Shown: positions 1 through 35,789 of the stretch, in pieces
Numbering within the stretch: position 1 is the first letter of the stretch
Layout: every line of letters begins with the position of its first letter
NCBI GenBank assembly: GCA_964353605.1
Contig: CAYGXB010000001.1
Location: forward strand, 3,932 to 39,720
Source of the DNA: an uncultured Bacteriovoracaceae bacterium
GTDB lineage: Bacteria > Desulfobacterota > Desulfomonilia > UBA1062
Direction: 5' to 3'
DNA length: 35,789 nt
The notes under the pieces: model-generated
What the model saw: only the letters and a program-made list of their open reading frames with translations
Databases searched by the model: none
Told to the model about the DNA's origin: nothing
Position numbers and translations under genes: made by a program

Positions 1-1107
1 ATGTTCATGCAGGACAGTAAGCACACGGGTCGCAGCCCGTATATCGGCGCCCAGACGAACAACGTGAAGTGGACGTTCATGACGACCGGCAAGTATGTAT
101 ACAGCAGCCCGACCATCGGGGCAAACGGTATGGTGTATGTAGGTGAATGGGGCGATCAGGGGGTGGGGTACACCTTCCCGAGTTATGTCTATGCCCTCGA
201 CAGTGATACCGGCGCTGAAATATGGTCTTTCTTGACACAAAACTGGATATGGGGCGCCCCTGCCATCGGGGCCGACGGCACGGTTTATGTGGCGAGCGAT
301 GATACCAACCTCTATGCGCTTGACGGGACGACAGGTGATCTGAAGTGGTCATTCGCGGCAGGCGATTCCATATGGGGCAGCCCGACCATAGGGGCAGACG
401 GCACAGTGTATTTTGGGAGCTGGGATGGTTATATATATGCTCTTGACGGGGCGACCGGCGACCCGAAGTGGTCCTATGATACTATGAGCCTTGTGATCTG
501 CAGCCCAGCTGTAGGTGCGGACGGCACAGTGTACGTAGGTGACATGAGCGGATATGTCACCGCCATTGATCCTGCAACCGGCGAGGATAAGTGGGTGTCG
601 CCATTGGGGCTGCCAGGCAGTGATCAGGTGTGGGGAAGCCCGTCCATCGGTGCTGACGGCACTGTTTATATAGGGGGATGGAATTCCGGCAAGCTCTTTG
701 CCCTTGATGGGGCGACCGGTGCAAAGAAATGGGAGTACAATACAGGCAGCGGCATATGGACCTGTCCGGCTATAGGGGCTGACGGCACGGTGTATGTGGG
801 AAGCTATTACAATGGCAAATTGACCGCCCTTAACGGGACAACCGGCGCCAAGGAGTGGGAATTCGCTGCAGCCGGCAGATATATGGTGAGCAGCCCGGCG
901 ATCGGGGCTGATGGCACTGTATATGTGGGAGAAATGGTTAACCCTCCGGGTACACCCAGCAAGGTCTATGCCCTTGATGGTGAAACCGGCGCAGTGAAGT
1001 GGGAGTATCTGGTAGGCGACAGGGTGGAGAGCAGCCCAGCCATCGGTGCGGACGGAACGGTCTATATCGGCAGCAAGGACGGCAACGTTTACGCCTTCGG
1101 GGATTGA
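1..1107 (+). CDS. PQQ-like (BamB-like) beta-propeller repeat protein, 5' end probably outside the window
   Basis: The ORF runs from base 1 to the TGA at 1105-1107. It has eight ~40-aa blades of the form SPxIGADGTVYVGS..G.LYALDG.TG..KW. No signal peptide or RBS is visible, so the true N-terminus is probably upstream. Confidence 0.8.
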   Translation: MFMQDSKHTGRSPYIGAQTNNVKWTFMTTGKYVYSSPTIGANGMVYVGEWGDQGVGYTFPSYVYALDSDTGAEIWSFLTQNWIWGAPAIGADGTVYVASDDTNLYALDGTTGDLKWSFAAGDSIWGSPTIGADGTVYFGSWDGYIYALDGATGDPKWSYDTMSLVICSPAVGADGTVYVGDMSGYVTAIDPATGEDKWVSPLGLPGSDQVWGSPSIGADGTVYIGGWNSGKLFALDGATGAKKWEYNTGSGIWTCPAIGADGTVYVGSYYNGKLTALNGTTGAKEWEFAAAGRYMVSSPAIGADGTVYVGEMVNPPGTPSKVYALDGETGAVKWEYLVGDRVESSPAIGADGTVYIGSKDGNVYAFGD

Positions 1108-1199
1108 TGCGCCTAAGCGCTGAAGTACATTGCAATAATCGCGGGCGCGCGGCCTTGCCAGGCGGCTCCTCTTAAAAGAGGTGGCACAGAGTGAAGGAA

Positions 1200-1231
1200 G
1201 GCTCCAGGGAAACCTGGGGCCTTTTCTTTTT
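1200..1231 (+). terminator. Rho-independent terminator after the propeller gene
   Basis: Stem-loop GGCTCCAGG-GAAA-CCTGGGGCC (one G-U pair) followed directly by TTTTCTTTTT. Confidence 0.6.
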
Positions 1232-1445
1232 CGCCATACGCAGCATGGCACCCTCCATCATGAAGTGGTTTGAGCAATCGGTGCGCAATGGTGGTCTCAA
1301 TGGTGACATGCCCAAGTCTTTGAACAAGCGAGCATGCTGAAGGTAGTGAAGAATCTCTCTTTAATGGTCTATGGAGTCTGGCCTTTGCGCAAAGGCCGTT
1401 CTTGCCGGCATGCTCTGCGACCGGCTGCGGTTTCTGGAATAGGCA

Positions 1446-1913
1446 TTATGTGTTTGCAAGACCGAGCTCCATGATGGTGACCTTCTCACCCAGGTATGCA
1501 TCATTGCAGATTTTCTGCCAGCCGAGGCGGGCATAGAATGATTCCCGATCAAAGGTGAAGAGGTACAGGGTCTCAACGCTCAAGATACGGGCCTCCTTTA
1601 TGATCTGCCGGACCAGGGCGGAGCCAATGCCCTGGTTGCGATACTCTTGGGCGACATAGACGCTCGCCAGCCATGGCGTGAGTTCCCTGTGGGTCTCCAT
1701 GTCGTGTTTCACGAGGCTGGCGGTGCCTGCAAGGCTATCTTCATGGAAGGCCACGATCGTGGTGGGTATCCCGCCGCGGGTGGCGCCTTTCTTGAGCTTC
1801 TCCATGCGCTGCCCCAAGGTTTTTTCGGGATTCATATAACCCCATTGCGCATGGATCCATTGCGCGACTATCGGTACATGCGTCAGGTGATCTGCGAGAT
1901 ATCCGATGTGCAT
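1446..1913 (-). CDS. GNAT family N-acetyltransferase
   Basis: Acetyl-CoA binding motif A (VYVAQEYRNQGIGSALV). The ATG at 1913 (MHIGYL...) has GGGAGG 5 nt upstream, so I prefer it over the longer track start at 1955. Confidence 0.8.
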   Translation of the reverse strand: MHIGYLADHLTHVPIVAQWIHAQWGYMNPEKTLGQRMEKLKKGATRGGIPTTIVAFHEDSLAGTASLVKHDMETHRELTPWLASVYVAQEYRNQGIGSALVRQIIKEARILSVETLYLFTFDRESFYARLGWQKICNDAYLGEKVTIMELGLANT

Positions 1914-2075
1914 TTTTCCTCCCAAGCGATCTTGATTCAAGATTATTATGATCATTGATACCTATGAAAGTCAAGGGAGGCTGAGGTCGCTCAAGCCCGA
2001 GAAAAAAGGACTTTGCGACCAGGGGACGAGGGGGAGAAATGCAGGGGCGGCCGGCCGGTCGCCCCTGTGGTCGGA

Positions 2076-2834
2076 TCATATCTCATGTATGCAGACGAGT
2101 CTCTTCGCCGCTATGCGGGTCTCGTCCGGGTATCCGAAGGCGTTGTTGAGGTAGAGGATGCCGTCCTTTTTTACCTGCATATTGACGTGGCTATGCCCGT
2201 AGACATGGATGCGGGAAGTAAGTCTGCGGATCTGGCCCTCGAGGAGGTTTGTTCCGAGCACGGGATAGACAACCCGCTTGCTAACAGGGATGATGGAGGG
2301 CATGAGATCGATGCGCGGGAGGAAGTGGGAGAAAGAGATGACGGTGTGATTTTCGACACGGAGATGTTTCTCGTTCAGGTTGACGAAAAGCCGGGTGATT
2401 GCCGCTTCGTCGAGGTTGTCCGGCCATGTGCAGGCGATGAAGTCCACCCAGAGGTGCTTGAGTTCGCGTACCGGCTGGCCAAAGGAATAGTCGTACCATC
2501 CGAGGAGGGGGACGATCGAGAGCTTTCCGCATTGCAGCGGATCGGTTGAGATGCCGTAGTCAATAGCGATCTGTGCGAGTCGGTAAAACTGGTCGAGGGA
2601 ATCTTTCCCGTTGTTGCGGTGCACCCAGAGGTCGTGATTGCCGGGGACGAACAGGACCTTCCGGAAGCGTTTTGTGAGCAGCTCGAAGGCCTCGAGCAGG
2701 AGGGGGAAGATGTCGGTGACGTCGCCGGCGAGGATGAGGACATCGTCGGTATACTCTGCCTTTGAGAGGCCATGGAGCCAGCGTCTGTTCTCTTCATAAT
2801 CGATGTGGATATCCGAGACGGCAAAGACCCTCAA
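2076..2834 (-). CDS. Calcineurin-like metallophosphoesterase
   Basis: Motifs in canonical order: SDIHID, LAGDVTD, GNHDLW, GHSH. The start is TTG at 2834, 21 nt after the glgX stop, with GCGAGG upstream. It is probably co-transcribed with glgX. Confidence 0.8.
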   Translation of the reverse strand: MRVFAVSDIHIDYEENRRWLHGLSKAEYTDDVLILAGDVTDIFPLLLEAFELLTKRFRKVLFVPGNHDLWVHRNNGKDSLDQFYRLAQIAIDYGISTDPLQCGKLSIVPLLGWYDYSFGQPVRELKHLWVDFIACTWPDNLDEAAITRLFVNLNEKHLRVENHTVISFSHFLPRIDLMPSIIPVSKRVVYPVLGTNLLEGQIRRLTSRIHVYGHSHVNMQVKKDGILYLNNAFGYPDETRIAAKRLVCIHEI

Positions 2835-2855
2835 GTTGCCTCGCTTTCAGCGCTA

Positions 2856-4916
2856 TTATGGTCTTACCATGAGCACCACGGCCGAGCGGGGGATGAGGCG
2901 ATAGCTTGCGGCCTCGAGAGCCGGCGCCGTAGCCGGTTCGCAATAGTCATCCGGAGAGGCGAGGGTGGTATCCACGATCCTGTGCCAGCTTTGGGTTGGC
3001 TCGAGGCGGGGCAGCTCGAAGGCAAGGCTGTCCGAATAGGCATTGAGCATGATATGGAAGCGCTCATGGTAGGCAGGGTGCCGGAGGGTGAAGGCCAGCG
3101 AGTGGGAGAATTGCGCCCAGTCCGGCTTATCTAGCTTGATGCCATGCCAGGCGATGCCCGGCTTATCCATCGCATTGGTGCTCAGTATATGCTGTTCACG
3201 GAAGATTTCATAGGACTGGATGAATCTGATAAGCCCATGGGTGAAGCGAAAGAGATCTTGGTTGCGCTCGATGAGATCCCAGTCGAACCAGCTGATCTCG
3301 TTGTCCTGGCAGTAGGCGTTATTGTTGCCCATCTGGGTGCGTCTGACTTCGTCACCCATGATGAGCATGGGGGTTCCCTGGGAGAGGAGGAGGATGGTGA
3401 GGAAATTCTTGATCTGCCGGAGGCGCAAGGCCTCGATGGCCTTATCAGCGGTCGGTCCTTCGACCCCGCAGTTCCCGCTGTAGTTTTCGTCCGAGCCGTC
3501 GCCGTTGTTCTGGAGGTTGGCCGCGTTGTGCTTGTTCTTGTAGGTGACGAGGTCGTTTAAGGTGAAGCCGTCATGGCAGGTGACGAAGTTGATGCTCCGA
3601 TTCGGCTCGCGGTCGGGCTGGGGGTAGATGTCTGGGCTGGCCATGATGCGGGCGGCGAGCCTCTGGACCGTGCCATTGTCCCCGCGCACGAAGCGGCGGA
3701 CATCGTCCCGGAAAAGGCCGTTCCATTCGGCGAAGCGGTCGCCGATGAAGCTCCCCACCTGAAAGAGCCCGGCGGCATCCCAGGCCTCGGCAATCACCTT
3801 TGTTCCGGCAAGGATAGGGTCGGATTCGATCGACCAGAGAATGGGAGGGCTTTCGAGGGGCTGGCCCATTTCGCCACGCGCCAGGACGGAGGCGAGGTCA
3901 AAGCGGAATCCATCCACGTGCATCTCCGTCACCCAGGAGCTGAGGCAGTCGGTGGTCATGCGGCGCACGATGGAGAAGTTCGCATTCAACGTATTGCCGC
4001 AGCCCGTATAATTCGTATACCGGGACTTGTCCGGCGCGAGGATATAGTACGCGGGGTTCTCGAAACCGCGGAAGGAGAGGGTGGGGCCAAACTCATCCCC
4101 TTCTGCGGTATGATTGAAGACCACGTCAAGGATCACCTCGATCCCGGACCGGTGCAGTGCCTTGACCATGTCGCGGAACTCGTCGAGGGGGCCGAGGAGC
4201 GACCGGTCTGAGCTGTATGCGTCATGGGGGGCGAAGAAGGCTATGGGGCTGTACCCCCAGTAGTTCTTGAGCGGCCGGGGTGCGTCCTGCGCATCGAACT
4301 GTTGGACGGGGAGGAGTTCGACGGCGGTGATGCCCAGCACCTTGAGATAGGGGATCTTCTCGATGAGGCCTGCATAGGTGCCGCGTTTTTCCGGAGCGAT
4401 GCCTGAGTTGGGATGGTGGGTGAAGCCTCCCACGTGGAGTTCGTAGATCACGGATTGTGCGTGGGGAATGCGCAGCGGCCGGTCGCCTTCCCAGTCATAA
4501 TGACTGGTATCGGCGACTACGCTCTTCAGGCAGGAGGCGATATTGTCGCCCGGTTTGCGGGCCGCTTCCCGGTCGTAATTCCGCGTATCGAGGGCGCGTG
4601 CATACGGATCCGCAAGGACCTTGTCGCCGTCGTACCGGTAGCCGCGTGCAGGATCGTACGGGCCGTGTACGCGATAGCCATAGATCTGGCCGGAGCCGAT
4701 GCCCGGTACAAAGCAATGCCAGTAGTAGAACGTCCGGTTCGCCTGCGGATCGAGCGCTATAACGCGCGGCCGTTTGTCATCAGGGTCGTCAAAGAGGAGA
4801 AGTTCCACGCTCTGGCAGCTCTTCGAAAAGAGGCAGAAATTGACCCCATCCGGGTAGACGGTGGCCCCGATGGGGAAGCTCTGACCGGGGAGAATATCAA
4901 TCGTTTTTCCATTCAC
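2856..4916 (-). CDS. glgX: Glycogen debranching enzyme (isoamylase-type, GH13)
   Basis: 686 aa. The N-terminus is GlgX-like (PIGATVYPDGVNFCLFSKSCQSVELLLFDD). GH13 catalytic regions are present (VILDVVFNHT, GFRFDLAS, AEAWD, FVTCHDGFTL). The start codon is GTG and its RBS is weak, so the exact start is uncertain. Confidence 0.9.
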   Translation of the reverse strand: MNGKTIDILPGQSFPIGATVYPDGVNFCLFSKSCQSVELLLFDDPDDKRPRVIALDPQANRTFYYWHCFVPGIGSGQIYGYRVHGPYDPARGYRYDGDKVLADPYARALDTRNYDREAARKPGDNIASCLKSVVADTSHYDWEGDRPLRIPHAQSVIYELHVGGFTHHPNSGIAPEKRGTYAGLIEKIPYLKVLGITAVELLPVQQFDAQDAPRPLKNYWGYSPIAFFAPHDAYSSDRSLLGPLDEFRDMVKALHRSGIEVILDVVFNHTAEGDEFGPTLSFRGFENPAYYILAPDKSRYTNYTGCGNTLNANFSIVRRMTTDCLSSWVTEMHVDGFRFDLASVLARGEMGQPLESPPILWSIESDPILAGTKVIAEAWDAAGLFQVGSFIGDRFAEWNGLFRDDVRRFVRGDNGTVQRLAARIMASPDIYPQPDREPNRSINFVTCHDGFTLNDLVTYKNKHNAANLQNNGDGSDENYSGNCGVEGPTADKAIEALRLRQIKNFLTILLLSQGTPMLIMGDEVRRTQMGNNNAYCQDNEISWFDWDLIERNQDLFRFTHGLIRFIQSYEIFREQHILSTNAMDKPGIAWHGIKLDKPDWAQFSHSLAFTLRHPAYHERFHIMLNAYSDSLAFELPRLEPTQSWHRIVDTTLASPDDYCEPATAPALEAASYRLIPRSAVVLMVRP

Positions 4917-5009
4917 CTAAAAGACCCCATACCATCTCATACCGAATTATGATCTTCTAATCAAGAGGGGATAGTTGAAGTCAAAATCGGTTCCTGAGTC
5001 CAGCGTGGA

Positions 5010-5043
5010 GATAAACGCAAACCCCTCATCCCTCCGACTATTC
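5010..5043 (-). terminator. Probable terminator of the nitroreductase gene
   Basis: 10-bp perfect stem AACCCCTCAT/ATGAGGGGTT with a 14-nt loop. On the minus strand it is followed by a moderately T-rich tract (TGCGTTTAT). Confidence 0.4.
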
Positions 5044-5121
5044 ATGAGGGGTTGGAAATCTGCGGTTCAGGCTGAGGCCATGCGATCGGGATCGGCGACA
5101 ATCTCCTGCATGGCAACCTGC

Positions 5122-5631
5122 CTACCACGCATTGGTATGGATGCGTTCCGGTTTGAACCTGTCCTGCGGAGAAGGGTGCTCGGCCGGATAGCCAAGGACG
5201 ATGAGAGAATGAGGGATGATGTGTTGAGGCAGACCGAGGAGGCGCTTGAACCCTGCTACCCGCTCGTCGACAGGGTAGATGCCGGTCCAGACAGCTCCGA
5301 GCCCGGATGCATGCGCGGCAAGGAGCATGTTCTCTGTAGCGGCCGAGCAATCGATCACCCAGAACCCGGGATGCAGCTCGCGGCTCACATTTGCGCACAC
5401 GAGGATGGCGGCAGGGGCAGTCTGTGCCATGGAGGCGTGCGGGTTGATCTGCGGAATCTTTTTCAGGAGCCGCTCATCGCTGAGCACGATAAACTCCCAT
5501 GGCTGCTGGTTCCCCGCGCTCGGCGCCGCCATGCCAGCGGCGATGACTTTCTGTATGAGCTCGTCCGGAACAGGCTTTTTCTCGAAACGCCTGATACTCC
5601 TGCGCAAGTGGATCGCCTCGAATACGTCCAT
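5122..5631 (-). CDS. Nitroreductase family protein
   Basis: MDVFEAIHLRRSIRRFEKKPVP...APSAGNQQPWEFIVL is a classic nitroreductase N-terminus. The ATG at 5631 has AAGGAGGG 4 nt upstream. Confidence 0.85.
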   Translation of the reverse strand: MDVFEAIHLRRSIRRFEKKPVPDELIQKVIAAGMAAPSAGNQQPWEFIVLSDERLLKKIPQINPHASMAQTAPAAILVCANVSRELHPGFWVIDCSAATENMLLAAHASGLGAVWTGIYPVDERVAGFKRLLGLPQHIIPHSLIVLGYPAEHPSPQDRFKPERIHTNAW

Positions 5632-5683
5632 ATTCCCTCCTTGGCAAGGATGCATTGCATTGCGTGCCTCTATCTTGTCTTGC

Positions 5684-6049
5684 TTATCCCTTTATGCCGT
5701 GTGCCAAAAATATGCTGATTTGCGCAGAGATATCACCGCAACCCGACTGCGCACAGCAATTGGCGCCGGCGCAGTCCACGCTCACCTGCCTTAAGTCCGC
5801 CGCCAGGCACCACTGCCTGATATCGTCGCGCTTAAAGCCCATCCAGCAGTCGTGATGCTCGGTTGTCAGGAAAACGAAGCAATGCTCATCGAGGTCGGTG
5901 ATAATCAGCTTTCCACCTGGTTTCTGTATCCGCGCCATTTCCCTGATCGCCTTGCCGGGATGCTCCACATGGTGGAGGAACATGTTCGCGAAGGCATAAT
6001 CCACGGAGGCATCGGGAAGCGGCAGGCTTTGGGCATCCCCGCTGCTCAT
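5684..6049 (-). pseudogene. N-terminally truncated class I SAM-dependent methyltransferase (C-terminal half only) with a Cys-rich tail
   Basis: It retains the post-motif-I region (GDAQSLPLPDASVDYAFANMFLHHVEHPGKAIREMARIQKPGGKLIITD). The Gly-rich SAM-binding motif I (xLDxGxGxG) is missing, and only ~40 nt separate it from the PhzF stop. The tail is VDCAGANCCAQSGCGD. ATG 6049 with GGAG 9 nt upstream could still express a 121-aa fragment. Confidence 0.5.
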
Positions 6050-6089
6050 GGGGTATACTCCATTTACAAAGACGGTAAAAATCCCTTCC

Positions 6090-6878
6090 TTAAACAAGCA
6101 ATTCACCCTTGAAGATCGTGACCGTCTGGCCGCTGATATACACCCGGTCGTGCCCCACGCGTACGCGCAGCACCCCGCCGCGTGCCGAGGCCTGGTAGGC
6201 GATGAGTTCGTGTTTGCAGAGCTTTGCACTCCAGTACGGCCCCAGGGTGCAGTGAGCGGAGCCGGTCACCGGGTCCTCATCGATGCCGACGCTGGGGGCG
6301 AAATAGCGGGAGACGAAATCGAACCCGGCGGTGCTCGCCCTGCTCGTAACAATGACACCCTGCACCGGCAGCTTTTTGAGGAGGGCAAAATCGGGCTGCA
6401 TCTGCCGCACGGTCTCCTCGTTGTCCACTTCGAGGAGATAATTCGTCCTGGTCTTGCAGATGGACAGGGGCTTGATCCCCAGGGCGTCGAATACGGGCAG
6501 GATGCCTACCTCCTCTCCCGGTTCGGCAGGGAAGTCGAGCTCGATCCAGTTTCCCTCGCGTCGCGCCGTCAGGAGACCGCTCAAGGTATGGAAGCAGGCC
6601 TTCTGTTCCGGATTCACGATCCCCGTCTCCCAGAGGATGTGGGCGCTGGCGAGCGTAGCGTGTCCGCACAGGTCAACTTCCGCCACGGGTGTAAACCAGC
6701 GCAAACTGAACCCGTAGTCTTCCTGCACAAGGAAGGCCGTCTCGGAGAGGTTCATCTCCCTGGCCACGTGCTGCATCCATCCCGCATCCTTTGCCCCAGG
6801 CAATAGACAAACCGCGGCCGGATTCCCGAGGAACGGGGCGTGAGCGAATGCGTCTACTTGATAGATCGGTATCCCCAT
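6090..6878 (-). CDS. PhzF family isomerase/epimerase-like protein
   Basis: MGIPIYQVDAFAHAPFLGNPAAVCLL...NLSETAFLV...DLCGHATLA...TGSAHCTLGPYW are PhzF-family hallmarks. The ATG at 6878 has GAGGAGGAA upstream. Confidence 0.85.
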   Translation of the reverse strand: MGIPIYQVDAFAHAPFLGNPAAVCLLPGAKDAGWMQHVAREMNLSETAFLVQEDYGFSLRWFTPVAEVDLCGHATLASAHILWETGIVNPEQKACFHTLSGLLTARREGNWIELDFPAEPGEEVGILPVFDALGIKPLSICKTRTNYLLEVDNEETVRQMQPDFALLKKLPVQGVIVTSRASTAGFDFVSRYFAPSVGIDEDPVTGSAHCTLGPYWSAKLCKHELIAYQASARGGVLRVRVGHDRVYISGQTVTIFKGELLV

Positions 6879-7017
6879 GGCGTTCCTCCTCACCAGTGTT
6901 TCTCGCCACCGAGCTCTGCATCCGGCGGTCATGTCGAAGTGCGACACGTGTCTTTGCGCCCCAACCTGACCGGCGGATACTTGACCCCGTTGTAATCAAG
7001 GGGTGGTGGTTTTCAAA

Positions 7018-7032
7018 CCGGCGACCTGCCGG
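7018..7032 (-). promoter_or_regulatory. SECIS-like hairpin for the second UGA (lies 3' of the final stop)
   Basis: The mRNA reads CCGGC-AGGUC-GCCGG: a 5-bp stem with the same AGGUC loop. It starts 12 nt after the UGA at 7045-7047. Confidence 0.45.
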
Positions 7033-7035
7033 TGG

Positions 7036-7251
7036 TCATACCCCTCAGGAGCCGCCGTAGCCGAGGGTGACCTTGTCCCCGTCGACGATGACAGGGACCT
7101 TTCTTGCCCCGCCGGTGAGCTTGAGCATCTCCGCGAGCTTCGCGGTGTCCTTCTTCACATCGAAGTACGCCGCCTGTTCTCCATAGGCCGACCTGGCCTG
7201 ATCTGTATAGGGTCAACCCGCCTTGCCGTAGATCAATACCTTCTTTTCCAT
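7036..7251 (-). CDS. Glutaredoxin-fold selenoprotein with a U-P-Y-T active site and a possible second Sec in a C-terminal U-G-V-stop
   Basis: Hand translation from ATG 7251 (GGGGG RBS, 16 nt after the arsM stop): MEKKVLIYGKAG-U(TGA 7213-7215)-PYTDQARSAYGEQAAYFDVKKDTAKLAEMLKLTGGARKVPVIVDGDKVTLGYGGS-U(TGA 7045-7047)-GV-stop(TGA 7036-7038). Grx-like sequence continues in frame after the first TGA. A SECIS-like hairpin follows each TGA. If the second TGA is simply the stop, the CDS ends at 7045. Confidence 0.7.
7185..7199 (-). promoter_or_regulatory. SECIS-like hairpin for the first UGA
   Basis: The mRNA reads AGGCC-AGGUC-GGCCU: a 5-bp stem with a 5-nt loop containing GGU. It starts 13 nt after the UGA. 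Confidence 0.55.
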
Positions 7252-7267
7252 GCGAACCCCCTATCGG

Positions 7268-8095
7268 TTATGGTTTCGTGGCATATACTTTAATGCTGGC
7301 AATCGAACGTGCAAGATCTTGCGCCTTTTCCTCCGTCAAATGGAGGTTTTCCGCGATCGCCATCGCCGTGGGATCGTTCGCGAGGAATTCGAGGGGAAAG
7401 GTGGTCTCTTCCAGGATCGTTACCCCCTGAAAGCCGGCTGCCTGAATGGTCTGGATATATGTATCTTTCTTGACCGCCCCCGCAATGCAGCCCACGTATG
7501 CCTCGATCGAGCCTTGAATCTCGTGCGGGAGGGCCGTCAGGAGCACGATATCCGACACCATGAGCCTGCCGCCGGGTTTGAGCACCCGGAAGGCCTCTAG
7601 AAATACCCGCGTCTTGTCGGGCGAGAGATTGATGACGCAGTTCGAGATCACAATATCGGCTTGATTGTCCGCCACGGGCAGGTTCTCGATCTCCCCGAGC
7701 CTGAACTCGACATTGCTGTAGCCGCCTTTCCGCGCATTCTCCCGCGCACGGTCAATCATCTCAGGGGTCATATCCACCCCGATCACTCTCCCGCCACCTC
7801 CCACCTTGCCAGCAGCGAGGAAGCAATCGAAACCGGCACCCGCGCCGAGGTCGACGACGGTCTCCCCCTCCTTCAGTGAGGCAAGGGCAACCGGGTTCCC
7901 GCAGCCGAGCCCCAGGTTGGCACCCTCCGGCACGGCGCGTATGTCCTCATCGCTATATCCGATCCGACGGCTGATTTCCCGGGCGACACTGCCCGAACCA
8001 CAGCATGCCGGAGCGCCTGCGCAGCATGTGCCGCCCTGCTCGGCGATGCGTGCATAGCCGTCTCTGACGGACTTCTTGATCTCTTCCTGCTCCAT
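7268..8095 (-). CDS. arsM: Arsenite S-adenosylmethionine methyltransferase
   Basis: SAM motif I VVDLGAGAGFD. ArsM-specific Cys motifs are present: N-terminal CC pairs (GGTCCAGAPACCGSGS), LGLGCGNP, VISNCVINL, YVGCIAGA. ATG 8095 lies 4 nt after the upstream stop, with GAGAGG upstream. Confidence 0.9.
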   Translation of the reverse strand: MEQEEIKKSVRDGYARIAEQGGTCCAGAPACCGSGSVAREISRRIGYSDEDIRAVPEGANLGLGCGNPVALASLKEGETVVDLGAGAGFDCFLAAGKVGGGGRVIGVDMTPEMIDRARENARKGGYSNVEFRLGEIENLPVADNQADIVISNCVINLSPDKTRVFLEAFRVLKPGGRLMVSDIVLLTALPHEIQGSIEAYVGCIAGAVKKDTYIQTIQAAGFQGVTILEETTFPLEFLANDPTAMAIAENLHLTEEKAQDLARSIASIKVYATKP

Positions 8096-8099
8096 GTCT

Positions 8100-8357
8100 T
8101 TACCTCTCACTGGATGTGCTGCCCTTGCGCCGGGACATCATCTCGCAGCAGGCGGAGAAGAACTTCTGCATGTCCTCCTGCTTCAGCGTGCCCATATCGA
8201 AGCACCCGGCGCAGCCAGCATCCTTGGATGATCCCCGGTGCTCAAACATCTTTTCGCAACAGGCCTTGAAGAACTCATCCGTCTTTCCGGACTGCGAGGC
8301 GTGCATCTTCTCAAACATACTGCCGAACATCTTCATCATCTTCTCCCTGTGCATCAT
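8100..8357 (-). CDS. Small Met/Cys-rich cytoplasmic protein of unknown function (duplicated FFxACCExM motif plus CAGC)
   Basis: 85 aa from ATGATG at 8357/8354, preceded by AAAGGAGGG. It has no signal peptide. It contains EFFKACCEKMF and KFFSACCEMMS plus a central CAGC. It sits tightly between the AbrB-like gene and arsM. I recognise no family. Confidence 0.6.
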   Translation of the reverse strand: MMHREKMMKMFGSMFEKMHASQSGKTDEFFKACCEKMFEHRGSSKDAGCAGCFDMGTLKQEDMQKFFSACCEMMSRRKGSTSSER

Positions 8358-8370
8358 AAACCCTCCTTTT

Positions 8371-8646
8371 TTATGCATTTGTCCCGCCTCGCATCACCGG
8401 GCCGATGAAATTCATGACATGCTCCGCGAGGTGGTCGGCCTTGATCAGGGTGATGCAGCAGACAATCCCTTCCTTTTCCCAGCTGATGACGGCCAGCTTT
8501 TCGCCGGGCCGGATCTCGGCCCGCTCCCGTAAGTCCTTGGGGAGCACCATCTGCCCCCGCTCGTCGATGCTGATGAGCGACTCCACCTTGCAGCAGCTCT
8601 TGCTCTCTGCCGAGCAGCACGTTGCATCCTTTCCCTCTTTTGCCAT
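8371..8646 (-). CDS. AbrB/MazE/SpoVT-type DNA-binding domain protein with three vicinal Cys pairs
   Basis: The SpoVT-AbrB core (IDERGQMVLPKDLRERAEIRPGEKLAV) is flanked by CCSAESKSCC at the N-terminus and GIVCCITL after the core. ATG 8646 has AAGGAG upstream. Confidence 0.75.
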   Translation of the reverse strand: MAKEGKDATCCSAESKSCCKVESLISIDERGQMVLPKDLRERAEIRPGEKLAVISWEKEGIVCCITLIKADHLAEHVMNFIGPVMRGGTNA

Positions 8647-8665
8647 ATCCGTTCTCCTTGGCGGG

Positions 8666-8739
8666 ATATTTCTGATGTATGCAATCAATCAGAAATATCT
8701 GATTAATCAGAATATAACAAAATATCAGAGCGGTGTCAA
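8666..8739 (-). promoter_or_regulatory. Sigma70-like promoter with an overlapping operator array for the AbrB-like/arsM operon
   Basis: On the minus strand: -35 TTGACA (8734-8739), a 17-nt spacer, then -10 TATATT (8711-8716). There are five TCTGAT/ATCAGA half-sites at 8671-76, 8688-93, 8698-8703, 8706-11 and 8724-29. They form a perfect 14-bp palindrome TCTGATTAATCAGA (8698-8711), AATCAGA-AATA-TCTGATT (8687-8704), and an 11-bp inverted repeat ATATTTCTGAT/ATCAGAAATAT (8666-76 / 8688-98). Confidence 0.65.
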
Positions 8740-8817
8740 GAAAATTTATTGCCCTTCTCTCTCCCCTCCGGGAATGAGGGCAAGACCTTGGTGACTAGAG
8801 AGACACGCCTGGTCGAT

Positions 8818-9216
8818 TTACTCGAAATAATCCACGAATTCCGGGGGGAGCTTAGTCTTGTCGACCCGGAAGAGCTCGATGAGGACGTCGTCCGGGGCGG
8901 GGATCATGAGGTATTTCCAGATTCCAAGGTCGGTGATGTCCTTTTTGAGTTCGATGCCGCCTGCTTTGAGCGTGCATACTACCTCTGCGATATCGTCGGT
9001 CTGGATGCCGAAGTGATGGATGTTGCCCCGGCAGGGGTTCTTGGGAGGCTGGTCGTAAAGGTGGAGCCTGCCGCTCCCGATCCTGATGAACACATTGCGG
9101 GCGCCGGCGAGTTTCTCGTCGAGAACCACCTTGCCCCCGAAGAAGTCTACATAGAAGCGGATGCTCTTTTCGATATCCGAGGCAAAGATATGCACATGGT
9201 GGATATGACACGGCAT
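8818..9216 (-). CDS. VOC (glyoxalase/bleomycin resistance/dioxygenase) family protein
   Basis: 132 aa. It shows the beta-alpha-beta-beta-beta pattern with H at the N-terminus (HIHHVHIFASDIEKSIRFY) and a later HHFGIQ. GGGAGGG lies upstream. Confidence 0.75.
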   Translation of the reverse strand: MPCHIHHVHIFASDIEKSIRFYVDFFGGKVVLDEKLAGARNVFIRIGSGRLHLYDQPPKNPCRGNIHHFGIQTDDIAEVVCTLKAGGIELKKDITDLGIWKYLMIPAPDDVLIELFRVDKTKLPPEFVDYFE

Positions 9217-9235
9217 GTATCGTTGCCCTCCCTAT

Positions 9236-9790
9236 TTATGCGCGGGCAAACAGCCGCGCCCGGCTCATCCTGGCCTGTGGTTCGGCAAGGGGTTTCAGTC
9301 CGGCCGATATGGCGATTTTCACAGTCTCGGCAAAGTCCACCTGGGATACATGCAGCTTGGGTTCCACAAGGAGGAAGCGGGCATCTTCTTTGAGCACGGA
9401 CCGTACTTCGCGGAAGAGGCGCAGCATGTCGGGAACCTCGTGGACCATCCAGAAGGCAAGGGCGAAGTCCACCTGCGCATCGATCTCGAGAGCATCCTTT
9501 GAGCATCGATGGGTATGGATGCGGGAGTCGAGCCCATGCCTGGCAGCACGGCGTCGGAGACCCTTGAGCATCTTTTCCTGGAGGTCAATTGCAATGACCT
9601 TGCCGTGCTCGCCCACCATGCGTGCCATGGGCAGAGAAAAGTACCCCATTCCGCAGCCGATGTCCATGACGGTCTGCCCCTCTTTGACGAGCCCGGAGAG
9701 GATATCCTCCGGTTTTTGCATGAGCCGCCGCAAGGGGTTATCGAAGGTATGGATCAGCCACCAGGGACAGACATGGCCCTGTTTATTCAA
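9236..9790 (-). CDS. Class I SAM-dependent methyltransferase
   Basis: Motif I VMDIGCGMGYF and post-I AIDLQEKML. The start is TTG at 9790, with a strong AAGGAGGG 6 nt upstream that overlaps the stop of the preceding GNAT gene. Confidence 0.8.
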   Translation of the reverse strand: MNKQGHVCPWWLIHTFDNPLRRLMQKPEDILSGLVKEGQTVMDIGCGMGYFSLPMARMVGEHGKVIAIDLQEKMLKGLRRRAARHGLDSRIHTHRCSKDALEIDAQVDFALAFWMVHEVPDMLRLFREVRSVLKEDARFLLVEPKLHVSQVDFAETVKIAISAGLKPLAEPQARMSRARLFARA

Positions 9791-9802
9791 CGAGGACCCT
9801 CC

Positions 9803-10291
9803 TTATTTCAGGAACAATTCCATGAAGGTCATACGGGGCCTGAATTCATCCGGGACGTCATAGTACGGTTCGATCTCCTTGAAGCCCAGCGAGCAGTAGA
9901 GGGATTTGGCACCTTCCATGATGTCGCCGGTGTCGAGCCGTATGCGGGTGTAGCCGATCTTCTTCGCCTCTTTGATGATGGTGTTGGCAAGGGCCCAGCC
10001 GATGCCCTTGCCCCGGAACGCGGGCCTCACGTACATGCGCTTGATCTCGCAGATGCCTGCGCCCATAGCCCGCAGGCCGACGCAACCGGCGGGATGATTG
10101 TCGTAGAGGACGAGCAGGAGTCTGCCATCCGGCGGGGCATAACTCCCGGGGAGCTGGGCAAACTCCTCGTCGAACCCCTGGAAGCTCAAGTCGATGCCCA
10201 GCCAGGAGACGTATTCCAGGATGAGCTTCTTTACCTGCTCCAGGTGCTCATTGGATTCTACCTTGACTATCTTTAACAAGCTCTGCCCCAT
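9803..10291 (-). CDS. GNAT family N-acetyltransferase
   Basis: Motif A RMYVRPAFRGKGIGWALA. 162 aa. The exact start is uncertain because the RBS is very close to ATG 10291. Confidence 0.8.
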   Translation of the reverse strand: MGQSLLKIVKVESNEHLEQVKKLILEYVSWLGIDLSFQGFDEEFAQLPGSYAPPDGRLLLVLYDNHPAGCVGLRAMGAGICEIKRMYVRPAFRGKGIGWALANTIIKEAKKIGYTRIRLDTGDIMEGAKSLYCSLGFKEIEPYYDVPDEFRPRMTFMELFLK

Positions 10292-10492
10292 ATCCTTTTT
10301 TTAATCCAATTGCAGACCTTTAGCAATGCGAAAATGCAAGCAATTTCAATGGCTATGCCTATGGTGGACGTCGGGAAGGTGATCATGGAGGTGCCGGAGG
10401 CCGCGGTGTTCATGATCATGTGCAGGGGTTGCATGAGGGGGGACACCTTCCGCATGCTCGTGGGCATGCTGGCCGACAGCCCGTCATGATGA

Positions 10493-11278
10493 TCATGACT
10501 GTGTGCAGGGAATGCCAGACCACAAGCGTTCCCGCATCCAATCGGTCATAGGGATGACGATGTACCCCCGTGTCATATCACCGTAAACGTGGTAGCCATC
10601 CGGACCCCAATGCCAGGCATACAAGGCTATGTATGCGCATACGGCAGCATCCAGGAGATCCTCGTAGCGTTTGAGCTCACTGCCGCTCAAGGCTGAAGGA
10701 GCGAGATCTTTCACCTTTCGCGGGATGAACATGGGCGGTACGGATTTTTCAAGGCCGATCAGGCAGGCGCGGAGGCGGATGAGTTCGCTTTGCCTGGATT
10801 CCAGGCTGCGTCCAGGCCGGGCCTTGTACTTCAGGGTTTTTCCCAGGCGGAAGAGGGCGATCATGGCCGGATGGGGGTAGACCTCGAAGACCTTGCGCAG
10901 CGCTTCGTTTTTCTGGATGAAGGGATCCTGGACAAAGCCTTCCGCATTCAACGCCTTCACGATCTCTTCGCCGCGTGTGCACCGCTTCCGATTGGCCGGG
11001 TAGCAGCCCGCGTGGTAGCGGCCGAACAGATGGGTGATTTCCTTGTCCACAGGCCGCATTCCGTCCTTATTGGGCACGATGAGCGGCGCATCGAGGGCGA
11101 CCAGCGCTTGCTGACTTCCCGCTGCCTGTTTGACGAATGCGATGATCTCGGCATCGTGTCTGAGCCGCTCGCTCCAGGATAGCCAATATGCCGTTTTTCC
11201 ATTCCAGGCCAGGGCGACTGCAGCGCAGGTGTTCCTCGCTGACCAGGCAAGGTCTATCCCGATGAAGCGCATGTTCAT
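10493..11278 (-). CDS. DUF429-like protein (predicted RNase H-fold)
   Basis: N-terminus MNMRFIGIDLAWS... and a later LDAPLIVPN motif, as I recall for DUF429. I chose the start at 11278 because its ATG overlaps the TGA of the upstream DHH gene (ATGA). Confidence 0.55.
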   Translation of the reverse strand: MNMRFIGIDLAWSARNTCAAVALAWNGKTAYWLSWSERLRHDAEIIAFVKQAAGSQQALVALDAPLIVPNKDGMRPVDKEITHLFGRYHAGCYPANRKRCTRGEEIVKALNAEGFVQDPFIQKNEALRKVFEVYPHPAMIALFRLGKTLKYKARPGRSLESRQSELIRLRACLIGLEKSVPPMFIPRKVKDLAPSALSGSELKRYEDLLDAAVCAYIALYAWHWGPDGYHVYGDMTRGYIVIPMTDWMRERLWSGIPCTQS

Positions 11279-12333
11279 GCTGTCCATAGTTCGCTTGCAA
11301 AAGCGAGGTGCTCAAGCAGCCGATTCCAGGAGGCCTTCGGTAGGAGGCCGCCCGTGGCCTGGTCATGGCCGTACCCGAAATAGCCCTCGGCGACATCCAC
11401 ATCCACCCCGGCCAGGACATCGAGGAGGTTCACACCGCTCGCGGTGCGCATGGAGAAGGCCACATAGCCCGGGATATAGCCTTCGTTGCCCACGAGCACC
11501 ATGTACTTCGGCAGGCGCGTGCGCCAGATCTGGGCGATGAGAGGATGCACCTGACAGGGACTACTTATACGCACGAGCGCAACCTGGGCGCTGAACCTGG
11601 GGCCGGCCTTTTTGGCTTCCTGCAGGGCGGCGGTGACTTCCGCCTTGTAGGTAGCAAGCTTCCTGGCCTCGGGGCTCGAACCTTCCACGATATCCCGCGG
11701 ATGCCCTGCAGTGAGGATCGCCTGCAGGGCGGTCTGGGCATCACCGGTGGCGGACCGGCGTCCGGCATTGACGAGGGACGTGGCCTCCTTCAGCCATTTC
11801 GCCTTGTAGATCTTTTTCGCTTGGGCGATGATATCGAAGGGCGCCTTCTCTCCCAGGTCGCTCAAGGTACCGATAGCGGCCGCCCAGAGCAAGTCTTCGC
11901 ATTCCGCAATTTCTGAGCAGAGCCAATAGGCGAGGAGAGCTGTATTGGGGATAGGACTCCAGGGGTAGCTGCTGATGAGCACACCCTTTTCGGGTACGCC
12001 GAGCGGCCGGTGGTGGTCGATGAAACAGGTCGGGACTGCAGGTATGACCTGTTCCGCTAAGCAGCCGAGATCGAGCACGAAGAGCGCGGCGGGAATTTCA
12101 GCTGCCACAGCGCTTCGGGTTTGAGGGGTGTAGGCGTTGGCCCCCTTGCCGGTAACGAGGATGCTCAAGGAGGAAAAACCGAGCCGCTCAAGGGTGCGGA
12201 AGAGGATAGCGCCGGATGCTACACCGTCCGCATCGCTGTGGCAGAGGACAAGGGTAGGGGCGTTTTTGTTCACGTCTTCGAGGAATGTCCTGAAGGTATG
12301 CAGGGCATCGGCGAAATCGGGGGTGTCTTTCAT
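11275..12333 (-). CDS. DHH/DHHA1 family phosphoesterase (RecJ/NrnA-like)
   Basis: LCHSDADGVASGA (DHH motif I/II region), FIDHH (the DHH motif itself), and a C-terminal GYGHDQATGG (DHHA1 GGGH-like). ATG 12333 has GGAGG upstream. The longer track ORF start at 12468 is rejected. Confidence 0.75.
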   Translation of the reverse strand: MKDTPDFADALHTFRTFLEDVNKNAPTLVLCHSDADGVASGAILFRTLERLGFSSLSILVTGKGANAYTPQTRSAVAAEIPAALFVLDLGCLAEQVIPAVPTCFIDHHRPLGVPEKGVLISSYPWSPIPNTALLAYWLCSEIAECEDLLWAAAIGTLSDLGEKAPFDIIAQAKKIYKAKWLKEATSLVNAGRRSATGDAQTALQAILTAGHPRDIVEGSSPEARKLATYKAEVTAALQEAKKAGPRFSAQVALVRISSPCQVHPLIAQIWRTRLPKYMVLVGNEGYIPGYVAFSMRTASGVNLLDVLAGVDVDVAEGYFGYGHDQATGGLLPKASWNRLLEHLAFASELWTA

Positions 12334-12601
12334 ACAACCTCCATGCCTGCCTTGTCTCAGACAGTCGTATGTATGTATGCTTGAGACGCAGTATAATGAA
12401 TGCAAGGCACGTGTCAATGGCAGGAGCATCCTCTTACATGTCAGCACCTCATCCCCCCTGGAAACCAAGGGGGTCGGGTGATTCTGATGTATATACTCAG
12501 CACACCATCGATGCGTTTATCAGCGAGAGAGAAACATATTGCCGATGGAGCGTGTTTCGTGTAATGCCACTGAGTTCAAAACGCAATGAAAGGGGTGTGC
12601 C

Positions 12602-13774
12602 ATGGGGATCATGTCGAGCACGGTGAGCATATATCAGTACCTGGTGAAGGGAGATCTCCCCGGAAATCTGGAGCGCTTTGTCGCAGAGTGTCTGCACAGG
12701 CATGCGTTCTCATCGATAGATACGACCCCCGATGAGGAATCGATCGGCTGGGTCACCCTCGACAATCACCTGGATGCTCGTTTTGAGGACGAGCATTCCT
12801 TTGCGCGCGGCGATTATCTGGCATTCACCCTGCGGAGAGACAGGCGCAAGGTTCCCGGAACCCTGTTGAAGAACCTGATGAACCAGGAATGCGAGCGCTG
12901 GATGAAGGAGCACCCCAGCCTCCAGCGGGTGCCGTCCAACCGAAGGATGGAGATCAGAGAGAATCTCTACCGTTCGCTCCTTTCCAGGATGCTCCCTGTG
13001 CCAGCTACCTGCGATCTGGCTTGGAATGTCAACAGGGGGATCGTGACCGTGGCCTCCGTCAATGCCAAGGAGCTGGATCTTGTCGAGGATGAGTTCAGGA
13101 GAACCTTTCAGGGCCTTTCCCTCCTGCCGCTTCATCCCCTGCAGCGTGCGGAGATGGTTCTCGATGCATCCCTGCAGCGTGCGCTGGTCAGGGTCGATCA
13201 GGCCTCCTCCAAGGATGTCCTCCTGCAGATCAAGAAAAATAGATGGCTGGGGTGGGAATTCTTCCTCTGGGCGATGTATCAGACGAGCACCTCGCCTTGC
13301 GAATACACGGTGGCTGCAGCTGGACCGTTCAAGGAGGGAGAGCGCTTCGTAGCCTACATGCATGACGGGTTCGTCCTTACCCATGAACACGAGGCGGGCT
13401 TGAGGAAGAGCCGGATCATCGGACCCCAGCAGGATTTTGCCGAGGCACGCACGGCGATCCAGTCCGGAAAGAATATCGTGGAAGGTGTGCTCTACTTCGA
13501 GAAGGATGATATGAGCTGGCGCATGAACCTGAAGGGGGAGATCTTCGCCTTCGGTTCCTATAAGTGCCCGCCGGTGAAGCTTGAAAGGGACGATAAGCTC
13601 GATCCGGAACAGGAACGGTTGGCGGTCTTCTATGAACGCATGTGTCTCTTGGAAGAGGGCCTCCAGCTCTTTAACAGCCTTCTCATCGCCTTTCTCAGCG
13701 TGAGGCTTGGCAGTGCGTGGGATGAAAAGGCCAAGAGCATGCATACATGGCTCCATGAAGAAAGACCGAAATAG
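12602..13774 (+). CDS. rdgC: RdgC-like recombination-associated protein (long form, 390 aa)
   Basis: Collinear with remembered E. coli RdgC landmarks: HAF..I......SIGWV, LAFTLRRDRRKVPGTLLK, IRENLYRSLLSRMLP, AWNVNRGIVTVASVNAKELDLVEDEFRRTF. Confidence 0.65.
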   Translation: MGIMSSTVSIYQYLVKGDLPGNLERFVAECLHRHAFSSIDTTPDEESIGWVTLDNHLDARFEDEHSFARGDYLAFTLRRDRRKVPGTLLKNLMNQECERWMKEHPSLQRVPSNRRMEIRENLYRSLLSRMLPVPATCDLAWNVNRGIVTVASVNAKELDLVEDEFRRTFQGLSLLPLHPLQRAEMVLDASLQRALVRVDQASSKDVLLQIKKNRWLGWEFFLWAMYQTSTSPCEYTVAAAGPFKEGERFVAYMHDGFVLTHEHEAGLRKSRIIGPQQDFAEARTAIQSGKNIVEGVLYFEKDDMSWRMNLKGEIFAFGSYKCPPVKLERDDKLDPEQERLAVFYERMCLLEEGLQLFNSLLIAFLSVRLGSAWDEKAKSMHTWLHEERPK

Positions 13775-13884
13775 ATTCTAACGTGAAGATATCCTGGGGG
13801 GAATGGCAGGGTGTAAGCCTGCCTCGATCGGGGATCTTTGCTTGACAAAGCCTGAGGTATGCAATAGTAGCATGTGCTACGCTT

Positions 13885-14439
13885 ATGCTCACTATGCACA
13901 GGATAGAAGACATTAGGATCGCTGCCGATTCCATAGGCGAGGCGGGTTTAGAGAAGGATATCTCGATTGCACCGGAGATCTTCGCCGCCGCCCTTGATAA
14001 CGCCGAATTTACGGTGAAGGAATCGCTCCATATCCACTACATAATCACCAGAGCCGGAGAAACCATCCACGCCAAGGTGCATGTCGAAGGGCGTATGGAA
14101 ACCATCTGCGCCACCTGCCTTGCGCCTGTGGCATACCCCATCAAGGTGGACCTGGACACGGATTATCTGCCGGCAGCGCCCGATATGCCGGATGACCTCG
14201 AGGCTGAGCGTCAAAGCCCGAGCCTGGGATATTACCGCAAGGATATCCCGCTCGGGGCGTATGTTTTGTCGGAGACCGTCCTTTCATTGCCGATCCGCTA
14301 TGTCTGCTCCCCGGATTGCAAGGGGCTCTGCCCACAATGCGGAACCAATTTGAACGAAAAGAAGTGCGGCTGCGAGCAGACAGTCGATCCACGTTTGGAA
14401 AAGCTTGCTTTCATAAAGAAGAAACTCAGGAGGGAATAG
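13885..14439 (+). CDS. yceD: YceD/DUF177 family protein (large-subunit rRNA accumulation)
   Basis: C-terminal [23 protein letters not shown] motif. It lies immediately upstream of rpmF, as is typical. Confidence 0.85.
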
Positions 14440-14443
14440 AGAG

Positions 14444-14635
14444 ATGCCTGTACCGAAGAGGAGACATTCCGGGACAAGGCGGGACAAGCGCAGGGCGCAC
14501 GATGCCCTGAAACTGCCCGCGGTTTCATTCTGTCCGAACTGCAATGAGCCGAAACCGCCACACAGGGTCTGCCCCAGCTGTGGGTATTACAAGGGCATAG
14601 AGGTCATCAAGATCGCCGAAGCAAAGAAAGAGTAA
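14444..14635 (+). CDS. rpmF: 50S ribosomal protein L32
   Basis: [19 protein letters not shown]... with a CxxC...CxxC zinc ribbon. AGGAGGG RBS. Confidence 0.95.
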
Positions 14636-15468
14636 TGGCATACTGCCTCATCTTCCCCGGTCAGGGGACACAGTTTCCCGGCATGTCCGCAGGCTTTGGG
14701 CTGAAGGGGGTCGTCGATCCAGACCTCCTGGCCCTCATGGAGCAGGGACCGGAAGAGGACCTGAACCGGACGGTAAATGCCCAGCCCGCAGTTTTAGCTG
14801 CCAGCATTGCCTTGTGGCGGGCGAGCGGTCTCGATGCGGCCGCCATGGTCATGGGTCATAGCCTGGGGGAATACACGGCTCTGGTGGCCTCCGGAGCCCT
14901 CACCCTTGCGGACGGTATACGCCTGGTGGCCCAGAGAGGAGCTTTCATGGAAGCTTCCGAGCCTGGCTCCATGGCTGCGGTCATGGGCCTCTCCGTAGAG
15001 GATCTCACACAAGCGCTGGCGAGGATCAGGGATGTCTGGATAGCCAACCTGAATGGGTCGGGCCAGGTCGTGATATCCGGAAGAAAAGATTCCATGCAGG
15101 AAGCGCTTGCTGCGCTTAAGGAAAGGAAGGCCAAGGTGGTGCCGCTCAAGGTGAGCGTGGCTTCACACTGTCCGCTCATGGCAAAAGCGAGCGCGGCTCT
15201 CGCCGGATACCTTACGGGCGTGAATGTGCAGGCCCCGCGCTGCACCGTCGTCTTCAATGCGACGGCACGGCCGGAGACGGACCCGCAGAGGATCAAGGGT
15301 CTGCTTGCCGATCAGCTCGTTTCCCCGGTGAGATGGGCGGAATCCGTCGCATATGCACTCTCACAGGGTATCACACATTTCATCGAAATCGGACCGAAAT
15401 CGGTTCTGGCCGGTATGGTAAAGCGCCTCGCACCCGATGCCCGGGTAGAAATGAGGACCGTTATATGA
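14635..15468 (+). CDS. fabD: Malonyl-CoA-ACP transacylase (compact, 277 aa)
   Basis: [17 protein letters not shown] (active-site Ser), [14 protein letters not shown]. The start ATG overlaps the rpmF TAA (TAATG). Confidence 0.9.
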
Positions 15469-16205
15469 TAATCGATCTCAAGGATAAGGTTGCCATCGTC
15501 ACCGGGGCGAGCCGAGGTATCGGCGCCGCCATTGCGAAGACCTTGGGGGCAAGCGGGGCGCATGTGATCGTCAACTATCGCACGCAAACCGACTTGGCAC
15601 AGGCGGTGGCGGATGATATCACGGCCCACGGGAGCAGTGCCGAAATCATGGGTTTCGACGTCGCTGATGATCAAGCGGTCAGGGCCTGTTTTAAAGTAGT
15701 AACCGACCGCCATGGAAGGATCGACATCCTCGTCAATAACGCCGGCATCTCGAAGGATGCACTGATGCTGAGGGTGAAGCCGGAAGATTTCGATGCAGTC
15801 GTGCAGGTAAACCTTAAGGGTGCGTTTATCTGTGCTTTTCATGCCTCCCGATCTATGATAAAGCAACATGCAGGGAGGATAATCAATATTTCCTCCATTG
15901 TGGGCCTGGGCGGGAATGCCGGCCAGAGCGTATACGCCTCAGCCAAAGCGGGACTTATTGGGCTGACGAAAAGCCTGGCAAAAGAGCTTGGTTCCCGGGG
16001 AATCCTCGTGAATGCCGTGGCCCCGGGGTTGATTGAAACTGACATGACGCGTGGAATGGATGTGATATCCATGGGAGCAGGGATACCCCTCGGAAGGGTG
16101 GGGCGCCCGGAGGATGTCGCCGGGGTGGTACTTTTCTTGTGCTCTGATCTGGGGTCTTACATTACCGGCCAGGTCATTGTAGTGGATGGCGGGCTCTATG
16201 CATGA
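15465..16205 (+). CDS. fabG: 3-oxoacyl-ACP reductase
   Basis: Start [24 protein letters not shown] overlaps the fabD stop (ATGA). SDR motifs NNAG and YxxxK (YASAKAG) are present. The upstream 44 codons of the track ORF are rejected. Confidence 0.9.
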
Positions 16206-16245
16206 GAGATGCAGAAGCCTTCAAAGATAGAAAGGAGGTAAATTG

Positions 16246-16479
16246 ATGGTTGATGTCCAAAAGCGGATCATAGAACTTATTGCCGAGCAGCTTGAGCGCG
16301 ATCCTTCCGAGATCACCCCTGAGATGTCATTTGCCGACGATCTTGGCGCAGACTCCCTTGACCTGGTCGAACTCATCATGACCGTTGAGGAGGAGTTCAA
16401 TATCGAGATTCCGGATGATGAGGCGGAGAAGATCAAATTCGTAAAGGATGCCATAAATTACGTCAAGGCTAGATTATAA
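16246..16479 (+). CDS. acpP: Acyl carrier protein
   Basis: DLGADSLD phosphopantetheine attachment site. AGGAGG RBS. I prefer ATG 16246 over TTG 16243. Confidence 0.95.
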
Positions 16480-16488
16480 ACCATATTC

Positions 16489-17721
16489 ATGGAGAGCGTC
16501 GTCATCACGGGCATGGGAGTGGTGTCGCCTCTGGGGAGTGATCTTGAAACCCTCTGGGACAACCTGATTCAGGGCAGGTCTGGTATAGAAGACATCGCGA
16601 TCTTCAAGGACCTGCCGGTCACCATGGGTGGTCCTGCCAAGGGATTCGATCCCGCGCGATACCTCGGCGCAAAGGATATGCGCCACCTCGACCGATACTC
16701 CCAGATGGCTCTCACCGCGGGCCTGGATGCCATCGTTCATGCCGGTTTGCAAGCTACTGACTACCCGGAAGACAGGATCGGGGTCATGATTGGAACCGGG
16801 GCCGGTGGCGTGGCCACCCTTGAGGAGCAGCACTATGCATTTTTGGAAAAAGGACCGCGACGCGTTTCTCCGCTGACCGTCCCCATGAACATCGTGAACA
16901 TGGCTTCCGGAGTGCTCGCCACACGGATCGGCGCAAGGGGCCCCGGTATGGGTGTATCGAGCGCCTGCGCCACGGGCGGACACGCCCTGGCCCTGGCCTG
17001 CAGGCTTTTGCAGGCCGGTGATGCGGACTGCATCATCGCCGGCGGCGTGGAGGCATGCCTGACGCCGTTTGCCATCTCCGCCTTCGCCGCCATGAGGGCC
17101 CTCTCAACCCGCAACGGTCAACCCCAGAGGGCATCCCGCCCGTTTGACAAGCAGCGGGACGGCTTCGTCATGTCCGAAGGCGGCGCGGCCCTCGTGCTCG
17201 AAAAATATGCAAAGGCAAAGGCGCGGGGCGCTAAAATCCTCGCCACCATCAAGGGCTTCGGCATGAGTCAGGACGCCTACCACATGGTTGCACCGGACCC
17301 TGCGGCCACTGCGGTGATCTACGCCATGCAGACCGCCATCCGCAATGCCGGCATAGATCCCACGGCAATAGGATACATCAATGCACACGGCACATCGACT
17401 CCGCTGAACGACAAGGCCGAGACGCTCGCCATCAAGAAAGTCTTTGGCGAGCACGCCGACACCCTGAAGGTGAGCTCGACCAAGTCCATGACCGGGCACC
17501 TCGTCGGAGGGGCGGCGGGCCTCGAGACCGTCATCTGCATCCTGGCACTTCAGCACTGTATGTTGCCACCGACTATCAATCTTGAAAATCCGGATCCCGA
17601 GTGCGACCTTGACTACGTGCCCAACAAGGCAATTCCCACCGATACGCGCTACTGCCTGAACAACGCCTTCGCCTTCGGCGGCCAGAACGTCTCCATCATG
17701 CTCGAAAAAGGAGAATCTTGA
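16489..17721 (+). CDS. fabF: Beta-ketoacyl-ACP synthase II
   Basis: 410 aa. Active-site Cys (VSSACATG), HGTSTP and GHLVGGAG motifs. Confidence 0.95.
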   Translation: MESVVITGMGVVSPLGSDLETLWDNLIQGRSGIEDIAIFKDLPVTMGGPAKGFDPARYLGAKDMRHLDRYSQMALTAGLDAIVHAGLQATDYPEDRIGVMIGTGAGGVATLEEQHYAFLEKGPRRVSPLTVPMNIVNMASGVLATRIGARGPGMGVSSACATGGHALALACRLLQAGDADCIIAGGVEACLTPFAISAFAAMRALSTRNGQPQRASRPFDKQRDGFVMSEGGAALVLEKYAKAKARGAKILATIKGFGMSQDAYHMVAPDPAATAVIYAMQTAIRNAGIDPTAIGYINAHGTSTPLNDKAETLAIKKVFGEHADTLKVSSTKSMTGHLVGGAAGLETVICILALQHCMLPPTINLENPDPECDLDYVPNKAIPTDTRYCLNNAFAFGGQNVSIMLEKGES

Positions 17722-17726
17722 AATCA

Positions 17727-17787
17727 AAAAGCTCAATCCCCCCGACCCTCCTTGAAGATTCAGGGGGGATAGAGGGATTGAGCTTTT
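17727..17787 (+). terminator. Long hairpin / bidirectional-type terminator between fabF and rpiB
   Basis: AAAAGCTCAATCCC (17727-17740) pairs perfectly with GGGATTGAGCTTTT (17774-17787). An internal ATCCCCCC/GGGGGGAT alternative pairing exists. The stem ends in TTTT. Confidence 0.6.
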
Positions 17788-17801
17788 AAAGGGGGAAGAG
17801 A

Positions 17802-18275
17802 ATGAGGATAGCCTTAGCATGCGACCACGGTGGTCTTTTCCTCAAGGATACCGTCAAGAAGGCCCTTTCCGAGGCCGGCTGCGAGGTAATCGACTGCGGA
17901 ACCGATAGCGCTGCATCCGTCGATTACGCGGACTTCGCCCTGAAGGCGCTCAAGGTGTTCAAGCAAGACCGATGCGACCGGATCGTCCTCCTGTGCGGTA
18001 CAGGCATCGGCATGTCCATGTGCGCCAACCGGGTCAGGGGCGTGCGGGGCACGCTCTGCCATGATGCCTTCACGGTGCGCATGGCCAGGCAGCATAACGA
18101 CTCGAACTGCCTCATCTTGGGCGGCAGGACCACCGGGCCGGCCGTGGCCGAGGAGATCGTGAAAATCTGGCTGGCTACCCCCTTTGAAGGCGGACGACAC
18201 CAGGCAAGGCTGGACAAGATCGATCGCCTGACCACCGAGCTTATGGAGAGCCACTTTATCGAACGCAACCAATAG
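17802..18275 (+). CDS. rpiB: Ribose-5-phosphate isomerase B
   Basis: [11 protein letters not shown]..., [28 protein letters not shown]. Confidence 0.9.
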
Positions 18276-18288
18276 TGAGGAGTCAAGC

Positions 18289-19530
18289 ATGTCACACCTG
18301 CAACAAGCCGACACCGAGGTGTATGCCGCCATCCGGGAAGAGCTTGGCCGACAACAGTGCAAGCTGGAACTCATCGCATCCGAAAACATCGTCAGCCAGG
18401 CGGTCCTCGAAGCTCAGGGCTGCATCATGACCAACAAGTACGCGGAAGGCTACCCCGCCAAGCGTTATTACGGCGGGTGCGAATACGTGGACAAGGTCGA
18501 AGAACTGGCCATCGAGCGTGCCAAGGCCCTCTTCGGAGCGGAGTTCGCCAATGTCCAGCCCCATTCCGGCTCCCAGGCCAACATGGCGGTGTACTTCGCC
18601 ATCCTCGAGCCGGGCGATACCTACCTCGGCATGAGCCTGCCGCACGGCGGTCACCTCTCCATGGGTTCGCCCGCCAACTTCTCCGGCAAGCTCTACAAGG
18701 TCATCCCCTACGGCGTGCGCAGGGACACCCACCAGATCGACTATGACGAGGTAAGAGACCTGGCCAAGCAGCATCAACCCAAGCTCATCATCGCCGGTGC
18801 GAGTGCCTATCCGCGCATCATCGAGTATAGGCTTTTTAAAGATATCGCCGACGAAGTCGGGGCCTACTTCATGGTGGACATGGCCCATATCGCCGGCCTC
18901 GTCGCAGCCGGTCTACACCCGAGCCCGGTGCCCTACGCGGACTTCGTCACTACCACTACCCATAAGACCCTCAGAGGCCCACGCGGAGGCATGATTCTCT
19001 GCAAGGAGGAGATGGGCAAGAAGCTCAACTCGAGCGTTTTCCCCGGCATGCAGGGCGGACCGCTCATGCATGTCATCGCCGCCAAGGCCGTGGCTCTTAA
19101 GGAGGCCATGACCCCGGAATTCAAGACATACCAAGTGCAGATCGTGAAAAACGCCCAAGCCATGGCGGTCGAGCTCATGGCCTTGGGCTTCCAACTCGTC
19201 TCCGGAGGCACGGACAACCACCTCATGCTCATCGACCTCACCGCGAAGGATATCACCGGCCGGGACGCCCAGACCTGGCTCGATGATGCCTGGATCACAG
19301 TCAACAAGAACACCGTGCCGTTCGAAACCAAGAGTCCATTTGTGACCTCCGGCATCCGCATCGGCACGCCGGCCCTGACCACCAGGGGTATGCGGGAAGC
19401 GGAGATGAAGCAGGTCGCATCCATGATCGCGCGCATCCTCGATGCCAGGGGCGACGCCGTTGGGATAGCGCAGGTGCGCAAAGAGGTGGAGGCACTCACG
19501 CAGCGCTTCCCGATCTATCAGGGGTTATAG
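18289..19530 (+). CDS. glyA: Serine hydroxymethyltransferase
   Basis: 413 aa. [39 protein letters not shown] (PLP Lys). Confidence 0.95.
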
Positions 19531-19989
19531 ATGCGCTGTCCCCGATGCATGGGAGTGGAAGACAAGGTCACCGAGTCCAGGACGAGCCGGGACGGATCCT
19601 CCATCCGACGCCGGCGCGAGTGCACTCATTGCGGCTATCGCTTCACCACCTACGAGCACATCGAGGAGTTCATCCCGGTCGTGGTCAAGAAGGATGGCCG
19701 GCGCGAGACTTTCGCCCCGGAAAAGATCGTGTCCGGGCTCATGAAGGCCTGCGAGAAACGGCCGGTCCCCATAGAGGATATCGAGACCATCCGCGACGCC
19801 ATCATCCAGGAGATCCAGGCACGGGGAGACAAGGAAGTGCCCAGCTCCTTTATCGGCGAGCGCATCATGGATGCCCTGCACGCCCTCGATCCCGTGGCCT
19901 ATGTGCGCTTTGCCTCGGTCTACCGCGACTTCAAGGACGTGGGTGAGTTCATGGAGGAGATCAAGGGCCTTGTCAAGGGCAAACGATAA
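19531..19989 (+). CDS. nrdR: Transcriptional repressor NrdR
   Basis: MRCPRCMGVEDKVTESR...RRRRECTHCGYRFTTYE zinc ribbon plus an ATP-cone. It starts directly after the glyA TAG. Confidence 0.95.
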   Translation: MRCPRCMGVEDKVTESRTSRDGSSIRRRRECTHCGYRFTTYEHIEEFIPVVVKKDGRRETFAPEKIVSGLMKACEKRPVPIEDIETIRDAIIQEIQARGDKEVPSSFIGERIMDALHALDPVAYVRFASVYRDFKDVGEFMEEIKGLVKGKR

Positions 19990-20064
19990 TCCCGCAACGT
20001 ACAGGAGATTCTCCCGGGGTAATGAGGTGTTCCGTTCGGTAAAGAGCGAAAGGAAAAAACAAGG

Positions 20065-20640
20065 ATGGAAATGGTGAAGTATCTGGCTCAGGTGGCTGCA
20101 TTGCAATGCACGGAGTGCAAGTAGTGCAAGAATGTCTGTCCACCCAGGGCGATCATCATGCACAAGAAGACTGCGCATATCATGGATGCCAAATGCGTGG
20201 CGTGCAATAAGTGCTGAGGGTGCCTGCCGATACGAAACCATACGGATGCTTCCTCGCCCCCAGACAATGCTGGTCGGCTTCGACGCGGGTCAAGTGTATC
20301 CTGGCCGTAATTCATGAGCTCTGTTGGAAGGCGCACTTGCTACCCGATCAGCCCGTCCAAATCTGCAGCGGAACAATGGCAAGGAAATTCGCGGGGACAA
20401 TCCTGCACGGAACCAGGTCACCCGAGGAGATCACTGCGTTTACCGGAGCGCGCGCGGGATGCGTTATGTATTGCATGGGGCCGATCCTGAGGCTGCTGCA
20501 TGTATCCGGCGTGGAACTTGCCCTGCCGATGGATGCTGGTGGTATGACGCCACGCTCTCCGTGTGTGGGACATTCCGAGCGAGATCGCCGAGCAGTATCC
20601 GGAATATTATCTAAGAGAGGATAAGGCACCGCTTAGATGA
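20065..20640 (+). pseudogene. Decayed 2x[4Fe-4S] ferredoxin / BFD-like [2Fe-2S] domain gene (in-frame TAG plus about four frameshifts)
   Basis: Frame 1: MEMVKYLAQVAALQCTECK-TAG(20122-24)-CKNVCPPRAIIM..KCVACNKC. A +1 shift follows near 20215: EGACRYETIRMLPRPQTMLVGFDAGQV. Another +1 shift follows near 20295: ILAVIHELCWKAHLLPDQPVQICSGTMARKFAGTILHGTRSPEEITAFTGARAGCVMYCMGPILRLL. Two further shifts lead through WWYDATLSV to VWDIPSEIAEQYPEYYLREDKAPLR-TGA(20638-40). Confidence 0.6.
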
Positions 20641-20708
20641 TGCGGGTCGCAGCCCCCTTGGTCTAAGGGGGGGGTGGAAAGCCCGGCATGGATTACACTT
20701 TAGACCGA

Positions 20709-21977
20709 TCAGATGATGAACACCACGAGCAGTGCGGATCCGATCATGAGGAGGAAGCCGGGAGCGACGGAGCGCCGCAGAGCGGGACCGCTCATGCCGA
20801 CCACGAGCAGGCCTTTCAAAAAGGTATTGGCTACTGCAGCGAGCAGTATGGCCCGTCCGGCCTGAACGAGGTCGATCCCGCCCTGGACTTTGCTCAGCTG
20901 CGCTATGGAGAGCGTAATGGCATCGACGTCTGCGAGCCCAGAGATGAAGCTGGTGAAATAGACGCCTTCGACCCCCAGATACATCTGCGCCGCCTTAGAC
21001 AGGAGCAGGATGAGGGTGAAGAGGAAGGCGAAGGTGATCGCCGGCCAGAGTTCGAAGGGGTTCACGAACGTCACGTCCGCTTTTTCGTCGGCAGGGTCCT
21101 TCTTAATAAGATAGAGACAATAGGCCAATCCTGCTAGGACAGGTACAGCCATCGGGAGCAGTATCTTATCGGCCAGGGCCCAATTGAGAACCGCCGCTAT
21201 GATCACCATGCGGGCGAACATCACCGTCCAGGCAATAATGATCGCCAGGGCGAAGGGCTTGGCGAGTTCGGGATTCTTCCGGCTGCGCTGCGTGAAGCTG
21301 ATGGTCACGGCCGTACTTGAGGCGAGCCCTCCCAAGAGGCCCGTGAGCCCCATGCCTTTGCGTGCCCCGATAACCTTCATGAGCACATAGCCAATGAAAC
21401 TGATGCCGGAGATGAAGATCACGAGGAGCCACACAATGAAAGGGTTTACAGCGTCAAGGGGCGGGGGGCCGAAGGTCCTGTTCGGCAGGATGGGGAGAAC
21501 GATGGCGGTGATGACTGCGAATTTCAGGGTGGCATAGAGGTCCTCGCGGGTGATGCGATGTGCGAAGCTGTGCATCTCGGGCTTGAACGAAAGCAATACA
21601 GTCGTCGTGACTCCGAGGGCGACGGCCAGGGTGAGCTGGTTCCAGTAGGCCAGGCCGCCGGAAAGCACGGTGATAAGCGCCGACACCTCGGTGGTGAGCC
21701 CGGTCTCGCCGTTCAAGGAATCCAGGTAGTGCGTGACGGTGAGGAACGCCCCCACGACGAGCATAATCGTCACAAAGGGCCATGGTGAATCCAGCGCATC
21801 GCTCGCCAGGGCGCCGGCACAGCCGCTCAGGGCCATGAGGGCAAAGGTGCGGATGCCCGCAGGATGCTCCTTGTCCGGCTCACTGAAGGAGAACTCGCGC
21901 TGCATGCCGATGAGGATGCCGATCAGGAGCGAACCCCCGAACCTGAGAAAGAGCGACGTTTCGACTTGCGCAAACAT
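20709..21977 (-). CDS. MgtC/SapB family plus DUF4010 domain integral membrane protein
   Basis: 422 aa from ATG 21977 (GAGAGGAA upstream). The N-terminus RFGGSLLIGILIGMQRE is MgtC-like. Many TM helices. The C-terminal half is as I recall for DUF4010. Confidence 0.7.
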   Translation of the reverse strand: MFAQVETSLFLRFGGSLLIGILIGMQREFSFSEPDKEHPAGIRTFALMALSGCAGALASDALDSPWPFVTIMLVVGAFLTVTHYLDSLNGETGLTTEVSALITVLSGGLAYWNQLTLAVALGVTTTVLLSFKPEMHSFAHRITREDLYATLKFAVITAIVLPILPNRTFGPPPLDAVNPFIVWLLVIFISGISFIGYVLMKVIGARKGMGLTGLLGGLASSTAVTISFTQRSRKNPELAKPFALAIIIAWTVMFARMVIIAAVLNWALADKILLPMAVPVLAGLAYCLYLIKKDPADEKADVTFVNPFELWPAITFAFLFTLILLLSKAAQMYLGVEGVYFTSFISGLADVDAITLSIAQLSKVQGGIDLVQAGRAILLAAVANTFLKGLLVVGMSGPALRRSVAPGFLLMIGSALLVVFII

Positions 21978-22189
21978 GGTTGTTCCTCTCAAAACCCTTT
22001 CTTCGCATACTTTCCAAGGATTTCCCCTGGAAGATGCATTCGTAACTCTTCTAGATCGGCAATATTCCGAGTTTTCTTCATCAAGATAACATGAAGGCCA
22101 TATCAAGGACCATGGACGCTCTTGCCATGGAAGACAAGGCGGTGGATGGTGAGGGGAAAAACGGTGATTTTATAGGAGTGCGTGTATAA

Positions 22190-22229
22190 TAAAAAGGGGG
22201 AACCCCCTTAATGAACCAGGGGGTTCCCC
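22190..22229 (-). terminator. Rho-independent terminator of the GDPD lipoprotein gene
   Basis: 11-bp perfect stem GGGGAACCCCC (22197-22207) / GGGGGTTCCCC (22219-22229). On the minus strand it is followed by CTTTTTATTAT. Confidence 0.75.
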
Positions 22230-22237
22230 TTGTTGGA

Positions 22238-24367
22238 TTACTCGTTGATCACGCTCTCCAGGAGGGCCGGATCGTCCGTCATGATAGCATCGACCTCCTT
22301 GTCATTCTTGAATTGGCGCATCTCAATCGGATCATCGATGGTCCAGACCTGCACCTTGATCCCTAGGTAGCGGGCTTTGTTCAGGAAATCGTTGTTGATC
22401 AACTTCACGGTAAGCCCCTTCACATCATACTCGGGAGGTACCTGGAGGACTTGTCCCGGCGGCGTGTACCCCATGGCGAGCATGACGGGTAGCGGCGTCA
22501 GGAAGAAGGTGATTATCTCTCCCTGGGTGAAGGAGGTGATGAGATTGATGCCTCTGAGTTTTGCCTCGGCCCTGATCTCGTCCATGGGTACCTTGTCGAA
22601 TGACTCCACGATGACCCTATCCTCCATGCCATAGGCCTGGATGAGGTCGAGCACACCGTCGACGATGGAGGGTGCCACCTGCTTGAACTCGACGACCATG
22701 GGCGCTTGGTTAAGCACCGCGTCGCTGAACACTTCTGTAAGGGTCGGCAGGGTCAAGCCTAAGCCGCGATACGGATATGTGGCCCCGCCGTCAAGGGTGA
22801 ATTTGTATCCTGCATCAAGAAGATTGACTTGCGCAAGCGTCATGTCCTTGATGTTACCGCTCCCGTTGGTGCACCGGTCGACGGTGTCGTCATGGGAGAT
22901 CACCACGTACCCGTCGCTCGTGGCATGCACGTCCCCCTCCAGGGCATCGGCCCCGACAACGAAGGCGTTGCGGTAAGCCTCGATCGTATTCTCAGGTAGG
23001 AACGCACTGTTTCCCCGGTGGGCGATATTGAGGAAGCCGTTTTCATTGCGGAGGAAGAAGTTGGTTACCGTATCCCCCTGTGCGATCTTCTCCATTACCT
23101 GTGACCAGTCACACGCTATCCAGGCTGGATCGATGAACCCGTAGCCCTCGGTGTCGAGCAGAGTGGGCTGGAGTTGAAAGTCCACCGCGAACGGGATGTA
23201 AAAGAGTCGGTTGGCATAGGCGCCATAGCCGTCTTCGCGTGCGGTATCGCCCACCATGGCGATGCCCTTGCCGGCACCGTAGAGCTGCTTCAGGATGGCC
23301 AGCGCCCCGGCCTTGAATTCATTCCCATGTTCATAGGTGAGATCGCCCTTGATGATCAGGAGGATGCCCCTTTGTCCGTTGTTTTCGAAGTGGCGGTTCA
23401 CCTGCTGGCGGCAGAGGGCGCGGATATCCGTAGGCAAGCCAGAAACGATTACGACATCCTTGCCGGCATTCTGCAATTCCTGAATGCTCGGTACGACGAA
23501 CTCGTCGACGAGAGGCCAGTCATTCTTAGCCCAATTGAGGAAATTGATCCAGTCGGCCAGGGTGTTCTGGCCTCCGGTGGCATGGAGGGTATTGTCATGG
23601 TCGGTGAAGAGGACGGGCGGGTTCTCTCCGGGCGTTATCTCCTCACCATAGATGGCGAGGAAGTTCAGATAATTCCCTGTGCGGAATTTGAGCGTGAGGA
23701 TGCCGCCGCACGCGTGGTTGCCCAAGGACTGGATTTGCCCCTCCCAGAAACCCTCGGTGCTAAGCGCCTGGGCAGCCTCTTGACAGGATATCGCGGCGAG
23801 AGCAGCGAAGGGAAGCCAGAGTATTCCTTGGGGGGAGGAATATACCTTAGCGGTGTCATAGAGGCCTATGTATTGCTTTGATGGGTTGTAGATGAAGGGG
23901 GTGTTCGGACTGCTCAAGACCCTGACGATCCCCAGATTATCCGATACGGTCTGGCCATCTTTGAAGACGACATCCGCCCGCAATTGAAGATCCACCGGCG
24001 CCGATTTGAGGATGTCATTGTTCAGCCATTGCCGGATTCCGGAAAGGGAGGCCCTGCCGTTCGTGTCCGTGACAACAGCCCCGTTTCCTAGCGGTATCCA
24101 AGCATCGTCTCCTGTCCCGAAAGGCCGGGCATAGAAGCGGACCTCCATGCCTTCGAGCTTCTTGGCCAGGAGATACTTGATGAGCGACTGCTTGTTCTTT
24201 TTCTCGATCTGGTATACCGTGGCATTAGGCGCAATCTCGGGCTCCGTTATGTCGCCGTTGCTCGTGATGGCGTCGGATACCACGATCTCCGTATTTTCCG
24301 GTGTGGGAAGGCATCCTGCCGCTATGATGATACCGGACAACAGGATGAGGATAAGAAATCTTTTCAT
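22238..24367 (-). CDS. Three-domain lipoprotein: unknown N-terminal domain, HAD-like (DxDxT) phosphatase-like middle domain, C-terminal glycerophosphodiester phosphodiesterase
   Basis: Start MKRFLILILLSGIIIAAGC (signal peptide with an AAGC lipobox; GAGGAGG RBS). The middle region has FTDHDNTL, VSGLP and GDTAREDG. The C-terminal GDPD signature is NIAHRGNSAFLPENTIEAY...EGDVHATSDGYVVISHDDTVDR. Confidence 0.8.
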   Translation of the reverse strand: MKRFLILILLSGIIIAAGCLPTPENTEIVVSDAITSNGDITEPEIAPNATVYQIEKKNKQSLIKYLLAKKLEGMEVRFYARPFGTGDDAWIPLGNGAVVTDTNGRASLSGIRQWLNNDILKSAPVDLQLRADVVFKDGQTVSDNLGIVRVLSSPNTPFIYNPSKQYIGLYDTAKVYSSPQGILWLPFAALAAISCQEAAQALSTEGFWEGQIQSLGNHACGGILTLKFRTGNYLNFLAIYGEEITPGENPPVLFTDHDNTLHATGGQNTLADWINFLNWAKNDWPLVDEFVVPSIQELQNAGKDVVIVSGLPTDIRALCRQQVNRHFENNGQRGILLIIKGDLTYEHGNEFKAGALAILKQLYGAGKGIAMVGDTAREDGYGAYANRLFYIPFAVDFQLQPTLLDTEGYGFIDPAWIACDWSQVMEKIAQGDTVTNFFLRNENGFLNIAHRGNSAFLPENTIEAYRNAFVVGADALEGDVHATSDGYVVISHDDTVDRCTNGSGNIKDMTLAQVNLLDAGYKFTLDGGATYPYRGLGLTLPTLTEVFSDAVLNQAPMVVEFKQVAPSIVDGVLDLIQAYGMEDRVIVESFDKVPMDEIRAEAKLRGINLITSFTQGEIITFFLTPLPVMLAMGYTPPGQVLQVPPEYDVKGLTVKLINNDFLNKARYLGIKVQVWTIDDPIEMRQFKNDKEVDAIMTDDPALLESVINE

Positions 24368-24676
24368 AGGTACCTCCTCAGACATGCATGTAATCGTATC
24401 CGTACAAATTTCTGCAAATAGTATACCGGGTGACACGCGCCTGGCTTTACATAATGATTATAAGGTGATACATTGTTCGCCTTCTTCTCCGCGCGGCAGA
24501 AACCCGGAAGATGAGAAAAGCGTTTCTCAAAAGAGGGAATCTTTTTCCCGATTTCCCCCTGCCCCGAGATCTCCTGGAAAGTATATATTGGAAGAAGAAT
24601 AGCGAAAAAGCATCTTGCCTATATCTGAAAAACGAGTTTTTAAAAGAGGCAAGGGTGACGAACAGTGCACAGCACC

Positions 24677-25621
24677 TCATACGTGATTCCGCAATTGCAG
24701 TTCAACTGGGTGCGTGTGCAGATAGGTCTGGTCCTTGAGGTAGGCCTGCTGGTACTTGCGCACATGATGGTGCATGAGGATCACGGGGACGATGAGGGGG
24801 AGGATGCCGCGCCGATGGAGATCGATGATCTCCAGAATTTCCTGCTTTTCATCGGGCGTCAGCTGCTGCTTGAAATACCCCAGCATGTGCTGGAGCACGT
24901 TGGCATGCTTGGCCGGGGTCGCCTTCAGTTGCAATGCCTGCAGGAGAAGTTCCTGGTAGCGCGCCTTGAGGGTGGAGAAATCCATTCGGCCGGCACGGGC
25001 CACGAGAGCACCCATGTCCCGGTAATGTTGCGGGCTGTGCGCGAGGATGAGGAGCTTGTTCTGTGCATGGAACACGACTACGGAGCTGGCCTTTTTCCCG
25101 TCGATAGCCTCGCGCCACCGTTTGAGTGCAAAGATACGTTCGATGAAATTCTCCCGCAGGGCGGGATCATGGAGCCGGCCGTCGTCTTCGACAGGGATGT
25201 GGGGGAAATGCTCCCTGAAAACCCTGGCGAACATGCCTATGCCTTTGCGTACCGGCACCTCTTTTTCGCCATAGACCTTGATCCTTTCCATCCCGCTGCT
25301 CGGGGAGTCACTCTTGAAGATGAATCCGCACAGGGCTTCCTTTTCGAGCTCCACTACCCGTTTGCGTGCCCAGGTGAGCATCCTGTCCGTATAGTCCATT
25401 CCGCTCCGCACAGTTACCAGACGGGGGGAGTCCGGATCACCGACGAGACGCATCGATTCCCGGGGGACCCCGAACCCGCATTCGACTTCCGGACAGACCG
25501 GGACAAAGTCAACGTACTGTCCGAGGGTGTCGCGCAGAAACCGGTCCAGTTTATGTCCTCCATCATAGCGTACCGGCTCTCCCAGGAGGCATGTGCTGAT
25601 GCCCAATTTGATTTTTTCCAT
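24677..25621 (-). CDS. DUF523 (TudS-like) - DUF1722 (YbgA-like) fusion protein
   Basis: MEKIKLGISTCLLGEPVRYDGGHK is the typical DUF523 N-terminus. I prefer ATG 25621 (AGGAG 4 nt upstream) over 25639. The C-terminal half is YbgA-like. Confidence 0.75.
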   Translation of the reverse strand: MEKIKLGISTCLLGEPVRYDGGHKLDRFLRDTLGQYVDFVPVCPEVECGFGVPRESMRLVGDPDSPRLVTVRSGMDYTDRMLTWARKRVVELEKEALCGFIFKSDSPSSGMERIKVYGEKEVPVRKGIGMFARVFREHFPHIPVEDDGRLHDPALRENFIERIFALKRWREAIDGKKASSVVVFHAQNKLLILAHSPQHYRDMGALVARAGRMDFSTLKARYQELLLQALQLKATPAKHANVLQHMLGYFKQQLTPDEKQEILEIIDLHRRGILPLIVPVILMHHHVRKYQQAYLKDQTYLHTHPVELQLRNHV

Positions 25622-25650
25622 CTCGCTCCTGGTGGTCATGAGATCCTCAT

Positions 25651-26328
25651 CTAGGTGTGAGATTGCTCCTTAAACCGCGGATGGCAGCACCGATCATGGA
25701 TCTCGCCGTTTACGATGAGCCATGGCAGAGTGACGAAGAAGGCGGGTAAGATATCTTGCAGCGTCCATTGCTCGAGTTTGCCGATTTCAGCCACATAATC
25801 CACTGCCTGTCCGGACGACTCCCAGAAATAGATGCGATAATCACCGGCCGGGAGCACCTGATCGAAATCCGGCCCGCCATAGTACCACTTGTGGGCGAAA
25901 AACTCGAAGAACTCGTCCCGGGGGGTCATGGTGTAATCGTAGTTTGGAACCGCCCACACCTTGGTTTCTGAAAAGAGCTCGACGGGGAAATGATCGTAGT
26001 ATGCTGCAAAATCGCCGAGATTCGAGGAAGGAAGGGCGCTTCCCGCCACGGCAAACCACGGGAATGCGTTGTCGTAAGGAGCGCAGCGCGGGATGAGCGA
26101 GGAGAGGAATACCTCCTCGGACTGATCGAGGTAAAAGGTGTAGCAATCCACATCCCCTGCAGAAAGCCAGGCATAGACCGCGATGGACCGGCCGATGGGC
26201 GCAGGGACGACAAAGGGTTTCTGCGCCGTGTAGTCTTCACGCTCCACGTAGGGGATATGGGCCAGGGCGAGTGATGGCATACTGAGTGCAACGAGTAGCA
26301 TTACAACCAGCAAAAATATCTTTTTCAT
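25651..26328 (-). CDS. Secreted hypothetical protein
   Basis: The start MKKIFLLVVMLLVALSMPSLALA-HIPY is a clear Sec signal peptide. GGAGG RBS. No recognisable domain. It ends 29 nt before the DUF523 gene start. Confidence 0.6.
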   Translation of the reverse strand: MKKIFLLVVMLLVALSMPSLALAHIPYVEREDYTAQKPFVVPAPIGRSIAVYAWLSAGDVDCYTFYLDQSEEVFLSSLIPRCAPYDNAFPWFAVAGSALPSSNLGDFAAYYDHFPVELFSETKVWAVPNYDYTMTPRDEFFEFFAHKWYYGGPDFDQVLPAGDYRIYFWESSGQAVDYVAEIGKLEQWTLQDILPAFFVTLPWLIVNGEIHDRCCHPRFKEQSHT

Positions 26329-26537
26329 AGATCTCCTCCAGGAATTGTTTTCTCCATACATAGCAATTGTCCGCTCTGCAATAACAAAGGTCTGGGAAGG
26401 AAAGAAATCAAGACAGGCAAGGAGAACCCCAGGGATGGGCGGATATGCACTATAGCCGAACAGCATGTTTTTACTAAGAGATTTTCGATAAAGGCCGTTC
26501 ACTTGATCAGAAAACCCGGTCTACCGATACAGAGATC

Positions 26538-28205
26538 ATGAAACTCATATATCTCACCGACATCCACGGCGATTTCGAGAAACTCAAGAGTCTGCTCTCT
26601 GAGACCGTGGCGGATGTATATGTCATTGCCGGCGATCTGATCGACATCCCTTTCTATAGCATGGAGACCTCCATCCGTTACCATGAACTCCAGTACTATT
26701 TCCATGGACTGCGGAGAAGAATGGGAGCGGAAGGGGTGCTGATCGAGGATTTCGTCGACCAGCTCCTGGAAAGCCCCGACGCCTCGGAAGAGATCCAGGA
26801 GAAGGGTACGCGGTACCAACAGTACACCATCCGGGCCCGCCGGGTGATGCAGCAGAAGTACAAGGTGCTGCTCAATATCATATCCATGAAGCAGAATTCG
26901 CGGGTTTTTTGCCTGCCGGGGAATTATGACATGGATCTTAAGTACACCAGCCTCCACGAGCAGGATCTCCATCTGCACTGGTATCAGATAGAAGATCTGA
27001 GGATTTGTGGCTATGGCGGGGCGGAGGTGTGGACGGCTGGAATCCCTGAGCGCTATATCGTGAGATATCAGGCCGGCATGGGAAGAAATGAGAAGCAAAA
27101 TGAGATGTATCACTTCTTCAGGGCGGTGAAACCGCATATCATCGTGACCCATCAGCCGGCATACAGCGTCCACGACCGGATGGCCGCCGGCGGCCCTTTC
27201 GGATCCCCCACCCTGCGTACCTACTGCGATACCAATCCGGTCCTCATGTGCCTGACGGGACATATCCACGATGCCTGGGGGGTCAAACTGGTGGAGGATA
27301 CCCTCTATCTCAACCCGTCTAACTTCGGGGAAGTCACCTCGACCACAGGGGAAGTGTCGGAAGGAGGCTTCTTCTATCAGATTGAGATTGAGGCCGGGAA
27401 GGTTGATGCCATTATATTCAAGAAATTCAGCGATGAGAGGATCTATGACGTCGCCGATTACTACCGCAAAGAGGGGGGATGGGCGGAAGACATTATCGAT
27501 GAGGAAAGGTACGATGCCCTTCAGAGAAGACGGAACTATGACACCCAGGTGGTGAAATACTCCTCCATCCCCGAGATCCAGCTTTTCAAGGAGATCAGGC
27601 AGTTCTACAGGAAGTTCCAGACGGTTGAGACCGACGAGCGGCTGGATAAACTCGAGGAGGTGGTGCATTTCTTTGAGGACAAGATAAAGGGCGATATCGC
27701 CATGGATGTGATGGGTTCCGTAAACATGGGACTTTCCCAGCCTGGTTCAGACATAGATTTTGTCCTCTATCTACGATGCGATGAGGGCTGCGACGTCGGG
27801 TTCGGCCAGTGTAGCTATTTCAAGCATGCACAGGATATGATCAACGGGATATTGGGCAAGAAGTATGATTTTCAAATCATGGACTGTGTTGATCTCAACC
27901 GCGTCGAAAAGAGCATTCGGGAGAAGAACTTCGAATGCGAGACCCTCCAGCGCTTTGTCGCCTACCGCTCCATTTGCCGGCCCATCAATTACCGGATCAT
28001 CGCCCCCATCGAGGACATGCTCGACCAGGATATGGTGTTCCGCAAAGAAGTCGAGGGCAGTATCCAGTCCTACTTTCGGATATTTTCGACCACCTCCCAG
28101 CATGTCAGGTCCCTGAGAAAGTACGAGGCCCGCCTCGATGCCATCGGAATAAAACTGCCCGATTCCATCCGGAGGAAGATAAAGCAGTATCTGCACGAGG
28201 ATTGA
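26538..28205 (+). CDS. Fusion protein: N-terminal calcineurin-like metallophosphoesterase, C-terminal Pol-beta-superfamily nucleotidyltransferase
   Basis: MPE motifs: LTDIHGD, IAGDLID, LPGNYD, VTHQP, TGHIHD. After ~aa 365 comes the NTase signature GSVNMGLSQPGSDIDFVLY, with a later acidic IMDCVD. The SD is weak (AGAGA). Confidence 0.75.
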   Translation: MKLIYLTDIHGDFEKLKSLLSETVADVYVIAGDLIDIPFYSMETSIRYHELQYYFHGLRRRMGAEGVLIEDFVDQLLESPDASEEIQEKGTRYQQYTIRARRVMQQKYKVLLNIISMKQNSRVFCLPGNYDMDLKYTSLHEQDLHLHWYQIEDLRICGYGGAEVWTAGIPERYIVRYQAGMGRNEKQNEMYHFFRAVKPHIIVTHQPAYSVHDRMAAGGPFGSPTLRTYCDTNPVLMCLTGHIHDAWGVKLVEDTLYLNPSNFGEVTSTTGEVSEGGFFYQIEIEAGKVDAIIFKKFSDERIYDVADYYRKEGGWAEDIIDEERYDALQRRRNYDTQVVKYSSIPEIQLFKEIRQFYRKFQTVETDERLDKLEEVVHFFEDKIKGDIAMDVMGSVNMGLSQPGSDIDFVLYLRCDEGCDVGFGQCSYFKHAQDMINGILGKKYDFQIMDCVDLNRVEKSIREKNFECETLQRFVAYRSICRPINYRIIAPIEDMLDQDMVFRKEVEGSIQSYFRIFSTTSQHVRSLRKYEARLDAIGIKLPDSIRRKIKQYLHED

Positions 28206-28573
28206 GCGCAATCCGTAAATCTCAACCCCCATACCCCCGAATCTTGAGAGGGGCTAAATCATTCGGGGGTGATCATAATGACCTAACCCAAACATATTGG
28301 CTGATCTGCTTTGTCCCCGAGGAATACCGCTATGGGCGGATCCCATGGAGGCCGCATGCGTATAGTTTGCTCACAGGAGGTCAGGATTATGGCCACATGG
28401 AGGAAATTTAGTGCTTTGATCTTGAGAAAAACAGTTCTCTTCTCCACGCAAAATATTTACATCTATATTTAAATTCCATAAGTTAAAATTTACTGATCAT
28501 GCGCATGATTATTGCATATTTCATCAATGTAAATGTGTTATTAACAGAAAATATATGGGGAGGTATAAAGCGT

Positions 28574-30571
28574 ATGTGCGCACAATCCAATTATGCTTGC
28601 AATCCTTTCTACCGTATTTCGGCTTTGGAACAAACAGAATATAAATCCAAAACGACTCTTTTACCTGCGCTGATTTTCATCATAATAGCCTCTATACTAG
28701 GGGGATGCTCTCCTGCTCCAAAAAAATATTACCCCCCGGAGAGAACATCCTGGGCCCCAAACGGTGCTCGCACAGTTCCCAGCCTTAATGAAATATTGGG
28801 CAATCCGGTCGAATTTTGGCGGACTATGCACGCCGACACCCTCAATAGCGGGGAGGTTGCCATCGCTGCAGCACCTGTTTTTGAGGCGGGCTGGATTGCA
28901 GAACCCAACATGTTTATTCCGGAAGGGCCTACATTTGATCGCTCAGGCAATATCTATTTTTCTCCGATCTGGCAGGATGTTCTCCTGGTCTCCCTGAATT
29001 CTGACAATGGATCCAGGCGATGGGCGATAGAAGGACATAGTTATGGTGCCGGCGCCCCATTGATCCTTGAAGATCCTGACCATCTGAATGAGCAGATCAT
29101 CTACGCCGCTATCTATGATAGAGCGATAGCGGTGAGGCCTGACGGATCCTTTGTTTGGGATCAGCCGACCGGTCTTGCGGTTACTCCCGACCTCGCGCCG
29201 ACGGATACCCATATATATGGCCTTAATTATGACCAGACGACGGATGCCATCATCGGTCTTTCCGGAGACGGCCATGTATTTACCCTGGATAGGAAAAACG
29301 GCTCGCAACTGCTTTCAACCCCTTTTATCGTGCCCGGTGAAAAATCACCGGCGAACACATCCATTACGATTCCTAGTTCGCTGCTGAAAAGAATGGATGA
29401 TGCACTCGCCCCTTTCATTGGCAGTACAACAGGAGAACTCGGATACAGCCCGTCTCAATTATTGATAAACGTCGCCTTGGGAAATGAGCTCAAGGTCGCC
29501 AATTATTTTTCAGTAGATCCCCATACTGGCCGAATCTGGGTTGTGGCTACTGCACCAGATGCTGAAGACGGTTCCCTTGACGGAGTGTCTGCATACGGTG
29601 CCCTGTACTGCCTGAAACTTATACCTGCTGGGAGTGGCCTCTATACCATAGAGGAAAAATTCCATACTTCATTTGCGGGGGGCTCGGCAACAACGCCGGC
29701 CTTTTCAGCCGATGGAGCACGCGTCTATGTAGGCGACAACTTTGGGAAACTTATTGCCGTTGATGCTTCCGATGGGAGTAAAATCTGGGAGGTGAATCTC
29801 AGCAAACAATTATTTGCCGCTCCCTGTATAGCTTCTGATAAGAATGAAATATACGCGGTGACCACCGAGGCGGTTATTAAAGTTATTGATGAGGGTGCCA
29901 ATGGAGAAGAGATTTGGCGTTCAAAACTGGATATGTATCCTGAGATACTAGGGCTGAAAAATCAAGTTATGCTTTCTGCCGCGGTATGTGCCAATGGCAT
30001 CGCCTTCCATGCTGGCACATGCATGATCATCAACGGCAAACTGCCGGTGCCGTTTGCATTGGGTGTCGGACTCCTCGATCGCGAAACCGGGCAGGTGAGA
30101 TATTTCGCCCAAGGACATGAGGAATCCATCTCCATGACGCCGATTGGACCGGATGGCTGTGTCTACATGGCCCATTCTCCTGTGCGAAGGGCCATTGCAG
30201 TGGCCTTATTCGGCCGACTGGTTCCCCCACTTTCCGGGGGTATTCAGAAATATGCAGCCAAACGGCTGGACCTTTTGATCAGGGATGCTGTGCATGCTGC
30301 TGCCGACCGTGCAAAAAATGTGTCTGACCATGCAGGCAGCTTTTCCGAATCAGTAAAGGAAATTGAAATGAAACAGATCGGGTTACTCATTGACCAGTGC
30401 AGGAGGGCTTCCACTCAGGCCATTGCTGATGGAGATCTATCTCATCAACGGTGGACTGAAATTGATGGCTATCTCACCGGTGCAGAGTCAGCACTCTTAT
30501 CAACACCGCCGGACTTCGCGGCAGTACATCTCAATCTACAGCTGGCAGATAACCTGCTGCCCGACAGATAG
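28574..30571 (+). CDS. PQQ-like beta-propeller lipoprotein with a helical C-terminal tail
   Basis: I prefer ATG 28574 (GGGGAGG upstream). The hydrophobic segment ends in the lipobox ILGGC. Propeller-like blades are present (DGARVYVGDNFGKLIAVDASDGSKIWEV, NEIYAVTTEAVIKVID). The gene is visibly more AT-rich than its neighbours. Confidence 0.65.
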   Translation: MCAQSNYACNPFYRISALEQTEYKSKTTLLPALIFIIIASILGGCSPAPKKYYPPERTSWAPNGARTVPSLNEILGNPVEFWRTMHADTLNSGEVAIAAAPVFEAGWIAEPNMFIPEGPTFDRSGNIYFSPIWQDVLLVSLNSDNGSRRWAIEGHSYGAGAPLILEDPDHLNEQIIYAAIYDRAIAVRPDGSFVWDQPTGLAVTPDLAPTDTHIYGLNYDQTTDAIIGLSGDGHVFTLDRKNGSQLLSTPFIVPGEKSPANTSITIPSSLLKRMDDALAPFIGSTTGELGYSPSQLLINVALGNELKVANYFSVDPHTGRIWVVATAPDAEDGSLDGVSAYGALYCLKLIPAGSGLYTIEEKFHTSFAGGSATTPAFSADGARVYVGDNFGKLIAVDASDGSKIWEVNLSKQLFAAPCIASDKNEIYAVTTEAVIKVIDEGANGEEIWRSKLDMYPEILGLKNQVMLSAAVCANGIAFHAGTCMIINGKLPVPFALGVGLLDRETGQVRYFAQGHEESISMTPIGPDGCVYMAHSPVRRAIAVALFGRLVPPLSGGIQKYAAKRLDLLIRDAVHAAADRAKNVSDHAGSFSESVKEIEMKQIGLLIDQCRRASTQAIADGDLSHQRWTEIDGYLTGAESALLSTPPDFAAVHLNLQLADNLLPDR

Positions 30572-30982
30572 TTTCATGCATTTTTAGAAACTGTGGGCTG
30601 GTCACATGTTTTCATGAAATCCAGGCATATTTTACCCCCTGACCCCACATCCCCCCCCATGTCCCCAGTCTGTACATCCACGAGGGGAGGCAAGCGCAAG
30701 CGGGGTGAAAACAATGCGCTTGTCAAGACCTTTCGGCTGACTGGTCTGCCTTGTCCTCGTGGGGTACCTCTGCGTAAGGATCCCGTTTAAGGCTGCACTC
30801 TCTTCCGCGGATGGCGATGAGCCTTCGGCTATAAGAATCACCCGCCGGGAGAGGGAGCAGAAGTTGTCTTACCATGAGAGTTTGCTCATGCGTATTCCGC
30901 TCGTTCCCATGTTTATGCCAGCCGATGCGTTTACTGGAATTCTCCTGCTTCAGATTTGATATTGGCTATGCCCCCTTGACAA

Positions 30983-31438
30983 ATGCTTTTGCAAGCACAT
31001 CTATGCGAGCAGGTGAGACGAGTAAGGTATGATAATCGACTCAAGAGGGCATTCCTGGTGTTGATTGTATTGCAGGTTGCCCATTCCATCGAGGAATATC
31101 TATTCAAGTTTTACGAGGTCTTCACACCCGCACGGCTTCTCAACGATCTGTTGCCTGGATTCTCTCGTCCAGGCTTCATCGCCTTGAATGTGTTCTTGGT
31201 TTGTTTAGGTCTTTTTTGTTACGCCTATTGGGTTCGTCCCGCAAAGACACAAGCGCGAGTGGCAATCTGGTTTTGGATCGTCATCGAATCGTATAATGCG
31301 ATTGCACATACCGTTTGGGTAATTGCCGGTGCAGGGTACAATCCAGGCTTGATCAGTGCGCTCCTGTTCTTTCCTTTGGCAGGCTATTTGGCATATGGGA
31401 TGCGTCACACCATGATAGTGGTGGGGAATAGACCTTAG
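30983..31438 (+). CDS. HXXEE domain-containing membrane protein
   Basis: VLQVAHSIEEY motif in TM1, about four TM helices, and a second His (YNAIAHTVW). The start codon is uncertain. Confidence 0.65.
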   Translation: MLLQAHLCEQVRRVRYDNRLKRAFLVLIVLQVAHSIEEYLFKFYEVFTPARLLNDLLPGFSRPGFIALNVFLVCLGLFCYAYWVRPAKTQARVAIWFWIVIESYNAIAHTVWVIAGAGYNPGLISALLFFPLAGYLAYGMRHTMIVVGNRP

Positions 31439-31543
31439 TTAATGCTGTCTTACTGGAGATCCTTCACTGGCTCAGGTTGACAAGAAGCAAGGCCATTCCT
31501 TTAGGCACAGTGATAATGCGCAGGCCGATTCTGTACCAGCTAT

Positions 31544-31584
31544 CGGATGGCGATCCTTTTGTCCAAGGGGTGGATCGCCATCCG
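31544..31584. repeat. 13-bp perfect inverted repeat (strong hairpin) in a non-coding region
   Basis: CGGATGGCGATCC (31544-31556) and GGATCGCCATCCG (31572-31584) are separated by the 15-nt loop TTTTGTCCAAGGGGT. No T-run follows on either strand. Confidence 0.7.
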
Positions 31585-31840
31585 TAGAGCGGGCTCAGCT
31601 GCTGCGCAAGCATCACGCAGTGGGGGTTGCGCGACACCTGTAACCCAAGCTGGATGACCATGCCTGCACAGGCCATGACTATGCCCGAGTACGTCTAGCC
31701 CTCTTGTTCCCCGCAGGGTCGGGGTGTGAAGGGAGATCTTTGCCGCATGGTTCAGCCTCAGTGATGACACATTTCCATTGCCTGTGTGGCAGGCTTAACG
31801 TATAAACCAGTTGGAGGGCGGTTGTAGCGTAGAGAGCTAT

Positions 31841-32911
31841 ATGGACGATAGGGCATACATGCGGCAAGCCCTGGCGCTTGCCCGCAAGGGACTGGGAAGA
31901 ACGGCGCCCAACCCGCCGGTGGGGGCTGTTCTCGTCAAGGGTGGCCGCGTGATCGGCGAGGGGTTTCATCCTCAGGCAGGCAAGCCGCATGCCGAGGTCT
32001 GTGCCCTGGATGCCTGCATGGAAGATCCCGCCGGTGCCACACTCTATGTCACCCTCGAGCCGTGCTGCCATTTCGGCAAAACCCCGCCCTGTACGGAAGC
32101 GATCGTCATAACCGGCATCAAGCGGGTGGTGATCGGTGCGCTCGATCCCAACCCCATCATGGCGGGCAAGGGGGTGCAATGCCTGAAGGAGGCGGGGATC
32201 GAGGTCGTCTCGGGGATAGAAGAAGATATGGCCCGGGAGCTGATCACGTGGTATGCGCATTGGATGGAGAAGGGCCGGCCGTATGTGATCGTCAAGGCGG
32301 CCATGACCTTGGATGGGCGCATAGCAGCAGCGAGCGGGGAATCTAAGTGGATCAGCTCGGAGGAGTCGCGCAAGCGGGTGCATGAGTTGCGGAACGAGGT
32401 CGATGCGGTGCTCGTGGGCATCGGCACCGTGCTCAAGGATGACCCGCGGCTCACCTGTCGGATCCCTGGTGGGAGGGACCCATACCGGGTGATCCTCGAC
32501 CCAGACCTCATCATCCCCGCCCATGCGCAGTGCCTCGGCGAAAAGTGCATCATCATCACCGCCGATGATCAGGGAAAAAGACCGATAATCGGGGAGACAG
32601 GGACACGGGTGGTGCGGCTGGTGCCTAACGGACAGGGGTTGTTCGCCTGGCCGGAGATCTGGAAATATTTGGGCGAGCTGGGCCTGCATGCGGTCATGGT
32701 GGAGGGCGGTGGCGGGATTTATACGAGCCTCCTGCAGTCAGGGGCATTCGAGCACCTGCTCATTTTCCTTGCGCCCAAGATCCTCGGGGGCGGGATCCCG
32801 TTTCTGGACTGGGACGCGCCCGAAAAGATTGATTCGGCTGTGCTACTTGTGGTAACCAAGGCGGAGATGATCGGGGGGGACGTACTCGTCCAGGCGCGCA
32901 GGAGGGGATAG
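31841..32911 (+). CDS. ribD: Bifunctional diaminohydroxyphosphoribosylaminopyrimidine deaminase / 5-amino-6-(5-phosphoribosylamino)uracil reductase
   Basis: MDDRAYMRQALALARKGLGRTAPNPPVGAV, HAEVCAL and TLEPCCHFGKTPPC zinc motifs, and a C-terminal reductase domain. Confidence 0.95.
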   Translation: MDDRAYMRQALALARKGLGRTAPNPPVGAVLVKGGRVIGEGFHPQAGKPHAEVCALDACMEDPAGATLYVTLEPCCHFGKTPPCTEAIVITGIKRVVIGALDPNPIMAGKGVQCLKEAGIEVVSGIEEDMARELITWYAHWMEKGRPYVIVKAAMTLDGRIAAASGESKWISSEESRKRVHELRNEVDAVLVGIGTVLKDDPRLTCRIPGGRDPYRVILDPDLIIPAHAQCLGEKCIIITADDQGKRPIIGETGTRVVRLVPNGQGLFAWPEIWKYLGELGLHAVMVEGGGGIYTSLLQSGAFEHLLIFLAPKILGGGIPFLDWDAPEKIDSAVLLVVTKAEMIGGDVLVQARRRG

Positions 32912-33550
32912 ATGTTTACCGGCATCATCGAAGCAGTCGGCAGGATGGTGAGCATGCGGCCCTCTGTCCAGGGTATAGAGCTCGATATCGATGCGGGGTT
33001 CGACCTGAGCAAGGACGCAATCGGCGACAGCATCGCCGTGGACGGGGTCTGCCTCACGGTCACCGCGAAAAAAGGGAGCGTATTCACGGCTACCGTTTCG
33101 AAGGAGACGATCACCTGCTCCACCTTGGGGGCGATGAAGCCGGGTTCGCCCGTCAATATCGAACGGGCGCTCACCCTGAACGCCCGGCTCGGCGGGCACA
33201 TCGTGCTCGGGCATGTGGACACGGCAGCGGCCATCCGGGAAAAGACAAACATCGGCGAGTCGATCCGCTACCGGATTCATTTGGAGAGCACGTATAAGCG
33301 CTACGTGATCGAGAAGGGCTCCATCGCCGTGGACGGGATATCGCTGACAGTCAACGCGCTGAGCCCGGAGGCGTTCGAGCTCAACCTCATCCCCTACTCC
33401 ATCCGATCCACTTCCTTGACAGCCAAGGGGCCTGGTGATAGGGTGAACCTTGAATTCGACGTGATCGGCAAGTATTTGGAAAGATTGCTGGAAAAGGGAG
33501 AGCGGGACAAGGGATTGGAAGATCTCCTGAAGAAACAGGGCTTTATATAG
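32912..33550 (+). CDS. ribE: Riboflavin synthase
   Basis: MFTGIIEAVG..., with a duplicated GDSIAVDGVCLTV / GSIAVDGISLTV barrel motif. Confidence 0.95.
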   Translation: MFTGIIEAVGRMVSMRPSVQGIELDIDAGFDLSKDAIGDSIAVDGVCLTVTAKKGSVFTATVSKETITCSTLGAMKPGSPVNIERALTLNARLGGHIVLGHVDTAAAIREKTNIGESIRYRIHLESTYKRYVIEKGSIAVDGISLTVNALSPEAFELNLIPYSIRSTSLTAKGPGDRVNLEFDVIGKYLERLLEKGERDKGLEDLLKKQGFI

Positions 33551-33598
33551 AGTATATCCGTTGGCCTTCCTGAAGATCCGGGGGGCGGGAGTTAAAAG

Positions 33599-34801
33599 AT
33601 GCCAAGCTGTAAGGTGGAAGAGGCGCTCAAGGAGCTGAAAAAGGGCCGGATGATCATCCTGGTAGATGACGAGGACCGGGAGAATGAGGGCGATCTCACC
33701 ATGGCCGCCGAGTTCGTGACCCCGGAGACCGTCAACTTCATGGCCAAGCACGGACGGGGGCTCATCTGTCTGGCCCTCGAACCGAGAATTGTGGATCAGC
33801 TCGGGCTCGAGCTCATGGTGAAAGACAACCGCAGCCAGTTCGGAACGGGATTCACCGTCTCCATCGAGGCGCGCAAGGGGGTCACCACCGGGATATCCGC
33901 CCACGACCGGGCCACTACCGTCAAGACGGCCATCGCCGCGGATGCCAAGCCGTCCGATATCGTGAGTCCCGGCCACATCTTCCCCCTGCGGGCCAGGGAA
34001 GGCGGGGTGCTGGTCAGGACCGGCCAGACCGAGGGATCGGTCGATCTCTGCCGGATAGCAGGGCTGCGTCCGGCCGCGGTGATCTGCGAGGTCATGAAGG
34101 ATGACGGGACCATGGCCCGACGGCCTAACCTGGAGGTGTTTGCCCGGGAGTTCGGGCTCAAGATCTGCACCATAGCGGACATCATCGCCTACCGCATGCG
34201 CACCGAGATCCTCGTGCGCGAAGTGGTCAGGGCCAAGATGCCCACACACTGGGGCGAATTCGAGCTCGCGGGCTTCGAGAACGATATTGATGGCAAGGAT
34301 CATATCGCCCTGGTCAAGGGCAAGATCACGCATGACGAGCCGGTCCTGGCGCGGGTGCATTCCGAATGTCTAACCGGCGACGTGTTCGGATCGCTGCGCT
34401 GCGACTGTGGGGAGCAGCTCCATAGGGCCATGGAGATGGTGGAGGCAGAGGGCAAGGGCGCGATCGTGTTCATGCGCCAGGAGGGCAGGGGTATAGGGCT
34501 CATGAACAAGCTCAAAGCCTACCACCTCCAGGAAAAGGGCATGGACACAGTGGAAGCGAACGCGAAGCTCGGCTTTGCGCCGGACCTGCGCGATTATGGG
34601 ATCGGGGCCCAGATTCTCGTCTCGCTAGGGGTACGGAAGATGCGGCTCATGACCAATAACCCGAAGAAGATCATCGGGCTGGAGGGCTATGGCCTGGAGA
34701 TCGTGGAGCGGGTGCCGATCGAGATACCGCCGACCGATGAGAATATGAATTACCTGAAGGTGAAGAAGGAAAAGATGGGACATATCCTGGAGGTGGTGTA
34801 G
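33599..34801 (+). CDS. ribBA: Bifunctional 3,4-dihydroxy-2-butanone-4-phosphate synthase / GTP cyclohydrolase II
   Basis: 400 aa. [11 protein letters not shown] (DHBPS) and [18 protein letters not shown] (GCH II zinc site). Confidence 0.95.
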
Positions 34802-35266
34802 ATGGCTAGGTTTATCGAAGGGAAGCTGTTAGGGGTTGGCAAGCGGGTCGCCATTGTGGCGAGCAGGTTCAATGAGTTCATCACCGCGCGGCTCATCGAC
34901 GGCGCCATGGATGCCCTGGCACGGCACGGCGTCAATAGCGAGGATGTCGCTATTTTTCGGGTGCCGGGCTCGTTCGAAATCCCCCCGGTGGCCAAGCGGG
35001 TCGTAGGGAGCGGCAAGTTCGATGGAATCATCTGCCTCGGCGCGGTCATCCGGGGCGGTACGCCGCATTTCGATTACATCGCTTCCGAGGTGGCCAAGGG
35101 TGTCGCCCATGCAGCCATGGAGGCCAAGATCCCGGTGATCTTCGGCGTCCTGACCACCGACAGCATCGAGCAGGCCATAGAGCGGGCCGGGGCAAAGGCC
35201 GGCAACAAGGGCTTCGAAGCCGCGATGTCGCTCCTGGAGATGATGGACCTCTATGCCCAGGTCTGA
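34802..35266 (+). CDS. ribH: 6,7-dimethyl-8-ribityllumazine synthase
   Basis: 154 aa. VPGSFEIP and [14 protein letters not shown] motifs. Confidence 0.95.
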
Positions 35267-35274
35267 CCGTTGCC

Positions 35275-35694
35275 ATGAAACTCAGATCACGGGCGCGGGA
35301 GGTAGCGCTACAATACCTGTACCGGGTGGACATTTTGAGTGATCACTCGGATAAAGCTGTCGAGGAGTTCCTGGCCCATTTTGTAGAGGTAGAGGATGAG
35401 AACGTCAAGCCCTATGCGCGGGAACTCATCCAGGGCGTTTTCTCCAACCTCCAGCACATCGATACCCTCATCGGCCGTGCCGCCAAGAACTGGAAGATGA
35501 GCCGCATGTCGAAGACGGACCGCAATATCCTCAGGCTTGCCACATACGAGATCACCTGCCGCACGGATATCCCCTACAAGGTCGTCATCAACGAGGGGGT
35601 GGAGCTCGCCAAGCGCTTCGGGTCGCCCAAGTGCCCCGCCTTTGTCAACGGCGTGCTCGACAAGGTGAGGCTCATGCAGTCACATCCCGATTAA
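35275..35694 (+). CDS. nusB: Transcription antitermination factor NusB
   Basis: RSRAREVALQYLY..., NWKMSRMSKTDRNILRLATYE. It occupies the usual position after ribH. Confidence 0.9.
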   Translation: MKLRSRAREVALQYLYRVDILSDHSDKAVEEFLAHFVEVEDENVKPYARELIQGVFSNLQHIDTLIGRAAKNWKMSRMSKTDRNILRLATYEITCRTDIPYKVVINEGVELAKRFGSPKCPAFVNGVLDKVRLMQSHPD

Positions 35695-35698
35695 AACT

Positions 35699-35724
35699 CA
35701 CCATTTTGCAGAATAGCAAAATTG
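35699..35724 (+). terminator. Possible terminator after nusB
   Basis: CCATTTTGC-AGAATA-GCAAAAT(T)GG hairpin with one bulge, followed by a weak T-containing tract. Confidence 0.3.
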
Positions 35725-35789
35725 GTCGTGTCTTAACGGGCTGTTGCCCAAATGCCAGACTCCACGGAATGCCAAAGAAAGAAATGCTT

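Follow-up and report, generated by a model that had tools for sequence, protein, structure and literature searches.

Two in-frame UGA codons of a short minus-strand gene are predicted, with a probability that we put at about 0.9, to be decoded as selenocysteine in a genuine member of UXX-star selenoprotein family 1. The gene lies in a 35,789-nt contig segment from an uncultured bacterium, and this whole stretch of DNA is referred to below as the window. The minus-strand frame from 7251 to 7036 reads MEKKVLIYGKAG-TGA(7215-7213)-PYTDQARSAYGEQAAYFDVKKDTAKLAEMLKLTGGARKVPVIVDGDKVTLGYGGS-TGA(7047-7045)-GV-TGA(7038-7036), which would give a 71-residue product, MEKKVLIYGKAG-U-PYT...GYGGS-U-GV-stop. 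The start codon ATG occupies 7251-7249 on the minus strand and is separated by a 16-nt spacer from the TAA stop codon of arsM (7270-7268, minus strand). As judged from its sequence, the gene is an ordinary member of a curated and already described family, without structural departure, and its identification is a correct call, not a discovery.

An earlier sequence-only reading of this DNA had translated the minus strand and placed each element of the gene, and re-reading gave exact agreement with the translation and with all coordinates (Table 1). That reading had also held that the gene escapes ORF lists. This is a real effect, as ordinary gene callers and six-frame lists split a selenoprotein gene, and reading the letters alone can recover a gene broken up in this way. 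A custom screen for other genes in the window combining a TGA with a hairpin yielded nothing convincing. The NCBI annotation pipeline already has a model able to name such a gene. The homologs in public protein databases mostly take three faulty forms: fragments, 68-residue truncations named 'glutaredoxin 3', and entries in which both Sec are given as Trp.

Table 1. Coordinates of the selenoprotein gene, its predicted recoding elements and the upstream genes
Feature	Position	Strand	Evidence
Predicted CDS of 71-residue glutaredoxin-like selenoprotein (UXX-star family 1), stop included	7036..7251	minus	Translation, NF041114 and Pfam
Shine-Dalgarno-like AGGGGG, 5 nt before ATG, within the 16-nt arsM-grx spacer	7257..7262	minus	Sequence reading
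UGA-1, predicted Sec13, first residue of the U-P-Y-T active-site motif	7213..7215	minus	Aligned codon, 159 loci
UGA-2, predicted Sec69, third residue from the C-terminus (U-G-V-stop)	7045..7047	minus	TGA in 158/158 readable loci
True stop codon (UGA here)	7036..7038	minus	Homologous position TGA, TAA or TAG
Predicted SECIS-1, AGGCC-AGGUC-GGCCU, inside the CDS (encodes Q-A-R-S-A-Y)	7185..7199	minus	Covariation, 54 Sec-form sequences
Predicted SECIS-2, ACCGGC-AGGUC-GCCGGU, 3' untranslated, just past the stop	7017..7033	minus	Covariation, 74 sequences, and RNAalifold
arsM (arsenite methyltransferase), 16 nt upstream of the selenoprotein gene	7268..8110	minus	NF008823, 358.8 bits vs cutoff 263
Protein of 92 residues with several pairs of adjacent Cys (Cys-Cys), encoded between regulator gene and arsM	8100..8378	minus	ORF translation
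AbrB-type DNA-binding protein, HgcC family, first gene of the apparent operon	8371..8688	minus	NF040962, 117.3 bits vs cutoff 70
Sigma-70-like promoter, TTGACA-17-TATATT, extended -10 TG	8711..8739	minus	11/12 hexamer positions; consensus match only

Conservation of the two UGA codons

Homologous loci were collected by a scan of one genome per species, which found relatives in 436 genomes, and by a scan of metagenomes. From the genomes, 80 loci were compared, mostly belonging to Thermodesulfobacteriota (Syntrophales and Desulfobacterales), Nitrospirota and Pelotomaculum; the metagenomes contributed 80 further loci, and the frame could be placed in 159 loci overall. Codon 13 was TGA in 133 of these, TGC or TGT in 25 and TAA in one (L021). 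Mean column entropy between the two UGAs, calculated from 117 distinct sequences, was 0.60 bits at codon position 1, 0.49 at position 2 and 1.57 at position 3, a pattern indicating that the stretch past UGA-1 evolves as protein-coding sequence. Read-through rather than truncation at the first TGA, as the sequence-only reading had argued, is thus borne out by homologs that continue past it with coding-type variation across the 159 loci. When coding conservation was checked past each TGA in the orthologous loci, the 55 codons after UGA-1 were found to be under purifying selection, and the tail after UGA-2 was Gly-Val in 139 loci and Gly-Ile in 11.

At codon 69, TGA was present in all 158 loci that reach it, and the predicted Sec69 is the most strictly conserved redox residue of the family. 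The terminating codon two codons past it was TGA in 87 loci, TAA in 55 and TAG in 14. With an invariant TGA beside a freely varying stop, codon 69 looks like a Sec codon next to a genuine terminator. Sequencing error is excluded by an independent metagenome contig (L082), 98.4% identical in nucleotide sequence over positions 7641-7000, in which both TGA codons and both hairpins are kept.

Neither UGA would encode selenocysteine if TGA had been reassigned to Trp or Gly (genetic codes 4 or 25), and the database homologs P0004, P0008, P0011, P0019 and P0035 do carry W at both positions. These W entries are best explained, however, by translation with the wrong code table, and homologs free of the TGA have Cys at the aligned residue, never Trp or Gly. 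Of 25 confident genes in the window, 9 have TGA as their ordinary stop, which argues against a reassigned code, and TGA is the family's own stop in 87 of 156 loci. None of Thermodesulfobacteriota, Nitrospirota and Pelotomaculum is known to reassign TGA, and we give reassignment next to no chance of being right.

Selenocysteine decoding calls for dedicated machinery, and the window was searched for its genes. ARAGORN found no tRNA gene in the window, and family scans of about 45 ORFs there found no selA, selB or selD. The source is a metagenome contig, and we infer the Sec-insertion capacity of the organism from the gene itself.

Family membership and fold

For family searches, both U residues of the 71-residue protein were written as C. 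The protein scored 108.2 bits (cutoff 72) against the NCBIfam equivalog NF041114, 'UXX-star selenoprotein family 1', with residues 5-71 matching profile positions 1-70 of 70, and 82.3 bits (cutoff 66) against the parent model NF041212, 'Uxx-star family glutaredoxin-like (seleno)protein'. Pfam Glutaredoxin (PF00462) matched residues 5-58 with 30.9 bits (cutoff 22.9), and the specific glutaredoxin NCBIfam models all fell far under their cutoffs. The sequence-only reading had mentioned a glutaredoxin-like family ending in [U/C]-x-x-stop; such a family exists, and the scores above both NCBIfam cutoffs place the gene in it. The profile search with U replaced by C, which that reading had suggested, thus returned a full-length family match, and the homologs have U or C at position 13.

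The active-site motif U-P-Y-T (residues 13-16) agrees with the family pattern UxxT, and the C-terminal U-G-V-stop is the 'UXX-star' pattern of Sec, two residues and a stop. A recent review, which calls the NF041114 family 'Distant Grx-like protein 1' and gives UxxT as its motif and 2 as its number of Sec, credits it in its table to Zhang and Gladyshev 2008 and describes the UXX-star family as a computational prediction (PMC13188914; 2026 review). Two Sec residues in 71 amino acids had been thought unusual in the sequence-only reading, but the review table makes two Sec the norm of UXX-star family 1. With the other NF041114 members, the present gene shares a full-length score, the U-x-x-T motif at codon 13, a total of two Sec, one of them three residues from the C-terminus, and a length of about 70 residues; it differs from them only in its neighborhood, where it closes an arsM operon.

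Alignment to the small glutaredoxin/NrdH-type structures PDB 2klx, 7c12 and 3ic4 ran from strand 1 to strand 4, with the cis-proline motif R-K-V-P-V-I-V and strand 4, V-T-L-G-Y, as fold landmarks. The protein ends about 6-7 residues past strand 4 and therefore lacks the usual C-terminal helix, and the motif has no resolving Cys because its fourth position is Thr. A glutaredoxin proper is recognized by CxxC or CxxS and a complete fold with C-terminal helix, and the 71-residue protein has neither.

Several related groups were compared with the protein. The other Uxx-star families (the NF041212 superfamily, families 2 and 3, and the HUGP/GUXX-star fusion NF045501) have the same short glutaredoxin-like fold and C-terminal Sec-x-x-stop, but the protein scored under the cutoffs for family 2 (50 vs 100 bits), family 3 (55 vs 97) and NF045501 (50 vs 325). 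Family 2 has one Sec and a GxGU motif (PMC13188914). The clostridial selenoprotein glutaredoxin (PF00462, UxxC; Kim et al. 2011, cited in PMC13188914) resembles the present protein in two ways: Sec opens the active-site motif of its glutaredoxin fold, and its SECIS lies inside the CDS. It differs in its UxxC resolving Cys, full C-terminal helix and single Sec, whereas in the 71-residue protein the motif ends in Thr, the C-terminal helix is missing and a second Sec is predicted on the tail. The best solved-structure matches, including the cis-Pro VP motif, were NrdH/YruB-type proteins (TIGR02196; PDB 7c12, 3ic4, 2klx), but these have a CxxC motif, a C-terminal helix and no selenium, and TIGR02196 scored 29.8 bits against a cutoff of 88.6.

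Two SECIS hairpins

Two matching hairpins with AGGUC loops, which the sequence-only reading had placed 12-13 nt from the UGAs, were present exactly as described. The arms of SECIS-1 are AGGCC (7199-7195) and GGCCU (7189-7185), flanking the AGGUC loop (7194-7190), and the hairpin starts 13 nt past UGA-1. SECIS-2 starts 12 nt past UGA-2, with arms CCGGC (7032-7028) and GCCGG (7022-7018) and the AGGUC loop at 7027-7023, and its stem can be extended by an A7033-U7017 pair. The distance from UGA to loop is 18 nt for SECIS-1 and 17 nt for SECIS-2. A search of both strands of the 35.8-kb window for 5-bp Watson-Crick hairpins with an AGGTC loop found exactly two, which are SECIS-1 and SECIS-2; the chance expectation was a mean of 0.055, and none of 200 dinucleotide-preserving shuffles had two or more. 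Folding energies were unremarkable alone (z = +0.32 for hairpin 1 and z = -1.67 for hairpin 2), so support for the SECIS assignment comes from the matching loop, the spacing and the comparative data and not from thermodynamics. The whole gene is 216 nt long and carries two bacterial SECIS elements, one translated and one untranslated; the locus thus offers a clean worked example of both kinds in one short gene.

Conservation of the hairpins was checked in the orthologous loci, and both keep their pairing through compensatory changes. For SECIS-2, 74 distinct sequences were aligned from UGA-2. Standard pairs filled 90.8% of cells over six pairs, all 6 pairs had changed on both sides, 138 cells were doubly changed, and one pair was CG in 33 sequences and GC in 33. 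The covariation score was reached by none of 500 shuffles, and in slid controls, with the 3' arm moved by 1-3 columns, pairing was only 25-47%. RNAalifold, unprompted, gave the same helix. With the loop placed for maximal pairing, it started 16-22 nt past the UGA in 120 of 128 sequences (mode 18), and 120 of the 128 had G within the first two loop positions.

Hairpin 2 might instead be mainly an intrinsic transcription terminator of the operon, as it is GC-rich, lies just past the stop and is followed by UUUG. Only three U follow it, however, and a terminator scan did not call it; the homologs keep the fixed spacing from UGA-2 (mode 18 nt) and, in 120 of 128 sequences, the G at loop position 1 or 2, and most have no U tract after the hairpin. 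Hairpin 1, located within the CDS, also has exactly the same loop. A terminator is accordingly a very unlikely account of hairpin 2, which is better read as a SECIS.

Over the five pairs of SECIS-1, 97.4% of cells were standard in 54 distinct Sec-form sequences, against 10-57% in slid controls. The wobble position of the codon before Ala covaried with that of the second Ala codon (GC 23, AU 14, GU 8, CG 2, UA 2), and a second covarying pair joined GCC/GCU to UCG/UCA (CG 49, UA 4). The AGGUC loop was present in 40 of 51 Sec forms and 3 of 18 Cys forms, and all five pairs were formed in 44 of 51 and 7 of 18, respectively. The loop codon was AGG (Arg) in 46 of 51 Sec forms; in the Cys forms, CGG, Leu or Ile codons were found. 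As loop, codon and pairing are all relaxed in the Cys forms, the presence of hairpin 1 is linked to the UGA rather than to the protein.

These data bear on the alternative that only UGA-2 is decoded, or that UGA-1 terminates a decaying or truncated gene, hairpin 1 being a by-product of the Ala-Arg-Ser-Ala codons. Hairpin 1 is no more stable than shuffled sequence, it overlaps conserved residues that would by themselves bring some nucleotide conservation, and the L021 homolog has TAA at codon 13. Termination at UGA-1 would leave a 12-residue peptide, yet the next 55 codons are clearly under purifying selection. Covariation of the hairpin falls at synonymous wobble positions, and the near-constant AGG in Sec forms with drift in Cys forms is the mark of an RNA constraint linked to the UGA. 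We regard both versions of this alternative as extremely unlikely, and decoding of both UGAs as selenocysteine is assumed in what follows.

The resemblance to established bacterial SECIS elements that the sequence-only reading had noted was upheld, the geometry falling within the published consensus. That consensus has a stem of 4 bp or more and a loop of 3-9 nt, separated from the UGA by 16-37 nt, with a G at loop position 1 or 2 whose next base is G or U (PMC13188914). SECIS-1 and SECIS-2 both fit it, with G at loop position 2. The short upper stem, small G-led loop and spacing of 16-37 nt are shared with the E. coli fdhF SECIS and the bacterial consensus; the difference from fdhF is that the second element here stands after the stop codon and is untranslated. 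Only two codons follow Sec69, so that SECIS-2 comes to lie wholly past the stop. Untranslated placement of a SECIS works in engineered E. coli constructs. A scan of positions 6000-8500 against Rfam at E <= 10 gave chance-level matches only and no SECIS family; one such match, Rothia-sucC, lay over hairpin 1 with 21 bits against a gathering score of 64.5.

Proposed mechanism

The ribosome would read the two UGAs as selenocysteine, each AGGUC-loop SECIS recruiting SelB carrying Sec-tRNA(Sec). SECIS-1, lying within the CDS, would fix the codons GCC-AGG-UCG-GCC (Ala-Arg-Ser-Ala); an RNA constraint would in this way shape the protein, its Arg-Ser residues being dictated by the AGGUC loop. The third UGA (7038-7036) is only 8 nt from the SECIS-2 loop, which is presumably too close for decoding, and would serve as the stop.

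The product would be a thioredoxin/glutaredoxin-fold protein that ends right after beta-strand 4, with Sec13 at the position of the first active-site Cys and Sec69 on a glycine-rich tail, G-G-S-U-G-V. Strand 4 of the thioredoxin fold, in its standard topology, has its C-terminal end on the face of the active site. A bond between Sec13 and Sec69 is proposed because the end of strand 4 points to this face, and the Gly-Gly-Ser linker would let Sec69 reach Sec13. Judged from fold topology alone, a reversible diselenide is the most likely bond between the two residues, with a selenenylsulfide in its place in Cys13 variants. The protein would then act either in binding metalloids or as a small redox carrier of low potential. 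Metal binding by the Sec residues, which the review mentions, would be the alternative to such a bond (PMC13188914).

Mammalian thioredoxin reductase, a large flavoenzyme, ends in Gly-Cys-Sec-Gly-stop, its Sec pairs with the neighboring Cys, and its eukaryotic SECIS is far off in the 3' UTR. The two systems are alike in placing a redox-active Sec close to the C-terminus, where a flexible tail with glycine can bring it to another redox center, although the mobility of the tail in the present protein is predicted. They differ in that the protein described here has 71 residues, a partner residue 56 positions away and a SECIS starting about 12 nt past the UGA.

Genomic neighborhood and arsM

Four genes follow one another on one strand behind the promoter-like site at 8739-8711, encoding the HgcC-family AbrB protein, the 92-residue protein, ArsM and the selenoprotein, and the cluster looks like an arsenic-methylation operon. 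The site at 8711-8739 is the only promoter-like one in 6700-8900, with none between arsM and the selenoprotein gene, and the latter is probably co-transcribed with arsM in the present organism. For the HgcC-family regulator gene, the ATG at 8646 is the probable real start. The 92-residue Cys-Cys protein had no family match in NCBIfam or Pfam.

Related loci were searched by tblastn with the neighbor proteins, and among 160 of them ArsM was adjacent only in L082, which is from the same species. In the close syntenic relatives L003 (a genome bin labelled Syntrophaceae), L083 and L107 (metagenome contigs), the order is GNAT acetyltransferase, methyltransferase, selenoprotein and PhzF-like isomerase, which are the window's flanking genes. 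Between the methyltransferase and the selenoprotein gene, the window has about 2 kb extra (9216-7268), containing a glyoxalase-family gene and the three arsenic-module genes. Because L003, L083 and L107 lack these intervening ~2 kb, the arsenic module was inserted upstream of a resident selenoprotein gene. In a Pfam census of 105 loci, upstream neighbors across the family were heterogeneous. Sigma factors, beta-CASP nucleases, BrkB and cNMP-binding proteins were among them, and 10 loci was the most that any Pfam family reached. No shared genomic partner was found by tblastn (160 loci), by flanking-ORF clustering or by the Pfam census (105 upstream neighbors). A conserved arsM partnership as a family-wide rule was rejected, ArsM pairing being absent in every other lineage examined.

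A narrower possibility is that the protein is a dedicated ArsM partner in this organism, its selenol pair re-reducing the ArsM catalytic disulfide or passing As(III) or methyl-As(III) to or from ArsM. The two genes share a strand, with the short spacer and no promoter-like site between them, the sole such site standing upstream of the HgcC-family regulator gene, and L082, although unlike the window downstream of the hairpin, keeps the pair intact. Among NCBIfam models, ArsM-like methyltransferases fused to Sec-bearing tails or domains are represented (NF047649, NF041536, NF041537), and the review suggests that UXX-star Sec residues may bind metals (PMC13188914). Against this stand the confinement of the adjacency to a single species, the syntenic loci in which the module is seen as an insertion beside a pre-existing gene, and the varied upstream neighbors of the family. 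The arsM link is thus only local, and a dedicated partnership is for that reason graded as unlikely. It is likewise doubtful, though conceivable, that a resident double-Sec protein was captured as the last gene of an inserted HgcC-regulated arsenic-methylation operon and now directly serves ArsM as reductant or trivalent-arsenic carrier. If true, it would be the free-standing counterpart of the known ArsM proteins fused to Sec-bearing tails.

The gene is best taken as a member of UXX-star family 1 that happens to stand beside arsM, and the link to arsM as a hint, weak and specific to the lineage, in keeping with the published idea of metalloid chemistry for UXX-star proteins. The residual interest of the locus lies in this arsM context and in the function of UXX-star family 1. 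As a minor observation on the window, a serine hydroxymethyltransferase identical to the one it encodes is present on contig k141_3868015 of ENA ERZ27247916.

Selenocysteine and cysteine at the two UGA codons

In the homologous loci recovered from genome and metagenome scans, Cys codons at codon 13, the active-site position, were grouped by lineage, one group being Pelotomaculum (L005, L006, L009, L030, L056, L067) and the other Syntrophus/Smithella (L001, L024, L025, L029, L035). The TGA at codon 69 was retained in the Cys-13 forms of both groups, so it is the C-terminal Sec that is invariant and the active site that shows Sec/Cys toggling. In one homolog (L021, from a Nitrospirae genome bin) codon 13 was TAA, neither TGA nor Cys; despite this, the remaining frame, the codon-69 TGA and the second hairpin were all retained. 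The locus may have become a pseudogene recently, or the TAA may stem from an error in sequencing.

The first SECIS loop lies within the coding sequence, and in Sec forms the Arg-Ser that follows the active site was encoded almost always by AGG-UCG (aligned columns A3). At the same site, Leu or Ile was often found in place of Arg in Cys forms. Dictated by the SECIS loop, the two residues clearly illustrate how an RNA signal can constrain the sequence of a protein.

Representation in public protein sets

UXX-star family 1 was present in three faulty forms among the database homologs P0001–P0040. Some were truncations of 68 residues that were named "glutaredoxin 3" and ended at Sec69; others, of 70–71 residues, had Trp in place of each Sec (P0004, P0008, P0011, P0019, P0035), a pattern suggesting that they were translated with an incorrect code table; and the third form consisted of fragments beginning after Sec13 (P0036, P0039, P0040).

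Local gene order

Compared with its closest syntenic relatives (L003, L083, L107), in which the order is GNAT-methyltransferase-grx-PhzF, the window contained ~2 kb of additional sequence upstream of the selenoprotein gene. This segment looks like an inserted arsenic-methylation module. The name HgcC otherwise derives from association with the mercury-methylation genes hgcAB.

Features in and around the selenoprotein gene
Feature	Position	Strand	Content
Additional ~2-kb segment	7268–9216	-	Glyoxalase-family, HgcC-family AbrB-type regulator, 92-residue protein rich in Cys-Cys pairs, arsM
Arg-Ser site	7190–7195	-	AGG-UCG
ORF after PhzF-like gene	5684–6090	-	C-terminal half only of class I methyltransferase domain, then Cys-rich tail

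Because PhzF directly adjoins the glycogen debranching gene in L083, ~1.1 kb in the window represents another local insertion, which may be what is left of a gene; the Cys-rich tail of its ORF reads DCAGANCCAQSGCG.

Contig L082 (Ga0315295_10001019) matched the window at 98.4% identity over the stretch running from arsM up to and including SECIS-2, the hairpin past the stop codon. Directly after this hairpin there was a breakpoint, beyond which similarity was lost completely (L082 643–4603 versus the window below ~7000); where the window has PhzF, L082 has a PAS histidine kinase together with a response regulator of the LuxR type. The divergence could be due to strain rearrangement or to an assembly chimera.
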